From: an uncultured Gammaproteobacteria bacterium
GTDB taxonomy: Bacteria; Patescibacteriota; Microgenomatia; Levybacterales; UBA12049
Reading direction: 5' to 3'
Length of the DNA stretch: 64,000 nucleotides
NCBI GenBank assembly: GCA_964490105.1
Contig: CAZAZU010000001.1
Coordinates: forward strand, 306,361-370,360
Every line of letters starts with the position of its first letter. Positions within the stretch are counted from its first letter, which is position 1. A model generated the notes under the pieces. It was given only the letters and a program-made list of their open reading frames with translations. It did no database searches and was not told where the DNA came from. Positions 1-64,000 of this stretch are shown in pieces. A program made the position numbers and the translations under genes.

Positions 1-521
1 GTAAGAATTTTATCTGCTGATTTTATGTTTAATATATCTAAATTTTTTCTAACAAATCTATTTGTTTTTTCGTAAAATTTTCTAACTGGATCAAGATTCT
101 TTGGAATTCCTAAAATCGGCTCGTAAATAAATCTGTAATTCGTGTTATGACAATAAAGAATTTTATTCTTGTTCTTAAATAAAAGTAAAAATGGAGCTTC
201 TATGTATTTTGAACCGTTTACAAAAAGGATATCATACTCTTTTTCTCTGATGTCATTAGCAATTTTTTTGTGAAGTAAAAATAACTTAAATAACTCTACG
301 GAATCTTTGTAAATTTTTGCTTTCCAATTATTTCCTTTCCACTTTTTTGATTTAAATTTGTAAACAAAAGTTTTTGTGTAATATTTTTCATAGTTAAATT
401 TGTTATTTTCCTGCGTCGTATATAAATCAACTATATGATCTTTTTTAAGTCGAATCGCCATCTCGTTGATGACTTTTAACGCTCCCCCTTCCGGAAGCTC
501 ATGAAACACAGCGATTTTCAT
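1..521 (-). CDS. Glycosyltransferase family 4-like, N-terminal part. The gene continues beyond the window start, so the C-terminus is outside.
   Basis: My own minus-strand translation starts at ATG 521-519 and reads MKIAVFHELPEGGALKVINEMAIRLKKDHIVDLYT... This looks like a GT4 (group 1) N-domain. It is absent from the ORF track because it runs off the edge. Confidence 0.45.
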   Translation of the reverse strand, partial: MKIAVFHELPEGGALKVINEMAIRLKKDHIVDLYTTQENNKFNYEKYYTKTFVYKFKSKKWKGNNWKAKIYKDSVELFKLFLLHKKIANDIREKEYDILFVNGSKYIEAPFLLLFKNKNKILYCHNTNYRFIYEPILGIPKNLDPVRKFYEKTNRFVRKNLDILNIKSADKIL

Positions 522-1274
522 AAAAATTATTACCTGAACTATACAAGACGTCGACTATTTAGGTCAATCACAATTTTTAATTTTGTTGCTATAATACTTG
601 AAATTATTATGATGCTAACAGTAGTTGTATTAATCAGAAATAAAAAAAGTCTTTCCATTCATACACATAAATCAATCAAATTTTCCAATGATTTAATATT
701 CACGGAAAATAAAAACCAGGCGATAAAGAATGCTAAAAATGAATGGATTTTATTCTTAGAAAATGGCGACAAAATTTCTCCTGCTCTTCTTCGGGAATTA
801 AAAAACAAGACAAAACAAAAAACTTTCGATGGATATTTTATTAAGAAAAAAGTTATCTATGAAAATTCAATGCATTTAAATAATAATTCCTTAATTTCGC
901 AAAATTTAATACTTGGTAATAAAAATAAAGGAAATTGGGATAACGAATCGTGGAACATAGAAGGAGAAATTGGAATTATCTCTTCTCCTGTTATTTCATT
1001 TCGCAGGCCAACCTTGTCAGACTTTATTTCAGAAATAAATGAGTACACAACTGTGCGATCAAAGGAATTATTCTACGAAGATGAAAATGTAAATTATTTA
1101 AAAATTATTTATCCTACTTTTAGAAGATTTATAAAAGAATTTGTAATAAATAAAAAAATATTAAATGGATTTGAAGGATTTATCGTATCTGTTTTATTAA
1201 GCTTTAGTGTATTTATTCTTTTTGTAAAACTTTTGTATATTAAAAAAAATAATTCTAGTCCTGATAATTTTTAA
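501..1274 (+). CDS. GT2-like protein with degenerate motifs. The start is uncertain and it may be a pseudogene or non-catalytic remnant.
   Basis: The segment ...NAKNEWILFLENGDKISPALL resembles the GT2 region around the DxD motif (xxGEYIxFLDxDD), but the acidic motif is degraded. The ORF start overlaps the start of the minus-strand GT4. Confidence 0.25.
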   Translation: MKHSDFHKNYYLNYTRRRLFRSITIFNFVAIILEIIMMLTVVVLIRNKKSLSIHTHKSIKFSNDLIFTENKNQAIKNAKNEWILFLENGDKISPALLRELKNKTKQKTFDGYFIKKKVIYENSMHLNNNSLISQNLILGNKNKGNWDNESWNIEGEIGIISSPVISFRRPTLSDFISEINEYTTVRSKELFYEDENVNYLKIIYPTFRRFIKEFVINKKILNGFEGFIVSVLLSFSVFILFVKLLYIKKNNSSPDNF

Positions 1275-1977
1275 TTTTTTTTAGATCCTCTGCCATTTTT
1301 TCTTTTTTCCAAACATCAAATACGTTTTTATCATGATCATGGATTTTTTTATTATTTACTCTTAAATATGAATCGTCCGCCATGGACTTACCCACTTTAT
1401 AATGCATATGTTCGATAATTACCTCAGGGAAGTAGTATAGCTTTTTAAGCTGTTTCCCTATCTCCATCCAGGATTTATCAACCCACATATGATAAAGCCC
1501 AGGTATTGCTATAAACCCTAGTGCACGAAAAATATTTCCCGAAACAAAAGCAGCAGTTGAAAGTTTTTCTCCATACATTAAATCATTACCGTAACACACC
1601 CCCTTACCTCCGTTTTCCTCAATTTTTTTTATAAATTTTTCTTCCCAACCCTTAGTTCTTATTCTGTGGTCATCGCTAACTATAAAATAATATTTATAAT
1701 TTGGATATTTCTTAAATGCTCTATTTATGGAATCACACATATATTTACCACTCCCAATATCAAACATAATATCCTTGTGTCTGATGTATTCATTAAGCGT
1801 AATGTCATCATCGTCTAGACAAGTTACAACGTCAGACAGACCGCTTGTTGTTTGTCTCCATGATTTATAAAATCCTTCAATTTTCTGAGGTCTTGCTTTT
1901 GAGGATAATTGTATTAATATTGGTTTCACGAAAGTATTATAACATTTACTTTTATCAATAGATTTATTCTTAATCAC
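1255..1977 (-). CDS. Hypothetical protein, possibly a nucleotide-diphospho-sugar transferase-like enzyme
   Basis: 240 aa ORF with acidic DDDD and SDDH motifs. It sits in a glycan locus and has no secure family assignment. Confidence 0.3.
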   Translation of the reverse strand: MIKNKSIDKSKCYNTFVKPILIQLSSKARPQKIEGFYKSWRQTTSGLSDVVTCLDDDDITLNEYIRHKDIMFDIGSGKYMCDSINRAFKKYPNYKYYFIVSDDHRIRTKGWEEKFIKKIEENGGKGVCYGNDLMYGEKLSTAAFVSGNIFRALGFIAIPGLYHMWVDKSWMEIGKQLKKLYYFPEVIIEHMHYKVGKSMADDSYLRVNNKKIHDHDKNVFDVWKKEKMAEDLKKIKNYQD

Positions 1978-1995
1978 ATATAATAATATTTTGAA

Positions 1996-3603
1996 TTGAT
2001 GAAAAATATAATAAACAAAAATAAAAAAACACTAAAATCTTTTCATATTTTTTTTATTCTACTTATTGTCACCCTGATTATTCCAAGACTTATTGTTTTT
2101 ATATCGAGACAGGAATACATGGAAGGGTTTGCTTACTACTACTTCTTTGCAAGATCAATAATTATTGATCACAATTTTCCTTTAATTGGCCCTGTCGTGG
2201 GAGATGTTGGTGGATTTGCTCAGGGAGCAGGATGGTTCTATTTGCTCACTATCCCCTTTTTTATTTTTAATGGAAACCCATTCGGAATGTCAGTGCTAAT
2301 TTTTTGTATTAGTATTGTCACTTTATTGCTAGGGTCCATCATCGGATACACTATTATTGGCAAACGAGAGGGAGTATTAATATCTATTCTACTTGGCACC
2401 TCCCCGTATTTAATTAGTTGGTCCAATGATATTTGGCCACCATATGTTGTCCCCTTTATCGCTGTTCTTTACATTTTAGGATTATTACTTTTTCTTAAAA
2501 TAAATAAAAAAAGGTATTTTTTTATCATGCCTATTTGCCTCGGTGCAATGGCTCATTTTGAAATTGCATCTCTTGGACTATTATTTCCGAGTTTTATTTC
2601 TTTGACAGTATTTTTATTCATAAAAAATAAAATTATAAAAAAAGACATATTAATATCAGCAATATTTTTTGGGTCTTTTTTTATCCCACATCTAATTTAC
2701 GACCTAAAAAATAATTTCTACAACTTAAAAGGCATATTAGATTTAATATTATTTAAATCATCATCAGATAGATCGATTACACTCTCTGCAACTCTTGCTG
2801 ACAGGACACATTTACTAATAACTGATTTCATCAAAGTTTTTCCTACACCAGAAACTGGCACATTGTTATTATTTATTCTAATCTTACTTTTTGGCTACCT
2901 AAAATTAATAGGAGATAAAAAAATTAAAAACTGGCAAAAGATTTTTACTTCTTATTTACTAACCTCAATTTTATTAACCTTTATAAGCGTGTGTATTTTA
3001 CCTGTAGAAAGAGCTTCCTTCTGGTGGTTGACGTATTTAACAATATTTTATATTTTCTTTTCTGGCTTAATCACTTCATATATTTATTCAACTAACTATA
3101 GATTGCTTAAAATTATTTTGACAGTCATACTCAGCATTTTTGCATATTCATTTTTTAACAACTTTCTTATTATTTTAAATAATGAAAAACAATTACGATC
3201 AGTAAAGTATGTAATTAGTAAACAGTCACCTATTGAATTTATCTACAAAGATTCTCAAGATAAACCATTTAGAACATTATTTATAACTGGCGAGAAGGAC
3301 GTGGTAGACTATAAATACATGCTATGGTATGTTGGAAAAACTGATTTTCCCAACTCTCAGGCGATTAAGTTACTTGATTTAAACTACACACTTAAAGGCG
3401 GTGTGTTATTTAGCTACGATGAATCTACTCAATTTAGTAATTTAAAAAATGGATTATATTATTTAATTATTTCTAAAAACTCAGTAGAAAATGGTCACAT
3501 TGACAAAATATTAAAAAATGTAAATCTCGACTTAAAAGATACTAACTACATTGATCCATCTGGTTATTTTGAGGTTAAAAAATTTAATATTGATAAAAAT
3601 TAA
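1996..3603 (+). CDS. Polytopic membrane protein, putative GT-C fold glycosyltransferase
   Basis: 535 aa. The N-terminal about 400 aa are highly hydrophobic with multiple TM segments, followed by a soluble C-terminal domain. This architecture and the locus context fit ArnT/PMT/YfhO-like proteins. Confidence 0.4.
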   Translation: MMKNIINKNKKTLKSFHIFFILLIVTLIIPRLIVFISRQEYMEGFAYYYFFARSIIIDHNFPLIGPVVGDVGGFAQGAGWFYLLTIPFFIFNGNPFGMSVLIFCISIVTLLLGSIIGYTIIGKREGVLISILLGTSPYLISWSNDIWPPYVVPFIAVLYILGLLLFLKINKKRYFFIMPICLGAMAHFEIASLGLLFPSFISLTVFLFIKNKIIKKDILISAIFFGSFFIPHLIYDLKNNFYNLKGILDLILFKSSSDRSITLSATLADRTHLLITDFIKVFPTPETGTLLLFILILLFGYLKLIGDKKIKNWQKIFTSYLLTSILLTFISVCILPVERASFWWLTYLTIFYIFFSGLITSYIYSTNYRLLKIILTVILSIFAYSFFNNFLIILNNEKQLRSVKYVISKQSPIEFIYKDSQDKPFRTLFITGEKDVVDYKYMLWYVGKTDFPNSQAIKLLDLNYTLKGGVLFSYDESTQFSNLKNGLYYLIISKNSVENGHIDKILKNVNLDLKDTNYIDPSGYFEVKKFNIDKN

Positions 3604-3616
3604 ATGCAATAATTAC

Positions 3617-4255
3617 CTAACTGATTTTTTTTGTTTTGACTGCGAAAATATGAAAAGCTATTCTCGGAAAAAACCTGGTAATCTGTTGAGATAAATGCGA
3701 AATATAAAGCCAAACGTACCAAGGCTTATACTTAATGCTTGCCTCTTTACCTCTAATAATTTTTAATCCATGCATTCCCATGACGCGATAACCTCTTTTT
3801 TTAAATTCATGACTCTTCCATCCGGAAAGATGCTTCATATAAGGATTGCCATTGACGATTCCTTGTTTATGAAAACCCTCAGGAGTGAGTATGATAATTT
3901 TTTTTCTCGCAATCCATTCCATATCCTCCATCAATTTAATTCCATCTTTTTTATTCAAATGTTCAATTACATCAATAGCTACTACTGCGTCAAATGAATT
4001 TTTTTTATAAAACTTTCTAAGAAATCTTACATCTCCTTTTTTGTAAGCATCGTGTATCCAGAGTTTTTTATTTTTATTAATAGGCAATAAATCAATTCCC
4101 TCTAGATAATAATCTCTAGTAATTTTCCCAAACTGAGAATGTATCCCGGAACCGACTTCTAAAACAGACTTAAGACCTTTAAGTTCTTTTTTTAACTCGG
4201 AAAGAAGAGGTTCCTCCGCACTTCGTATGATCCTTGATTTAATTTCCTTTTTCAT
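3617..4255 (-). CDS. Class I SAM-dependent methyltransferase
   Basis: Motif I LEVGSGIH and post-motif II AIDVIEHL are typical of the Methyltransf_11/23 fold. Confidence 0.6.
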   Translation of the reverse strand: MKKEIKSRIIRSAEEPLLSELKKELKGLKSVLEVGSGIHSQFGKITRDYYLEGIDLLPINKNKKLWIHDAYKKGDVRFLRKFYKKNSFDAVVAIDVIEHLNKKDGIKLMEDMEWIARKKIIILTPEGFHKQGIVNGNPYMKHLSGWKSHEFKKRGYRVMGMHGLKIIRGKEASIKYKPWYVWLYISHLSQQITRFFPRIAFHIFAVKTKKIS

Positions 4256-5139
4256 TAGAAACTATTCCTAAACTTATTAATTTTCCTGAATAACTTTATT
4301 CTTAAAAAATGATTTATATCAAGTAAAAATAATTCTATTTTAAAAAATGTTTTTCCCCGGGAATCTTCAACAAGTATTAAGTCTTTAAATTTATTTTGAT
4401 TTCTTGCAACGTATAGTGGCAACATATCTATCCCGCCTATCTTAAACTTCCATCCGAATCCAAATGGATCATTGCCCAATAATATCGCTTTTCGAATTTT
4501 TTCAGGAGTATTATATTTGTCGTTATTCAATTCCTGATGCGCAAATGAAGATAGCTTTTGTTGAATTTTTTTAATTCCTCCCATATATGAAAAGTGCCAG
4601 CCACCATCGGAAATTTCAACATCCGGAGGTAAATATGAAGTTAAATATATATCTTTAAAAATTTTCTTGAGATCTTTATATTTAAACATTCTAGTTGTGT
4701 GCTCTGAATGCTTAATGCTTTCCGTATAAAAATTTAGGTAATAAAAACAAAGAGTTTGACTAAAAGCTTTAAGCCTCCCTGGCTTATCTTTCCACTCAAG
4801 AATCTTATCTGGTCTCGGAATTTCATCAACACATGAGTAAAGAATTACGTCCTCAGGTTTGCAATTCTTTAATCCTCTTTCTACCGCAGTGAGCTGATGT
4901 CTTTCAATAATCCATGTCATTCCTACATTCGGACTATCCTCAACGACCACATGAATTATCTTATCTTTAAATTTTTTAAATCTTTTTTTGTTTTCGTTAT
5001 AAAAAAGTTTTTTTGGCTTATTGGTATGTGAAACTGTTCCTTCCACAAGAACAAATTTATCCACCACATCCTTTAGTTCATTTAATCTTATTTCTAAAAG
5101 ATCAAGTTCGTTATAGAAAAGAAAGGTATCGTAAATCAT
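4255..5139 (-). CDS. Glycosyltransferase family 17-like (MGAT3-like beta-1,4-GlcNAc transferase family)
   Basis: The N-terminus MIYDTFLFYNELDLLEIRLNEL...VDKFVLVEG matches the characteristic GT17 start (xIYDCFxFxNELDLLElRLnxL..VDyFViVE). Confidence 0.55.
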   Translation of the reverse strand: MIYDTFLFYNELDLLEIRLNELKDVVDKFVLVEGTVSHTNKPKKLFYNENKKRFKKFKDKIIHVVVEDSPNVGMTWIIERHQLTAVERGLKNCKPEDVILYSCVDEIPRPDKILEWKDKPGRLKAFSQTLCFYYLNFYTESIKHSEHTTRMFKYKDLKKIFKDIYLTSYLPPDVEISDGGWHFSYMGGIKKIQQKLSSFAHQELNNDKYNTPEKIRKAILLGNDPFGFGWKFKIGGIDMLPLYVARNQNKFKDLILVEDSRGKTFFKIELFLLDINHFLRIKLFRKINKFRNSF

Positions 5140-6035
5140 ATTTTTTTATCAGAAATTAATTTTGATCTATGAGCTTTATTTTTAATTAATGATTCGACTA
5201 TACTTTTCGTGCTTTCTTTAAATTCGAAATTAAATGTTTTTTCAAACTTATGAGTATCAATTACTGTATTCATGTTTGATAGACTTTGTTTATTAATCTC
5301 TAAATCAATTTTTAATAAATCGGATATTGTTTTCCCAATTTCATAAATCGTACTGTTATAGCTAGCTAGATTATAAGTGCCTCTTTCTGCTTCGTTTTCA
5401 ATTATAGACTTTATAGATCTTGAAAAATCATTTATTCCTAAAATTGATCTGCGATCTTTAGGATTATAAATTACAATTTTTTTATTATTAATTCCGTTCA
5501 TATACAATTGATTTATCATTTGATTTATACGAAAGTTTTTTGCATATCCATTCATAGTTGCCATTCTTAAACTAAAATAATTAACTTTACTTAACGCAGC
5601 TATATCGTCAATTGCTTTTTTAGTTATGTCATAGTGCTTTAATAATCGACCCTTAACATCTTTTTCAGAAGCACTTTTTTTACCTGTGTCTCCGTAGACT
5701 CTAAAACTGCTTGCATATATAAATTTCTGATTTGATAATTTTTCTAATAAATCTACGAAATTTATAAGGTTATTTTTTAAAGAACCAGAAACATCAGATT
5801 CACACATTGAGACAGTTGAATGCCCAGCCAGAAGAATTACAACACCATAATTATTTAGAAATCTTTTTGATAATTTACCATAATTCATTTTTATATTTTT
5901 AGGATTTGTTACATTCCCGAACATTTCTGAATCAACCGTATCAACACTATATTTTTTTTGCTTTAAATATGGGAAAAGACTGCTTCCAATATATCCACAA
6001 CCACCAATAATTAGGATTTTTTTCATATCTGACAA
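5136..6035 (-). CDS. NAD-dependent epimerase/dehydratase family protein (short-chain dehydrogenase fold)
   Basis: N-terminal Rossmann motif ILIIGGCGYIGSSL, then SSFRVYG and YDITKK (YxxxK). Confidence 0.65.
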   Translation of the reverse strand: MSDMKKILIIGGCGYIGSSLFPYLKQKKYSVDTVDSEMFGNVTNPKNIKMNYGKLSKRFLNNYGVVILLAGHSTVSMCESDVSGSLKNNLINFVDLLEKLSNQKFIYASSFRVYGDTGKKSASEKDVKGRLLKHYDITKKAIDDIAALSKVNYFSLRMATMNGYAKNFRINQMINQLYMNGINNKKIVIYNPKDRRSILGINDFSRSIKSIIENEAERGTYNLASYNSTIYEIGKTISDLLKIDLEINKQSLSNMNTVIDTHKFEKTFNFEFKESTKSIVESLIKNKAHRSKLISDKKI

Positions 6036-6091
6036 AATTATAATATCGGTATAATATCAGCTAGGAACATTTGAGTAAAGAAACTTGAAAA

Positions 6092-7342
6092 TTAGATAAT
6101 TTTAGGTTTTGGGAAGGGTATAATAAATTTTCCTCCTGTGTCAGAAAAACTCTTGTTCTTCTTAATTATGGCTTCTGAAAAATTCCACGCCAATATTAAC
6201 ATATAGTCTATTTTTTTATTATTTAAAAAGGAGGAAGGAACAATTGGTATTCTTTTTCCCGGCGTAAACCTTCCCTGCTTCCAGGAACTGTCGTCAATAA
6301 TAAAGTCTATAGTTTCAGTTCCAATATTAAAATAATTTAAAAGTGTGTTACCTTTTGCTGGTGCTCCATACCCTGCAATTGTTTTATTTTTTCCTTTAAT
6401 ATTTATCAGTAGTTTTAATAAGCTTAATCTAACATGTTGTATATCATTAAAAAAATTAATATATGTTTGAGCATTATCAAGCTTAAGCTTTTTTTCTAGA
6501 TTAAGATGTTTTTGTACGGATCCGGAAAGTAAGTGTTTTGCGTTTTTATTTTTTACAAATATGCGGACTGTTCCACCATGCACTGGCAGACCCTCAACGT
6601 CAAATATTTCCATGCCAAAACGATTAAAAAGCGTTTGCAACGGCTTAATCGCAGGGAAAGAATGATGCTCATGATAAATCAGATCGAAATATTTATTCTT
6701 TAACATAACCGGTAAATATGGCACCTCAATGATAAATACCCCATCTTTTGCAAGTAAGTATTTTACGCCCTCTAACAACTGGTCTAAATTACTAATTTGT
6801 GCAAATGTATTGTTAGCGCAAATTATCTGGGCTTTACCGTATTTTCTCTCAATATTCTTTGCAACCTTAATTGAAAAAAAATCTTTAATAGTCTTAATCC
6901 CGTCTTTTTCTGCAACTGCTGCAATCTCCTTCACAGGGTCTACGCCGATCACACTTGCTCCTAAATTCTTAAATCCTTTCAGTAAAATGCCATCATTACT
7001 TCCGACATCAACAACTAATGACTTTTTTTGTAAATCAAACTTTTTATGAATATGAGCTGCATACTCTAGAAAATGCTTAACAAAAATAGGCGAAGTTGAT
7101 GAAACGTAAACATAATCATCAAATAATATTTCCGGCTTAATCTCATGTCCTAACTGAAGAAAATTGCAATTTGTACAGAAATAAACATCAAGAGGATAGT
7201 AAATTTCTTCTTTTTCTAAATTTTCTTTTAAAACGTATGAATTAGCATTTGGCTGAGGTCCGAGGGAAATTATTTTCCTAAGAGTATCTTTTTTACATGC
7301 CCTACAAAGAGATATCTTAATAACGCGATCATTTATCTTCAT
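6092..7342 (-). CDS. NDP-hexose C-methyltransferase family protein (TcaB9/TylC3-like), paralog 1
   Basis: N-terminal 4-Cys zinc ribbon (CRAC...CTNC), central SAM-MT fold (VVDVGSNDGILL, DGVFIIE) and the YHEHHSF motif of the C-methyltransferase C-terminal domain. Confidence 0.7.
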   Translation of the reverse strand: MKINDRVIKISLCRACKKDTLRKIISLGPQPNANSYVLKENLEKEEIYYPLDVYFCTNCNFLQLGHEIKPEILFDDYVYVSSTSPIFVKHFLEYAAHIHKKFDLQKKSLVVDVGSNDGILLKGFKNLGASVIGVDPVKEIAAVAEKDGIKTIKDFFSIKVAKNIERKYGKAQIICANNTFAQISNLDQLLEGVKYLLAKDGVFIIEVPYLPVMLKNKYFDLIYHEHHSFPAIKPLQTLFNRFGMEIFDVEGLPVHGGTVRIFVKNKNAKHLLSGSVQKHLNLEKKLKLDNAQTYINFFNDIQHVRLSLLKLLINIKGKNKTIAGYGAPAKGNTLLNYFNIGTETIDFIIDDSSWKQGRFTPGKRIPIVPSSFLNNKKIDYMLILAWNFSEAIIKKNKSFSDTGGKFIIPFPKPKII

Positions 7343-8571
7343 TTTCGGGAGAAAAAATCCTCAAAACTATCAAGAATAAATCTAATCATTTCTTTCGTAA
7401 TTGATGGATGAACAGACACAAAAAAACTGTCATTTAGTACCTTGTCTGAATTCGTAAGCGGTTTATAAATTCTGAAATCTGAATCTTCATAAGCAGGCTG
7501 TTTAATTATATTTCCTGCGAAAATTACCCTTGTCTCGATATTTCTATCTTCTAAAAATTTTCTAATTTCTCCTCTTATATTCTTACTTTTTAGTGTTAAT
7601 GGAAATGCGAACCAGCTTATGTCAGTGTCTTTGGGAGGAGCAGAAATTAAAAATGGAAGGTTCTTCTCCTCAACCCCTTTAACAAGCTCCAGATAATTTT
7701 CAAGACGGGCTTTTTTTATTTTCTTTATTTTCTTAAGCTGAACTCTACCCATGGCCGCTTGCAATTCAATCGGCTTAAGATTAAATCCCTTTGTTACATA
7801 CGTATATCGCGCAGGATAATCAGCCGGCAGACCTGCTTTTTTTGCTACTTTTACAGCATCTGTTTCATCTGCTCTGCCCCACTCCCTAATAGACTTGGCA
7901 TTTTTGTAATAAATATTTGAATTCGTAAACATTGCTCCGCCTTCTCCCGTGGTGATAATATGCGCTGCATGAAAAGATGTCGCTGAAATGTCAAAATAAC
8001 TTTCAACATATTTATTTTTATATGTTGAGCCAAACCCGTCACAGTTGTCCAAAATTGTTATAAGGCCTAGTTTTTTAAATTTCTCAAGCTTTGTCAGCTC
8101 TACAGTATTCCCGGCAATATTTACTACAATTATGGCTTTTGTTTTTTTTGTAATTGCCTTCTCTGCCTTTTCCAAATCAATACATAGATTATTTATATCA
8201 ACGTCTACATAAACAGGGGTTAACCCATTATATAGACATGCGCTTGCTACAGTTGGGAAATTTACAGCTGGAATAATTACTTCTGATCCTTTTGGAAGCA
8301 TTAACGAGGAAATTGCTAGCAACAGTGCTGATGACCCGGAGTTAGTAAACAAAGCATGTTTAACGCTGGCTTCTTTGGCAAGTTCATTTTCAAAAAGTCT
8401 GCCTTCCTCATCTAGTGTCCACCAATTGCGATCAAGTACTTTTTGTATTGCCCTATGCTCTCTTTCATCAACGACTGCTCCCCCGTATTTAATTCTTGTT
8501 TTACCTGGAATAAATTTTGATTTTATGTCCTGCTGCATCAATATCACCTTTTTGCTTAGGTATAATAACAA
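7339..8571 (-). CDS. DegT/DnrJ/EryC1/StrS family PLP/PMP-dependent enzyme with the active-site Lys replaced by His, putative sugar 3-dehydratase (ColD/E1-like)
   Basis: The fold-type I sugar aminotransferase motif region SFHAAHIITTGEGG aligns to ArnB SFHAIKNITCAEGG with the Schiff-base K at position 6 replaced by H. This is the signature of ColD/E1 3-dehydratases. Confidence 0.65.
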   Translation of the reverse strand: MLLYLSKKVILMQQDIKSKFIPGKTRIKYGGAVVDEREHRAIQKVLDRNWWTLDEEGRLFENELAKEASVKHALFTNSGSSALLLAISSLMLPKGSEVIIPAVNFPTVASACLYNGLTPVYVDVDINNLCIDLEKAEKAITKKTKAIIVVNIAGNTVELTKLEKFKKLGLITILDNCDGFGSTYKNKYVESYFDISATSFHAAHIITTGEGGAMFTNSNIYYKNAKSIREWGRADETDAVKVAKKAGLPADYPARYTYVTKGFNLKPIELQAAMGRVQLKKIKKIKKARLENYLELVKGVEEKNLPFLISAPPKDTDISWFAFPLTLKSKNIRGEIRKFLEDRNIETRVIFAGNIIKQPAYEDSDFRIYKPLTNSDKVLNDSFFVSVHPSITKEMIRFILDSFEDFFSRK

Positions 8572-8592
8572 TTAAACATTTACTTGTAAAGT

Positions 8593-9834
8593 TTACTTGT
8601 GAGGTGTTTGGGGCGCCTGTTTAAATACCTTATATAGAAAGTAAAAGATGAACGGAAGAGGCGACACAGCTCCGACTGTTGCAGCAATTACAGCTCCTGA
8701 TAATCCCCACATTAATATCATTGGGTAAATTAAAGCTATCATAACAGTAAAAGCTGTAAGCATAATTACTAAATTATATTCTTGCTTTTTTACAGCGTAA
8801 AAAACCGACCCAACCGGACTGAATACTGCGACTATAAATGCAAAAAGAGACATAAGTTTAAGTATTTGCGAAGCCTCCATCCAACTATCACCAAGAAAAA
8901 TCTGAATCAGTTGTGATGGGAAAAGAAAGAATATGACCGCAATAGGCAAAGTAACAATTGCAATCATGGATGTAGTTTTTATGTAAGCTCTTAGTAGTCT
9001 TCTTCTATCATCTGAAATCTTAACATAAACCGGAAAAGTTACTTTAGCGATTATCTCAGCGAGCTCCGTTGTTGGAAGTAGAGCGATAGTGTATGCCATA
9101 TCATAAATTCCTAAAGAAGTTGTACCCAGCACGCGTCCTACAACTATATTATCTCCATTTGAAAATAGGTATCCAAATGCTCCGGATGAGGTAATCCATT
9201 TACTGTGAGTAATAATATCTTTAAAAATATTTTTTTGAAATATAAATTTAGGCCTTGGTTTTACTATATAAAAAGATAGGATTACTTCAAAAATAGCGCC
9301 GCCCACTAACCCCCAAACTAGTGAGATTGGATTCTTTGTAACCAAAACCAAAATTAATGAGATCATGGTTTCGACCAAAACTATGCTAATTCTGTAATAA
9401 AATTCTTTTTTAAATTTTAATTCTTTCTGGAATTTCGCAACTGAAGGATTGATAAATCCTCTGACTAGTGGCACAAAAGAAATTAAGATTAGAAGACTCT
9501 TAGCTTCCTCGGATTTAAAAAAACTAGAAACAAATCCTGCAGATAGAAAAATTATTAAGAATATTATTAATCCCCTGCCAATTGAAATAATCCATGCTGT
9601 GTTTATGAACTCGTCAATTTTTTCTTTTTTTTGAACCAGAACTACATTAATTCCTGTTTCCGTTAATGTCTCTATGAGAGCAAGCATTAATGCAGCAATG
9701 CCAAAAATTCCAAACTGTGAAGGAGATAGAATTCTGGCAATTACTAAAGTTCTTAAAATAGAAGAACCTCTTGAAAAAAACTTTAAAGCACCTAGCCATG
9801 ACGCTCCGACAACTGCAGTTCTTAAATAACCCAC
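8593..9834 (-). CDS. wzx: Polysaccharide/oligosaccharide flippase (Wzx-like, MOP superfamily)
   Basis: 413 aa with about 12 predicted TM helices, the typical length and hydropathy of an O-unit flippase, and it sits in a glycan locus. Confidence 0.6.
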   Translation of the reverse strand: MGYLRTAVVGASWLGALKFFSRGSSILRTLVIARILSPSQFGIFGIAALMLALIETLTETGINVVLVQKKEKIDEFINTAWIISIGRGLIIFLIIFLSAGFVSSFFKSEEAKSLLILISFVPLVRGFINPSVAKFQKELKFKKEFYYRISIVLVETMISLILVLVTKNPISLVWGLVGGAIFEVILSFYIVKPRPKFIFQKNIFKDIITHSKWITSSGAFGYLFSNGDNIVVGRVLGTTSLGIYDMAYTIALLPTTELAEIIAKVTFPVYVKISDDRRRLLRAYIKTTSMIAIVTLPIAVIFFLFPSQLIQIFLGDSWMEASQILKLMSLFAFIVAVFSPVGSVFYAVKKQEYNLVIMLTAFTVMIALIYPMILMWGLSGAVIAATVGAVSPLPFIFYFLYKVFKQAPQTPHK

Positions 9835-9854
9835 AGAATAATTATATCAGGCAA

Positions 9855-12404
9855 TTATTTTTTATACACTGTAATCGTTAGTGGTGAGGCATCAAGACCC
9901 GCAATTGTATAATCTTTATCATTCAGAAATAGCATGCTTGTATCTTTTTTAAATTCTTTTATGACTTTGTAATTTTCTTTATTGAGTCGTCTGGTCAGAT
10001 CTTTTTTTGGAGAATTGTATTGAATTTCTCCCTCAACTTCATGATTCGTAATGACAATTACCTCAGGGAGCATCTTAGTGTTTGCGTCAACTATTTCATA
10101 CTTAAACTTGTTTTTGCTTCCAATACCATACTCTTTAAAATAAAATTCTTTTTGTAATTTATCTGGTATGTTTTGATAAATTGGTATATTTTCAAGTCCA
10201 ATTACCCAACCAGCTGGAATATTTTCTACTATCCAGTCGGAAGATTCTGACTGTAGGCTCTTAGTATATTTTGTTCCGATCCACGCTAGAGAAAAACAAA
10301 TCTGCGTTAGTATAATGGAAATTAAAATTAAATTTGACAGAATCTTAAATTTACTTTTCTTATCCCACAATCTCCATGCAATTGAAATTATTAATACAAA
10401 AAAAGGAAGGAGAACTAACGCCCTATTCCCACCTGCGTAAGCCTTAAGAGTTACTAAGCTTGATAGAAAAAGCATGAAAGAAAAAATAGTAAATATTTCC
10501 TGCTTATAATTCTTAAGTGATTTATTTAATCCGGATTTAAAAATTGAAGTAATTAAAAAAGCTAAAGACAAAATGAATAATGCTAATAATCCAGCTCCGA
10601 ATACCACTAAATAGTGTTTTAAGAAAACATAAATAATAAGATTTTCTCCACCTCTTATATTTTCAGAAGCTTTGGGGAATATAACCAGGTTTTCATATAA
10701 ATATCTGTAAATATTTCCAGTTCCGAATAATGTATCAGGAAAACCAAAAAGAATAGCGGTAAATAAAATCACAAAAAAACCAAACACCAGAAACCTTATG
10801 TTTTTTATTTTTTCTTTCTGAAACATTAGGTATGAGAGCAAATAAATTGGGATTAAAGACAGTACGCTGATCTTTACTGAAAGGGCCATTCCGACTGGAA
10901 TTCCTGCAATAATATAATTAATTCCTGTTGGGTTTTTCGAAAATTTGATGAAGAAGTAAATGCTCAGAAGTATAAAAAACATTAATGCGACATCGTACTT
11001 AAAGTATCCGCTTAACATTAGCCAGAGCGGATTAAAAGTGAATAATGTTATAGCAATTCTCTTTGGAATTTTTAGTAAATCAGATATTTTATAAACTAAA
11101 ATAATTGATAGGATTCCCCATATAACTGTGGTAAGTCTTAGCAGGATAAAAATATTCTGTCTTGCCATAAGATCATCTATCTTTAACTCAAAAGGATTAA
11201 CTATTCCTAAAAGTGTAAAAGGGATTAGGTAAAGACCGGATAATACAAAATGAAGCATAGTCCCATTTGCTGAACCCTCTATATTTGGCGTCCCGTATGC
11301 GTAGGTTGATCTTACAGCTTGAAGCTGATGCCACTCATCCATATGATATGGAAACGGATGGGAAATATTTGGAATTCCATAATTAACCGTTAGAAGCATT
11401 AAAAAAATGTATACTAACAAAACAAAAATCAAAAACTTACTTTTAATCAAAATGGAAACAAATTTTTTATAGCTAAACCTCTTGGCTATTCCAAGAGTAG
11501 TTCCTAATAAAACGGCTACGTCAGATGTAATTTGAAGTAGAGGAAGAATTAATAATGCCTTTTTATCATCTACGTATTTATAATTTTTCTTTACTACCCA
11601 GATAAAATATAAAACAATTGCTGCTGGAAAAATCAATAATCCGCTCCATGATCTTTCTAGAAAACACAAGAATAAAAAATAAAATCCGATAAAATATCTC
11701 AGGTAAATTAATGGAACCTGAGGCCTAATAAATAATGCTCTCCCATCTCCTTTTGCATAACCTAGAAATTGAAAAAATGCTTCTTTCAAATTATTTTTTT
11801 GCTCCCAATAAACAACTGCATTTTTTACAAAGATAAATTTGGAACCTTTTTCTTTTAATCTTTTAGCAAATACCAGATCCTCACATGTATCAAGCCACTC
11901 AGGGTATTTATTTTTATGCCAAACTTTTTTTCTGAAAGCGACCGAACGGGAAGAAGGTAAGAAGTCGTTTTCATTTACTTTGTCAGGCATTACGCAAGTA
12001 TATGCAGCCAAACATTTTTTAAATATATTTCCTGTAACTGGTTTATAAAATCCGGATACAGTGTCAATCTCCAAATCTTCAAACGGTTTAGAAATATTTT
12101 TAACCCAATTTTTATCGAGGCTGCAGCCAAAATCCGTTACAAGAATTATTTCATTTGAGGAATTCTTAATAGCAAAGTTACGGCCCACTGACCTGTTTCC
12201 TTTTTTTTGAAGAATTTTAATTTTCAACCTTTTTTTACTTCTTTTTACTATTTTTTCTTTTAATTTTTCTACAGTTTTATCTATACTTCCTCCATCTACT
12301 ATTATTAATTCATCGGGAAGAAGCGTTTGAGAAAATAATGATTTGAAAAATCTATCTACGTTATTTTCTTCATTTATGACGGTAGCTATAAGAGATAATC
12401 TCAT
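9855..12404 (-). CDS. Fusion of a GT2 glycosyltransferase to a large polytopic membrane domain (GT-C-like)
   Basis: The N-terminus has the GT2 motif LIATVINEENNV...LIIVDGGSIDKT, followed by about 600 aa of multi-TM domain. Confidence 0.6.
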   Translation of the reverse strand: MRLSLIATVINEENNVDRFFKSLFSQTLLPDELIIVDGGSIDKTVEKLKEKIVKRSKKRLKIKILQKKGNRSVGRNFAIKNSSNEIILVTDFGCSLDKNWVKNISKPFEDLEIDTVSGFYKPVTGNIFKKCLAAYTCVMPDKVNENDFLPSSRSVAFRKKVWHKNKYPEWLDTCEDLVFAKRLKEKGSKFIFVKNAVVYWEQKNNLKEAFFQFLGYAKGDGRALFIRPQVPLIYLRYFIGFYFLFLCFLERSWSGLLIFPAAIVLYFIWVVKKNYKYVDDKKALLILPLLQITSDVAVLLGTTLGIAKRFSYKKFVSILIKSKFLIFVLLVYIFLMLLTVNYGIPNISHPFPYHMDEWHQLQAVRSTYAYGTPNIEGSANGTMLHFVLSGLYLIPFTLLGIVNPFELKIDDLMARQNIFILLRLTTVIWGILSIILVYKISDLLKIPKRIAITLFTFNPLWLMLSGYFKYDVALMFFILLSIYFFIKFSKNPTGINYIIAGIPVGMALSVKISVLSLIPIYLLSYLMFQKEKIKNIRFLVFGFFVILFTAILFGFPDTLFGTGNIYRYLYENLVIFPKASENIRGGENLIIYVFLKHYLVVFGAGLLALFILSLAFLITSIFKSGLNKSLKNYKQEIFTIFSFMLFLSSLVTLKAYAGGNRALVLLPFFVLIISIAWRLWDKKSKFKILSNLILISIILTQICFSLAWIGTKYTKSLQSESSDWIVENIPAGWVIGLENIPIYQNIPDKLQKEFYFKEYGIGSKNKFKYEIVDANTKMLPEVIVITNHEVEGEIQYNSPKKDLTRRLNKENYKVIKEFKKDTSMLFLNDKDYTIAGLDASPLTITVYKK

Positions 12405-12445
12405 AATTTTTTATGATTATACCTGAATTAGTCGTCAAGGCAAGC

Positions 12446-12473
12446 TTGTTAAATAGCAATTTTTTGTTAGAAT
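12446..12473 (+). promoter_or_regulatory. Putative promoter TTGTTA-16-TAGAAT with the -10 ending 6 nt before the ATG of the nucleotide-sugar dehydrogenase (leaderless-type)
   Basis: TTGTTA is at 12446-12451 and TAGAAT at 12468-12473. The ATG is at 12480. Confidence 0.3.
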
Positions 12474-12479
12474 ATACGA

Positions 12480-13823
12480 ATGCAAAAGATAGTTACGGTA
12501 ATTGGAATTGGGAGAGTCGGACTACCTCTTGCATTATTAATCTCCAGCAAAGGCTATACCGTATACGGAATAGGAAGAAACGAGAGTAAGATTGATCTCT
12601 TAAAGAAAGGCATCATGCCATTCAAAGAAGAAGGCGGAAATTTACTTAAAAAAAATATTAATAAAACTTTTATACCAACCACTAACTACGAGTTCGCTAA
12701 AAAATCAAACATTATCATATTAACACTAGGAACCCCGATCGACGAGAACATGAATCCAGTTCTTAGTCAAATTGACAGCGCTATTAATAAATTAATTCCA
12801 TTCTTACAAAAAAAACAGTTAATAATTTTAAGAAGCACAGTTTCCCCCCAAACAACAGAATATGTAAAAGAAAAAATAGAAATGTCTACAAAATTAAAAG
12901 TGGGCCATGATATCTTCCTTTCTTATTGTCCCGAAAGAATTGCGCAAGGAAAAGCAATTACTGAAACTAAAAGTATTCCTCAAATAATTGGGGGCATTAA
13001 TGAAATTTCTTCCGAAAAATCAAAAATCTTTTTCGAATCAATTGGAATAAAGTGTATTTTAACCGATGACGTTAGCGCAGAACTTGCAAAGCTATTTACC
13101 AATATGTACAGATACATATCCTTTGCAATCTCAAACGAATTTATGGTTATTGCGGAAAATTACAACAAAAACATCCATGAAATAATAAATCTTATAAATA
13201 AGGATTATAAAAGAGGCGGGCTGGCATTACCCGGACTGACAGCAGGTCCATGCTTATTTAAAGATGGCTTTTTCTTGATCAATGATAACCCCTACTTAGA
13301 TCTAATTACAGCCTCCTGGAAAATCAATGAATCACTACCATTGTTTTTAATTAAGAAAATGAAAGAAAAAACACCCCTTAAAGGTAAAAGAGTTTTGATC
13401 CTGGGTGTTGCGTTCAAACCGCAAATTGATGACATCAGGGAATCATTAAGCTTTAAATTACGCAAAGCATTACTTAGAGAACACGCAGAAGTGATCCTGC
13501 ACGACCCCTTCGTAAAAAATTATCACTCTCAAGAAGTTCTAAAAAATCTGGATGATGCGCTAAAAAATGTCGATATGGTTTTCGTAGCTACGAGGCATAA
13601 TGTTTATTCTAGAGAAAAGAAAAAAATAATTTCTAAGCTTTCTAAGGAAACATATATTTGCGATGTTTGGAACGTATTTGATTTCAACAAATTAGTATTT
13701 AAGGCTGGAGAGATTAATTCTAAAAAAGTCAAAGGAAAACTTCTAAAAACATCAATAAATCATTCAAAAAGAAAAACAGCTGGAATCAGAGCTACGTCAA
13801 ATAACCTTACCAACATTAATTAA
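12480..13823 (+). CDS. Nucleotide-sugar 6-dehydrogenase (UDP-glucose/GDP-mannose dehydrogenase family)
   Basis: N-terminal NAD-binding motif VIGIGRVGLPLA and the catalytic Cys motif GPCLFKD (compare GGxCFPKD). Confidence 0.7.
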   Translation: MQKIVTVIGIGRVGLPLALLISSKGYTVYGIGRNESKIDLLKKGIMPFKEEGGNLLKKNINKTFIPTTNYEFAKKSNIIILTLGTPIDENMNPVLSQIDSAINKLIPFLQKKQLIILRSTVSPQTTEYVKEKIEMSTKLKVGHDIFLSYCPERIAQGKAITETKSIPQIIGGINEISSEKSKIFFESIGIKCILTDDVSAELAKLFTNMYRYISFAISNEFMVIAENYNKNIHEIINLINKDYKRGGLALPGLTAGPCLFKDGFFLINDNPYLDLITASWKINESLPLFLIKKMKEKTPLKGKRVLILGVAFKPQIDDIRESLSFKLRKALLREHAEVILHDPFVKNYHSQEVLKNLDDALKNVDMVFVATRHNVYSREKKKIISKLSKETYICDVWNVFDFNKLVFKAGEINSKKVKGKLLKTSINHSKRKTAGIRATSNNLTNIN

Positions 13824-14773
13824 CTTGGGTTTGCTATATACCACTGCGCAGTCTTCTTAACTCCGTCCCTAAGACTTACCCTAGGCCTGAAACCTAATTT
13901 AGTAATCTTAGCTACATCAGGACACCTTCTTTGAGGGCTCCCGGGATTAATTTTTCCGGGTACCAATTCAACCTCATATTCCATTGCCCTACTGCACAGC
14001 TTAACTAAATCCTTAATAAGAACTTCATCCTGTCTTCCTATGTTGTACGTTTGAAGTGTTTTTGCATTACTTAGAAGAAGCATGAATGCGTCAGTAAAAT
14101 CGTCAATATATATAAATGAACGAGACTGATCTCCATTTCCCTGGATCTTAAATTCAGTTTTATTATGTTTTTTTAATTTATTAATTCCTAAAATAAATTG
14201 AGGAATAACATGCTCAAATCCCATTGCGGGGCCGTAAACATTATGCGGACGGAAAATCACCATTTTTTTAAATTTATTACCATTATTAATTGCCAATAAC
14301 TCCCCTATTATCTTACCTCCAGAATAAGAATAACGGGGATTATAAGGGTCAGGAACAATTAAGGGCGTACTTTCAGGCGTGGGTATTAATGAAGGCTCAT
14401 TATAGACCTCAGAGCTTGATGCAAAGAAGAATTCCTGTACGTTATTCTTGATAGAAGCGTCAAGAATATTTACCATTCCCTTAACTGCAACGTCTAGTAC
14501 GAGATCGGGTTTTTCGTAAAAAGTCTGGGTTCCATTTATATACGCCAGATGAATTACTGTACTAATCCCCTGGCATGCATCATCAACTATTTTTATATCT
14601 CGAATATCCCCCTTTATGAATTCAATTTTTTCGGAAAGCTTACCGAATTTATCAAATGATCCTCTTGACTCATTATCTAGTACTCTAACTGATTCACCTT
14701 TTTTCAAAAGAGAAAGAACTATAGATCTTCCAATAAATCCGCTCCCCCCAGTAACTAGATAGTTTTTTTTCAT
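13820..14773 (-). CDS. NAD-dependent epimerase/dehydratase, UDP-glucuronate decarboxylase (UXS)-like
   Basis: VTGGSGFIGRSIV, SSSEVY (compare TSEVYG in UXS) and YSGGK (YxxxK). It is divergent from, and adjacent to, the nucleotide-sugar dehydrogenase. Confidence 0.55.
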   Translation of the reverse strand: MKKNYLVTGGSGFIGRSIVLSLLKKGESVRVLDNESRGSFDKFGKLSEKIEFIKGDIRDIKIVDDACQGISTVIHLAYINGTQTFYEKPDLVLDVAVKGMVNILDASIKNNVQEFFFASSSEVYNEPSLIPTPESTPLIVPDPYNPRYSYSGGKIIGELLAINNGNKFKKMVIFRPHNVYGPAMGFEHVIPQFILGINKLKKHNKTEFKIQGNGDQSRSFIYIDDFTDAFMLLLSNAKTLQTYNIGRQDEVLIKDLVKLCSRAMEYEVELVPGKINPGSPQRRCPDVAKITKLGFRPRVSLRDGVKKTAQWYIANPS

Positions 14774-14829
14774 TTATAGTTTGCATTATACCGCACTTAT
14801 CTAACAGATAATTTGCGAATGTTTTTTTT

Positions 14830-15705
14830 ATGATTATAATAAGCATGATGAAAAAAAGGAAGACAATTATTTTTGGGGGAAGCGGTTTTCTGGGAACATA
14901 TCTATACAAAAATAGTCTATCTGATCATTTCCTTGCTCCAATACATAAAGAGGTTGACCTCTTGGATCAAGAAAAAGTCTTGAAATTCATTGATAAAAAC
15001 GAACCTTCGCAAATCATATATTTAGCCGGCGTTACAAAAATTGAAATAGCAGAATCTAATAAAGATCTAGCTGACATGCTAAATCACAAAATACCAAAAA
15101 TAATTGCGAAATACGCTTCTAAAAACGGGGTTCCTGTCTTATACACCTCAACTGATGCTGTTTTTGATGGATACAAATCTAAATTTCTATTTAGTGAAAC
15201 AGATAAACCATTACCAAAAAGTGATTACGGAAAAAGTAAATACTTGGGAGAAACTGCAATCATGAATTCCTCAAATAAAAACTGCGTCCTTCGGCTGATT
15301 ACACTCTTTGGAGAAAATAGAAAAAATTTTGCCACTATTCTTATCGACAGGTTAAAAAACAACTTAGAATTTGCGGGTATGATTGACCAAACTCAAAACC
15401 CCTTACTTGTAAACATAGCTGCGAAAGGAATAAATTTCAGCATTAATAATGAGATTAAAGGAATCTACCACATGGGTTCTCTTGATTATTTAACGAATTA
15501 TGATTTACTGATAAAAATTGCTAAAAAAAATAACCTAGAGACAGATTTAATAAAAAAAATAACATTTAAGGATTTTTACGGCGACAAAGCAAACTACAGA
15601 AAAAGGAATAGCGTTTTGATAGCTGAAAAATTTAATGAAATTTCAAACAGGGAAATTCTAAAAAACACAGATGAATCCATAGAAATATTTACTAAATCTA
15701 AGTGA
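14830..15705 (+). CDS. dTDP-4-dehydrorhamnose reductase-like (RmlD substrate-binding family), second paralog
   Basis: IIFGGSGFLG at the N-terminus, STDAVFDG and YGKSKYLGE (RmlD has STDYVFDG and YGKTKLAGE). Confidence 0.55.
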   Translation: MIIISMMKKRKTIIFGGSGFLGTYLYKNSLSDHFLAPIHKEVDLLDQEKVLKFIDKNEPSQIIYLAGVTKIEIAESNKDLADMLNHKIPKIIAKYASKNGVPVLYTSTDAVFDGYKSKFLFSETDKPLPKSDYGKSKYLGETAIMNSSNKNCVLRLITLFGENRKNFATILIDRLKNNLEFAGMIDQTQNPLLVNIAAKGINFSINNEIKGIYHMGSLDYLTNYDLLIKIAKKNNLETDLIKKITFKDFYGDKANYRKRNSVLIAEKFNEISNREILKNTDESIEIFTKSK

Positions 15706-16963
15706 TTATTCTTGGCTTAGGTAATGGTTTTATGAATTTACCCTTAAAGCCTTTTTTTCTAAGATTTGAAATTAACTCATTTGATATGTGCCATGATAAT
15801 AGAAGCGCATAATCCGGCTGGTCTTTAAAAAGTCTTTCCTCATCAACGATCGGAATCAGAGTACCTGGAACATAATGGTTTATTTTATGTGACCCTTTTA
15901 TCTCAACAATTTTTTCAATTATTCCATCCTGAAGACCCAAATAATTAATGAGAGTTGTACCTCTTGATGGGGCACTTATCCCGTAAATTCTCCGTTTTTC
16001 ATTTTTTATACTACTTATAATTTTATACAGCTCTATTTTTGAACTAATTACATCGTTTTTAAATTTCTTAAATGAAGCTTGAGTGGTTACGGTTTCTTTT
16101 TCTTTTCTTAACTGTCTGGAAACCGATGCTTGTATCTTATGATTTCCTTTTAAAGAGGCATATACTCGAATTGACCCTCCATGAGAAGGTATTTCCTTAG
16201 CATGGAATATTTCGAGTCCGTGCATTTGTAATAAATTTCTTAAACTATGCAATGAATAATATCTTAAATGTTCGTGATAAATAGTGTCGTACTGTACTCC
16301 TTTTATTAACGAATATAAATAATGGGATTCACTTATGAATACTCCATCCTGCGTAAGAAGACTTTTAATATTATTAATAACCTCATGGGGCCTTTCGATA
16401 TGAGCAAAAACGTTTGCAGCTGTGACCAGTTTTGCTTTTCCATACTTCTTTATAATTTTATTAACGCTTTCTTTATTAAAATATTCTAAAATAGTAGGAA
16501 TTCCGTTTTTTATGGCAATCTTTCCGATATCTTCTGGCGTCACGCCAACTACCCGATGATTATCTTTAAAATTATTGAGAAGAGTTCCATCATTTGATCC
16601 AACGTCTACCACCAAATCATCCATTTCAATAATTTTTAATCGTGAGACTTCATTATATAGATCAAAAAAATTGTCCCGCAAAACCTTAGTTGTTCCGCTT
16701 GTATACGGGTAACTTTTAGGAAATAAAATTGTAGAATCAACTACTAACCCGATCTGAACCAGATGGCAGTTACTACAATACAATAGCTCTGCGGGATAAC
16801 TAGGCTGTTCAACAGGCGTAGCGCCAACTAAGGGCATCGAATTTACAGGCGGCATGTATCCCAGGAAAATTATAGATTTTAAATTTTTACTATGGCAAGT
16901 TTGACACGTCGTAACTGCAACACTTGAATTAGTTTTAAATGCTCTTGGAAGAACATCCTTCAT
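15698..16963 (-). CDS. NDP-hexose C-methyltransferase family protein, paralog 2
   Basis: Zinc ribbon CQTCHS...CSNCHLVQ, plus VVDVGSNDGTLL, DGVFISE and YHEHLRYYS. It is clearly homologous to the 6092-7342 gene. Confidence 0.7.
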   Translation of the reverse strand: MKDVLPRAFKTNSSVAVTTCQTCHSKNLKSIIFLGYMPPVNSMPLVGATPVEQPSYPAELLYCSNCHLVQIGLVVDSTILFPKSYPYTSGTTKVLRDNFFDLYNEVSRLKIIEMDDLVVDVGSNDGTLLNNFKDNHRVVGVTPEDIGKIAIKNGIPTILEYFNKESVNKIIKKYGKAKLVTAANVFAHIERPHEVINNIKSLLTQDGVFISESHYLYSLIKGVQYDTIYHEHLRYYSLHSLRNLLQMHGLEIFHAKEIPSHGGSIRVYASLKGNHKIQASVSRQLRKEKETVTTQASFKKFKNDVISSKIELYKIISSIKNEKRRIYGISAPSRGTTLINYLGLQDGIIEKIVEIKGSHKINHYVPGTLIPIVDEERLFKDQPDYALLLSWHISNELISNLRKKGFKGKFIKPLPKPRIIT

Positions 16964-17052
16964 AACAAGTATTTATACATCATTAACTTTTTTTTGTCTA
17001 CAATTTATTGCTATGACGATCTAATTCTTTTTGCTACAATACTTCCTATTAA

Positions 17053-17919
17053 ATGAAACGCGTAGAAATACAAAGCTGTGTAATTTGTAAAAAAAAACAA
17101 TATTTAATTTTTAAATATCAAAGTTTCGAATTTTATAAGTGTAGTAATTGCCAATTAGTATCTACCTACCCTTTTCCTTCTGATCTTCAAATTAAAAAAC
17201 ATTATCAAGATGGATTTAGTAAAAGAAATTATAAAATTAAAAGAGAATATGCCATACAATATATTGAGGTTTATAAGCAAATTGCGAATATATTAGACAA
17301 AGAACTAGATGGAAAATTAAAATCTAAAAAAGTTTTAGATGTAGGCTGCTTCACCGGTGAATTTCTGGAAATATTAAATAAAAGAGGAGCGGATGTTCGA
17401 GGAATTGAACTCCAGGAAGAAGCTGTAAAAATAGCCAATCGTAAACTTCCAGGAAAAATCATCCAAGCTGATTTAAATAATTATAAAATTAAAAAAGAAA
17501 AATTTGACGTTATTACACTTTTAGGCATTATCGAACACATTAAGGATCCACTATCCTTACTCAAACAATGCCACGATCTGCTTAATAAAGATGGGATTAT
17601 ATTAATTCAAACTCCTAATAGCTCATCCTTAATAGCTAAAACATTTAGACAGTTTTGGCCTCCATATTCTCCAGTGGAACACATTCATTTATTTGGCAGG
17701 AAGAGCATGCTTAAAGCATTTGAACTTTCCGGATTTAATGAAACCAGCTTCAAAAATCATTGGAAAAAACTACCAGTTGGATATGTTTATCAAATGCTTG
17801 AAGTTTTTGGTCCGGAATTTAAGAAAGCTTTAAATCCTGTAGCCAAAGTGATAAATAAATCAAAGATTTCTCTACCTTTCTATGTAGGTGAGATGATTAT
17901 CATTGGACGTAAAAAATAA
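17053..17919 (+). CDS. Class I SAM-dependent methyltransferase with an N-terminal zinc ribbon
   Basis: CVICKK...CSNCQLV ribbon, motif I VLDVGCFTGEF and DVITLLGIIEHI. It lacks the C-MT C-terminal domain. Confidence 0.6.
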   Translation: MKRVEIQSCVICKKKQYLIFKYQSFEFYKCSNCQLVSTYPFPSDLQIKKHYQDGFSKRNYKIKREYAIQYIEVYKQIANILDKELDGKLKSKKVLDVGCFTGEFLEILNKRGADVRGIELQEEAVKIANRKLPGKIIQADLNNYKIKKEKFDVITLLGIIEHIKDPLSLLKQCHDLLNKDGIILIQTPNSSSLIAKTFRQFWPPYSPVEHIHLFGRKSMLKAFELSGFNETSFKNHWKKLPVGYVYQMLEVFGPEFKKALNPVAKVINKSKISLPFYVGEMIIIGRKK

Positions 17920-17953
17920 ATTTCCAAATATGTCCATTTAATACATATTTATT

Positions 17954-19192
17954 ATGAAAAAAACAATTAACGTTATTAAAAGAAAAAATTGCAGAATCTG
18001 TAATAGTAAAAATTTATTCCAGATTCTTGATTTAGGAGTTTCTCCTCTTGCCGATTTATTTATTAAAAATCCCAGGATAAAAGAAAAAAAATTTCCACTC
18101 GTTGTATCTGTCTGTAAATCCTGTTTTTTAGTTCAGCTAATGCACGATGTTGATGATACCCTTTTATTCGGAAATAATTATGCATTTCATACAGGGGGAT
18201 CACCCTCATCTATTCCTTATTTTGAAAAATATGCAAATGATGTACTGGAAAAATATCCAAAGGAAGCAAAATCATTTACACTAGAAATCGCCAGCAATGA
18301 CGGAACTCTCCTTGAACATTTTCAAAAAGCTGGCTGCCGGATTTTAGGAGTTGATCCGGCTAAAAACGTAGTCGATATTGCGAATAATAGAAATATTGAA
18401 ACACTACCTTATTTTTTTAATAGTAATATAGCTAAGAAACTTTCTGAAGAAAAAGGCAAAGCCGGAATAATTATTGCAAATAATGTCATCGCCCATGTGA
18501 GTGACCCAAAAGATTTTATTAATGGAATCAAGCAAATGCTTTCAAAAAATGGTGTTGCCATAATCGAATGTCAGTATTTTCCATTCCTATTATTCAACAA
18601 TCAATTTGATAACGTTTACCATGAACATCGATCATTCTTTTCCCTGTCTCCATTGAATAAATTAATAAAAAAAGCGGGGTTAAAAATTATTGACGTTGAA
18701 GAACACGACACACAAGGAGGATCCATCAGATTTTTCTTAACTCATTCCAACAGCAAAAGAAAAGTAAAAAAAAGCGTAGCTGAAGTGTTAAAAAATGAAA
18801 AAGAAATTGGATTATTTAAAATAGAAACCTATGTGGGCATGGAGAGCAGAGTAAATTATACTAGAAATAAGCTTATTAGTATTCTAAAAGATTTAAAAAA
18901 AGATGGTTACTCAATTGCAGGATATGGAGCATCAGCTAAATCCACGACGCTTTTAAACTACTGCGGAATAGATTCAAGTTATTTAGATTACATATTCGAC
19001 AAGACTCCATATAAATTTGGTCTTTTTACACCAGGAACACATATACCCGTTGTTGGAGTGGAAGAAAAAAGACCGGATTTTTATCTGTTGTTAGTCTGGA
19101 ATTATACTTATGGTATTTTACAAAGGGAGCAAAAATTTAGAAAAAATGGAGGGAAATTTATATTAGCAATCCCAACTCCTAGAATTGTTTAG
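17954..19192 (+). CDS. NDP-hexose C-methyltransferase family protein, paralog 3
   Basis: Zinc ribbon CRICNS...CKSCFLVQL, plus LEIASNDGTLL and VYHEHRSF. Confidence 0.7.
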   Translation: MKKTINVIKRKNCRICNSKNLFQILDLGVSPLADLFIKNPRIKEKKFPLVVSVCKSCFLVQLMHDVDDTLLFGNNYAFHTGGSPSSIPYFEKYANDVLEKYPKEAKSFTLEIASNDGTLLEHFQKAGCRILGVDPAKNVVDIANNRNIETLPYFFNSNIAKKLSEEKGKAGIIIANNVIAHVSDPKDFINGIKQMLSKNGVAIIECQYFPFLLFNNQFDNVYHEHRSFFSLSPLNKLIKKAGLKIIDVEEHDTQGGSIRFFLTHSNSKRKVKKSVAEVLKNEKEIGLFKIETYVGMESRVNYTRNKLISILKDLKKDGYSIAGYGASAKSTTLLNYCGIDSSYLDYIFDKTPYKFGLFTPGTHIPVVGVEEKRPDFYLLLVWNYTYGILQREQKFRKNGGKFILAIPTPRIV

Positions 19193-19925
19193 ATAATTTT
19201 ACTAAATATTCTTCTTCTATTTTCATTCTTATTATAAAGATAAGAGAAACCATAAGCTCATGAATTCCCATCGTAGACTTACCATACTTTCTTGTGGTAA
19301 TTGTTACCGGTACTTCTCCAAACCTAAAACCCTTTCTGTTTAACTTATATGTTATTTCAGATAATGTGATGAATCCTGAAGATTTCATTTCTATACTGGA
19401 AAGATATTCAACCGCTTTCCTATCATAGAGCCTATAACCGGAAGTATAATCAGATAGTTTTATATCTAGCATTACATGAAGAAATTTATTAATTAATTTA
19501 CTTAATATTTTTCTTTTCGCTGATACCCTAACAGTTTTTCCGCCTTTGATGTATCTTGATCCTATCACCATTCCTAATTTATCTTTTTGAATTTTGTCTA
19601 AAAATCTTTTTAGGTGAGTTGTGTCATGGGAAAAATCAGCATCTATTTCATAGAAATATTTTGCATTTTTATACTTGAGTCCGTACTTAAAACCCTCTAA
19701 TACAGCACTTCCCCTTCCAAGCTTCCTACCCCGTGTTAAAAGGTCAATATTTTTAAATCTTTTTATTGCTTGCTTGGTTTTAAAACTTTCTCCTTTGTTG
19801 GAATCATCAACTATTATAATCCTAGAATTTGGAAACTCTTTCCTTATTCCTTTTATAACCATCGGAATATTTTTTGATTCATTATATGCAGGAATAATTA
19901 AATTAATGCTTGCTAGCTTTACCAT
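19179..19925 (-). CDS. GT2 polyprenyl-phosphate glycosyltransferase (DPM1/GtrB/ArnC-like)
   Basis: LIIPAYNESKNI...IIVDDSNKGES is the typical N-terminal GT2 DxD region. About 250 aa. Confidence 0.6.
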   Translation of the reverse strand: MVKLASINLIIPAYNESKNIPMVIKGIRKEFPNSRIIIVDDSNKGESFKTKQAIKRFKNIDLLTRGRKLGRGSAVLEGFKYGLKYKNAKYFYEIDADFSHDTTHLKRFLDKIQKDKLGMVIGSRYIKGGKTVRVSAKRKILSKLINKFLHVMLDIKLSDYTSGYRLYDRKAVEYLSSIEMKSSGFITLSEITYKLNRKGFRFGEVPVTITTRKYGKSTMGIHELMVSLIFIIRMKIEEEYLVKLSKQF

Positions 19926-21919
19926 AATCTTTCAATATTACCATCTGAGACCTTCAAAATGCTGACTAGAATTTTATCATTAAACTCAAAATTTTTTATT
20001 TGTCGTAAATTATAAAATAAGGGGACATTTGATAAATTTATAACACAGTAAGACTCTTTGCAGGATTTCATTTTAATATTTGTCGTTCGATTATCTTTTG
20101 TGATTATTTTTAAAGTAAAATAATCATCAGTTACATTTCCACTATTCACCAGCAATATTATCTTATCTGAGCTTACATTATTATTTTCTAAATATTTGTT
20201 AATTTTTTTCTGATTGAAATCTTTTGTTAAAAATTTATTGTCTGCATTTATGATATATCTCTCTTTATTTCTTCCTTCAGATAAAGGTATGGATTCTAAG
20301 TTAATATCTAAAAGATGTTTTTTATACTCACTTGCAAGTTTGTAGTTATTATTCAAAAAGAAATCGGAGTTTTGGTGTCTTTCGAGTATTAGAAAATTCC
20401 CCGCAGAATCCTTAACTGAATAATTACCAAGAATGTATTTCAGTTCATAAACACCTCTAATATAATTTGGAACTTCATCTTGAATCGCTTTATTTCGTGT
20501 ATTAACTACGACATAATTTATATTATTTTTAAGATAATTAATATTCATGATCTGGGAAGTTTTAGAAGAAGCTTCATATATGCTAGTAAAATAGGGTTGT
20601 TTTTGTTTTAAAAGTACATAGAAAATAGGATCACCTGGATAGCTTAAAATTTTATTATTAAAATTTTCATATTTCATCAGCTTCTGGATAACTAATTTAT
20701 ATTCATCAGAATTCGCAACACTACCCATATTTAAATTATGGCAATTTTTTCGTGTCGGGTTAGAAAAGTTTGATTTAGTTATTCCGGAGTTATTTCCATA
20801 TGCAAGATAAAAAATACCAATTATTAACATCACTACAATTAAACAGGTTATTCTTATTAATGTATTATTTTCTAATCTTTTCTTGGACTGGGTAATAATT
20901 TCCCAAAAAATTATTGCAAATAAAACAAATGCGATGAAAGATATATTATTTTCCATTAGCCTGACTATGTTTTTCTGTTCAAGTAAAATAATTGTAAAAA
21001 TTAAACCAATTTCAAAGTATGTATAAAGGGATTTTTTCCTTTTCTGAACAAATTTATAAGTTATAAAAAGAATGGCAAAACTTAAAACTCCTACAGAAAA
21101 TAAATTATTTAGTGAAATAAACAGATTAAACAAAGGTGTTTTTGATAATAATGGAAATTCAGGAAGACTTACTGTTAAATAGTACCAAAACATTTCTAAG
21201 GCATTATTTTTAGTTAGATAATATACAAAAGGTAGTAGACCCAAAAAGCTCCCAAAAACGAAATAGCTTAATCTTATAAATATCGGCCTTAGAAATAATT
21301 TTGTTTTTACCTTTCTAAAATTTGAGAGAACTTCCACAAATTGAAAAAGGAAGAAAATTATAAAACCAAATATTCCTTGATCATGAAAAAGCCAGAATAT
21401 GATAGATAAAATAAAACCTGAAAGAAAATAAAATCTACTGCTATCTCTATTCGCGTAAAAACAATAAGACAAAACAGTTGATATTGCTAAGGAAATCCCA
21501 TATCTATTAAAAGTTCCAGTATTTGCGATAAAAATTATAAAAAATAAAAATGGAACAAAAATAATATAGGTAATTTGCTTTAATTTAAAAATTTTTCTAA
21601 AGAAGAAAATAAGTGTATTTAAAACTAAGAGAGAAAATATTAAATAAAGAATTAAAAATAATGTATTTCCATCTCTAAAATATGGCAATAGTCCGTAAGG
21701 ATAATATAGATCTCTATAAGGGATGAAATTGTTTGAAGCCGAATAGTTCCATGTTAAAAAAGTTTGAAAATCAAAATCTGAAAATCTTAAATATCCCGTA
21801 CAAAGGCTAAAATAATTAACTACTAATAATGTGATATTTAAAAATATTACTAAAAATAATTCATCTAAATTTTTTTTTAAATATCCTGAGTAAATTTTTA
21901 TTTTTTTCTTATATACCAT
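19919..21919 (-). CDS. Large polytopic membrane protein with a soluble C-terminal domain (possible GT-C glycosyltransferase)
   Basis: 666 aa. The first about 400 aa are very hydrophobic and F/L/I-rich, and the C-terminal about 250 aa are hydrophilic. Confidence 0.35.
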   Translation of the reverse strand: MVYKKKIKIYSGYLKKNLDELFLVIFLNITLLVVNYFSLCTGYLRFSDFDFQTFLTWNYSASNNFIPYRDLYYPYGLLPYFRDGNTLFLILYLIFSLLVLNTLIFFFRKIFKLKQITYIIFVPFLFFIIFIANTGTFNRYGISLAISTVLSYCFYANRDSSRFYFLSGFILSIIFWLFHDQGIFGFIIFFLFQFVEVLSNFRKVKTKLFLRPIFIRLSYFVFGSFLGLLPFVYYLTKNNALEMFWYYLTVSLPEFPLLSKTPLFNLFISLNNLFSVGVLSFAILFITYKFVQKRKKSLYTYFEIGLIFTIILLEQKNIVRLMENNISFIAFVLFAIIFWEIITQSKKRLENNTLIRITCLIVVMLIIGIFYLAYGNNSGITKSNFSNPTRKNCHNLNMGSVANSDEYKLVIQKLMKYENFNNKILSYPGDPIFYVLLKQKQPYFTSIYEASSKTSQIMNINYLKNNINYVVVNTRNKAIQDEVPNYIRGVYELKYILGNYSVKDSAGNFLILERHQNSDFFLNNNYKLASEYKKHLLDINLESIPLSEGRNKERYIINADNKFLTKDFNQKKINKYLENNNVSSDKIILLVNSGNVTDDYFTLKIITKDNRTTNIKMKSCKESYCVINLSNVPLFYNLRQIKNFEFNDKILVSILKVSDGNIERLW

Positions 21920-22134
21920 AGAATAATGAATATGAAACTTGGGAAAAAGATAAGTATAAAAAACATCACAGTATCAAAATAATATGGATAACCATAATAC
22001 TGTGAATAACCCACTATCTTGTAGTCTGATATTTCAGGCGGCGGAAAAAATACCCTGATTCGCCTAAAAGATAACAAAAAAATGACGAGGAAAATTGCGT
22101 AAATAATTCCTGCTTTTATAAAAATCTTAGTCAT
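21898..22134 (-). CDS. Small membrane protein (2 TM)
   Basis: 78 aa hydrophobic ORF that overlaps neighbouring genes in the same orientation. Confidence 0.25.
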   Translation of the reverse strand: MTKIFIKAGIIYAIFLVIFLLSFRRIRVFFPPPEISDYKIVGYSQYYGYPYYFDTVMFFILIFFPSFIFIILWYIRKK

Positions 22135-23009
22135 ATCTCATTTAAATATCTTACTAATCCAGAATTTATATCAGGTAACGATATCCCCAATTTTTTCGCT
22201 TTTATATTCTTTAACACTGAATAAGTAGGCCTTCTATAGCCCGCATTTTCCTCTTCCTCACTCAATGGGACCACCTTTGAGGTTAACTTTTTATATTTAA
22301 TGATCTGTTTTGTAAAATCATACCAACTCATACCTCCTTCATTAACTAAGTGATATATTCCCGGTTTGGGCTTAAGGTTTACTAAATTAATACTAGACTC
22401 TGCTAAATCACCGGCGTATGTAGGACTAACGATTTGCTGATTACTAGCTTTAATAACCTTCTCGTTTTTTGACTCATTTAATATCCTGAGTACAAAGTTT
22501 CCTTTTTTACTCCTACTCCCCTTTCTACCCCTTCCGTAAATTCCGCAAGTTCTAATTACATAGGTACCCTGACTATATTCATTTAATGAATTAATTTCTC
22601 CCGCGTATTTACTTAGACCATAAATTTGTAATGGGTTTGGCATATCATTTTCCAGATATGGGGATGCCTGTTCCCCATCGAATACATAATTAGTACTATA
22701 TGTCACAAATAATGCTCCTGCTTCTTTCGATAGCCTGGCCAAGCTTCCTACGCTAATACAATTTATATTCATAGCTTTTAATGGATTTTTTTCGCATTTA
22801 CCTATTACATGATATGCGGAGGTGTTAAGAATTACCTTAGGTTTTGTTTTTCTTATAATTCTCTCAAGTGTTTTATGATCAGATACATCAAGTTCCTTTC
22901 TTGAATAGGCTTTAAATTTTATTTTACGGGATAATAAATTTTTTACTAAAGCATCTCCAAGCTGCCCATCTTTACCGATTACCAAAAAGTCAGTCATACC
23001 AGTGGCCAA
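22131..23009 (-). CDS. rfbD: dTDP-4-dehydrorhamnose reductase
   Basis: FLVIGKDGQLG, STNYVFDGE and YGLSKYAGE are RmlD family signatures. It is translationally coupled to rfbC upstream. Confidence 0.7.
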   Translation of the reverse strand: MATGMTDFLVIGKDGQLGDALVKNLLSRKIKFKAYSRKELDVSDHKTLERIIRKTKPKVILNTSAYHVIGKCEKNPLKAMNINCISVGSLARLSKEAGALFVTYSTNYVFDGEQASPYLENDMPNPLQIYGLSKYAGEINSLNEYSQGTYVIRTCGIYGRGRKGSRSKKGNFVLRILNESKNEKVIKASNQQIVSPTYAGDLAESSINLVNLKPKPGIYHLVNEGGMSWYDFTKQIIKYKKLTSKVVPLSEEEENAGYRRPTYSVLKNIKAKKLGISLPDINSGLVRYLNEI

Positions 23010-23518
23010 TTTTTATCTTTTTTTGCCATTACAGTTGGTTTTAATGGCCATGAGATACTAAACGAGGGATCATTCCACCTATATCCGATATTATGTGGCA
23101 AAGAAAATTCTCCAGACATTAGATAAAGAACTTCGCAGTTATTAATAAGAGCTTGGTAACCATGAGCAAACCCTTTCGGTATATACAAACATTGATTATC
23201 ATTTTCAGAAAATTCTTTTCCAAACCACTTACCGTATGTTTTAGATTGTGATCTCATATCTAAGACAACTTCAAAAATTTTCCCCCGTACGCATCTTACT
23301 AATTTCGCTTCCTCAAAAGGCTTTGATTGCATATGAAGTCCTCTTATGGTTCCTCTTTTTTTTGTGAAGGTGTATTTTACCTGTGTTAATTTAAATTTAA
23401 TATTATTCTCTTTATAAAAATCTTCATCATAATATTTTGCCAAATATCCTCTGTCATCATCAAATCTTTCTGATTCAACTATATACAAATCGCTAATCTT
23501 TGTCTTTATTAATTTCAT
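22994..23518 (-). CDS. rfbC: dTDP-4-dehydrorhamnose 3,5-epimerase
   Basis: Cupin motifs RGLHMQ, RGYLAKYY and AHGY. I chose the start at MKLIKTKISDLYIVE by analogy to RmlC N-termini. The ORF-track start is 23566. Confidence 0.7.
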   Translation of the reverse strand: MKLIKTKISDLYIVESERFDDDRGYLAKYYDEDFYKENNIKFKLTQVKYTFTKKRGTIRGLHMQSKPFEEAKLVRCVRGKIFEVVLDMRSQSKTYGKWFGKEFSENDNQCLYIPKGFAHGYQALINNCEVLYLMSGEFSLPHNIGYRWNDPSFSISWPLKPTVMAKKDKNWPLV

Positions 23519-23639
23519 AGAACGATCGTATATTAGCAAACTATTTATGCATAGTCTACTTTTCAAAAATATTCCAAAAGTAATAATTAAATTAAAAAAT
23601 ATTTAAAATATATCCAGTTTCAATCTTGTCATTTAATAT

Positions 23640-24917
23640 GTGTTTGTATATTATATCTGCATGCAAAAAAATAAGATAAACAAGAGTAGTAATAAAAAAA
23701 CAATATCTATTAAAAAATGCAGATCCTGTAACTCTACAAATCTTGAGGAAATAATTACTCTTGGAAATCTATATCTTTCAGATTTTTTACAAAAAAATGT
23801 AAAACCTAAGTCATTTCCCTTAACACTAGTTCTTTGCAATAAGTGTTTTCTCCTACAATTAAGACACACTTCTCCGCCCTCGTCTCTTTACACAGAAAGA
23901 TATGGGTATAAATCAGGAATAAACAAAACTATGAAATCAGAACTTGAAGAAATTGCTAAAGATGCATTAGTTAAGTTAAATAAAAAACCTAAGGAGATAA
24001 CAGTAGTGGATATTGGAGCAAATGATGGAACTTTATTAAGCTTTTATCCCAAGGAAGTATATAGAATCGCCGTAGAACCTATTAAGAAGTTTGCTAAAGA
24101 GAGTAAAAAACACGCAGATGAAGTAATAAATGATTTTTTTTCATATGAAACATTTACCAAAAAAATAAAAAACAAAAATGCAGATGTTGTAACTGCAATC
24201 TCCTGCTTTTATGACATGCCGGATCCAAATAAATTCGTAATGGATGTTAAAAAAATAATGAAAGATGATGGTATTTTTATTATCCAGCAAAACTATCTTG
24301 TTGGCATGCTTGAACAAAACGCATTCGATAACATAGTACATGAGCATTTGGAATATTACTCACTTCTTTCCCTTTCAAATCTTTTGAAAAAATATGATTT
24401 GGAAATTTTTGATGTAAAACTCAGGGATTTAAATGGCGGGAGTTTTAAAACATATATTGCTCATACCGGTAAAAGGACAATCTCGAAAAATGTTTTAAAA
24501 ATGCAACTAACTGAAAAAAAATTAAAACTCAATAATAAGAAAATTTATAAAGATTTTGGAAAAAGAATTAATGAAAATAAAAAAGAGCTATCTGAATTAA
24601 TTAAAAAAATATTAAAAGAAAAGAAATCAATCTACATTTATGGGGCGTCAACAAGAGGAAATACATTGCTACAGTTTTATAAATTAAACAATAAGCATAT
24701 TAAATATGCAGTTGAAAGAAATTCAGAAAAACATGGAAAAATAATAGCGTCTGTCGGAATACCAATAATATCTGAGGAGCAAGCAAGAATTGATCACCCT
24801 GATTACATGCTAATTCTACCGTGGTTTTTTAAATCAGAATTTCTTGAAAGAGAAAAAACTTATCTAAAAAAAGGCGGACATTTTATATTTCCTCTTCCTA
24901 AGCTGGAAGTTATTTAA
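23640..24917 (+). CDS. NDP-hexose C-methyltransferase family protein, paralog 4
   Basis: Zinc ribbon CRSCNS...CNKCFLLQL, plus VVDIGANDGTLL, DGIFIIQ and VHEHLEYYS. The alternative start MQKNK is at 23661. Confidence 0.7.
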   Translation: MFVYYICMQKNKINKSSNKKTISIKKCRSCNSTNLEEIITLGNLYLSDFLQKNVKPKSFPLTLVLCNKCFLLQLRHTSPPSSLYTERYGYKSGINKTMKSELEEIAKDALVKLNKKPKEITVVDIGANDGTLLSFYPKEVYRIAVEPIKKFAKESKKHADEVINDFFSYETFTKKIKNKNADVVTAISCFYDMPDPNKFVMDVKKIMKDDGIFIIQQNYLVGMLEQNAFDNIVHEHLEYYSLLSLSNLLKKYDLEIFDVKLRDLNGGSFKTYIAHTGKRTISKNVLKMQLTEKKLKLNNKKIYKDFGKRINENKKELSELIKKILKEKKSIYIYGASTRGNTLLQFYKLNNKHIKYAVERNSEKHGKIIASVGIPIISEEQARIDHPDYMLILPWFFKSEFLEREKTYLKKGGHFIFPLPKLEVI

Positions 24918-24931
24918 CAATATCGCATATA

Positions 24932-26707
24932 ATGTGGGCAGTAATGTTTTCAGATCCATACAGAACCGTCATTTTAAGTATCTTAGGAAGCATACTCTTG
25001 CTTTCATTTTTATTAATTAACAAATATTTTTACCCCAAAAAAGAAATTTCCTTTTTTAAATTATTAATCCTAATATCACTTCTTCCCCTATTAAGTCTTC
25101 TTAGGCCAGGAGTTTACGAAAGCGGAGATTTTAGTATCCATATATATAGAAGCATGGAATTCTACCAATCTCTTCAAGAAGGCCACCTGATGCCTTCTTG
25201 GGCAGGAAATTTAAACGCAACCTATGGATATCCGTTATTTAAATTTAATTATGTTTTCCCATACTACATAATAAGCTTTTTTCATTTTATCGGGTTTTCT
25301 TTCGTAACAAGCATGAAGCTTTTCTTTGCCTTTTGTTTTATCTTTTCGGGAATATCAATGTATTATTTAGGGAAAACATTATTTAAAAACGATCTTTCTG
25401 CATTTACTTCATCTATTTTTTATTTATTTGCCCCATACCATCTCATTTCGGTTCATTTTAAAAATACAATTGGCGAAATATTTGTTTTTGTAACAATTCC
25501 ATTGATTTTTGTTTTTATTGAAAAGTTTAAGCAAGATAAAAAACTTTCATATTTATTGCTATCAGGTCTTTTCCTGGGTATTACAGCATTGGGTCATATG
25601 TTCATAGCCATGGCCTTGATTCCCGTGATTTTTACATATACCCTAATTTGCCTTAGGAAAATTATATATTCTGGTATCTATTCAACATGCATAATTTTAA
25701 TAGCCGGATTAATCTCACTTTATCAATGGGGAGCTATTTTAATATATTCAAATAGTCTATATACCAGCCTATACCCAATCGACATTAATAACCTGTATTA
25801 CCCCACCTTAAGAGATCTTCTTTATTCACCATGGAAACTAGGTTTTTTATTTCAAGGAAGTTATGGAGAAATTTCCAATCTTTTGGGGTATGTGCAGATA
25901 TTTATACTCGTGAGCATAGTATATTTTCTACTTAAAGGAAGGGTTTCAAAAAAGCTACAAACAAATTTAATATTTCTGTTATTCATAGTTTCCATAACAA
26001 TTTTTATGGTAAACCGTGCTTCGATTGATATTTGGAGTTTGTTTCCTTTTATTAATGCTGCTGGTCCTCATAGACTTTTAATTCTTACAACATTTTCAAT
26101 ATCACTTATTGCTGGTTATTATGTACTTATTAAAAATAAGAACAAAAAGTTAATTTATATATTAATTTTTTTATGCATTGGAACCACTATTTTAAACTGG
26201 GGAAATAGAAGGGTAATTTCCAGTTTTAATGACAAAACACTAAGAGATTTTATTCCGTACAGTACTTATCGTACCGAAAGGCATTTTTATGCGAATACTA
26301 AGTGGGTTAATCCAGATTATCTGTGGTTTTCAAATCCTCCGAAAACTAAAATTGAAATTCTAGAAGGAAATGCGAAAATAATAGGAATTAAAAGAAACTC
26401 AACAGAACACACTTATATAATTGACGCAAAAAGCCCATTAACAGTAAGGGAAAATACCTTATACTTTCCTGATTGGTCGCTAAAGAGTAATGGAAAAAAT
26501 ATTTCCATATATCCTGATAAGAACGGTGTAATTTCCGCCAAACTTCCCGCAGGGCTTCAAATAGTTAAACTTAAATATGATGATTTATTAATTTTTAAAA
26601 TTTATAAACTAATCAGTGCTGTTACATTATTTTCATTAATTTTGTTTGTGAGTTATAAATTTATCCGTCAGCGTACTACTAAAAGCCTGATTTTCAAACA
26701 CCATTAG
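24932..26707 (+). CDS. Polytopic membrane protein, putative GT-C fold glycosyltransferase (ArnT/YfhO-like)
   Basis: 591 aa with more than 10 TM helices, an extracytoplasmic loop motif GDFSIHIYRSMEFYQSLQEGHLMP near the N-terminus, and a C-terminal soluble domain. Confidence 0.4.
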   Translation: MWAVMFSDPYRTVILSILGSILLLSFLLINKYFYPKKEISFFKLLILISLLPLLSLLRPGVYESGDFSIHIYRSMEFYQSLQEGHLMPSWAGNLNATYGYPLFKFNYVFPYYIISFFHFIGFSFVTSMKLFFAFCFIFSGISMYYLGKTLFKNDLSAFTSSIFYLFAPYHLISVHFKNTIGEIFVFVTIPLIFVFIEKFKQDKKLSYLLLSGLFLGITALGHMFIAMALIPVIFTYTLICLRKIIYSGIYSTCIILIAGLISLYQWGAILIYSNSLYTSLYPIDINNLYYPTLRDLLYSPWKLGFLFQGSYGEISNLLGYVQIFILVSIVYFLLKGRVSKKLQTNLIFLLFIVSITIFMVNRASIDIWSLFPFINAAGPHRLLILTTFSISLIAGYYVLIKNKNKKLIYILIFLCIGTTILNWGNRRVISSFNDKTLRDFIPYSTYRTERHFYANTKWVNPDYLWFSNPPKTKIEILEGNAKIIGIKRNSTEHTYIIDAKSPLTVRENTLYFPDWSLKSNGKNISIYPDKNGVISAKLPAGLQIVKLKYDDLLIFKIYKLISAVTLFSLILFVSYKFIRQRTTKSLIFKHH

Positions 26708-26757
26708 ATATCTAAAGTAACATCTGATAAAATCAACAAAACTGCCTCCGGTTATTA

Positions 26758-28182
26758 ATGAATAATATTCTTATTGCCATTCCAACATATAACGAAGTTG
26801 ATAACGTTGAACAAATTTACAGGAAAATTAAATCTTCAAGATTAAATTCAGATATATTATTCGTTGATGATAATTCAAAGGATGGAACTTCAGGAATTAT
26901 CAAAGAAATACTTACAAAAGATAAATCAGTATTTTTAATTTCCAGAAAAAGAAAGATGGGAATTGGCAGCGCTCATCAGGAAGCAATTAGCTACGCATAC
27001 TCCAAAAAATATAAAAACCTAATAACTATGGATTCAGATTTCACGCACAAACCTGAGGACATAAAAAAATTTTTAAAAAAGAAAAAGTCAGGAGACGTAA
27101 TAGTTGGATCTCGATATATTTCCAAAGGAAGTCTTTCAGAATGGAATATAATCAGAAAAACGTTAACCTTAACAGCTCATTTTTTAACAAAAAATTTATT
27201 AAAGATGCCATATGACGCTACAAGTGCGTTTAGATTATATAATCTGGAAAAAATTCCAAAAGACATATTTTCAAAAGCAGAATCAGATAGCTACTCTTTT
27301 TTCTTTGAAAGTATGTTCATTCTTCATGTTAATAAATTTAAAATAAAAGAAGTTTCAATTGAGCTACCCGCAAGAACATATGGAAATTCAAAAATGACTT
27401 TTAAAGATATCTACACCAGCTTATCCTTACTAATGAAAACTTTTTTTCTTTATAAAACATATAAAGATTTATTTATATACACCCCGCAAGTATTATTACC
27501 CAGCAAAACACAGACTGATGAAGAAATTGAATGGGATAATTATTGGAAGTTTCAAAGAAAAAACAGAAAAATCCTTTATGACACTATTGCAATTTTTTAT
27601 CGTAAATATATTATTAGGCAAAACCTAAACAGGCAAATTAAATCTAATTTTAAAAAGAATTCAATCATTCTCCATGCAGGTTCAGGCGGAGGACAAGTAG
27701 ATTCAGATATCATAAAATATGTAAAGATAACAGCATTAGATATCTCCACCGGAGCATTAAATCTATACAAGAGGATATATGGCCAAGATTGTAAGGTAGT
27801 TCACGGAAGTATATTTAAAATTCCTGCAAAAAAAGAAAGCTTTGATGGCATTTACAACCTGGGAGTCATGGAGCACTTCAACGAAAAAGAAATCAGCAAA
27901 ATACTTAAAGAATTTAATAGGATACTTAAAAAGAACGGGAAAATTATTTTATTTTGGCCGCCTGCATTTGGAATAAGCGTTCTATTTCTTAACTCAATGC
28001 ATTTTATTTTAAATAATTTACTGGGAAAAAAGATCAGACTCCATCCAGAAGAAATTACAAAAGTTAAATCAAAAAAACAAATAATAAAGTTTCTTTCTCA
28101 GGCTGGATTTGAATTAGAAAAATTCAACTTCGGCCCAAGAGATCTTTTTACCTATGTGGTAATTGTCGCTGTAAAAAAATAA
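26758..28182 (+). CDS. Bifunctional GT2 polyprenyl-phosphate glycosyltransferase and class I SAM methyltransferase fusion
   Basis: The N-terminus IAIPTYNEVDNV...LFVDDNSKDGT is DPM1-like. The C-terminus ILHAGSGGGQ...LGVMEHF is a Methyltransf_11-like domain. Confidence 0.6.
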   Translation: MNNILIAIPTYNEVDNVEQIYRKIKSSRLNSDILFVDDNSKDGTSGIIKEILTKDKSVFLISRKRKMGIGSAHQEAISYAYSKKYKNLITMDSDFTHKPEDIKKFLKKKKSGDVIVGSRYISKGSLSEWNIIRKTLTLTAHFLTKNLLKMPYDATSAFRLYNLEKIPKDIFSKAESDSYSFFFESMFILHVNKFKIKEVSIELPARTYGNSKMTFKDIYTSLSLLMKTFFLYKTYKDLFIYTPQVLLPSKTQTDEEIEWDNYWKFQRKNRKILYDTIAIFYRKYIIRQNLNRQIKSNFKKNSIILHAGSGGGQVDSDIIKYVKITALDISTGALNLYKRIYGQDCKVVHGSIFKIPAKKESFDGIYNLGVMEHFNEKEISKILKEFNRILKKNGKIILFWPPAFGISVLFLNSMHFILNNLLGKKIRLHPEEITKVKSKKQIIKFLSQAGFELEKFNFGPRDLFTYVVIVAVKK

Positions 28183-29187
28183 CTATTTATGTTTTCTCCA
28201 AAGCTTTAAATAAGCATCAGTAACATTTTCCCAGGTCTGATTTTTTACCCACTTGTATGCACTGTCTACAAACATTTTTGCTTGCTTTGGATTTTTCTGG
28301 AAATACATAACTTTTCTAGCTAACTTTTCTGGCGTATCTGCAGTAATTAGATACTTTATAAACGGTGTCATCTCTAAATAATCCTTTTTAACCGGGTTAT
28401 CATATAAAGCGAATACCATCCTTTTACTTGCAAAAGCCTCTAGGATTGAAAGGTAACGGCTTACAAAAGCGAAATTATATCTAGCTAAATATTCCATTGG
28501 TTCATTTTTAAACCCCAATGGTTTATATTTTTTTAATTTATTAAAGTATGGACCCTCACCTATGATTTTGAATTCAAAATTAGGTTTTATTTTTTGTATT
28601 CTCGAAACTGCTTTTGCGTAATCGATTATACCAGTGTGTTCGTCAAGCCTTCCTATAAAAACCGCAGAATTTACTTTATTAGGACTACGATTCTTATCTG
28701 GAATTCTAACTCCGCCATAAATTGTATAATCAGATTTAGTTTGGTACCACTTTTTCATAAACTCGCCAACTATAATATTTCCATCGGCCAGTTTTTCAGA
28801 TACTTTCCTTATTAAAAATGCCTTTTTAGAAATTGGGTAAGTTTCGTATCCATGAAATGTAATAAAACTTTTTTTACTCAAAAATAAGAATTTAAGCGGA
28901 AAATACTGATAATAAACATCATGCGCGTGCACTACATCTGCGTTTTTAAAAAGATTTCTATTTCTTAAAATCCATATCCAAATATAAAATTTTCTTCTTT
29001 TGCCTTGCGGAAGATTAGGAATTCTTTCTGTTTTTATTCCCTCAATCTCATGTAAATCGCCCTCTGATTCAGTAATAACTGTAACCTTATGCCCCTTTTT
29101 TATTAGAATCTTCGAAATCTCATACACGTGCTTCTCTACTCCGCCTTTATCCGGCCAAAATCTTCTTGTTAAGAAAACAATCTTCAT
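28183..29187 (-). CDS. Glycosyltransferase family 4 (group 1)
   Basis: MKIVFLTRRFWPDKGGVEKHVYEIS is a typical GT4 N-terminus. It has a C-terminal Rossmann domain. Confidence 0.6.
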   Translation of the reverse strand: MKIVFLTRRFWPDKGGVEKHVYEISKILIKKGHKVTVITESEGDLHEIEGIKTERIPNLPQGKRRKFYIWIWILRNRNLFKNADVVHAHDVYYQYFPLKFLFLSKKSFITFHGYETYPISKKAFLIRKVSEKLADGNIIVGEFMKKWYQTKSDYTIYGGVRIPDKNRSPNKVNSAVFIGRLDEHTGIIDYAKAVSRIQKIKPNFEFKIIGEGPYFNKLKKYKPLGFKNEPMEYLARYNFAFVSRYLSILEAFASKRMVFALYDNPVKKDYLEMTPFIKYLITADTPEKLARKVMYFQKNPKQAKMFVDSAYKWVKNQTWENVTDAYLKLWRKHK

Positions 29188-30014
29188 ATATATTTAGCAG
29201 GCAGATTTATAAACCTTATGATTCCCTCAGTTAAACTACCAACAATAAATCCATTATATTTTCTTAGAAATTCAAGCCTACTTTTTTCATAAGTTTTCTT
29301 AATCCATTCCAAATTCTGTGAACTTCTACCAACAAAATGAGTTACGCGTGCATTTGGAAAATAGACAATTCTTAATCCTGTCTTGCTGACTCTTTGACAA
29401 ATATCAGCTTCTTCGAAATACATAAAAAATCTCCTATCAAACCCTTTTATTGTTCTAAATATTTCGCTTCTTACCATCATACACGCACCACACAAAACCG
29501 GTATATCTTTTTCTTTTTCTCTATCAAAGTCTTTTAAAAAATATTTATTTGAAAAATAATTATTCGGAAACAGATTATTTATAGATGACAATGCAAAGAT
29601 AACATCAGGAATTTCTGGCAGATTGTTCCCTACTTTTCTTATTCTTTTTTTCTCATCTAAGAATGCAGGGCCAATTATTCCTATTGTTAAATCCGTTTCC
29701 ATTTTATTCACTAAGATTTCAATTGAGTTTCTTTCAAAGGTTAAATCGGGATTAGCTAATAAGAGATATTTGCCTTGAGCATCTTCTGCTCCCTTATTTA
29801 AACCCAGTCCGTATCCAACATTTTTATTTTTAATATATTTTATTTTTTTAATTTTAAATATTTTTTCAGGAAGTTTTTCAGTTGAAGCATTATCCACAAT
29901 GATAATTTCATAAGATAATTTATTGATAGCTTTTTTTATCGAGCTTACGGCGTCCAATATTTCAGATGGTGTATTATAATATACAAAAATTACGGAAACA
30001 TCGACTCGCTTCAT
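29184..30014 (-). CDS. Glycosyltransferase family 2
   Basis: VSVIFVYYNTPSEIL...IIVDNAST is GT2 motif 1. Confidence 0.65.
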   Translation of the reverse strand: MKRVDVSVIFVYYNTPSEILDAVSSIKKAINKLSYEIIIVDNASTEKLPEKIFKIKKIKYIKNKNVGYGLGLNKGAEDAQGKYLLLANPDLTFERNSIEILVNKMETDLTIGIIGPAFLDEKKRIRKVGNNLPEIPDVIFALSSINNLFPNNYFSNKYFLKDFDREKEKDIPVLCGACMMVRSEIFRTIKGFDRRFFMYFEEADICQRVSKTGLRIVYFPNARVTHFVGRSSQNLEWIKKTYEKSRLEFLRKYNGFIVGSLTEGIIRFINLPAKYI

Positions 30015-30038
30015 TTGAGTGTAATTTTACCACAATAA

Positions 30039-31379
30039 TCATAGCTGTAAGTATCTAGAAATAATTTCTAGAATTTGATTTTTTAATTGACCAGAACTTG
30101 ATAATTCGTCACCGACAAAAGTAGGATCTTGCCAGAATAATTTAAAAGATATAATACTTAACCCCTGATGAACAATAAAAATTCCAGTCAATAAATAAAG
30201 TAAAAAACTGGAATACTTTTTTTTAACAAAAATAATGATCTCAGCTATCCCAAAAATTAAAATTGGAAAAATACTAATAAAATACCTCGCAGTATATCCT
30301 GCTACATTCCATCCATCATAGCTAGAAATTAATAAAAAAACTAAAAGAGAAATCATAATAAATACGAATCCAATGTCTTTATTTTTTTTTCTAAACATAA
30401 ATAACCCAAGCATTGAAATGAGCATTAACGGCATATAAATGGCTATTCCTTGCTTTGGATCAAATAATACGTCCGTAAAATGAGAAAACGGCAAAAAATC
30501 ATTTTCTGCTTTTGATAAATGCGGAATTAATAAAATTTTACCTTGTCCCAAATACATAATGAGTAGCTGAGGTAGGTATGATATCAATATTCCTGCTGCT
30601 AAAATAAAAAGTTTAATATAATTTTTCCTAAGCTTAAATTTTTTAAAATTAAAATTATTTATTATGGTTAATATTGGAATTAAAATAAGAAGAGCATCTT
30701 GCATTCTGCTTGCAGTCATTAATCCTAAAATTATTCCCTGCATAAAAATTATTTTAAATTTCTTATTTTCTTTAAATTTAAAATATAAATATATCAATAA
30801 TGAAGTCCCAAAAAATGAAAACGGATGAGTATTAACTACATCAATTGCACTGTAATAAAAAAGATTAGTAGAGAATAAAATTAAAATAATTGAAAGCGCA
30901 GTAATTTCTTTTGAGAAAAATTTTAAAAGAATTTTAGAAAGCAAAAATAGCCCACTAACAACAAAAAAAATATTTCCAATTCCTAATACTATCTGATAAA
31001 TATCGCTATAACCGTTTCTAATGATACTAGAATCAAACTTTGAAAAAATGATAGCTAAAATATCAGCGACAAAATATATCGGTATCCATATGATCGAGAT
31101 TCCCAATGAGAAATTATGAGTTGTTACATCAATATACTTTTGAAGCTCAGGAACAGAATTAGAATTTGAAGGCCTGTTATTTCCCTCCGGACTCCAGTCG
31201 TGAGCCATCTCATCAGTTATATCAATGTTTTGAGAATAATAGATGGATCTAGTATATGAGAGGTAATATCTTGCATCTCCATATACACTTTGTCCTACTA
31301 TTTTAAATTCTAAAATAAAAACAAAAATTAAAATGAATGCAATTATTAGATGAAAAAGAAGCCAGTGCTTGATAAACAT
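30039..31379 (-). CDS. Polytopic membrane protein (possible GT-C or polymerase-like)
   Basis: 446 aa with about 11 TM helices in a glycan locus. Confidence 0.35.
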   Translation of the reverse strand: MFIKHWLLFHLIIAFILIFVFILEFKIVGQSVYGDARYYLSYTRSIYYSQNIDITDEMAHDWSPEGNNRPSNSNSVPELQKYIDVTTHNFSLGISIIWIPIYFVADILAIIFSKFDSSIIRNGYSDIYQIVLGIGNIFFVVSGLFLLSKILLKFFSKEITALSIILILFSTNLFYYSAIDVVNTHPFSFFGTSLLIYLYFKFKENKKFKIIFMQGIILGLMTASRMQDALLILIPILTIINNFNFKKFKLRKNYIKLFILAAGILISYLPQLLIMYLGQGKILLIPHLSKAENDFLPFSHFTDVLFDPKQGIAIYMPLMLISMLGLFMFRKKNKDIGFVFIMISLLVFLLISSYDGWNVAGYTARYFISIFPILIFGIAEIIIFVKKKYSSFLLYLLTGIFIVHQGLSIISFKLFWQDPTFVGDELSSSGQLKNQILEIISRYLQL

Positions 31380-31433
31380 TTAAATAAAACTTAACTTAGA
31401 ATACCTTTTTCTATTTGACAAAGCAAGGCTAGA

Positions 31434-32009
31434 ATGGGAGAATTAGTTGATATGGAAGCCCTTCGAAAGGCCTATTTTTTTCTCTTAGACATTCTTCAAA
31501 CCCTAATACTCGCAGCTGCAGCTTTTGTAGTTGTATACATGTTTCTTTTTCGGCCATTTGAAGTTAACGGTGAATCCATGTATCCAAATCTTCACAACCA
31601 TCAATACCTGATAACCGACATCATTAGCTTAAAACTGGGTAATCCAAAATTAGGAGAGGTGGTCGTTTTCAAAGCTCCAAATGACCCAGATAAAGATTTT
31701 ATAAAAAGAGTAATTGGAGTCAAGGGAGATCGAGTTTCAGTGAGGGAAGGGAAAGTATATCTGAATGATAAGCTGCTTGATGAAAGTAAATATCTTGATG
31801 CTTCTGTAAAAACGTATGGCGGATCATATCTCAAAGAGGGACAAACAGCGACTGTTCCTGAAGGCTATTTTTTCGTACTCGGTGATAATCGTTCATATAG
31901 TTCGGATTCCAGAGAATGGGGATTTGTTCCTAAGAAAAATATAATTGGTATTTCTAAATTTATCTATTGGCCTATTAATGATGCGGGTTTTATAAAAAAT
32001 CCCTACTAA
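31434..32009 (+). CDS. lepB: Signal peptidase I (S26 family)
   Basis: Catalytic Ser box GESMYPNL, Lys box KRVIGVKGD and GDNRSYSSDSREWG. Confidence 0.75.
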   Translation: MGELVDMEALRKAYFFLLDILQTLILAAAAFVVVYMFLFRPFEVNGESMYPNLHNHQYLITDIISLKLGNPKLGEVVVFKAPNDPDKDFIKRVIGVKGDRVSVREGKVYLNDKLLDESKYLDASVKTYGGSYLKEGQTATVPEGYFFVLGDNRSYSSDSREWGFVPKKNIIGISKFIYWPINDAGFIKNPY

Positions 32010-32824
32010 GCTGTTAGAAGTGAAACAATTTCCTGAACCTTAGGCCCTGTAACCTCTACGTCTCCACCAATTTCAATTACAACTCTTGCTTTTGATCTAG
32101 ACTGGAAAATTGAAACTTTATCTACTGATCTTTTCTCTTTAATATTCTTTGCCATCTCATCTAATTCCGGAACCCATAGCTTATCTGTTTTCTTTGGAGC
32201 TCGTTGCTCTACCTCACCTTTTACCTGGCGTGCCATATCCTCTGTTTGTCTTACAGTACTATTATCCTTAAGGATCTTCTTAAATAGCTCAAGCATCATT
32301 TTACTATCTCCCACTGAAATAAGAGGTCTAACGTGTCCCTCAGTAATCACTCCTGCGACCAGCGCATCTTTAATCGCATCTGGTAATGAGAGTAAGCGAA
32401 TCGTATTTGACACAGTTGGAGCACTTTTTCCAACTTTTCTAGCTACCTCATTTGTTCCAAGACCGAACTCATCAATTAATCTTTTATATGCCTGTGCTCT
32501 CTCAATTGGATTAAGATCTTCTCTTTGAACGTTTTCTACAATTGCCATCTCAAGCATTTGCTGTGGAGACGTTTTCTTAATAACAACTGGCACTTTCGTG
32601 AGACCTATTAATTTAGATGCTCTCCATCTTCTTTCTCCTGCAATAATTTGATATCCCGCTGGGGTACTTGCAACGACAATTGGCTCGAGTACTCCTTGTT
32701 CTCTAATTGAGTCTGCTAGCTCGGTGAGGGAATCGGGGGAAATAATACCTCTTGGCTGTAGAGGGTTACTCTGAAGCATTCCTACTTCGAGTTCTGTTAT
32801 TACTGCTTCCTGCTGTGTATCCAT
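32006..32824 (-). CDS. parB: ParB/Spo0J family chromosome partitioning protein
   Basis: ParB box GERRWRAS and an HTH region. No parA adjacent. Confidence 0.7.
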   Translation of the reverse strand: MDTQQEAVITELEVGMLQSNPLQPRGIISPDSLTELADSIREQGVLEPIVVASTPAGYQIIAGERRWRASKLIGLTKVPVVIKKTSPQQMLEMAIVENVQREDLNPIERAQAYKRLIDEFGLGTNEVARKVGKSAPTVSNTIRLLSLPDAIKDALVAGVITEGHVRPLISVGDSKMMLELFKKILKDNSTVRQTEDMARQVKGEVEQRAPKKTDKLWVPELDEMAKNIKEKRSVDKVSIFQSRSKARVVIEIGGDVEVTGPKVQEIVSLLTA

Positions 32825-33079
32825 TTATTTCTGTGAGATAACTTGAACTAACTTCTTTCCTCTTTTTGTTATGAACTCAACTGTTCCATTAGCCACTGAA
32901 AAAAGCGTGTAATCTTTTCCCATCTGAACTCCGGTTCCTGGATAAACCTTTGATCCGCGCTGTCTTATTAAAATATTTCCCGGAGCTGCATTCTGCCCAG
33001 CATATAACTTCACGCCTAAACGCTTTGATTTCGAATCTCTATTTCCTTTTACCGATCCTTGTGCTTTTGTATGTGCCAT
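32825..33079 (-). CDS. rpmA: 50S ribosomal protein L27
   Basis: MAHTKAQGSVKGNRDSKSKRLGVK... matches the canonical L27 N-terminus. Confidence 0.9.
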   Translation of the reverse strand: MAHTKAQGSVKGNRDSKSKRLGVKLYAGQNAAPGNILIRQRGSKVYPGTGVQMGKDYTLFSVANGTVEFITKRGKKLVQVISQK

Positions 33080-33160
33080 ATAGGTTTATAGTCCTGTGAA
33101 AACTTATAAGATTTTAGCTTTAATTTTCACAAAGGTCAATAAGTCAAAGTAGATCTTTCT

Positions 33161-33541
33161 CTACTTTTTTGATTCAGTTGTGGCAGTTTTAGTTGTTCTC
33201 TCAGCTTTTTCAGTTATTTTAGTGCTACCAACTTCAATTTTTTCAATTTTAAATACTGTATGCTGTGGTCTAAAGCCCATAACTTTTCTGTATCTGGATT
33301 TTGCTTTAAATTTAGCTACCCTTATTTTATCTCCTTTAACTTGATCTACTAATGCAGCTGTTACAACTGCACCTTTTATACTTGGCTTTCCCAGAGTTAC
33401 TTTTCCTTCATTAACAAATAATAAAACTTCTTCAAAAGTATAATTTTTCTTACCATTTAGGTCGATTTTATCAACTGTTAAAGTATCTCCTGCTGAAACT
33501 TTATATTGTTTTCCTCCAGATTTAATCACTGCGTATTGCAT
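33161..33541 (-). CDS. rplU: 50S ribosomal protein L21 with a lysine/threonine-rich C-terminal extension of about 25 aa
   Basis: MQYAVIKSGGKQYKV...FKAKSRYRKVMGFRPQ matches L21. The extra tail is EKAERTTKTATTESKK. Confidence 0.85.
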   Translation of the reverse strand: MQYAVIKSGGKQYKVSAGDTLTVDKIDLNGKKNYTFEEVLLFVNEGKVTLGKPSIKGAVVTAALVDQVKGDKIRVAKFKAKSRYRKVMGFRPQHTVFKIEKIEVGSTKITEKAERTTKTATTESKK

Positions 33542-33563
33542 AGCTTTAAATTATACCAAAAAA

Positions 33564-34643
33564 CTAACGTATTTCCAATACTTCTCGCCTTTTTCCCTTA
33601 TTTAATGCAAATAGAAGTCCAAGTAAAATGAAATTTGATAAAAGTGAGCTTCCGCCGTATGAGACAAACGGCAGAGTTACTCCCACAATAGGCACGATTC
33701 CTATGTTCATTCCTACATTTACGAAAAAGTGGACGAAGATTATAAAGAATGCGGTAATAGAGAACATCTTGGAAAACTTATCTTCAGAATTTTTTATGAT
33801 TAAATAAAGTCTGAAAAAAATAAAAGAGAACGCAAGAATTATTATTACAGAACCCACAAAACCTAACTCTTCGGAGATTGTTGCGAAAATAAAATCAGTA
33901 TGACGTTCCGGAAGAAATCTAAGCTCTACTTGTGTCCCCTGTCCAAGCCCTCTTCCAATTAACATACCGGACCCCACTGCGATAACAGCTTGAATTGCGT
34001 TATATGAGGTACCCAGCGGATCACGCGACGGATTTAAAAACGTAAGCACCCTTTGTCTTTGGTATTCATGTAAAAGTACCCATAGAAAAGGAACGCTCGC
34101 AAGCCACATTAAAAATCCAGCAAAGAACCATTTAAATGGATATCCGTAAATAAGAAGAAGCCCCATCGTTACAAACACATAAATTAAAGCATTTCCGAGG
34201 TCTGGCTGAAAGAAAATTAAAAGCGCAATTGGAAACATAAAAGCTAGAGAAATAAGAAATGATTTAAACGAGTAAGATTTTAGGTTCGATAAATATGATG
34301 CTATGGAAATTGCCAGGAATGGTTTTAAGAGCTCAGAGAATTGTATTCCAACTCCAAAAATAGTAAACCATCTGACGCTACCCCTGCTCTCTACCCCTAA
34401 AAACAAAACTGCTATTAAAAGAATGAGTGACCCGACATAAATAGGAATCGTATAGTTTTTTAAAACAGAAGGATTAAGTTGAGAAAAAATAAAAAATATG
34501 ATTAACGAAAGAATGCTGAAAATTAATTGGCTTTTAAAAACTGCAAAATCTATGGAGTAAAGAGATACGAGACTAAAAGTGACCAGAACTCCAACAGCGA
34601 TCATGAGAAGCCAGTCAATTGAGGACAGAGAGATAAACTTCAT
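33564..34643 (-). CDS. SEDS family peptidoglycan glycosyltransferase (FtsW/RodA)
   Basis: 359 aa with 10 TM helices and the conserved RGLGQGTQ and PERHTDFIF motifs. Confidence 0.75.
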   Translation of the reverse strand: MKFISLSSIDWLLMIAVGVLVTFSLVSLYSIDFAVFKSQLIFSILSLIIFFIFSQLNPSVLKNYTIPIYVGSLILLIAVLFLGVESRGSVRWFTIFGVGIQFSELLKPFLAISIASYLSNLKSYSFKSFLISLAFMFPIALLIFFQPDLGNALIYVFVTMGLLLIYGYPFKWFFAGFLMWLASVPFLWVLLHEYQRQRVLTFLNPSRDPLGTSYNAIQAVIAVGSGMLIGRGLGQGTQVELRFLPERHTDFIFATISEELGFVGSVIIILAFSFIFFRLYLIIKNSEDKFSKMFSITAFFIIFVHFFVNVGMNIGIVPIVGVTLPFVSYGGSSLLSNFILLGLLFALNKGKRREVLEIR

Positions 34644-37546
34644 TACACCTTTGTAACTTTAAATTCTCCCTTTGTCAAATTATTTATAAGCGCTTTTCTT
34701 TTTATTTCTTCTTCAAACTTCTCTGGCCAATCAGGAAGACTAACATTTACTTTTTCAGACAGTGTTGTTCCAATAACTTTTCTCTCAGCCTGAATTTGCC
34801 TAACAATATCCCTTGCATCTCCCTCAGCCTTGAGCTCCTGCGTAATATTTATGTCTAAAAATAAACTCATTCGCTTTTTATAATTTTCATTGTCAGTTGC
34901 ATCAATAATTCCTTCTCCTTTTGGAATATCTGAGTAATTCATATAATCAATGCTTTTTATATTTAGTTCAGACAAAATGATTTTTTCGTATAACTTTAAA
35001 TTTCCTTTTTCCTTTAATGGCTCACCGAAAAATCCAATTCTACTTAGGGGCTGTCTTACTTTAATTCCTTTTTCTTTTCTAATTGCATGAATTCGCTCAA
35101 CAATTTGCCTAACAATATTCATGTCATTTATTAGTCTTGAATCAAAATCTTTTTCTTCTGGCCAACTCGCAAGGTGAACTGATTCCTCTCCGGTAAGATT
35201 TTTATACATCTCCTCCGCCATAAATGGAGCAATTGGCGAGATCAACTTACAAATAGTAGTAAGCACAGCATAAGTTGTTGAATAAAAAGCATTTTTATCT
35301 GACTCATCCTCTACACTTGCTCCTACTCTGTCTCTACTTCTTCTTATGTACCACGTAGAAAAATCATTTACAAAATTTCCTATTTTTGAAATCGCCGAAA
35401 CAGTGTCATACTTATCAAGATCTTTTGTCACATCTTCCGTAAGCTTACGGAGAAGAGTGATTATCCATTTATCTAATACATTTTCTGAGTTTTCCTTATA
35501 ACTTTCTTTATTCCATCCATCAACCAATGCGTAGCTTACAAAAAAGTTATAGGTATTCCAAAGTATTAACATCATACCCTTAACTTGCTGACGGTACTGA
35601 TCTTCAGAAATAATTATGTCTTCTCCGTTCATAATTGGAGAACTCATTAAATAAAACCTTAGCGCGTCTCCTCCGTATTTCCCAAGCAGTTCTTTCGGAT
35701 CTGGATAGTTTCCTAAGTTTTTACTCATCTTTCTTCCGTCAGTGCCAAGTATTACTCCCTCAACTCCTACATTTTTAAATGCTTTTGACTTATATAAGGC
35801 CCCGCCAATAACATGGAGCACATAAAACCACGCCCTAATTTGACCTGTATATTCCGCGATAAAATCCGGTGGGAAAAAATCTTCTAATTTTTGTGACACG
35901 TCAAAAGGATAATGGCGCTCTGCAAAACTAGCTGATCCTGCTTCAATCCAACTGTCGAGCACCTCCGGAACTCTTTTTGCTTTTTTTCCGCATTTACGAC
36001 AATTAACTTCTACGCCGTCGATCTCAGGCTTATGTAAGTCTTTTACTTCTGCGCCACTTGCTTCTTCTAACTCTCTTATAGAACCTGGCACAAACCGTTC
36101 TCCGCATTCGCACTCCCAAACAGGAACTGGGCTTCCCCAATACCTATTTCTTGAAATATTCCAATCTGGTGCATTCTCAAGACTCTTTAAAAACCTTCCG
36201 TGCTTAAAATGTTTTGGATACCAATTAATCTCTTCGTTAGTTTTTATAAGCTGAGCTTTTATGTTTTGGACATTCACATACCATGCATCAATTGGTGCAT
36301 AATAAAGGCGTGTGTGACATCTCCAGCACAACGGAACTGAGTGAGTAATCTCTTCATCCTTATAAATTAAATTTCGGCTCGAAAGATCTTCATTTACTGC
36401 CTTATTGGCTTTTAAATAATACATCCCCGAGAATTTAGGAACATGTTCTTTCACATTTCCTTCTTCATCCAGATGAATTTCTATATGAATATTATTTTCA
36501 CTCATCGCTTTCAAATCTTCTTCTCCATATGCTGCAATAGTAACTACACCAGTTCCCTCTTCAGCTGTTACAAAGTTTCCTTCGATTATTTCGAAAGCTT
36601 TTTCTCCTTCTTTAATTTTGTCTTTGTAGAAATCGTAATGAGGAATAAACTTTTTACCAATCAATTCGCTACCATTAAACTCATCAACAATCTTATAAGT
36701 GTCTTGATCTCCTAAAATTTTAATTGTTGTTTTTGCCAGAATATAACTCTCTTCATTTTGGATAACTTTTACATATTTAAGTTTTGGATTTACCGCAAGA
36801 GCCGGAGTAACAATTTTATTCCAAGGAGTCGTAGACCATGCCAAAACAAACGTATTAGGATCATCTTTTAATTCATACTTATATGTTGTTCCTTGATCTT
36901 TTGTGTCCTTATAATTATCAGCATCCATTGCAACTTCAAAGTTTGAAATAGGAGTTGAACAGTGAGGGCAAAAAAGTGTAACTTTAATTCCCTTATAGAT
37001 ATGCCTTCTCACATACATTTGTTTAAATACCCACATGACAGATTCCATGTAGGGCATGTCCCATGTTTTATACGCATTTTTAAAATCAACCCACCTGCCG
37101 ATATGATCCACATACCACTCCCATTCTCCTGAAATTTGTTCTACGTATTTCTTACATTCATCTATAAATTTCTTAACCCCAACTACGTCTTCTATATCTT
37201 TTTTTCTTTTTATTTCTAACTGGTTCTCTACTTTATTCTCAACAGGAAGTCCGTGACCATCCCATCCCCAAACACGCTTCACCCTATAACCTCGCATAGT
37301 TTTATATCTTCCGAAAACGTCTTTGTGAATACTCCCCAACAAGTGGCCATAGTGAGGCATACCGGTTACAAAAGGAGGTCCGTCTAAAAAGGTCCAGTCA
37401 CCAAGTGGTGCTTCTTTTTCAACTGACTTTTCAAATATTTTATTTTCTTTCCAAAATTTAAGAATATCTTCTTCAACTTGCGGAAAATTAACAGACGGAT
37501 CTACAGGCTTAAACCCCGCAGTTTTTGTTTTATTATTATCTAACAT
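34643..37546 (-). CDS. ileS: Isoleucine--tRNA ligase, eukaryote-like type 2
   Basis: HIGH-region PPFVTGMPHYGHLLGS is type-2 IleRS-like (compare PPFATGxPHYGHIL). KMSKNLGN, a CP1 editing domain and a zinc-binding CWRCHT are present. The start is placed at MLDNNK by N-terminal homology (NFPQVEEDILKFWKENKIF). The ORF-track start is 37618. Confidence 0.85.
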   Translation of the reverse strand: MLDNNKTKTAGFKPVDPSVNFPQVEEDILKFWKENKIFEKSVEKEAPLGDWTFLDGPPFVTGMPHYGHLLGSIHKDVFGRYKTMRGYRVKRVWGWDGHGLPVENKVENQLEIKRKKDIEDVVGVKKFIDECKKYVEQISGEWEWYVDHIGRWVDFKNAYKTWDMPYMESVMWVFKQMYVRRHIYKGIKVTLFCPHCSTPISNFEVAMDADNYKDTKDQGTTYKYELKDDPNTFVLAWSTTPWNKIVTPALAVNPKLKYVKVIQNEESYILAKTTIKILGDQDTYKIVDEFNGSELIGKKFIPHYDFYKDKIKEGEKAFEIIEGNFVTAEEGTGVVTIAAYGEEDLKAMSENNIHIEIHLDEEGNVKEHVPKFSGMYYLKANKAVNEDLSSRNLIYKDEEITHSVPLCWRCHTRLYYAPIDAWYVNVQNIKAQLIKTNEEINWYPKHFKHGRFLKSLENAPDWNISRNRYWGSPVPVWECECGERFVPGSIRELEEASGAEVKDLHKPEIDGVEVNCRKCGKKAKRVPEVLDSWIEAGSASFAERHYPFDVSQKLEDFFPPDFIAEYTGQIRAWFYVLHVIGGALYKSKAFKNVGVEGVILGTDGRKMSKNLGNYPDPKELLGKYGGDALRFYLMSSPIMNGEDIIISEDQYRQQVKGMMLILWNTYNFFVSYALVDGWNKESYKENSENVLDKWIITLLRKLTEDVTKDLDKYDTVSAISKIGNFVNDFSTWYIRRSRDRVGASVEDESDKNAFYSTTYAVLTTICKLISPIAPFMAEEMYKNLTGEESVHLASWPEEKDFDSRLINDMNIVRQIVERIHAIRKEKGIKVRQPLSRIGFFGEPLKEKGNLKLYEKIILSELNIKSIDYMNYSDIPKGEGIIDATDNENYKKRMSLFLDINITQELKAEGDARDIVRQIQAERKVIGTTLSEKVNVSLPDWPEKFEEEIKRKALINNLTKGEFKVTKV

Positions 37547-37668
37547 ATACAAATCGCCTACCACAAAAAGCGGGGCGAACATAAAGCTAATTGTACCCGA
37601 AAATGAGGCTCGCATCAATAAGTTCCCTTTACAAAAAAAGCAAGTCGTGAGATATTTGCTTAAATAAA

Positions 37669-38670
37669 ATGAACAACAGAGAATCTTGGGCAGATTTGGC
37701 TAGAATTCTTGCTACTTTTCTAATAATTTTAGTTCACACTTCAGGAATTAATCAGATTTCAAACCTTAACTACTACTCTTCACTTCTATACTCTTCCTTA
37801 GGGTATTTAGGAGCTCCTTTATTTTTTATTCTAAGCGGATATTTTTTACTCCCCAAAAAAGAGAGTGCGAAAACCTTTTATAAAAAACGCTTAAATAGAA
37901 TACTTTTACCTTGGATCTCCTGGTCTTTAATCTTGTCTTTTATTCAAATTTATCCATCAAGCAATTATTCCGTTTTTATATTTGTTTCTAAATTTAAAGA
38001 AAGCCTACAGGCATTTTGGTTTTTACCTCTTCTCGTTTGTCTTTATTTACTTACTCCATTTCTTAGAAATCTTTTAAATAATTCTTCGAAAAAAGAAATC
38101 CTTCTTATGCTAACTCTTTGGTTTTTAGCATTTTCTTTTTTCCCATATTCTTTAAATTCGCAGGCTTTTCCCTATGCCGCAGACAACGGACTAGTAAGAC
38201 AGACTTTTGGATTTATCGGATTTTATATTTTCGGATTTTATTTATTTTTAAATTCGAAAGAAAAAATAAATAAATATTTTCATTTGCTTTCATTTTTAGT
38301 GTTAATAATTTCTACAATAACGCTTTCTGTATTAATCCAATCAAAAAACATAAATCTTCAAATAATTCATTATTTATCTCCCACTATTGTACTAGCATCA
38401 ATTTCATTTTCCTTTTTTCTCTTATCCATGTTTAAAAAAATTAAACTTTCTAAAAAAGCTGTGTCATTAATCGCAAACATAAGCGGGATGAGTTTGGGAA
38501 TTTACCTACTGCATGATGTAATTCTTTCTAGAGTGATCACGGGTTACATTTTTGTAAGCCCAGTTAAATTCTATGCCGGATTTATGAACGCAATACTAGT
38601 TATGTTAATTAGCATTATTATTCTTTTTGTCGTAAGTAAAATTCCTGTTCTTAAAAAACTGCTTATTTAG
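37669..38670 (+). CDS. Acyltransferase family 3 membrane protein (OatA/OafA-like O-acyltransferase)
   Basis: N-terminus RESWADLARILATFLIILVHTSG, with about 10 TM helices. Confidence 0.6.
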   Translation: MNNRESWADLARILATFLIILVHTSGINQISNLNYYSSLLYSSLGYLGAPLFFILSGYFLLPKKESAKTFYKKRLNRILLPWISWSLILSFIQIYPSSNYSVFIFVSKFKESLQAFWFLPLLVCLYLLTPFLRNLLNNSSKKEILLMLTLWFLAFSFFPYSLNSQAFPYAADNGLVRQTFGFIGFYIFGFYLFLNSKEKINKYFHLLSFLVLIISTITLSVLIQSKNINLQIIHYLSPTIVLASISFSFFLLSMFKKIKLSKKAVSLIANISGMSLGIYLLHDVILSRVITGYIFVSPVKFYAGFMNAILVMLISIIILFVVSKIPVLKKLLI

Positions 38671-39268
38671 TTCCAAAAATAAAAACTGCATAGTATCCTG
38701 CAACCCCTCCGCATCCATGATTCCACCCAGCATCCTGAATAGCTTCTTTGTGTCCTGTTAAAGACCTATCCCATCCATACTCAACAATATGCACTCCATA
38801 CTGCGGCTGTACTCCGCCAAAAAGAACCTCACCCATTTTATAAAATTCATTTTGATTATTTGCGTATTTATCAAATCCGGCATGTCCATCAAGGCCTCCA
38901 TTTGCTAATTGCTCCTCAGCTCTTTTTTGGGCTATATCACACAGTAAATCATTCTTAGTAACTAATTGGACGTTATGCGCTCTTCTGTAATCATTCATGG
39001 CCGTATTTAGCTCATCTTGAGTTGTCATTCTGGGGTCCGGGGGTAAATTAATTTTAGTTACATGTTCATCAACTTTTTCAACTGACCAGTCAAATGGAGG
39101 CTGAGTCGGACCAATTTTTATATTTTTCTCAATAATCGACCCGTCGTTTTTAAGATAAAATTTTTTGGAAATATTAGTATTGCTTGCATTAAACATGAAG
39201 AACAAGAAAAGAAAAAACAAAATGAAAAACTTGGAAAGGTAAGGAGTACTTACGCGTATTTTTTTCAT
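38663..39268 (-). CDS. Secreted protein, possibly CAP (SCP/PR-1, YkwD-like) domain
   Basis: Signal peptide MKKIRVSTPYLSKFFILFFLF.... The C-terminus GHKEAIQDAGWNHGCGGVAGYYAVFIF resembles the CAP signature. Confidence 0.35.
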   Translation of the reverse strand: MKKIRVSTPYLSKFFILFFLFLFFMFNASNTNISKKFYLKNDGSIIEKNIKIGPTQPPFDWSVEKVDEHVTKINLPPDPRMTTQDELNTAMNDYRRAHNVQLVTKNDLLCDIAQKRAEEQLANGGLDGHAGFDKYANNQNEFYKMGEVLFGGVQPQYGVHIVEYGWDRSLTGHKEAIQDAGWNHGCGGVAGYYAVFIFGTK

Positions 39269-39270
39269 AA

Positions 39271-39720
39271 TTAAAAAACTACTACGCGGGTATTCATCGG
39301 AGCCCATTCATAAAGCCACTTCGAAAAAGCAACTGGTTGATTTACGCACCCATGACTTACCCTTGTACCAAATTTATTGTGCCAAAAAGCACCATGAAGA
39401 GCATAGGCTCCATGAAAATACATTATGTATGGAACATCTTTTAAGAAATATCTGGGATAAGGCGGGTAATACCCGCTCATATTTCCTTTTTCCAGTTTTT
39501 TATAAATCCTAAAGTCTCCTTTTACAGTAGGCGTATAAACCATTCCAGTACTCACGGGGCTTTGATTAACTAGACGACCGCCATCCCATGCATAGAGCAT
39601 TTGCTTAGCTGTGTCCACTGTAATTAATTTTTCTGACGTGATTATTTGAGCATTAACCGGAACTACAGCCGTTAAGAGAAAAAACAAAACCGTGAAGAGC
39701 AATAGAATTATCCTTTTCAC
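39271..39720 (-). CDS. L,D-transpeptidase (YkuD domain)
   Basis: Signal peptide, then the catalytic motif HGAFWHNKFGTRVSHGCVN (His...SHGC). Confidence 0.75.
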   Translation of the reverse strand: MKRIILLLFTVLFFLLTAVVPVNAQIITSEKLITVDTAKQMLYAWDGGRLVNQSPVSTGMVYTPTVKGDFRIYKKLEKGNMSGYYPPYPRYFLKDVPYIMYFHGAYALHGAFWHNKFGTRVSHGCVNQPVAFSKWLYEWAPMNTRVVVF

Positions 39721-39760
39721 TAGATAATCGTATCAAAAAAATTGGCCGGGAAAAAGAAGA

Positions 39761-40321
39761 CTATTTTATGCTGATGAGTTCTATCTCAAAGGCTAAGGGT
39801 GTATTGGGTGGAATTGGTCCCGATCCATTTGGTCCGTATGCCAAATCAGAAGGAATTAACAATTTTCGTTTACCGCCTACTTTCATTCCTACCAGACCCT
39901 GGTCCCAACCGGCAATAACTTCTCCAGCTCCTACATTAAAACTAAAAGTCTGATTTCTATCATAAGAGCTATCAAATTTTCGACCGTCTAGAAAAGTTCC
40001 GAGATAATTAACTTCAGCTGTATCTCCGGATTTCACCTCTTCCCCCTGTCCTACTTGTATATCTTGAATTGTAAGTTGTGTTACATTTTGCATAGCTTGT
40101 GGCGCCTGAGTTGGAGCAATTGTCGCTTTCTGGGATTGCATTCCTATTGGACTTTCGCTTTGAGACACAACTGCCTCAGGGTTTCCAAAATTTGAAAGCT
40201 CCTGTTTTGCTTTTTCGCTCTCGCTCGGCTTTATATTATTCTTTGTGTATACTATCACACCGCCGACAATTAAAAAACATATAATTCCAAATATTATAAT
40301 CCGCGGGTTTAGCATATTCAT
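39761..40321 (-). CDS. FKBP-type peptidyl-prolyl cis-trans isomerase, membrane-anchored
   Basis: C-terminal FKBP domain ...GAGEVIAGWDQGLVGMKVGGKRKLLIPSDLAYGPNG...LAFEIELISIK. N-terminal TM helix. Confidence 0.75.
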   Translation of the reverse strand: MNMLNPRIIIFGIICFLIVGGVIVYTKNNIKPSESEKAKQELSNFGNPEAVVSQSESPIGMQSQKATIAPTQAPQAMQNVTQLTIQDIQVGQGEEVKSGDTAEVNYLGTFLDGRKFDSSYDRNQTFSFNVGAGEVIAGWDQGLVGMKVGGKRKLLIPSDLAYGPNGSGPIPPNTPLAFEIELISIK

Positions 40322-40379
40322 AAAAAAAGATTATATTAAAAAATTTACCTGTTGCATAGTGTGTTATAATAATTTTCCA

Positions 40380-40820
40380 ATGATTAAGATTCCTCTATTT
40401 CTTCTTCTCTTTCTACTATCTGCTATTCCTGCTTTTGCCGAAAGCTCAAGTAAGGTTGAGATTAATAACCGGGTAAATGTGAACTCGGATTCATCAACTA
40501 ATACTAATTGCCAGACCAAGATAAGAACAGAAACAAATGGAAATGTTACCGAATTTGAGTCAGATGATTGTGCTGATATATCTACAAAAACTACAAATGG
40601 TAAATCTGAAATAAAAGTAAACGGTGAAGTAATAGTTATAACTGGTACTTATCAAAATCCAAACACCTCAGGAACTCCAACCCCCACAATAAATGAGGAC
40701 AAAGATAATGACAATATTAATGATAAACTAGAAGAGTCAATTAAGTTTGTGGAGGAAGAAAAAAGCCTTATTGAAACAATTGAGAATTTAATTAAGAAAG
40801 TTTTTTCCGTTTTTGACTAG
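40380..40820 (+). CDS. Secreted Thr/Asn-rich protein of unknown function
   Basis: Signal peptide MIKIPLFLLLFLLSAIPAFA with a predicted cleavage site after AFA. The internal ATG was chosen because the upstream part of the ORF is non-coding-like. Confidence 0.4.
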   Translation: MIKIPLFLLLFLLSAIPAFAESSSKVEINNRVNVNSDSSTNTNCQTKIRTETNGNVTEFESDDCADISTKTTNGKSEIKVNGEVIVITGTYQNPNTSGTPTPTINEDKDNDNINDKLEESIKFVEEEKSLIETIENLIKKVFSVFD

Positions 40821-43800
40821 ACCTAAAGGTTAAGTAATAAACTACCGGTATAAAGAAAAGCATTATAGTTCCCGAGAAAGTAAGACCTGCGATAATTGCT
40901 CCTCCCAGACCTCTCCACAATGGATCAGATAAGGTAATTGGCGTCAAACCTAAGATAGCTGTTAAAGACGTTAATGCGATCGCTTCAAGCCTGCTTGCTG
41001 CCCCCTCCGCAATTCCCTCAATGAAAGACATCTTTGTTTTTTCATTGGCCTGAATCTTATCTACGATTAAAATTGAATTCTTAACTACAATTCCGAATAA
41101 CGCTAGAACTCCGATTAACGCAGGGAAAGAAAGCGGTGTATTTGATAAAGCAAAAATAATAAATACTCCAGAAATTGAAAGCGGAATAACTAAAAGGACT
41201 ATAAAGGCTTTTCTAAATGATGAGAATTGTAAGACCATTGTAACTAGAATAAGTAAAAATGAAAGTATCATCGCAATTAAAATCGAATTAACAGATTCCT
41301 GATTTTCTTCGTTAACTCCACCTGTTTTCCATGAGTATCCTGATGGCAGATCCAGAGTATCCGCATATTGTTCAAGTTCTTTGTTCACATCTTGAATTGA
41401 GTAACCTTGTGTAACAGAAGCCGTCACAGAGATTGACCTCTTGGCATTTTCTCTAGTTATTAAAGTCGGACTGGTTGCCAACTCAAGTCTTCCAAGTGAA
41501 GTTAAAGGAATCTGTTCGCCGGTAACAGGGTTTGCTATCAATAGTTCATTAATGTTCTCGACAAATTGAGTGTCATCTGAAAATCTTAGCGTTATATCCT
41601 CCTCCGAGGAATCTTGGGCGTCAAATTTTACGCTTGATAGTTCAAGTCCGCTCGCATAAGTCCTTAGCGTTAATCCGATTTGCGAAGAAGATATAGAATT
41701 CTCAGCTAACTTTTGTTTATCCGGAATAAATGTGATCTTACTTGTTCCTGGCTTTATAGATTTATTTACATTAGCAGCTCCAGGCTTCGACTCTAAATAT
41801 GATGCGACCTCATCTGCGTATTTATCTAAAAGCGCTAAATCGTTTCCTAGTAATTTTATTTGGATGTCTGCTCCAGCTGGCGGTCCTCCGCTGGCTTCAT
41901 TTACGGAAAACTTCCCCTTGGAATAATCTGAGAATTGCTTTCTTATGTCCTCAGCTATTTCAAACGAACTTCTGTCCTTATCTTCTTCAAATACTAAAGT
42001 AAACAGAAAACTATTTGCTTCTGCCCCTCCTGCACCGCCAAATTCATCAGGAGCCTGACCTAGATTAAGTGAAACTGTTTCTACATCATCCTGTTTTTGA
42101 AGCTGAGAAAAAATATTAAGGGCCTCTTTTTTGGAAGTTTCAACATTTGTTCCAGGAGGAAGCTCTACGGAAACACTTAACTGATCAGCATCAGTCTTTG
42201 GGAAAAATTCATTCTTAACAAATCCTAATGGCACTAAAAGATATGAAAAAATTGAAAAAATCACTACTATTATTACAGTTGTTTTTAGCCATCTTTTTGA
42301 CGAAAGGATTTTAGTAATGAGTGCCTGATATCTGATGGATACGACTTCAAAACTAATAATACCTTGATCGAAGTATTTTCTATATTTTCTAGATGGTTTT
42401 GAAATTCTATTATCAAGTCCCTTAAAAGCAATGCTGCGAAGCTTATATAAAAGAAATAGAAATAATCCAAAGATTATGAATTCAACGAGTAACAATGGTG
42501 TTCTTCCTGAAATGGCAACTAGTGCTCCAGCTAAACCAACGGTAAAAAGAATTCCGAGTAATACTATTACTCTTTTTGGAGCTCTTGGCTTTAATAGATA
42601 GGCAATTATTGGAAGGGTAATAAACATTGCCACAAAGAATGATGCTATTAGGGTCGCTGATACTACAATTGGAATTGGTTTAATGAATTCCCCGATTATA
42701 CCTCCTGAAAGAAGTAACGGGATAAAAGCCCAAACTGTGGTTAAAGTCGTAGTGAAAATTGGGATGATGAAATCGCGCCAAACTAAAAGCCCTGTCTCTT
42801 GCGGAGTAAATTTTCCGGATCTATAGTAAGCAGTCATCGCTGAAATAACCACAATCGTGTCATCAACCAATAATCCCAAGGCTAAAAGAAGTGAAAAGAA
42901 AGAAATAAACGAAAGAGCAACTCCAAAAAAATTCATTATTCCAAAAGTGATTAAGAACGTTAAGGGGATCGAAATAGAAGCGACAACCGCCTGTCTTATT
43001 CCTAAGAAAATAAATAAAGCTATAAACACCAACGTAATAGTTAAAATAAAGTCACGAATTAATTCGTTAAATTGATCATCAATTTCCTTGGATACATCTG
43101 AAGTTGTAAAAATACTAAATTGACCATCGTACAACCCTAAAACCTCATCCGTTACTTCTTTCGCATCCTCTGCGGTAGCGCTTATATTGGCGTTCTCTGT
43201 TTTATAAATAGAAAAACTAACTGCTTGACCTGCCGGCTCCTTATGATCTGCTACAAAACTTTGAAGCTGTGAAGGCTTGGACCTTTTAGATACTGTCGCT
43301 ATATCGGAAAGATTTACAATGGCACTTCCCGAGTTAACTTTTATGTTTCTGATATCATCAATGTTAGTAAGTGCAGGATCTATGCTAAGAGTAAAACTTG
43401 ATGAATCAGTCTTTAACGTTCCTGCCGGGAAAGACTTAGACGCATTTGATAGTGCACCCATTAAAGTCTGGGGATTAAACCCATAAGTGGAAATAGCCTC
43501 TGGCTTTAAAACAATTTGAATCTCCTGCTCCTCAAGCCCCGAAATCCTAACCTGATCCACAGTGGAAATTGCCTCAAGCCTGTCTCTTAGAGTCTTTGAG
43601 AGCGTAATAAGAGATGCTGCATCACCCGTTTTACTTGTTAATGAAAACGACCAAACAGGAAATTGCTCAAAATCCACCTTGGTGGTGTTTGGTTTTTGAG
43701 CGTCAGCGGGTAAAGTTACAGAATCTACTGCTGCCTTTGTGTCACTCGCGGCTTTATCTGCATCTACCCCGGTGTTAAATTCAATCTGAATTAGAGAAAC

Positions 43801-44112
43801 AGAATCTCGGGAAGTAGAAGTAAAGGTTTTAATGTTCGAAACTCCGCCAATCTCATCCTCTAATGGATCTGTAACAAGCGATTCAACATCTGCAGGATTT
43901 GCTCCCGGTAGAACTGTACTGACAACTACATAAGGGATTTTTATTTCAGGATTAAGTCTCCTAGGAATACTCTTATAACTAAAAGCTCCGAAAGTTATGA
44001 TTATGATAAGGAGTAATACTAAAAGTCTTGGATTGGCTAAATACTTAGCTTGTATAGATGTAGCTAATTTTTTATCAAAGTGAAGATGTTTAAGATATGA
44101 CGCATGTTTCAT
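40792..44112 (-). CDS. RND family efflux transporter permease (AcrB/AcrD/AcrF-like)
   Basis: 1106 aa with a 12-TM architecture and two large periplasmic loops. It is translationally coupled to the adaptor gene upstream. Confidence 0.8.
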   Translation of the reverse strand: MKHASYLKHLHFDKKLATSIQAKYLANPRLLVLLLIIIITFGAFSYKSIPRRLNPEIKIPYVVVSTVLPGANPADVESLVTDPLEDEIGGVSNIKTFTSTSRDSVSLIQIEFNTGVDADKAASDTKAAVDSVTLPADAQKPNTTKVDFEQFPVWSFSLTSKTGDAASLITLSKTLRDRLEAISTVDQVRISGLEEQEIQIVLKPEAISTYGFNPQTLMGALSNASKSFPAGTLKTDSSSFTLSIDPALTNIDDIRNIKVNSGSAIVNLSDIATVSKRSKPSQLQSFVADHKEPAGQAVSFSIYKTENANISATAEDAKEVTDEVLGLYDGQFSIFTTSDVSKEIDDQFNELIRDFILTITLVFIALFIFLGIRQAVVASISIPLTFLITFGIMNFFGVALSFISFFSLLLALGLLVDDTIVVISAMTAYYRSGKFTPQETGLLVWRDFIIPIFTTTLTTVWAFIPLLLSGGIIGEFIKPIPIVVSATLIASFFVAMFITLPIIAYLLKPRAPKRVIVLLGILFTVGLAGALVAISGRTPLLLVEFIIFGLFLFLLYKLRSIAFKGLDNRISKPSRKYRKYFDQGIISFEVVSIRYQALITKILSSKRWLKTTVIIVVIFSIFSYLLVPLGFVKNEFFPKTDADQLSVSVELPPGTNVETSKKEALNIFSQLQKQDDVETVSLNLGQAPDEFGGAGGAEANSFLFTLVFEEDKDRSSFEIAEDIRKQFSDYSKGKFSVNEASGGPPAGADIQIKLLGNDLALLDKYADEVASYLESKPGAANVNKSIKPGTSKITFIPDKQKLAENSISSSQIGLTLRTYASGLELSSVKFDAQDSSEEDITLRFSDDTQFVENINELLIANPVTGEQIPLTSLGRLELATSPTLITRENAKRSISVTASVTQGYSIQDVNKELEQYADTLDLPSGYSWKTGGVNEENQESVNSILIAMILSFLLILVTMVLQFSSFRKAFIVLLVIPLSISGVFIIFALSNTPLSFPALIGVLALFGIVVKNSILIVDKIQANEKTKMSFIEGIAEGAASRLEAIALTSLTAILGLTPITLSDPLWRGLGGAIIAGLTFSGTIMLFFIPVVYYLTFRSSQKRKKLS

Positions 44113-44116
44113 TCAG

Positions 44117-45616
44117 TTAATTAATTGGCTTTACCGGATCTCCCTGGATCACATTTCTATTAAGAATAACTTGATCAGATTCCGATAATCCTTTTGTCAC
44201 CTCAACAAAGCGTCCTACAACTTGTCCAAGGCTTACTTTTCTACTTTCCGCTTTTCCATTCTTAACTACAAACAAATATGCCTGATCTTGAGTCTGGAAA
44301 ACTGAATCAATTGGCACAAATGGAATAACACTTCCCGTATTTGGGAAATCTACTGGAATCTCGATTGTGATATATCCTTTGTCGGTTACGAACGAAGCAT
44401 ATTCAGCGGGAATTGCGTATTGAGCTGTGTAAAGTGAACCATCAGTCGCTTCTTTGGAAACATAAAACGGCACCGACTCAAATGACTCGCTTCCTACATG
44501 AAGAGTTGATGCGCTGGCTCTGCCGACCCCTTGAGCAACTTCTCGATTTAGAAAAGCTACAGCGATCAGACTTTCAGATGCGCCTGAAACTTGAGCTATT
44601 GGCATTCCAGGAGAAAGAACCTGTCCTTCTCTCACAAAAATTCTCTCCACCACACCCGCAACTGGACTTGCTGGATACATAAGAGCTTCATTAATTTGAG
44701 CTAGTGTAAGACTAAGGCGTGTTACCTCCAGATTAAGACCAAGGGCTTTTTTCTGAATTTCCAGCTGCTTTACAGCAATGTCTTTTGATAGATTAGAGAT
44801 TTCTGCTGGAATCTTATCAGACGACCCGCTGTATTCAGAAGCTCTAAGACCTGCTTCTAACTGACTGTTTCCAGACATGAGCTGACTTCTCAATTGTTTT
44901 GTTTGTAGAATCGCCGAATCATTTGCTCCGCCCACATTTGTAGCCTCCAGTTCATTCTGTTGCGCCTCAAGGGTAGTTAGTATTTCATTGTTAAGCCCGA
45001 TTAAACTTCTGGTAGACTCAAGCGATTGATTACTAATACTTCGAAGTTCATCCGCATTTTGATCTGATTTTTCTGCTAATTCTTTCTGCTTATCAATTAA
45101 TTCAACATTTGTTTTATACGTATCTTTTGCATTTTTATATTGGGCTCCCGCCAACTGCCTTTGAACCGAAAAAGCATTTCCCCCCTGATAATTCGTAGAC
45201 ATTGATATTAAGTTTGTACCCGCTCCTATTTCTTGGCCTACTTCAACATTTATACTTTGTACTACTCCAGCCCCAAGAGATACTACTCTAATAACTCCTG
45301 ATTTTTCGACCTGCGCTTGAACTGTAATCTTCGGAGACTGACCTATCGTATACACCTCTACCTCTTTTGTTGGGAGAGAAGTCTCAGTGGCTTCTGGTTT
45401 TGGTTTATTAATAACGTTACTGATTATGATCAAACCTAGAAGCATTAATAGAAGTCCAAGAAATGTAGCAACCGGTCGCTTTTCTGCGTGACCTATAAAT
45501 TTTTTGTAGTAAACTTTTCTTTTTTTATTTGCGATTTCCAAACGAGGACTTAATGTTTTTCGCGCTTTAAGATAATTTTTTCTAACAGACTTATATAAGT
45601 TATTTAATAAATTCAT
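44117..45616 (-). CDS. Efflux RND periplasmic adaptor subunit (HlyD/MFP family)
   Basis: N-terminal TM anchor, coiled-coil-rich middle and beta-barrel C-terminus. Operonic with the RND permease. Confidence 0.65.
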   Translation of the reverse strand: MNLLNNLYKSVRKNYLKARKTLSPRLEIANKKRKVYYKKFIGHAEKRPVATFLGLLLMLLGLIIISNVINKPKPEATETSLPTKEVEVYTIGQSPKITVQAQVEKSGVIRVVSLGAGVVQSINVEVGQEIGAGTNLISMSTNYQGGNAFSVQRQLAGAQYKNAKDTYKTNVELIDKQKELAEKSDQNADELRSISNQSLESTRSLIGLNNEILTTLEAQQNELEATNVGGANDSAILQTKQLRSQLMSGNSQLEAGLRASEYSGSSDKIPAEISNLSKDIAVKQLEIQKKALGLNLEVTRLSLTLAQINEALMYPASPVAGVVERIFVREGQVLSPGMPIAQVSGASESLIAVAFLNREVAQGVGRASASTLHVGSESFESVPFYVSKEATDGSLYTAQYAIPAEYASFVTDKGYITIEIPVDFPNTGSVIPFVPIDSVFQTQDQAYLFVVKNGKAESRKVSLGQVVGRFVEVTKGLSESDQVILNRNVIQGDPVKPIN

Positions 45617-45721
45617 TTTTGAGGGTTTAGCCTGAATTATTTAGGCACACCCTGAAGGGCAAGTCGAGGCAGATTGAGGCAGGAGAAGATTATATTAAAG
45701 CTTAAGCCTAAAGTCAATTAA

Positions 45722-46204
45722 TTAGTGTACCCTTGACTGAGGCCTCATCGGAAAATCTACATTTGCACTCGCATGCTGCAAATTTTCAGATACAGGTGAT
45801 ACGCTCAATTGTCCTAATGCAGCGATTACCAAAGGATCTAATTCCATTTCTTTTGTCCTTTGACCAAATAGTCTAATGTCAGCTACTTTTGGCGAGCTGC
45901 CTTCCCAGTTAGCACTTGCCATTCCAGCCATAACAATATCATCATTTCTTAAAACAACAATAGTTAAAAAGTGTGGCTTCAAAGATACTGTTCCAAGGGG
46001 CATAACTTGCGCAATGTAATCGATGGGGCCGTCTTCATTAAATCGAAAACTTCCTTCAAAACTTGTGGCACTTCTACCAGCTATGCGATTTTTTACATAT
46101 ACAAGGCTAAAAAGCGATTCCCATTGTCTCTCTGCTTGACTGGCAAGCTCAAGCTGAAGAATTCCGATTCTTTCTCCCTTAGGACCATTTTCTCTGCTAC
46201 CCAT
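45722..46204 (-). CDS. Hypothetical protein (160 aa, no signal peptide) in the GC-rich island
   Basis: ORF with coding-like composition and no recognisable family. Confidence 0.4.
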   Translation of the reverse strand: MGSRENGPKGERIGILQLELASQAERQWESLFSLVYVKNRIAGRSATSFEGSFRFNEDGPIDYIAQVMPLGTVSLKPHFLTIVVLRNDDIVMAGMASANWEGSSPKVADIRLFGQRTKEMELDPLVIAALGQLSVSPVSENLQHASANVDFPMRPQSRVH

Positions 46205-46235
46205 AGGCTGGGATTATAACACAACTAAATTCTGG

Positions 46236-46260
46236 CCTCGCAAGGGGACGCCTTGCGAGG
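46236..46260. promoter_or_regulatory. Perfect 10-bp GC-rich inverted repeat (cctcgcaagg ggacg ccttgcgagg) between divergent island genes
   Basis: Seen directly: a 10-bp stem and 5-nt loop. It lies 32 nt upstream of the minus-strand ORF start and 36 nt upstream of the plus-strand -35 element. Confidence 0.5.
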
Positions 46261-46295
46261 CTAACTCATCAAGATCAGATAATATTACGAGGCTG

Positions 46296-46324
46296 TTGAT
46301 TTACTACGGGGCGTCCTGTATAAT
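46296..46324 (+). promoter_or_regulatory. Near-consensus sigma70-type promoter (TTGATT-17-TATAAT) abutting the ATG of the Tat-signal ORF. This implies a leaderless transcript.
   Basis: TTGATT is at 46296-46301 and TATAAT at 46319-46324, with a 17-nt spacer. The ATG at 46333 is 8 nt downstream of the -10. Confidence 0.45.
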
Positions 46325-46332
46325 TGCGCCTT

Positions 46333-47358
46333 ATGCAAATTAGAGAACAAGGTGTCACACAAGCACAATATTCTAGAAGAGAAGTCCTAGAAAAATCTGC
46401 AAGAACCGCAGCTGTAATGGTAATGATGCCACTTGCCGCAGGCGCTATAGAAGGCTGCGGCCAAACAGGCACTTCAAGTGAAGTTTATCGTGGGCCTTTC
46501 AACGAACTCGAAGGAAGACCTCTTATAACCGATGAAAGATTTAAAGCTTTAAAAGATGCCCTAGTGGGTTCAGGTGATCCGCTCCTTGGAAAAATCGGAA
46601 AAGATGCAGCTAACTTAAAAAGCGGTAATGTAGATCTTAGCGAATTCCCCGACTTCGTAAATCCATCAACCTTTCCAATGGTTATCACTAGAGATATGTC
46701 AGGCCAATCTCTTGCTGCACTAAACTCTGATGGCGAAGAAAGCGATGGATTTTTACTCGGTAATGAATCAGGTATGAGAGAAATTAAGTTTATTAAGCCA
46801 CTTTCAGTTGCAGTAAATGTAGGATCTGATTCAGTGCTAGATAAATCTGATCCTATTGAAGAATCATTATTTCTAGCAAAAGAGACTTTAAATTTAATGC
46901 TAGATACTCAAGTATTTGCAGAAGTTGATCAGCTTCTTATTCCCGTAGATCAAGCACTTTATAATTCTAACGGCACTCCTATTACAGATAGGGACACTGT
47001 TGAGCGAGCTGGATATTCTGTAGGATTCCGCGAAATGTCAGCAAAAGATTCTCAGTTATCAGCAGTTTTAGATATTGCTCCAGCTTTAATTATGGCTCCT
47101 TCAATTATAAGGCTCCTTGATTCAGGGAAAATTTCACTGGGAAGTGAACCTCTTGGTAACTTCTTTACTGTTGCGGATTATGTAATGAGTAATCCAGCTC
47201 TTTATGAACTTTGCATTAGACTTAACGAAACCTGGGCAAATTCTGATAGAGTAACTGGACCCGAGGCATTTGTTTTTGAGCTTGTTCAACCAGCAATTCT
47301 AGATGCCATAACTGCAATTCAAGGAAGATTATACACCGGCCAGCCTCAATCCAACTAA
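46333..47358 (+). CDS. Hypothetical exported protein with a Tat-like signal peptide
   Basis: N-terminus ...YSRREVLEKSARTAAVMVMMPLAAGAIEG. The RR-x-hydrophobic motif, then a hydrophobic stretch and an AxA-like site, fit a Tat signal. Confidence 0.45.
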   Translation: MQIREQGVTQAQYSRREVLEKSARTAAVMVMMPLAAGAIEGCGQTGTSSEVYRGPFNELEGRPLITDERFKALKDALVGSGDPLLGKIGKDAANLKSGNVDLSEFPDFVNPSTFPMVITRDMSGQSLAALNSDGEESDGFLLGNESGMREIKFIKPLSVAVNVGSDSVLDKSDPIEESLFLAKETLNLMLDTQVFAEVDQLLIPVDQALYNSNGTPITDRDTVERAGYSVGFREMSAKDSQLSAVLDIAPALIMAPSIIRLLDSGKISLGSEPLGNFFTVADYVMSNPALYELCIRLNETWANSDRVTGPEAFVFELVQPAILDAITAIQGRLYTGQPQSN

Positions 47359-47373
47359 CTTTTAAATGGGCAA

Positions 47374-47402
47374 AAGCCTACCGGTTAAAGTAGGCTTTTT
47401 TA
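47374..47402 (+). terminator. Rho-independent terminator downstream of ORF 46333-47358
   Basis: Stem aagcctac (47374-47381)/gtaggctt (47390-47397), loop cggttaaa, followed by TTTTTT. Confidence 0.55.
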
Positions 47403-47418
47403 AGAAACAAGACTAAGC

Positions 47419-48474
47419 TTAGAAAATCATACTTTGATCGTGTCCGTTATTCTTTTCTGGCTTATCTTTTTTATCCTTTTTATCAGGCTTACTATTATCC
47501 TTATGTTTTTCTACATAAGAAACACAAGCTCCCTGATTTTTGAATGATGGATTATTAAATTTCTCCCATCCACCGTTCTTGCACTCATTTTTAGAAGTTG
47601 GCGGTCCAACTAAAACAGGTCCGCTTAATAAACTTAAATTGTCGATTAAGAAACCATTTCCTAATGTAGCAGGAGCAGCTGTTCCTCCAGTTCTAAATAA
47701 AAGTGAGTCAACTGGGCGTGTTGGATTCCCTTCACAATATCTAAAGTAATCTTCCCAGCTTGTTCCTGTGTGCTTTAACACTCCGTCTACGTAGATTTTT
47801 ACAACGTCATTTCTTTCTCCGTCTACAAAATCTACTGAGAACTTAATAGAGTGTGGAGCTGATCTAGATATTGTTGCTATATCGGTCTCTATGAAATCAT
47901 CACCGACTCCGCAACCATTCGTGCTGTCTCCAACTGATCCGCCGAATGGCGCTATATCTTGATAATCATCGAAGAAAACATGTATTCCGTCAGCTTGATC
48001 CTCAAATCTTAAATAGCTCATTCTTGCTCCGTCTCCCCTATCAGGAGATACGGACATTACGAGTCCTACTTGTTGAGATCCTGGAACTGCTGAAGCTATA
48101 GAAAATTCACTTTCGAAGTGTCCTTGTCTTACTCCTCCGCTCATACCGTTATTTACTGCTGAAGTTTCTCCAGCCTCATTACTTAGAGACTTTGAAAATG
48201 TTTGATCACCAAAACATCCGCTTGTAACTCCATTTGAAATTCTAAATGATTGTGCTCCAAAAGCGGCATATCCATAAGAATTTACAGAGACAGAGTGATC
48301 GTAAATTGCACATCCAGACCCTGCAGCTCCTGTACTGCTCCATCCATCTTGAGCGTTAATTACACCGAGATTGTATGGTGGATTTTCGAAATTAACTGAA
48401 AGAGAGTCAGCCGAAGCGGATCTTGCTAGAAGGAAAAATGACAAAACAAAGAAAACTGAAATAATTTTTTTCAT
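47419..48474 (-). CDS. Secreted protein of unknown function with a Lys/Asp-rich C-terminal tail
   Basis: Sec signal MKKIISVFFVLSFFLLARSASA. A strong SD (AAGGGGGTG) lies 8 nt upstream of this ATG. The ORF-track GTG at 48483 is less likely. Confidence 0.5.
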   Translation of the reverse strand: MKKIISVFFVLSFFLLARSASADSLSVNFENPPYNLGVINAQDGWSSTGAAGSGCAIYDHSVSVNSYGYAAFGAQSFRISNGVTSGCFGDQTFSKSLSNEAGETSAVNNGMSGGVRQGHFESEFSIASAVPGSQQVGLVMSVSPDRGDGARMSYLRFEDQADGIHVFFDDYQDIAPFGGSVGDSTNGCGVGDDFIETDIATISRSAPHSIKFSVDFVDGERNDVVKIYVDGVLKHTGTSWEDYFRYCEGNPTRPVDSLLFRTGGTAAPATLGNGFLIDNLSLLSGPVLVGPPTSKNECKNGGWEKFNNPSFKNQGACVSYVEKHKDNSKPDKKDKKDKPEKNNGHDQSMIF

Positions 48475-48566
48475 TATATTCACCCCCTTTCTTATGATTG
48501 GACTATAACAGATTGCTATATCAAGATAAATAGCACAATATGATCTAAATAGGATCAGTATTCTGA

Positions 48567-49958
48567 TTAATTTTTCGTTAGTATTTTTATCTTTTTTTCG
48601 TTACGGGGGTCCATTATGAATTTATTTAATATTCTATAGGTATCATAATCAAATCTATATTCTTTTCGAAGTGACTCTAAATCAAACGATTCATCTTTAA
48701 TACTTCCCAAATAACACCATTTATCTATCACATGCGACTCCTCCCTCTCCCCAAGTTCTTTTATAATGATTGGATTATCAAACCTCCAAGGTCTAATTTT
48801 TTTATTATAAAAACCCTCATCAAAACGAATATTATATTTCAAATTATTCTCCAATCCATTACATGCCCCTTTACATTGTCCTAAATGAAAATAAAAACAA
48901 AGTCCCTTGCCTTTTTCAAGACCGAGCAAACGAGGACATAAAGAATATTCCTTAGCGACTTTATGCAAAAATTCTTTTGTTTGTTTTATAGATTTGAAAA
49001 CTCCCAAAATATTTTCAATTTCACTGATATCGATTTCATCTAGTATTTTTATATCCACGCCGTTAAATCCATTCTCATTTGTAGTTCTTAAAAGAATAGG
49101 AAGCTTTCTGGACTCACGAAGAAGTCTATTAAACAAAGGCTTTTGCTCTTTAATAAGAGTCGACTCTAAAAGAAGCGCCCCAAGTTCCCCTGCAGTCTCG
49201 ATAAACTCTATGCTTCTTACTTCTCTACTTATTTTCATGTCAGTAGTTGAAAGATGATCATTTGAAAAATGCGATAAAACTCTATCTCTTATATTTATAC
49301 TTTTGCCGATATAGAGAACTGATCCATTTTCTCCATAAAAAATGTAGACTCCGGGATTTTCTGGAATTGTATCGAAAAATGCAGGGTCTATATTTGCGGG
49401 AAGTGTTGGCTTCTTCATAACAATCCCAATCGCCTGTTCGAAAAGATCCGGCTTTATAGAACCTTGAGCTTTCTGATAAAACTCCCATAAAACTTTTGCG
49501 TCATCAAATGCTCTGTGACGGTTCTCACATTTAATGTTAAAGTTTTGAATGATCGCATCAAGGTTATATCTTTTCTGATTTGGATAAAGAAGACGAGCGA
49601 GTTTTACTGTGCAAAAATGTTTGGAGGAGAATTTAACACCATATCTTTTAAATTCATTTCTAATAAATCCATAATCAAACCGCACGTTATGTGCGACAAA
49701 TATGGAATCTTCAAGAAGCGCAGAAAGCTCATCTTTTATTTCTTCAAATGTAGGCGCTTTCTCAAGAGCAGTTGCACTAATACCAGTCATAGATTGAATA
49801 AAAGGATCTACGTAAGTTTGGGGATTAACTAAAGTTTTAAACTCTTTTACTAATTCTCCTTCAACTACTTTTAAAACTCCGACTTCAATTATTCTATTAT
49901 ATGAAGCATTCAGGCCTGTGGTTTCTGTATCTATAAAACAGATGGACTTTGGCAGCAT
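48567..49958 (-). CDS. DEDDh 3-prime-5-prime exonuclease (DnaQ-like) fused to a GIY-YIG nuclease domain (Cho/UvrC-like)
   Basis: N-terminus FIDTETTGL (Exo I), HNVRFDY and HRAFDDA motifs. C-terminus GIY-YIG: PGVYIFYGENGSVLYIGKSINIRDRVLSHF. Confidence 0.7.
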   Translation of the reverse strand: MLPKSICFIDTETTGLNASYNRIIEVGVLKVVEGELVKEFKTLVNPQTYVDPFIQSMTGISATALEKAPTFEEIKDELSALLEDSIFVAHNVRFDYGFIRNEFKRYGVKFSSKHFCTVKLARLLYPNQKRYNLDAIIQNFNIKCENRHRAFDDAKVLWEFYQKAQGSIKPDLFEQAIGIVMKKPTLPANIDPAFFDTIPENPGVYIFYGENGSVLYIGKSINIRDRVLSHFSNDHLSTTDMKISREVRSIEFIETAGELGALLLESTLIKEQKPLFNRLLRESRKLPILLRTTNENGFNGVDIKILDEIDISEIENILGVFKSIKQTKEFLHKVAKEYSLCPRLLGLEKGKGLCFYFHLGQCKGACNGLENNLKYNIRFDEGFYNKKIRPWRFDNPIIIKELGEREESHVIDKWCYLGSIKDESFDLESLRKEYRFDYDTYRILNKFIMDPRNEKKIKILTKN

Positions 49959-49997
49959 AGGAACTATACTTTAGCATTTCGCGACTTTTGCTTCAAG

Positions 49998-51158
49998 CTA
50001 TTTATCTTTATGCTTTAGGAGGTGCGGAAGATCAGTTCTATAATTCATGACATATGAGGGATAGTTATTCCATGGCGTAGATTCTCTCTCAATTTGCCTG
50101 ATATGAAAATGGCTCTCCTTTTCTTTATCTTTTTTATTTAGAATTTTTTCATAAAGCTCTTCATATCTGTCCACCATAGTTTCCACGCTAAAATTTTCTA
50201 GTGCAAAACTGCGTGTATATTTCCTGTCAATTTTTCCAATTTTTTTAATTGCATTTTTCATTTCATTTTTTGTGCGCGCCATATATCCTGTCTTTCCATT
50301 TTGAATTACCTCAGGAACAGAACCTTTATTAAACGAGACAACTGGGCAACCTGTAGCCATCGCTTCAATCATGGTTAACCCGAATGGTTCTCTCCAAGTA
50401 ATCGGGTTAATTAAACAAAGTGCCTGACTCATCAACTTATTTCGTTCAGATGTCGTTACCTCACCTATCCATTTAATCTTAGAATTAAGATTTTTCTTTA
50501 TAAATTTATCGAAATAATCCTGATCAGAGACATCTAGTTTTGCTGCAATAATTAATGGCATGTTTAATTCACGAGCTATTTCAATCGCAATATGTGTTCC
50601 CTTAATTTTTGTTATTCTCCCAACATATAAAAGATATCCTCTCGGTTCTGCCCCGAATGGATATCCCTTGAAATTTATTCCATGCGGAATGCACGTAACT
50701 TTTTTGAGATTTACATCTTTTACTTGATCCTTTGAAATTGAAACATAATATGGATTTTTATGCTGCTCCAATAGTTTTTTTGTTCCGGGTCTTATTCGCC
50801 CATGAAGAGTAAGCACTGTCGGAGTCTTTGAATTATTTGCGCTTTGGACTCCAAAGGTACTGTTATGTTCATGAATAATGTCAAATTTATCATTATGTTT
50901 GTATGCGCTCTCTATATGAAACATGCTCCAATCTAGTGCTTCTGTTTTTGCAAGATTTGATTGCCTGATTGATTTTGGGTAGACAGAACTAAGCTTTGCG
51001 GATGTTCTAGAGTCCCCTGTTGCAAAAAGAGTTACATCATGACCTCGTTTTACTAACTCCTCTGTTATTTCGCTGACAACTCTTTCTGTTCCGCCATATT
51101 TTCTAGGAGGAACTCTTTCTATAATAGGAGCGATTTGGGCGATTTTTAGTTTTCTCAT
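49998..51158 (-). CDS. Glycosyltransferase family 4
   Basis: MRKLKIAQIAPIIERVPPRKYGGTERVV is a GT4 N-terminus. There is a C-terminal E-x7-E-like region. Confidence 0.65.
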   Translation of the reverse strand: MRKLKIAQIAPIIERVPPRKYGGTERVVSEITEELVKRGHDVTLFATGDSRTSAKLSSVYPKSIRQSNLAKTEALDWSMFHIESAYKHNDKFDIIHEHNSTFGVQSANNSKTPTVLTLHGRIRPGTKKLLEQHKNPYYVSISKDQVKDVNLKKVTCIPHGINFKGYPFGAEPRGYLLYVGRITKIKGTHIAIEIARELNMPLIIAAKLDVSDQDYFDKFIKKNLNSKIKWIGEVTTSERNKLMSQALCLINPITWREPFGLTMIEAMATGCPVVSFNKGSVPEVIQNGKTGYMARTKNEMKNAIKKIGKIDRKYTRSFALENFSVETMVDRYEELYEKILNKKDKEKESHFHIRQIERESTPWNNYPSYVMNYRTDLPHLLKHKDK

Positions 51159-51243
51159 ATTGCAATCTTTCTGCTAACAATATAATTGCAAGGGATAATA
51201 GAAGTATTAGATAAGTGTTAGAAATGGATAAGTAAAAAGGTGA

Positions 51244-52554
51244 CTAGTCGTGCTTTACGAAGTCAAGAAGAGCTGCGGCACTCCATGCTTGAACTCTGCA
51301 GCTTTCCTGTCCTCTAAAATTTTTGTATAAGAAATATTGACCTTCTAAGTCCTTCATATATAATTCAATTGGTGTACCAAAATAGGCTATCGGCTTTAAG
51401 GAAGCAATTCTTAATCTTTCTGCTTCATTCACAAAATCCCATTTTTCTAACCCCTCATAAACCATTCCATTTAATTTCGGCCAGAATGACCCGTTATGAT
51501 AAGAATTATTATTTGGATTAAAAGTTGGAGAAAGAGCACTCATGGTTCTAATTCCTGCGTCCGGATCAAACATATCAGAAAGAAATGATCTTTTTACGAT
51601 ATCAAATATATACTTATCTTCCAGAATTGTTTCCCTACTTTCACCCTCTGAATATGTTGCCCAAAGAATTAAAAGTGCATTTCCTGTAATGGTCTTAATT
51701 TGATTTTTATGACCGTCAAGCGCTTGAGACAAAAAATAATGATCAGAATCTTTAAAAATAAATTTCTCGTTAAATGCTTTTTTAAGATTTTTGGCAAAGT
51801 CTAAAAGCTCAGTGCCAAATCTACTGTTTTCTCCTTCCATTGGATTATCTTTAAAAAATTCTCCCCACTGCTTCAGAGCAAGCCATGCATAACCCTGAAC
51901 CTCAACTGGAGCGATCGGGTACAAAGGAAATTTTCCTAAAGTGTCTTCAAGGGACTCTGCTGAATCTGTCCATGATTGAACACGAAGTCCTCCGTGAACT
52001 CTATCAACAGACAATTCGTATTCAAGTAAAAAGTCTTTATCCATATCGCCATAATTTTTTATCCACACAAGTCCTTTTTCTACAAAAGGCAAAACAGTTA
52101 ATAGAAATTCGCGGTCTCCGGTTAATTTCCAATAATTATAAATTGCGATAAGAGTAAGAGGTGTCGAATCGATCGAATCATAGTTTCTTAAAATTTTATC
52201 AGGATAAACATACCAAGGTTTTGGGCGGTTTACTAATCTGTCGTATTTTTCTTTTCTAAATTCGTGAATGAATTTTCCTGGCTCCTCACCACTTTCTTTA
52301 TTAATACTTGTCCCCTGAAGAGCAGTAAGTTTTATTAAAGAGTTTCTAACAATTTCCCGAAGCTTTATCACATCAATCTCGCTATCCCCTTTATATGTGT
52401 CTAAAACTCTTAAAATCTTTAGGCAAGTAACAGCTGAATCTCTTCCAAAGATACATCCAAAGCATCCCTCTTTACTTGATGCGTAAATTCCTTCCTCTGA
52501 GGCTAGTTCTAATAGTGATTGGTATGCTATGTCTTTTAGTTTTGGCAGTGTCAT
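51244..52554 (-). CDS. GH63/GDE_C-like six-hairpin glycoside hydrolase (glucosyl- or mannosyl-glycerate hydrolase-like, or amylo-1,6-glucosidase family)
   Basis: 436 aa. The W- and G-rich motifs (GYAWLAL, NGSFWP, LNGMVYEGL) are reminiscent of the GH63/MGH family. The assignment is tentative. Confidence 0.4.
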   Translation of the reverse strand: MTLPKLKDIAYQSLLELASEEGIYASSKEGCFGCIFGRDSAVTCLKILRVLDTYKGDSEIDVIKLREIVRNSLIKLTALQGTSINKESGEEPGKFIHEFRKEKYDRLVNRPKPWYVYPDKILRNYDSIDSTPLTLIAIYNYWKLTGDREFLLTVLPFVEKGLVWIKNYGDMDKDFLLEYELSVDRVHGGLRVQSWTDSAESLEDTLGKFPLYPIAPVEVQGYAWLALKQWGEFFKDNPMEGENSRFGTELLDFAKNLKKAFNEKFIFKDSDHYFLSQALDGHKNQIKTITGNALLILWATYSEGESRETILEDKYIFDIVKRSFLSDMFDPDAGIRTMSALSPTFNPNNNSYHNGSFWPKLNGMVYEGLEKWDFVNEAERLRIASLKPIAYFGTPIELYMKDLEGQYFLYKNFRGQESCRVQAWSAAALLDFVKHD

Positions 52555-52719
52555 AAATTTCCTTTTTCCGATGAAGTTTTTAATTTTTGCGGATTTCTAT
52601 CAGTATACTTACACGATTTTTACATTTCAAGCAATTCAGCCCAGAATTCGTGTTTTCTTACATTTCTTATAGAAAATTAGCCTCGATTTTTCAAATTTTA
52701 ATAAATTTTAAAAAGGCCT

Positions 52720-53709
52720 CTAGTGGTTGGTCTTGCAATTTTTTAATACTTCTCGCATCTCCTGAGTAGTAACACATTCCATAATTTTTTCTCGGGTTGT
52801 AGCAGCATCAGAAAAATTATTTAAATATGTTTTACAAAACTTTTTCAAAAATGCTGGATTCTTCTCCGACCACGTAGCATCAAATAAATCTATGTGTCTT
52901 AAAAACAAATCAAGCCTTTCCTTTGTAGTTATTTTTTCAATATTTATTTTTCTATTAAACACCCAAGGATTCTGGAATATTCCCCGCCCTATCATGAATC
53001 CGTCACATTTATATATTTCGAACTTTTCATCAATCTCTTCATAAGTTTTTAAATCTCCATTTCCAATAATTAAAGTGTTTGGCGCTATTTCATCCCGAAG
53101 CTTGATAATTTCAGTCATCAAATCCCAATGAGCTGGAACTTTTGATAACTCTGCAACAGTTCTTAAATGAACGGTTAAAACGTTAATATTTTGGGTTAAG
53201 ACAAACTTAATCCAGCTTAAATCAAATTCATTAAAACCAATTCTAGTTTTTACACTTACTGGCAAATCTCCTGCGCCTTTTTTCGTAGCTTCTATTATTT
53301 CTCCAGCGAGCTTCGGATTTTTGATAAGAGCAGCGCAGCTTCCTCTATTTACAATTACCCTGTCAGGACAACCCATATTTATATCAATTCCAGAAAAACC
53401 TTTTTCCTGACACAACTTAGCAGATTTAGTGAACGCGCCGATATCCTTTCCCCAAAGCTGAGCGACGATTGGTGCTTCATGCGGATCAAATCTTAGAGAT
53501 TCTTCAACTTTTTCTGCGCCTTTTGAATTCAATCCTTCTACATTTGTAAATTCTGTAAAAAAGACATCCGGCCTGCCGATTTCATTTATGATTTCGCGAA
53601 AAACGTAGTCAGTTACTCCCTCCATAGGAGCTAAAACTGTAAAAGGACGCTTTAAATCTTTCCAAAAATTAGACATGAGGCTAATTATACCTAAAAACTT
53701 GACAAACAC
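52720..53709 (-). CDS. tRNA-dihydrouridine synthase
   Basis: FTVLAPMEGVTDYVFREI, DINMGCP and catalytic-loop motifs of the Dus family. Confidence 0.75.
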   Translation of the reverse strand: MFVKFLGIISLMSNFWKDLKRPFTVLAPMEGVTDYVFREIINEIGRPDVFFTEFTNVEGLNSKGAEKVEESLRFDPHEAPIVAQLWGKDIGAFTKSAKLCQEKGFSGIDINMGCPDRVIVNRGSCAALIKNPKLAGEIIEATKKGAGDLPVSVKTRIGFNEFDLSWIKFVLTQNINVLTVHLRTVAELSKVPAHWDLMTEIIKLRDEIAPNTLIIGNGDLKTYEEIDEKFEIYKCDGFMIGRGIFQNPWVFNRKINIEKITTKERLDLFLRHIDLFDATWSEKNPAFLKKFCKTYLNNFSDAATTREKIMECVTTQEMREVLKNCKTNH

Positions 53710-53867
53710 CTAAAAAGGGGTTTATTCTAATATTGTCTGTGTTAATGCATGAATATGGACTTGCCGAAGAGAAAACTAGTGCTCGGAGGGACAAGAAGCG
53801 GAGTATTTTGCTACAAAATAGCAGAATAGCCAAAAAGTAAGAAGACCTACTCACAAAGCGGGTCTTT

Positions 53868-54647
53868 TTACTTTTTACCCCCAATTTCCTGAGAAGATCT
53901 TTTTCTGAATCGCTTTAAGACTCCTAATTTAACCAGCGCATTAGTTTCATATTGCTGAACAGCCTGACGAGATATACCTCCCAAAGCTTGAGCTACTTGC
54001 TCAAGAGTTAATGCTGGTCCTCCGTCTGTTCTAAATCTGAGTTCAATTACCTGCCTTTGTCGTGGACTTAAAGTATTAAATTCCGGCCTTCTCAACAATC
54101 TACGAGCAAACCGAGCCTCTTTTTCTCTTTCTATTCTTATCTGCTCATTAACTTGATCTACTCTATCTGCTCTCCTTTTCTCACCAGCTACTCTACTCGC
54201 TGCCCAGGCTTTCTCTAAAACACCAATCTGTCTTGTTTTAAACTGCGTATCCGTCTCATATCTTTGTCTCAATGAATCAGCTTGCTTTCTTCTTGCTTCT
54301 GGAGTATGAACCCTGGCATTCTTCTCCGCAACTCTAACAGGATCTGTATAAAAATCTTTGATTCCTGCAATTCTTCGATCTGTATAAACTGGGTCACTTG
54401 AACTTCTCATTACAATTCCTTGTCTTATCATTACTTGTCTAGCATGATCCCTAGAAAAACCTACCGCTCTTCCTACACCTTTCGAAGACATGCCTAAATC
54501 TTCGTAAAGAACTTTCATATTTGCATTTCTAAAATTTACGATCGGAGGAGTTTCTGAGGCTATTTCTACTCGCGATCTTACATCAGAATATCTAATTGCT
54601 TCTGCGGGAATTTCTGCTCTGGGGATACTTACTAGTCTTCTTTCCAT
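53868..54647 (-). CDS. Sigma-70 region 4 (HTH) domain-containing protein lacking sigma region 2. Higher GC than its surroundings.
   Basis: C-terminus LSPRQRQVIELRFRTDGGPALTLEQVAQALGGISRQAVQQYETNALVKL closely matches sigma region 4.2 (LTPRExxVLxLRFG...TLEEVG...TRERIRQIEAKALRKL). The N-terminal 150 aa are unassignable. Confidence 0.5.
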   Translation of the reverse strand: MERRLVSIPRAEIPAEAIRYSDVRSRVEIASETPPIVNFRNANMKVLYEDLGMSSKGVGRAVGFSRDHARQVMIRQGIVMRSSSDPVYTDRRIAGIKDFYTDPVRVAEKNARVHTPEARRKQADSLRQRYETDTQFKTRQIGVLEKAWAASRVAGEKRRADRVDQVNEQIRIEREKEARFARRLLRRPEFNTLSPRQRQVIELRFRTDGGPALTLEQVAQALGGISRQAVQQYETNALVKLGVLKRFRKRSSQEIGGKK

Positions 54648-54695
54648 CGCGAAATTATATCAAAGAGGCATTAAACTTTCAACTATAGGACTATA

Positions 54696-56042
54696 TTAAA
54701 GCGTGAATTCTTCGTTGTGGGTTGGAAGACTAATATCTGAAAGATTCAAATCACTTTTAAGCTTTTCCCTAAATGCTTTTCTGGAATCCTCATCCCCATG
54801 CACTAAGAAAACCTTCTTAACTCCTTTAATGTGTCCTACCCATTTCATAAGCTTTTCTTGATCGGCATGCGAGCTTAAAGATTCAATCTGACTCACCCTA
54901 GCATTTACACTTATGTTCTTTTTTTCAATCGTTATATTTCTAGCTCCTTCTAAAATCTTTCGGCCGAGTGTTTCATCTGCCTGGTAACCCACAAATAAAA
55001 TAGTGGTACTTGGTCTATTTAAATAGTTTTGTGCGTGATGTAATATGCGTCCTCCAGTCATCATTCCAGACCCCGCAATTATAACTTTTGGATCCATAGC
55101 TTCAATTATCCGCCTGCTCTCTTTCTGATCCTCAGTCACTACTAATCCTTCAAAATTAAACGGACCTGTTTTATGCGCTTTTAACTCATCATTAAAAAAT
55201 TCTCTGAAATCTCTAAAAATAGTAGTGACCCGAATTCCCATAGGCGCATCTAAAAATACCGGAATGCTTTGTGAAATTTTCCCGTCTTTTTTTAAATGCT
55301 TTATCTTATGGAGTAAATCCTGAGTTCTTTCGATTGAAAATGCAGGAATGAGTAAAACTCCACCGCTTTTGTCAGTATTATTAATTTCTTCTTCAATTAT
55401 TTTTAATGAGTCTTCTTTTTTATGAAGCCTATCTCCATAAGTAGTTTCCATTACTACAAAATCAGCTTCATCTATTAACTCAGTTGGCGGAACTAAATCC
55501 TCAGGACTATTTCCTAAGTCTCCGCTAAATATAATCTTTTTTGAATTTCCATCTTCATTTATTACGACTTCTATAGTTGAGGAACCTAAAATATGCCCGG
55601 CATCCTTAAAATTAAAGGTAAAACTTCCAATCTTAAGCGGCCTATTATAGTCAATAATTTCTACCATATTTAGGATTTTTTCTACCTCTTCACCGCTATA
55701 AAGAGGGAATCTGTCCTTCTTTTCCATGGAAATCTTGGCAGAATCATTTAGAATAATTTCAATCAGTGAAAGCGTGGGGGCAGTCATATATATTTTTCCT
55801 TTAAATCCTCCGTATGCTAAGAGGGGCAATCTTCCACAGTGGTCCAAATGAGCATGAGTTAAAAGAATGGCGCTTAAATCTGAGGCTTTAAAATCCAGTT
55901 TTTCATAATTTAAATCTTCTAAGAGTTTTCCGCCCTGAAACATTCCAAAGTCCACCATTATTTGTTCATTTGCATCAGTTGTCAGAAGAAAAGAAGAACC
56001 GGTCACTTGACCGGCCGAACCCATGAATTTAATTTTTGCCAT
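54696..56042 (-). CDS. MBL-fold metallo-hydrolase, beta-CASP family (putative RNA-processing nuclease)
   Basis: HAHLDHCG metal-binding motif and beta-CASP spacing. 448 aa. Confidence 0.65.
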   Translation of the reverse strand: MAKIKFMGSAGQVTGSSFLLTTDANEQIMVDFGMFQGGKLLEDLNYEKLDFKASDLSAILLTHAHLDHCGRLPLLAYGGFKGKIYMTAPTLSLIEIILNDSAKISMEKKDRFPLYSGEEVEKILNMVEIIDYNRPLKIGSFTFNFKDAGHILGSSTIEVVINEDGNSKKIIFSGDLGNSPEDLVPPTELIDEADFVVMETTYGDRLHKKEDSLKIIEEEINNTDKSGGVLLIPAFSIERTQDLLHKIKHLKKDGKISQSIPVFLDAPMGIRVTTIFRDFREFFNDELKAHKTGPFNFEGLVVTEDQKESRRIIEAMDPKVIIAGSGMMTGGRILHHAQNYLNRPSTTILFVGYQADETLGRKILEGARNITIEKKNISVNARVSQIESLSSHADQEKLMKWVGHIKGVKKVFLVHGDEDSRKAFREKLKSDLNLSDISLPTHNEEFTL

Positions 56043-56086
56043 CTTTAAAATTATATGTGGAAGGAGGAACTTTTACCAGAAGCTAA

Positions 56087-57211
56087 TTAACTTTTAAGTC
56101 TTGAGACGACTTCTTTCATGAGTTTTTCCAAACCAATATTATTTTTTACCGAAATAAAAATAGGTGTATACTGCCTATAATCTTCCTCTAACCTAGATAA
56201 GTCTTCTTTTGAAATTTTATCTATTTTATTAAAGACATATATTACCTTAGACTCGTCGATTTTAAGATCATTTAAAATTTCTTCAACTACTTTTAATTTT
56301 TCAAAGCTTTCATGATCTGATGCATCAATCAAATGCAAAATTACATCCGCATGAATGGACTCTAGAAGTGTCGATTTAAAAGCCTGAATAAGACGAGGCG
56401 GTAAATTTCTTATAAAACCAATCGTATCCGTAAATAATACTTTTCGAGAAAGCTCCTTAACATAAACTTCTCCAACCACACTATCAAGGGTCGCAAACAG
56501 AGCGTTTTCTACCAAAACATCTCTTCCTGTGAGCTTATTAAATAAATTACTTTTGCCGGCATTCGTATAACCCACAATTGAAACTGTTTTATAGCCTTCT
56601 TTTTTTCTTCTCTCAATTCTCTTTTCTCGTTCATCGGTTAATTTATCCAGCTGATCATTAACTTTTTTTATCTCATTTCTCCAGTGCCTTTTCATGAGCT
56701 CTGTATTAGTTTCCCCAACTCCAGATGTCCCAATTCCTCCGCCCTGGCGAGACATCACAAATCCCATTCCATAAATTCGAGGACCCATATATCGCATACG
56801 AGCCAGTTCAATCTGAAGCTTCGCTTCTTTGGTTACAGCATGTTTATCAAAAATGTGAAGTATGAGATCCACTCGATCAAATACCTCAATGTTAGGATTT
56901 ACTTTCTGAAGTGCAGATTTAAGGTTAAAAACTTGCTTGGGTTTAGCAGTTTTATTTAAAACGACTACGTCAATATTTTTCTCTTTTACAATTTCAGCGA
57001 TCTCCTGTACTTTACCTTTCCCGACAAATGTAGCCATGTCTGGATTATTTAACTTCTGAATTACCCGATCGATTATTTTTCCACCTAATGTGTCGATCAA
57101 TGATTCGAGCTCTTCACCAGAATCGATTGATCTTTCTTTATTTGCTCTAGGATTTATGACGTGAATAGGTAAAAATCTAAGAAGCAGATTATTTTCTTTC
57201 ATGCCCCTCAT
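56087..57211 (-). CDS. hflX: GTPase HflX
   Basis: G1 GYTNAGKS, G3 DTIGF and G4 NKID, plus the HflX N-domain. Confidence 0.8.
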   Translation of the reverse strand: MRGMKENNLLLRFLPIHVINPRANKERSIDSGEELESLIDTLGGKIIDRVIQKLNNPDMATFVGKGKVQEIAEIVKEKNIDVVVLNKTAKPKQVFNLKSALQKVNPNIEVFDRVDLILHIFDKHAVTKEAKLQIELARMRYMGPRIYGMGFVMSRQGGGIGTSGVGETNTELMKRHWRNEIKKVNDQLDKLTDEREKRIERRKKEGYKTVSIVGYTNAGKSNLFNKLTGRDVLVENALFATLDSVVGEVYVKELSRKVLFTDTIGFIRNLPPRLIQAFKSTLLESIHADVILHLIDASDHESFEKLKVVEEILNDLKIDESKVIYVFNKIDKISKEDLSRLEEDYRQYTPIFISVKNNIGLEKLMKEVVSRLKS

Positions 57212-57243
57212 TATAACAGCATGCGTATGTCAGAAGTTAGTTT

Positions 57244-57282
57244 CTAATTCTTCTGCCTAAGAAATGCTGGTATGTCCCAAAC
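57244..57282 (-). repeat. att-like direct repeat: displaced 3-prime fragment of ftsZ (12 codons plus stop), 40 bp upstream of hflX
   Basis: The minus strand reads gtt tgg gac ata cca gca ttt ctt agg cag aag aat tag, which is [12 protein letters not shown]. The identical 14-bp core is agaaatgctggtat. Confidence 0.65.
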
Positions 57283-57360
57283 AGCTTTAATTTTTAGCTT
57301 CATTTCTTACTAAAAACACCTAAGAAGAATGTATAACTTTTATGAAATGGAGTCAAGCGA

Positions 57361-57858
57361 TTACTTTACAGTTCTAGTTTCAGAATTCGGTAGGGTAATT
57401 GACCAATATATAACTTGTGACCAAGAGTTAAGATTTTTACTTTTTAAATTTAAATACCAGGTTCCTGCTTTAACATGATTAAATCTAGAAACGGTTTTAT
57501 ATGTGTCTACTAATGGTCCTGGATTGGAGCCTGGATATTTAGAGATTGAAACGCTATATCCAAGGCTATCCTGTATGTTTTCCCAGTCAAATTTAATACT
57601 GTATTCATTTTTCTGACTATTATAATCATTAGTAATTGTAGCACTAACTGGTATTGGCGATGGGGTAGGAGTCGCTATATAACGCATTACTGGAAGTTGA
57701 ACAGGAGCACTCCCGCCATTGTGATAATGATATGTACCAGCACATGCACCTACATTACAATTATGTCCTCCCGATGAATCTGTTCTACCAGAATGTGCGT
57801 AAACACCAGAAACAGATACGAGCAAGAGAATATATACCATCACTAATGTTTTTTTCAT
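57361..57858 (-). CDS. Secreted YHYH-motif protein (putative metal-binding; compare Pfam YHYH protein family)
   Basis: Signal peptide, then AHSGRTDSSGGHNCNVGACAGTYHYHNGG. Confidence 0.45.
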   Translation of the reverse strand: MKKTLVMVYILLLVSVSGVYAHSGRTDSSGGHNCNVGACAGTYHYHNGGSAPVQLPVMRYIATPTPSPIPVSATITNDYNSQKNEYSIKFDWENIQDSLGYSVSISKYPGSNPGPLVDTYKTVSRFNHVKAGTWYLNLKSKNLNSWSQVIYWSITLPNSETRTVK

Positions 57859-58022
57859 TAACCTTGCTTATACTTCATTTAGGTTGAGAAATCAACCTTT
57901 ATTAAAGGTGCTGTTATTATTTAGTGGGAGAAATACCCATAGGGATTTATTGATAGCTTCATTATTTACCAAAAACTCCGGTAAATTTATAAGATTATTA
58001 ATGACAGAGGATCATGGGGCTA

Positions 58023-58337
58023 TTAGTAAGGTTCCGACACACTCTCTATCTCTTCAAGACTTTCAAGAGCATATCCCATATCATCGTAAGGTTCCCAGGC
58101 GTATGATTTTGCAGAATTTATCGTATAATTAGCTTCTTCAATATTGCTATTTGCCTCTTCTAAGGCATTTTGAAGTTCTTCTGTTCTTCCAGTCTCCTCA
58201 TCGTAGGCATTAAACCACTCTTCTGAAGTTCGACCTTCATATTTTCCAGATCCCTCGAAAATAAAATAAACAATTAATGCTCCGATTACAATGCCACTTA
58301 CTGTACCGATCCAGCCGCCTTTATTTTCTTCTTCCAT
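58023..58337 (-). CDS. Small single-TM acidic protein
   Basis: 104 aa with one TM helix (WIGTVSGIVIGALIVYFIF) and an acidic C-terminus. Confidence 0.3.
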   Translation of the reverse strand: MEEENKGGWIGTVSGIVIGALIVYFIFEGSGKYEGRTSEEWFNAYDEETGRTEELQNALEEANSNIEEANYTINSAKSYAWEPYDDMGYALESLEEIESVSEPY

Positions 58338-58394
58338 ATTTTGCTTATACTCCTAAATTAGGAAAAAAGCAATTTAAATTGTATTTCATGAAAT

Positions 58395-59090
58395 TTGGAG
58401 AGAACCTGCTATCATATTACTGTGGAAAGTCCTTATAGTGTATATAAATGGTTTACTCCACGCTTTGCATTAAACTACTTTGCACGTTTAGCTGTCGAAA
58501 AAGGTGAGCAAGCATATAAGGACAATAAATATAAAAAGGCAAGAGAAGCATGGATCTTGGGATTAGCATTACTGGGAATAAACAAACTTACAAATTTACA
58601 ATGGTGGCTTCAAGTTCCCAAAGACGACCCACCGGATATGCGAGCAATGACACTTGTATCAAATGAGCAAAAGAACCAAAATGAGATGAATCATCGTGAA
58701 ATAGAAATTACTCAGATTACAAAATATTCAAAAGCAGAGATAGAAGATGAGATATTAAAGAAATTAAAAAATAAATATTACACTAAAGAAACTTGTCTAT
58801 TAGTTTACATAAACAGAAATCAGTATATTAGTGATATGAGAAAAATTGCAAAAAAACTAGAGGGAAAAATAAATATTTCTGACATCTGGATTGTTGCATC
58901 TACATCAGTGGATTCGTCTAAGCATATCCTTTTTTGTCTACATCCACATATTCAAGTTCAAAATTTTGACTTATTCGAAGAAGCAAATAAAATCCCTCCC
59001 GGAGATTTAATTGAATTAAAACCTCTTTCTAAAGGAGTTAAAATGACTTTAGTTAAAAAAGTTCCTATATCTAAATTTATTCCTGAATAA
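58395..59090 (+). CDS. Hypothetical protein (element cargo)
   Basis: 231 aa ORF with no recognised family. Confidence 0.3.
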   Translation: MERTCYHITVESPYSVYKWFTPRFALNYFARLAVEKGEQAYKDNKYKKAREAWILGLALLGINKLTNLQWWLQVPKDDPPDMRAMTLVSNEQKNQNEMNHREIEITQITKYSKAEIEDEILKKLKNKYYTKETCLLVYINRNQYISDMRKIAKKLEGKINISDIWIVASTSVDSSKHILFCLHPHIQVQNFDLFEEANKIPPGDLIELKPLSKGVKMTLVKKVPISKFIPE

Positions 59091-59136
59091 CAGAATAAAA
59101 GTAACTTAAAAATATCCGCGTCGCATTTCAGTAATT

Positions 59137-59200
59137 GTACGACATAACTTTGAGGCTAGTTCACATTCTGTATTAGGTCATTGAGGCTAAGTACATAACT
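59137..59200. repeat. Pair of short direct repeats in swapped order (gtacGAcataact + ttgaggcta ... ttgaggcta + gtacataact) in the intergenic region between convergent cargo genes
   Basis: ttgaggcta is at 59150-59158 and 59181-59189. gtac(ga)cataact is at 59137-59149 and 59191-59200. Confidence 0.3.
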
Positions 59201-59206
59201 ATAAGA

Positions 59207-59653
59207 TTAATTACAGGGGAAGTTTTTGCTTTCTTTTTCTCCTTCCCACATCTGACATTTTATCTTTCCCGTACACTTATCAACCATATAAAAATTGCTT
59301 GCTGAATTAATGATTCCATTATTATTTGCTAATTTAATTGTCCAAACTTTACTTTTTTCAGGATCTTCATTCCATTCCATACCAACTAAATTAGGATTGC
59401 CCTCCTCTACTTTTCGCATCTCAATGAAGTATTCCTTAACTTCATCCAATTCATTAACAATATCAAGTGCTTGATTAAATGATATATTCTTACAAAAAGG
59501 TGTAGGGGTAACCATATTTTGCTTAACTTCCAAGAAAGGCATAGCAACTTTCCTTTTGCCAGCTTCAAATGAAATGAATATTAGAAAAACTGCTAAGAAC
59601 ATGAGCAACGATCCACCAATTAAATTTTTCATTTTTCTTATAGCACTAAACAA
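59207..59653 (-). CDS. Hypothetical membrane-anchored or secreted protein (element cargo)
   Basis: N-terminal hydrophobic helix LLMFLAVFLIFISF. 148 aa. Confidence 0.3.
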   Translation of the reverse strand: MFSAIRKMKNLIGGSLLMFLAVFLIFISFEAGKRKVAMPFLEVKQNMVTPTPFCKNISFNQALDIVNELDEVKEYFIEMRKVEEGNPNLVGMEWNEDPEKSKVWTIKLANNNGIINSASNFYMVDKCTGKIKCQMWEGEKESKNFPCN

Positions 59654-60330
59654 TCACTATAAATCTTAATATATAGTTTTTGTCCTTCATTTTTAATACC
59701 AGAAGTCATGAGCGAGATTTGATTATTACTATCCTTTGCCCACTGCTTCATTAATTCTCCATCGTACTCAGGTGCAGACTCGGAGGTGTAGCGGCCAGGG
59801 TATTTACTCTTTGCTATTTCAAAAGAGAATAACTCTGGATAATCAATTCTTAATTTATTTTGGGCATTTTGTTCAAATTCTATTTGCTTTGATGATGCCA
59901 AATCCTTACAAAAAGCATCCCAGTTCGCAGGCCTATTGCTTGTAGGAACTACAATTGTATTTGAAGTTTTCGATGGCATATAAACGAATGGCTTAGGCCT
60001 TGGTGATTGAGTTGGACTAGGTGTTGGTGAAGATTGATAAATTGCTTTAGTCGTAGGCTCAGAGATCACTTGCTTATAATTTGTTTCATAATTTATTGAG
60101 GTAGTTATTGTTGGTGTTGGTGTACTTGTAATGTAACTGTCTTCTTTCGTTTCTTGGACAGGAAATTGATAGGTATCTGTTCCCAACACAAGAGCTTGCG
60201 ATCTTCCATACACATATGAAGATCCAAGAATTAAGAAAAATATAATAACTAATAAAGGTTTATTTGTCAGAATAGCGTTTAACTTGCTTGCATGAGCTTT
60301 TTTCCTTACCATGGCTTGTTTATATACCAT
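59638..60330 (-). CDS. Hypothetical membrane-anchored protein with a Pro/Thr/Ser-rich linker (element cargo)
   Basis: N-terminal TM helix, a TPTPTITTS...SPTPSPTQSPRP linker, and a C-terminal globular domain. Confidence 0.3.
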   Translation of the reverse strand: MVYKQAMVRKKAHASKLNAILTNKPLLVIIFFLILGSSYVYGRSQALVLGTDTYQFPVQETKEDSYITSTPTPTITTSINYETNYKQVISEPTTKAIYQSSPTPSPTQSPRPKPFVYMPSKTSNTIVVPTSNRPANWDAFCKDLASSKQIEFEQNAQNKLRIDYPELFSFEIAKSKYPGRYTSESAPEYDGELMKQWAKDSNNQISLMTSGIKNEGQKLYIKIYSDCLVL

Positions 60331-60374
60331 ACCCTATAGGAAATCAAGTAAACCCAAGGACGTATAATGTATAT

Positions 60375-60665
60375 ATGACATTAAAACAAAAAGCATTTAT
60401 TAAGAAATATATCGAACACAACGGAAATGCTACCAAAGCTGTTAAGGATATCTATAACGTGAGAAATGATAACTCTGCATCAGTTATAGGATCTAGATTG
60501 TTAAGAAATGTTAAGGTATCAAGGGAAATTGATAGAATAATTGAGGCTGATAAGACTTTCCTTCCCTACATACTTAATGAGTTAAAATATTCGATCGAGA
60601 ATGGATCAGAAGTAAGTAAATACAAAGCTCTCATGTTTGCATTTAAGTTGCATGGCATCAGTTAA
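60375..60665 (+). CDS. Phage terminase small subunit-like protein (Terminase_2/P27-type TerS N-terminal HTH)
   Basis: MTLKQKAFIKKYIEHNGNATKAVKDIYNV...SVIGSRLLRNVKVSREIDRI matches the typical TerS start (LTPKQEAFCxEYxxxxNATQAAIRAGYSxKTA...SRLLRNVKVQERI). Confidence 0.55.
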   Translation: MTLKQKAFIKKYIEHNGNATKAVKDIYNVRNDNSASVIGSRLLRNVKVSREIDRIIEADKTFLPYILNELKYSIENGSEVSKYKALMFAFKLHGIS

Positions 60666-60814
60666 GATCATTCTTCATCTTCTTGATTAACAGTTTTATA
60701 TGATGCTGCAGTGTCAATTAAAAGTAATATTATAAAAATCACCCAGCTAAATGTCCAATCTGTGAACAAAACTATCAGTGAATAAATTATACTCATTGTT
60801 TTTTCTTAAAAAGC

Positions 60815-60832
60815 CTATACCCCCTATACCCC
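60815..60832. repeat. Tandem 9-bp direct repeat ctatacccc x2 in the long non-coding stretch of the element
   Basis: Seen directly. The repeat is C-rich in an AT-rich background. Confidence 0.3.
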
Positions 60833-60930
60833 TGCTTTAGTCTAATTATATTATCTCAATTAACCTTATAAATACACAATAAAATTTTACTACATTAAGC
60901 AAAAAAAACGACCCATGATATAATATAAGT

Positions 60931-61046
60931 ACAATAAAAATAGGGTTCAAAAGCCTGACTTTCGGCTTAGAATCCATAACCGAAGCCGTGTAAACGGTGA
61001 CTCAGGAAGCCTAATCGTTGAAAAATACGAAGAGGCTTCTTTTTTG
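60931..61046 (+). ncRNA. Candidate structured small RNA of about 115 nt, with an extended -10 promoter and an intrinsic terminator
   Basis: TGATATAAT lies at 60916-60924. Hairpins include aagcc/ggctt (60951-60968). The terminator stem gaagcct (61006-61012)/aggcttc (61033-61039) is followed by TTTTTT (61040-61045). The region contains no credible ORF. Confidence 0.3.
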
Positions 61047-61073
61047 TTGGAAAAATTCGGGTACTGATAAAAG

Positions 61074-61110
61074 CTCCTGTTTGGGCCAGTACCCGAGACA
61101 GGAGTTTTTA
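61074..61110 (+). terminator. Rho-independent terminator-like hairpin immediately upstream of the next start codon
   Basis: Stem ctcctgt (61074-61080)/acaggag (61098-61104), a 17-nt loop, then TTTTTATTTT. Confidence 0.4.
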
Positions 61111-61115
61111 TTTTA

Positions 61116-61466
61116 ATGGACCATATAAGCAAAATTTTAAATAAAAAGACAAATATTAACGATATTAACGTTAATAATAAGATTTTAAATAACGATACTA
61201 ACGATACTTCTAGTAAATATTCGTTAAAAGATACTTTTATTCCTAATACTCCTAAAACACAATTGGCTCAGGAAATAGCATCGTTTTTAAATGATACTGA
61301 CAACTATGCATGTTTTTTGGATATTGTAAACAAGATTGGCGTTGATAACGCAAAACGATTACTGAAAGTCGTTAAAGAAGACATTAAAGATAAAGAATCC
61401 ACAAGCACACCTGTAAGAATCCCTGCAAAGTATTTCGTATGGAAATATAGAAAGGGATTGTATTGA
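61116..61466 (+). CDS. Hypothetical protein (element cargo, Asn-rich N-terminus)
   Basis: 116 aa ORF located upstream of the RHH gene and the integrase. Confidence 0.3.
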   Translation: MDHISKILNKKTNINDINVNNKILNNDTNDTSSKYSLKDTFIPNTPKTQLAQEIASFLNDTDNYACFLDIVNKIGVDNAKRLLKVVKEDIKDKESTSTPVRIPAKYFVWKYRKGLY

Positions 61467-61467
61467 G

Positions 61468-61632
61468 ATGAAAAATCGACAAGTCGACAAAAAGTTAACA
61501 ATGCAAGTACGTATAGATTCTGAGTTACATAGAAGGATCAAAATTAAAGCATCGACGCTTTCTGTAAGTGTTAAAACGCTCCTAGAGGGGTTAATTATTG
61601 AAGACCTAAAAGAAGAAACGTCTCAAAATTAA
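61468..61632 (+). CDS. Ribbon-helix-helix (Arc/CopG/MetJ-like) small DNA-binding protein. Candidate element regulator or excisionase.
   Basis: My own translation gives a 54 aa ORF: MKNRQVDKKLTMQVRIDSELHRRIKIKASTLSVSVKTLLEGLIIEDLKEETSQN. The pattern of a beta-strand (MQVRID) followed by two helices is typical of RHH proteins. It is shorter than the ORF-track cutoff. Confidence 0.4.
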   Translation: MKNRQVDKKLTMQVRIDSELHRRIKIKASTLSVSVKTLLEGLIIEDLKEETSQN

Positions 61633-61650
61633 TACTTGCAATATATTTAA

Positions 61651-62739
61651 TTGAAAACTAATATGGAAACAGGTTTCTTACATCCTCAAATACTCTCAAG
61701 TCGCTTCCAGAAAGGAAGCATTTCTCTGTTACAAGAAGAATTTGTCAAATATCTTACAATTAAAGGATTATCTGCCAAATCTATAAAAACATATTCAGCT
61801 AGATTTCGAATATTTAATCAATGGCTAATTGACAGAAATTTTACATTAAATCGAACCTCAATTGAAGAATTCTTGTTTGAAAAAAAGAAAGCTGGATATT
61901 CAAATTCTGGTATAAATAGCTACATTCAATCGTTAAATTATTTACAAAAATATTTCAAATCACATGGTAGCGAGATACTCTTCATGGTAGATATTGAAAC
62001 TCTCCCAAAGGAAAAATCAAAAGTAATTGCACTATCATTATCAGAATCATATAAGCTAATAGACACACCTTTAGTATATAAAAATAGGAATGGGGTGGAT
62101 TGCAATAAGTTAGATTTAACTTATTTGACACTTACAGAATTTATTTTATTTACAGGTTGCAGATATCACGAAGCTTCATCCTTGAAAATTTCCCAATTAG
62201 ACATTGATGAAGGAACGTCATTCTTAACAGATACAAAAACTAAAGAACCCAGATATTTATTGTTTGATGGCATAGTTAAAGAACACCTTAGACAACTCAC
62301 AAAAAATAAATCAATAGATGATCTTGTGTTCACTAATAGCAAAGGGAATGAGATTCATTCTGGAGACTTTTGGTCTAATCTTAAAAAAAGAGCAAAGAAA
62401 GCAGGTATAACCAAGAAAGTTCATCCTCACATTTTAAGACACACTTATGCAACGCTTTATTACAAAAAAACCCACGATATTTCAATGGTTGCTAGATTAT
62501 TAGGTCATAAGGACTTCAAAACTACACATGATACATATGTCCACACAGATTTTGAAGAAATACAACTAGCAAGCAGACAACATCCACTTCTTTCTCGCTA
62601 TACATCTACAAATGAGGTTTTACAAGATTATAAAAATTCTTTTGAAAAGATTTATACTAAGGAGGATGATAGATTTGAATATATTCCAAGTCTTAGTGAC
62701 AATGAATTAATAATTAAAGTTAAATTAAAAGGGGCATAG
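61651..62739 (+). CDS. int: Tyrosine-type site-specific recombinase/integrase
   Basis: C-terminal catalytic region HPHILRHTYATLYY...LLGHKDFKTTHDTYVHTD (R...HxxR...H...Y). The N-terminus has a SAM-like core-binding domain. Confidence 0.85.
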   Translation: MKTNMETGFLHPQILSSRFQKGSISLLQEEFVKYLTIKGLSAKSIKTYSARFRIFNQWLIDRNFTLNRTSIEEFLFEKKKAGYSNSGINSYIQSLNYLQKYFKSHGSEILFMVDIETLPKEKSKVIALSLSESYKLIDTPLVYKNRNGVDCNKLDLTYLTLTEFILFTGCRYHEASSLKISQLDIDEGTSFLTDTKTKEPRYLLFDGIVKEHLRQLTKNKSIDDLVFTNSKGNEIHSGDFWSNLKKRAKKAGITKKVHPHILRHTYATLYYKKTHDISMVARLLGHKDFKTTHDTYVHTDFEEIQLASRQHPLLSRYTSTNEVLQDYKNSFEKIYTKEDDRFEYIPSLSDNELIIKVKLKGA

Positions 62740-62797
62740 ATAAAACTACACCCCCTCCTCAAGTCGCTTCCTATTAGGCTTCTCACATCCAATAAAA

Positions 62798-62815
62798 AAG
62801 CACCTTGTTAGGTGC
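62798..62815 (-). terminator. Weak intrinsic terminator for ftsZ on the minus strand, carried by the element
   Basis: On the minus strand, ggcacc taacaa ggtgc is followed by ttttttatt. The stem is 5 bp. Confidence 0.3.
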
Positions 62816-62841
62816 CATAGTAAAATTATGAAGCTAATTCT

Positions 62842-62880
62842 TTAATTTTTCTGTCTTAGAAATGCTGGTATATCCCAGAC
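62842..62880 (-). repeat. att-like direct repeat forming the current 3-prime end of ftsZ (12 codons plus TAA)
   Basis: The minus strand reads gtc tgg gat ata cca gca ttt cta aga cag aaa aat taa, which is [12 protein letters not shown]. Confidence 0.65.
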
Positions 62881-64000
62881 CTCCTCGTCGTTTTCTGGGA
62901 CTGGGGTTTGGGGATTTGAAGGTTGATTCCCTGTATTTTGATCCTGCTGATTTTGATCCATTGGCTGCTGTTGATTATTATTAATCGTATTTGACTGAGG
63001 AGTTACGTTATAATTTTGCTGAATAGGGGGAGCTACAAATTCTCTTAAAGTTTGCCTTGCACTATCAAAACCTGTTGCAATAACGGTAATTTTCATCTGA
63101 TCTCTCATGGTCTCATCGATTGTCGCACCAAAAATGATATTTGCGTCACTATCTGCAGCTTGGGCAATAATTTTAGCTGCCTCATCAACTTCATTCATTG
63201 TTAGGTCTGGACCTCCGATTACATTAAAGAGTACTCCGCGAGCGCCTTCCATGGTAATTTCTAAAAGAGGAGAAGCGATAGCGGACCTGGCTGCAGCTTG
63301 GGCTCTATTCTCTCCAACTCCAGTTCCAATACCCATAAGAGAGGAGCCTGCATTTTGCATAATAGTTCTTACATCTGCAAAGTCGACATTGATAAGTCCC
63401 GGCATAGTGATGAGGTCTGAGATTCCCTGCACGCCTTGAGTAAGAACTGAATCTGCTACTTTAAAAGCTTCAAGAAGAGAAAGTTTCTTATCTACTACGT
63501 CTAGTATTCTCTGGTTGGGAATGACAATAAGAGTATCAACTTTATCTTTAAGAAGTTCTATTCCCTCTTCAGCTGCTACCATTCTTCGGGTTCCTTCAAA
63601 AGTAAAAGGCTTTGTAACGACTGCTACAGTTAGCGCGCCTACTTCCTTAGCTGCTCTAGCAATAACAGGTGTTGCGCCGGTTCCAGTTCCTCCACCCATT
63701 CCAGCTGTAAGAAAAACCATGTCAGTACCATCTAAAATATCTTTTAATTTTTCATAAGATTCCTCTGCTGCATTTGCTCCTACCTCAGGATTTCCGCCAG
63801 ACCCCAAACCCTTGGTGAAATCTTCACCGATTTGAACTTTTGTGGCCGCTTGATTGAGAAGAAGACTCTGAGCATCGGTGTTAACAGCTATAAAATCTAC
63901 TCCTTGGATTGAGGATTGGGAGATCATGGAATTAAGAGCATTACTACCTCCGCCTCCAATTCCCATGACACGAATCTTAGCGAAATTTGTTGTTTGAGGC
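62842..64000 (-). CDS. ftsZ: Cell division protein FtsZ. The N-terminus lies beyond the window end.
   Basis: [14 protein letters not shown] and the tubulin signature [10 protein letters not shown]. The C-terminal conserved peptide is [10 protein letters not shown]. The reading frame stays open to the window edge. Confidence 0.85.

Follow-up and report, generated by a model that had tools for sequence, protein, structure and literature searches.

The ftsZ-proximal element and its contents

The 64 kb stretch of DNA that was analysed, here called the window, contains beside ftsZ a compact element with a 38-nt direct repeat at its two ends (33/38 positions identical; copies at 57245-57282 and 62843-62880, with a spacing of 5598 nt). 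This repeat is the longest direct repeat within the 8 kb examined. The element and the ftsZ gene that it adjoins carry the following features.

57245-57282: attL, the distal repeat copy, which is the displaced ftsZ 3' end; its minus strand still encodes the FtsZ C-terminal peptide
57283-57360: element arm adjoining attL, conserved with related locus L003 and partly with L002
57361-57858, minus strand: 165-aa secreted protein with a YHYH domain and an N-terminus resembling a signal peptide
58023-58337, minus strand: 104-aa protein of no family, with a single membrane segment at the N-terminus and a tail that is acidic and coiled-coil-like
58395-59090, plus strand: cytoplasmic cargo protein, 222 aa in its database form
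59207-59653, minus strand: membrane-anchored protein of no family, 148 aa
59638-60330, minus strand: membrane-anchored protein, 230 aa, with a Ser/Thr/Pro-rich linker
60375-60665, plus strand: mini-TerS, 96 aa, a Terminase_2-type HTH followed by an alpha4-alpha5 helical hairpin
60668-60796, minus strand: doubtful 42-aa hydrophobic ORF
60816-60833: C-rich motif TATACCCCCTATACCCCT, which four loci share in the form CCCCC-N-CCCC(C)
60916-60924, plus strand: extended -10 promoter element with the sequence TGATATAAT, which is also conserved in L002 and L003
60932-61045, plus strand: RNA of approximately 113 nt, either a leader or a small RNA, that runs to terminator T1
61006-61012 paired with 61033-61039, with a T-run, plus strand: terminator T1
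61057-61109, plus strand: second regulatory hairpin set, comprising stem A and terminator T2
61116-61466, plus strand: p116, with a disordered N-terminus and a confidently predicted 4-helix C-terminal domain
61468-61632, plus strand: probable ribbon-helix-helix (RHH) protein, 54 aa, with sub-threshold matches only
61663-62739, plus strand: Xer-like tyrosine integrase, 358 aa from ATG, with an alternative TTG start at 61651
62740-62842: element arm adjoining attR, with conserved counterparts in L002 and L003
62816 to 62799, minus strand: hairpin terminator in the attR-side arm, which now terminates ftsZ transcription
62843-62880: attR, the repeat copy forming the present ftsZ 3' end
62842-63966, minus strand: ftsZ in its present form, with its 3' end supplied by attR

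When translated, both copies of the repeat give the same 12-residue FtsZ C-terminal peptide, and the core common to attR and attL is identical (AGAAATGCTGGTAT). The attachment site of the island mimics the sequence coding for this conserved peptide, and integration therefore restores an identical FtsZ, with a new ftsZ terminator likewise provided by the island. The attL-side arm is 77% identical to that of L003 over 118 nt, repeat included, and the same repeat with conserved internal arms bounds both L002 (11.7 kb) and L003 (5.7 kb), each of which lies beside ftsZ. In sister genomes with HflX 90-92% identical the island is absent and other content occupies its place, including integrase-less remnants bounded by the 38-nt repeat; a repeat-flanked segment is thus not a fixed, syntenic feature of these relatives. 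We conclude that 57245-62880 is almost certainly a site-specific integrative island, inserted in the last 12 codons of ftsZ. Targeting of a tRNA gene by the element was ruled out, as a search of the window found neither tRNA nor tmRNA genes. The host genome has a GC content of approximately 35%, and its largest contig is 785 kb.

An earlier note on this DNA had described a 5.6 kb element that is not a prophage, and this is borne out by the repeat and by the lack of any match to capsid, portal, TerL, tail or lysis families among the nine ORFs of at least 54 aa (Pfam, PHROG and NCBIfam). The 64 kb window as a whole likewise gave no homologue of TerL or of other phage proteins, and the element contains no pseudogenised structural genes detectable with Pfam or PHROG. 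The same three profile collections detected no primase, replicase or Rep in the element ORFs, where a replication analogue could hide among the proteins of no family. There was no match to an alpA, merR or stl-type regulator in any element ORF, the probable RHH protein and the RNA leader being found there instead, and no excisionase-type gene was recognisable in the island with Pfam or PHROG.

The integrase matches Phage_integrase with 99 bits, Phage_int_SAM_1 with 23.6 bits (cut-off 22.3) in an N-terminal SAM-like domain, and the XerA-like profile with 149 bits, which is under the equivalog cut-off. Its alignment to XerH (5jjv) places the catalytic R, K, HxxR, H and Y residues, all of which are present; the enzyme is catalytically intact and not the inactivated integrase of a remnant. 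An exact-protein look-up with both possible starts returned no record. The 54-aa protein encoded upstream, which had been proposed to be an RHH protein, probably is one, although all of its RHH matches are sub-threshold (RHH_10, 22 bits against a cut-off of 27; HicB, 20.9 against 21; PHROG Arc-like, E 5e-3) and it has no match among PDB sequences. For p116 there was no significant match in a profile search of PDB sequences, in an hhalign comparison with its positional analogue, or by AF2 modelling and Foldseek. The p116 and RHH genes are conserved together in L066, where they lie upstream of a serine recombinase.

The cargo agrees with the earlier description of secreted or membrane proteins including a YHYH protein: the YHYH domain is recognised by NF033223 (36.7 bits against a 30-bit cut-off), and four of the cargo proteins show a hydrophobic segment at the N-terminus. 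The cell-surface modification that the note suggested for this cargo is a putative role. The cytoplasmic protein has 16 homologues, 48-63% identical, in other small-genome contigs, and the length difference from its database form suggests that it starts near 58422. The C-terminal domain of the 230-aa protein recurs beside mini-TerS in L017.

Mini-TerS and its island family

Mini-TerS matches Pfam Terminase_2 with 45 bits (cut-off 26.1), over profile positions 1-55 of 141 only, and phrog_51 'terminase small subunit' with E 1e-12; its sequence matches in the PDB are 4zc3, 3zqp and 2cmp. The AF2 model (pLDDT 89) consists of an HTH and a helical hairpin of two helices, 46-76 and 79-93, with pLDDT 74-91. 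In Foldseek searches its best PDB fold matches are SF6/SPP1-like TerS structures, with a TMt for the HTH of 0.85-0.88 when normalised to the DBD structures, and the protein aligns over its full length to 3zqq and to viral TerS models. Among the top 50 BFVD matches, many of which are unnamed, nearly all that carry a name are terminase small subunits. The small-terminase-like protein proposed at 60375-60665 thus withstood comparison by both HMM and fold. As in the SF6/SPP1-type TerS (Terminase_2; 3ZQQ, 2CMP, 4ZC3), an N-terminal HTH is followed by a helical hairpin, and the sequence motif common to both extends to the end of alpha5. Unlike these proteins, mini-TerS stops at residue 96, straight after alpha5, without a beta-barrel strand or C-terminal tail. 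A beta-strand barrel and C-terminal tail are parts of the canonical TerS oligomer, and the C-terminal tail of P22 TerS is needed for TerL binding (PMC7672466). Judged by profile and predicted fold, the 96-aa protein is a true but truncated TerS homologue, and its modelled hairpin corresponds to alpha4-alpha5 of the putative oligomerisation core. For the nine proteins, the only PADLOC output was weak matches of mini-TerS to the AbiA C-terminus (E 4.5e-4, 16.9 bits), which were judged not meaningful.

Homologues of mini-TerS have a fixed length of 94-96 aa and a dN/dS of 0.05-0.49, and approximately 25 further clusters (50% identity) are 94-105 aa long. Mini-TerS belongs to a conserved class of 94-105-aa proteins under purifying selection, maintained and not decaying. 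The class also stands apart from phage TerS in its genomic surroundings: a TerL-sized ORF of at least 350 aa follows the gene in none of seven mini-TerS loci, as against 20 of 24 loci of full-length relatives, and such an ORF is likewise found after the gene in most of 78 viral TerS loci. The viral relatives are 107-296 aa long, and the nearest, 35% identical across the whole length of mini-TerS, is a bona fide phage TerS adjoining TerL.

The island belongs to an undescribed family in which the sole universal gene is the 94-105-aa mini-TerS, and in which mini-TerS, an adjoining switch region and an operon ending in a tyrosine or serine integrase are combined with variable cargo. Among the nine loci in which the context of mini-TerS was inspected, it occurs with a tyrosine integrase in the window, L002 and L003 and with a serine recombinase in L007, and a cI-type HTH_3 repressor gene follows it on the opposite strand in L007, L008 and L020. 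L002 carries a restriction-modification system as cargo, and a SwaI restriction-modification system is found in L019, a locus of the same layout whose TerS is longer, at 143 aa. One distant member of the family bears the label Patescibacteria; two more are recorded as 'uncultured Gammaproteobacteria' MAGs.

This recurrence bears on the possibility that a decaying prophage has retained terS and int by chance. In its favour, the island has an integrase and a gene of the TerS family, and a sister genome carries integrase-less remnant segments at this site; yet we consider this reading very improbable and already largely refuted, given the fixed length of mini-TerS across many diverged clusters under purifying selection, the catalytically intact integrase, the recurrence of the same compact architecture with different integrases and cargo, and the lack of pseudogenised structural genes. 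The combination of TerS, switch region and integrase recurs in related islands and is therefore not a random remnant.

The switch region

Between mini-TerS and p116 lies the switch region, in which the C-rich motif is conspicuous against DNA of approximately 31% GC. The structured RNA bounded by a promoter and terminators that had been described here was upheld, with a folding z of -7.15 for 60930-61115, behind a promoter found conserved among related loci. L003 has an almost identical T1 hairpin, differing in the aligned 3' arm, and terminator T2 (61074-61080 paired with 61098-61104, with a T-run) spans the AGGAG ribosome-binding site of the p116 gene. Stem A (61057-61066 paired with 61087-61096) shows four compensatory pair changes relative to L003, a covariation between two sequences, those of the window and L003, which could equally reflect a palindromic DNA operator co-evolving with the RHH protein. 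The p116-bearing loci L066 and L067 were rejected as additional rows of the RNA alignment, as their upstream regions are not homologous. Rfam gave no match in the whole window at the gathering threshold and only chance-level matches (E up to 10) in 60600-61200 at a permissive threshold. The doubtful 42-aa ORF has membrane-anchored positional analogues of 125-128 aa in L003 and L005, and contains a strong promoter-like site on the minus strand (60757 to 60729).

In the satellite P4 (CI RNA) and in P1 and N15 (C4-type RNAs), a constitutive promoter, a short structured RNA and terminators silence a downstream operon. The island switch resembles these RNA immunity systems in architecture only; no Rfam covariance model for the C4/CI antisense immunity RNA matched.

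Satellite and phage-independent readings of the island

The earlier note saw in the integrase, regulator and terS the toolkit of a phage satellite. A discrete island, a true TerS, an intact integrase and a recurring layout speak for this, whereas the TerS is truncated and no other core function of phage-inducible chromosomal islands (PICIs) was detected. Redirection of packaging in PICIs is the work of TerS (PMC10085698). Like PICIs, including SaPIs, the island is small and bears an integrase and its own terS, without structural or lysis genes and with accessory cargo placed beside terS (PMC10085698). Unlike PICIs, it has no detectable primase-replicase, capsid-morphogenesis gene or alpA, merR or stl regulator, its TerS is truncated, and its integrase gene is the last of the regulated operon instead of being divergent to it. 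It is also smaller (5.6 kb) than the median PICI (9.5 kb), and more than 99.9% of detected PICIs are from Proteobacteria or Firmicutes (PMC10085698).

The PICMI satellite of Vibrionaceae, which is 6.1 kb long, lies at the 3' end of fis and is packaged as concatemers (PMC10803314), is close to the island in size, in its placement at the 3' end of a housekeeping gene (fis as against ftsZ) and in having no capsid-remodelling genes. The proposal that a satellite of such size would be undescribed consequently does not hold for size, and stands only for the host lineage and gene set. PICMIs lack terS, and their excision and replication depend on three core proteins (PMC10803314); the island yielded no homologues of these core functions, and only an integrase is common to the two. 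PICMIs are experimentally verified, in contrast to the island, which is known from sequence only.

PICI-like tycheposons and marine VEIMEs resemble the island in being integrative elements, with tyrosine or serine recombinases, of uncultivated bacteria that are streamlined; some encode terminase small subunit homologues, and many of their genes have no assigned function (10.1101/2020.12.28.424599; PMC9618062). PICI-like tycheposons of streamlined genomes carry a TerS or capsid gene and were reported without additional cargo, unlike the island (10.1101/2020.12.28.424599), and VEIMEs are defined by physical presence in virions, whereas the island is read from its genes alone (PMC9618062). The sequence comparison with these elements consisted of the integrase search of IMG/VR, which gave no close relatives.

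Taken together, the island may be a minimalist phage satellite, PICI-, PICMI- or tycheposon-like, a reading that we favour tentatively and at somewhat less than even odds. In such a satellite, a constitutive promoter at approximately 60916 would in the resting state make a short structured leader RNA, and transcription would stop at T1 and T2, such that p116, the RHH protein and the integrase stay off. Infection by, or induction of, a helper phage would lift termination or RHH repression, and the island would excise. Mini-TerS may then oligomerise via its hairpin and bind a site on island DNA, a candidate being the conserved C-rich motif that closely follows the mini-TerS gene. It would hand the island DNA, probably in the concatemeric form known from PICMI, to the helper large terminase, which would package it by the headful mechanism. 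The cargo would repay the host, through membrane or secreted proteins here and restriction-modification systems in relatives.

The prospect that the element would appear in viral collections was disappointed: no close relative of mini-TerS, the island integrase or the island RNA was found in IMG/VR, where scans with the exact 29-nt T1 sequence and the integrase recovered no relative of the element, and deposited phages and plasmids gave weak N-terminal TerS matches only and no mini-TerS. Selection for IMG/VR relies on viral hallmark genes, and as such absence there is weak evidence. Against viral contigs, one of two mini-TerS sub-alignments gave no match and the other only TerS proteins of at least 107 aa, the broad 28-sequence alignment being too diverse for this search. 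A terminal-repeat test for circular excised contigs among mini-TerS loci of up to 13 kb found none, and neither a helper phage nor a packaged form of the island came to light.

Absence from viral collections also fits an ordinary, phage-independent integrative island, transferred by natural transformation, vesicles or generalised transduction, in which exaptation has turned the TerS-derived protein into an architectural factor or one that binds DNA sequence-specifically. It could be a recombination directionality factor (RDF), a switch-region regulator or a partition-like factor. Mini-TerS keeps only the DNA-binding HTH and the putative oligomerisation hairpin and is invariably beside the regulatory region, in an island otherwise without a recognisable excisionase-type gene and with no detected replication or capsid-related function. 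Directionality factors are normally specific to one recombinase, however, and the same mini-TerS is paired with unrelated tyrosine and serine recombinases; we know of no precedent for a Terminase_2 domain acting as an RDF. The closest homologues outside the mini class also speak against exaptation, as they are bona fide phage TerS adjoining TerL at 35% identity. On balance we regard exaptation as the main rival to the satellite reading, possible if somewhat less probable.

Less probable still is a role in defence, in which mini-TerS is a packaging decoy and the island is not itself packaged: a tail-less TerS would co-assemble or compete with phage TerS at the pac site and so block genome packaging. 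The removal of the beta-barrel and tail with retention of the DNA-binding and hairpin parts is what such a decoy would look like (PMC7672466), and the restriction-modification systems beside mini-TerS in related islands and the behaviour of the ftsZ-hflX interval as a variable hotspot are in keeping with it. A decoy requires a close match to a particular phage TerS, however, and the nearest viral TerS is only 35% identical; a defence gene needs no linkage to an integrase and switch region, and PADLOC found no significant match for mini-TerS apart from the weak AbiA one. We therefore consider this role unlikely.

Whether or not the island is a satellite, the use of FtsZ C-terminal peptide codons as an integration site is an analogue of tRNA-gene targeting, and the ftsZ-hflX junction is marked as a hotspot of gene flux. 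Routes of horizontal transfer in the tiny, often episymbiotic cells of Patescibacteria are poorly understood, and we found no description of a phage satellite in Patescibacteria (CPR) in the literature searched. If mini-TerS islands are satellites, phage parasitism of this kind would extend to the Patescibacteria lineage, and mini-TerS would be the smallest TerS still redirecting packaging, which bears on which parts of TerS recruit TerL. They would also provide a one-gene metagenome marker, namely a 94-105-aa Terminase_2 protein that lacks an adjoining TerL, where existing satellite-finding tools need primase or capsid genes. It is conceivable, though we would not presume it, that mini-TerS islands are widespread, undescribed minimalist satellites of Patescibacteria-like and other uncultivated bacteria, in which a TerS without barrel or tail and a termination-controlled switch would suffice to divert the packaging motor of a helper, and for which the codons of the near-universal FtsZ C-terminal peptide would serve as a broad-host attachment site.

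An island at the 3' end of ftsZ

The interval of about 5.6 kb between hflX and ftsZ is lower in GC than its flanks (0.29-0.36 versus 0.32-0.43) and is bounded by a 38-nt direct repeat (33 of 38 positions identical, spacing 5598 nt), the longest such pair within the surrounding 8 kb. It is the right copy with which ftsZ itself now ends, the two copies share the identical core AGAAATGCTGGTAT, and on the minus strand (57244-57282 and 62842-62880) both encode one identical 12-residue peptide followed by a stop, so that all five nucleotide differences are synonymous. This peptide includes DIPAFLR, the conserved FtsZ C-terminal peptide and tether of FtsZ to its membrane anchors, and the target of the island is thus among the most conserved short coding sequences of bacteria. 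FtsZ is left unchanged, being regenerated upon integration, and the hairpin terminator now behind ftsZ (62816 to 62799, minus strand) is supplied by the island. Use of this site extends to hosts in which FtsZ identity has dropped to about 65%. No tRNA genes were found in the window, and the limited literature collection searched gave nothing relevant on integration at the end of ftsZ, whose 3' end represents a new type of attachment site.

Features of the island and its flanks, in window positions where coordinates are given
56087..57211, minus strand: hflX, island flank
57245-57282: attL, left repeat copy
Nearest attL: secreted YHYH-domain protein (NF033223, 36.7 bits against a 30-bit cut-off)
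Three small membrane-anchored proteins of no family, with the cytoplasmic protein lying between one of them and the other pair
58395-59090: cytoplasmic cargo protein, function unassigned, 16 homologues elsewhere
60375-60665, plus strand: TerS-like protein (mini-TerS), 96 aa
Doubtful ORF, 42 aa
Non-coding region, 320 nt
60916-60924: extended -10 element, TGATATAAT
61006-61045: terminator hairpin T1, near-identical in the related island L003 (aligned 3' arm differs)
61057-61066 / 61087-61096: 10-bp helix upstream of terminator hairpin T2
61116-61466, plus strand: p116, 116 aa, no function assigned
61468-61632, plus strand: probable ribbon-helix-helix (RHH) protein, 54 aa, sub-threshold matches only
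61663-62739, plus strand: tyrosine integrase, 358 aa (Phage_integrase, 99 bits)
62843-62880: attR, right repeat copy
62842..63966, minus strand: ftsZ, island flank, its 3' end being the right repeat copy

Aligned to XerH and XerD, the integrase has the catalytic Arg, Lys, His-x-x-Arg, His and Tyr all present. No match in the island was found to capsid, portal, large terminase (TerL), tail, lysis, primase, replicase, relaxase or alpA/merR/stl-type families, and the ORFs of 85 phage loci, used as queries against the 64 kb window, matched only the TerS gene and three unrelated places elsewhere, with no TerL. The earlier note had proposed a set of TerS, RHH regulator and integrase lacking capsid, portal, large terminase, tail and lysis genes; that absence is borne out and the TerS homology and integrase stand, while the RHH assignment is a probable one.

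Related loci place this insertion in a wider pattern. A 565 kb contig (L002) has the same dcw-ftsA-ftsZ synteny and, between the same two ftsZ-3' repeats, an 11.7 kb element with a mini-TerS (68% identity), a tyrosine integrase and a cargo of DNA methyltransferases, an NmeDI-like nuclease, a trypsin-like protease and a NUDIX protein. Its integrase and ftsZ (L002:11561-13937) are each broken into several ORFs in a contig with fragmented gene calls, which suggests assembly indel or frameshift errors rather than decay or pseudogenes, and the locus is therefore unusable as an argument for decay of the element. Two loci from a more distant host (L003 and L004; FtsZ 66% identical) carry a 5.7 kb element at ftsZ with mini-TerS, the RHH gene and an integrase of 363 aa that is intact. 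Immediately within attL and attR, the element arms are conserved across the window, L002 and L003; the outer flanks differ. Two sister genomes (HflX 90-92% identical) are without the element. In the ftsZ-hflX interval of sister genome GCA_964364105.1 (L015:7788-9968), three ftsZ-3' repeat copies bound short integrase-less segments with Fic-domain and cupin genes, an arm-like 52 nt being retained at one junction, and these segments look like tandem remnants of earlier insertions. The related and sister loci together identify the ftsZ end as a recurrently used insertion hotspot, occupied in the window by an element that is intact and recent. In another genome, a homologue of the cytoplasmic cargo protein (62% identity; L170:5070-7528) lies just downstream of ftsZ without integrase or repeat, consistent with cargo left behind or exchanged at the hotspot.

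A short class of TerS proteins

Mini-TerS matches Pfam Terminase_2 with 45 bits (cut-off 26.1) and phrog_51 with E 1e-12, in both cases over the first ~58 residues only, equivalent to profile positions 1-55 of 141. A profile of its eight closest homologues matches SF6/SPP1-type TerS sequences in the PDB, and an AF2 model (pLDDT 89) consists of three short helices (HTH), a long helix (46-76) and a return helix (79-93). By fold, the top four PDB matches are all SF6/SPP1-like TerS structures (TM 0.85-0.88 for the DNA-binding domain), and among the top 50 matches in a viral structure library, many of them unnamed, the named proteins are nearly all terminase small subunits. The TerS call of the earlier note is upheld, the similarity being significant by both HMM and structure, yet this real TerS homologue is not a full TerS. 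The protomer of this class comprises an HTH (alpha1-3), an alpha4-alpha5 hairpin, a beta-strand of a 9-stranded barrel and a C-terminal tail, and in P22 TerS the tail is required for TerL binding (PMC7672466). The window protein ends directly past alpha5, at a conserved ...LKLxGxx terminus, without barrel or tail.

Several observations identify the short form as a class that has been maintained, not as a damaged gene. Its length is fixed, the seven closest homologues all being 94-96 aa, and when 1.84 billion cluster representatives were searched exhaustively with HMMER, some 25 additional clusters of 94-105 aa ranked top, above most TerS of ordinary length. Pairwise dN/dS in the family is 0.05-0.49. 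Where the locus extends 1.5 kb or more downstream, an ORF of at least 350 aa follows the TerS gene in none of seven mini-TerS cases versus 20 of 24 full-length relatives (whether genomic, metagenomic or from viral contigs). A further 80 IMG/VR loci have TerS relatives of 107-296 aa, most directly followed by an ORF of at least 390 aa, which where checked is TerL (Terminase_3/3C in L010); no family protein of 105 aa or less was found in IMG/VR, and deposited phages and plasmids gave only weak N-terminal matches, to annotated TerS.

In L007 a 95-aa mini-TerS occurs with a large serine recombinase, and in L007, L008 and L020 it is followed on the opposite strand by a cI/Cro-type HTH_3 repressor, with a rightward operon beyond the repressor in L007. 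After the repressor and Cro-like genes, L007:3352-4338 and L008:1920-2909 encode a conserved protein of ~328 aa (34% identity) without Pfam or PHROG match, a candidate replication protein of that branch. A 143-aa TerS relative in an island-like layout (L019:1800-5704), with SwaI-type restriction-modification upstream, an opposite-strand HTH_3 repressor downstream and no TerL, may be an intermediate between full-length and mini-TerS islands. A contig of 9675 nt (L048), possibly circular given the 100-nt direct repeat at its termini, encodes a 144-aa TerS relative and then a 475-aa ORF; a phage-like or satellite-like replicon of very small size is one possibility.

The region upstream of the integrase operon

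Downstream of mini-TerS, four loci have in common a C-rich motif, a TTTTAAATAC box and the extended -10 element. The next 186 nt form a fold much more stable than those of shuffled sequences (z = -7.15) and end in the two T-tract hairpins T1 and T2; the 10-bp helix overlaps the T2 stem, and the AGGAG before p116 is buried by T2. Between the window and L003, the two sequences on which the structure rests, four base pairs of this helix differ and all are compensated, as read from the sequences. From sequence, this arrangement suggests a terminator/antiterminator switch that would govern the p116-RHH-int operon, although a palindromic operator co-evolving with the RHH protein would give the same pattern of compensated pairs. 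The RNA had no match in Rfam. Satellite P4 has RNA-based immunity, which the putative switch resembles in layout only.

In L066:61-2262 the recombinase directly behind the homologues of p116 and RHH is of the large serine type (~500 aa) instead of a tyrosine integrase, and the pair is thus a portable module independent of recombinase type. The first ORFs past the switch region (window 61116-61466; L003:3828-4154; L002:10700-11245) have no detectable homology between islands, and all three terminate in a basic tail that contains an R-(x)-P-x-x-Y-F ... K/R-rich motif. Of the sigma-70-like sites in this region, the best (TGGACA-17-TATAAT, 11/12; 60757-60729, minus strand) lies within the doubtful 42-aa ORF and points leftward; its predicted transcript would cross mini-terS in antisense on the way to the membrane-protein cargo genes and could cause transcriptional interference.

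Satellite-like islands and their meaning

It is firmly supported that the island is a mobile, site-specific, integrative element and not a prophage, and that mini-TerS marks the family to which it belongs, one not described before. A phage satellite mechanism is possible and is put forward tentatively. In phage-inducible chromosomal islands (PICIs) terS has a role in phage-dependent transfer (PMC10085698), and the minimalist form (PICMI) is a satellite of ~6 kb at the 3' end of a housekeeping gene that fills capsids as concatemers (PMC10803314). TerS-bearing PICI-like elements occur in streamlined genomes as tycheposons and VEIMEs (10.1101/2020.12.28.424599, PMC9618062). Phage-dependent transfer would best explain a TerS derivative kept under selection in islands. 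The case is circumstantial: the TerS has neither barrel nor tail, no replication function is recognisable in the island, neither a helper phage nor an excised circle or packaged copy of the island was found, and most defining traits of PICIs and PICMIs were not found in it. The satellite idea of the earlier note is thus supported in part, in that the element is integrative and not a prophage and has a TerS homologue and an intact integrase.

The main alternative, somewhat less probable than the satellite mechanism, is an island of the ordinary kind in which a TerS-derived protein has been exapted for DNA binding. A defence function, with mini-TerS as a packaging decoy, is unlikely. A prophage remnant, with an intact integrase and no phage structural family matched, is highly improbable.

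The host is assigned only indirectly, from a GC of ~35%, a largest contig of 785 kb and the label Patescibacteria on a distant member of the family; in the limited collection searched, the two full-text matches for phage satellite and Patescibacteria had neither term in title or abstract. The finding is a satellite-like integrative island, and mini-TerS offers a marker of a single gene, open to testing, by which candidate satellites of uncultivated bacteria may be recognised.
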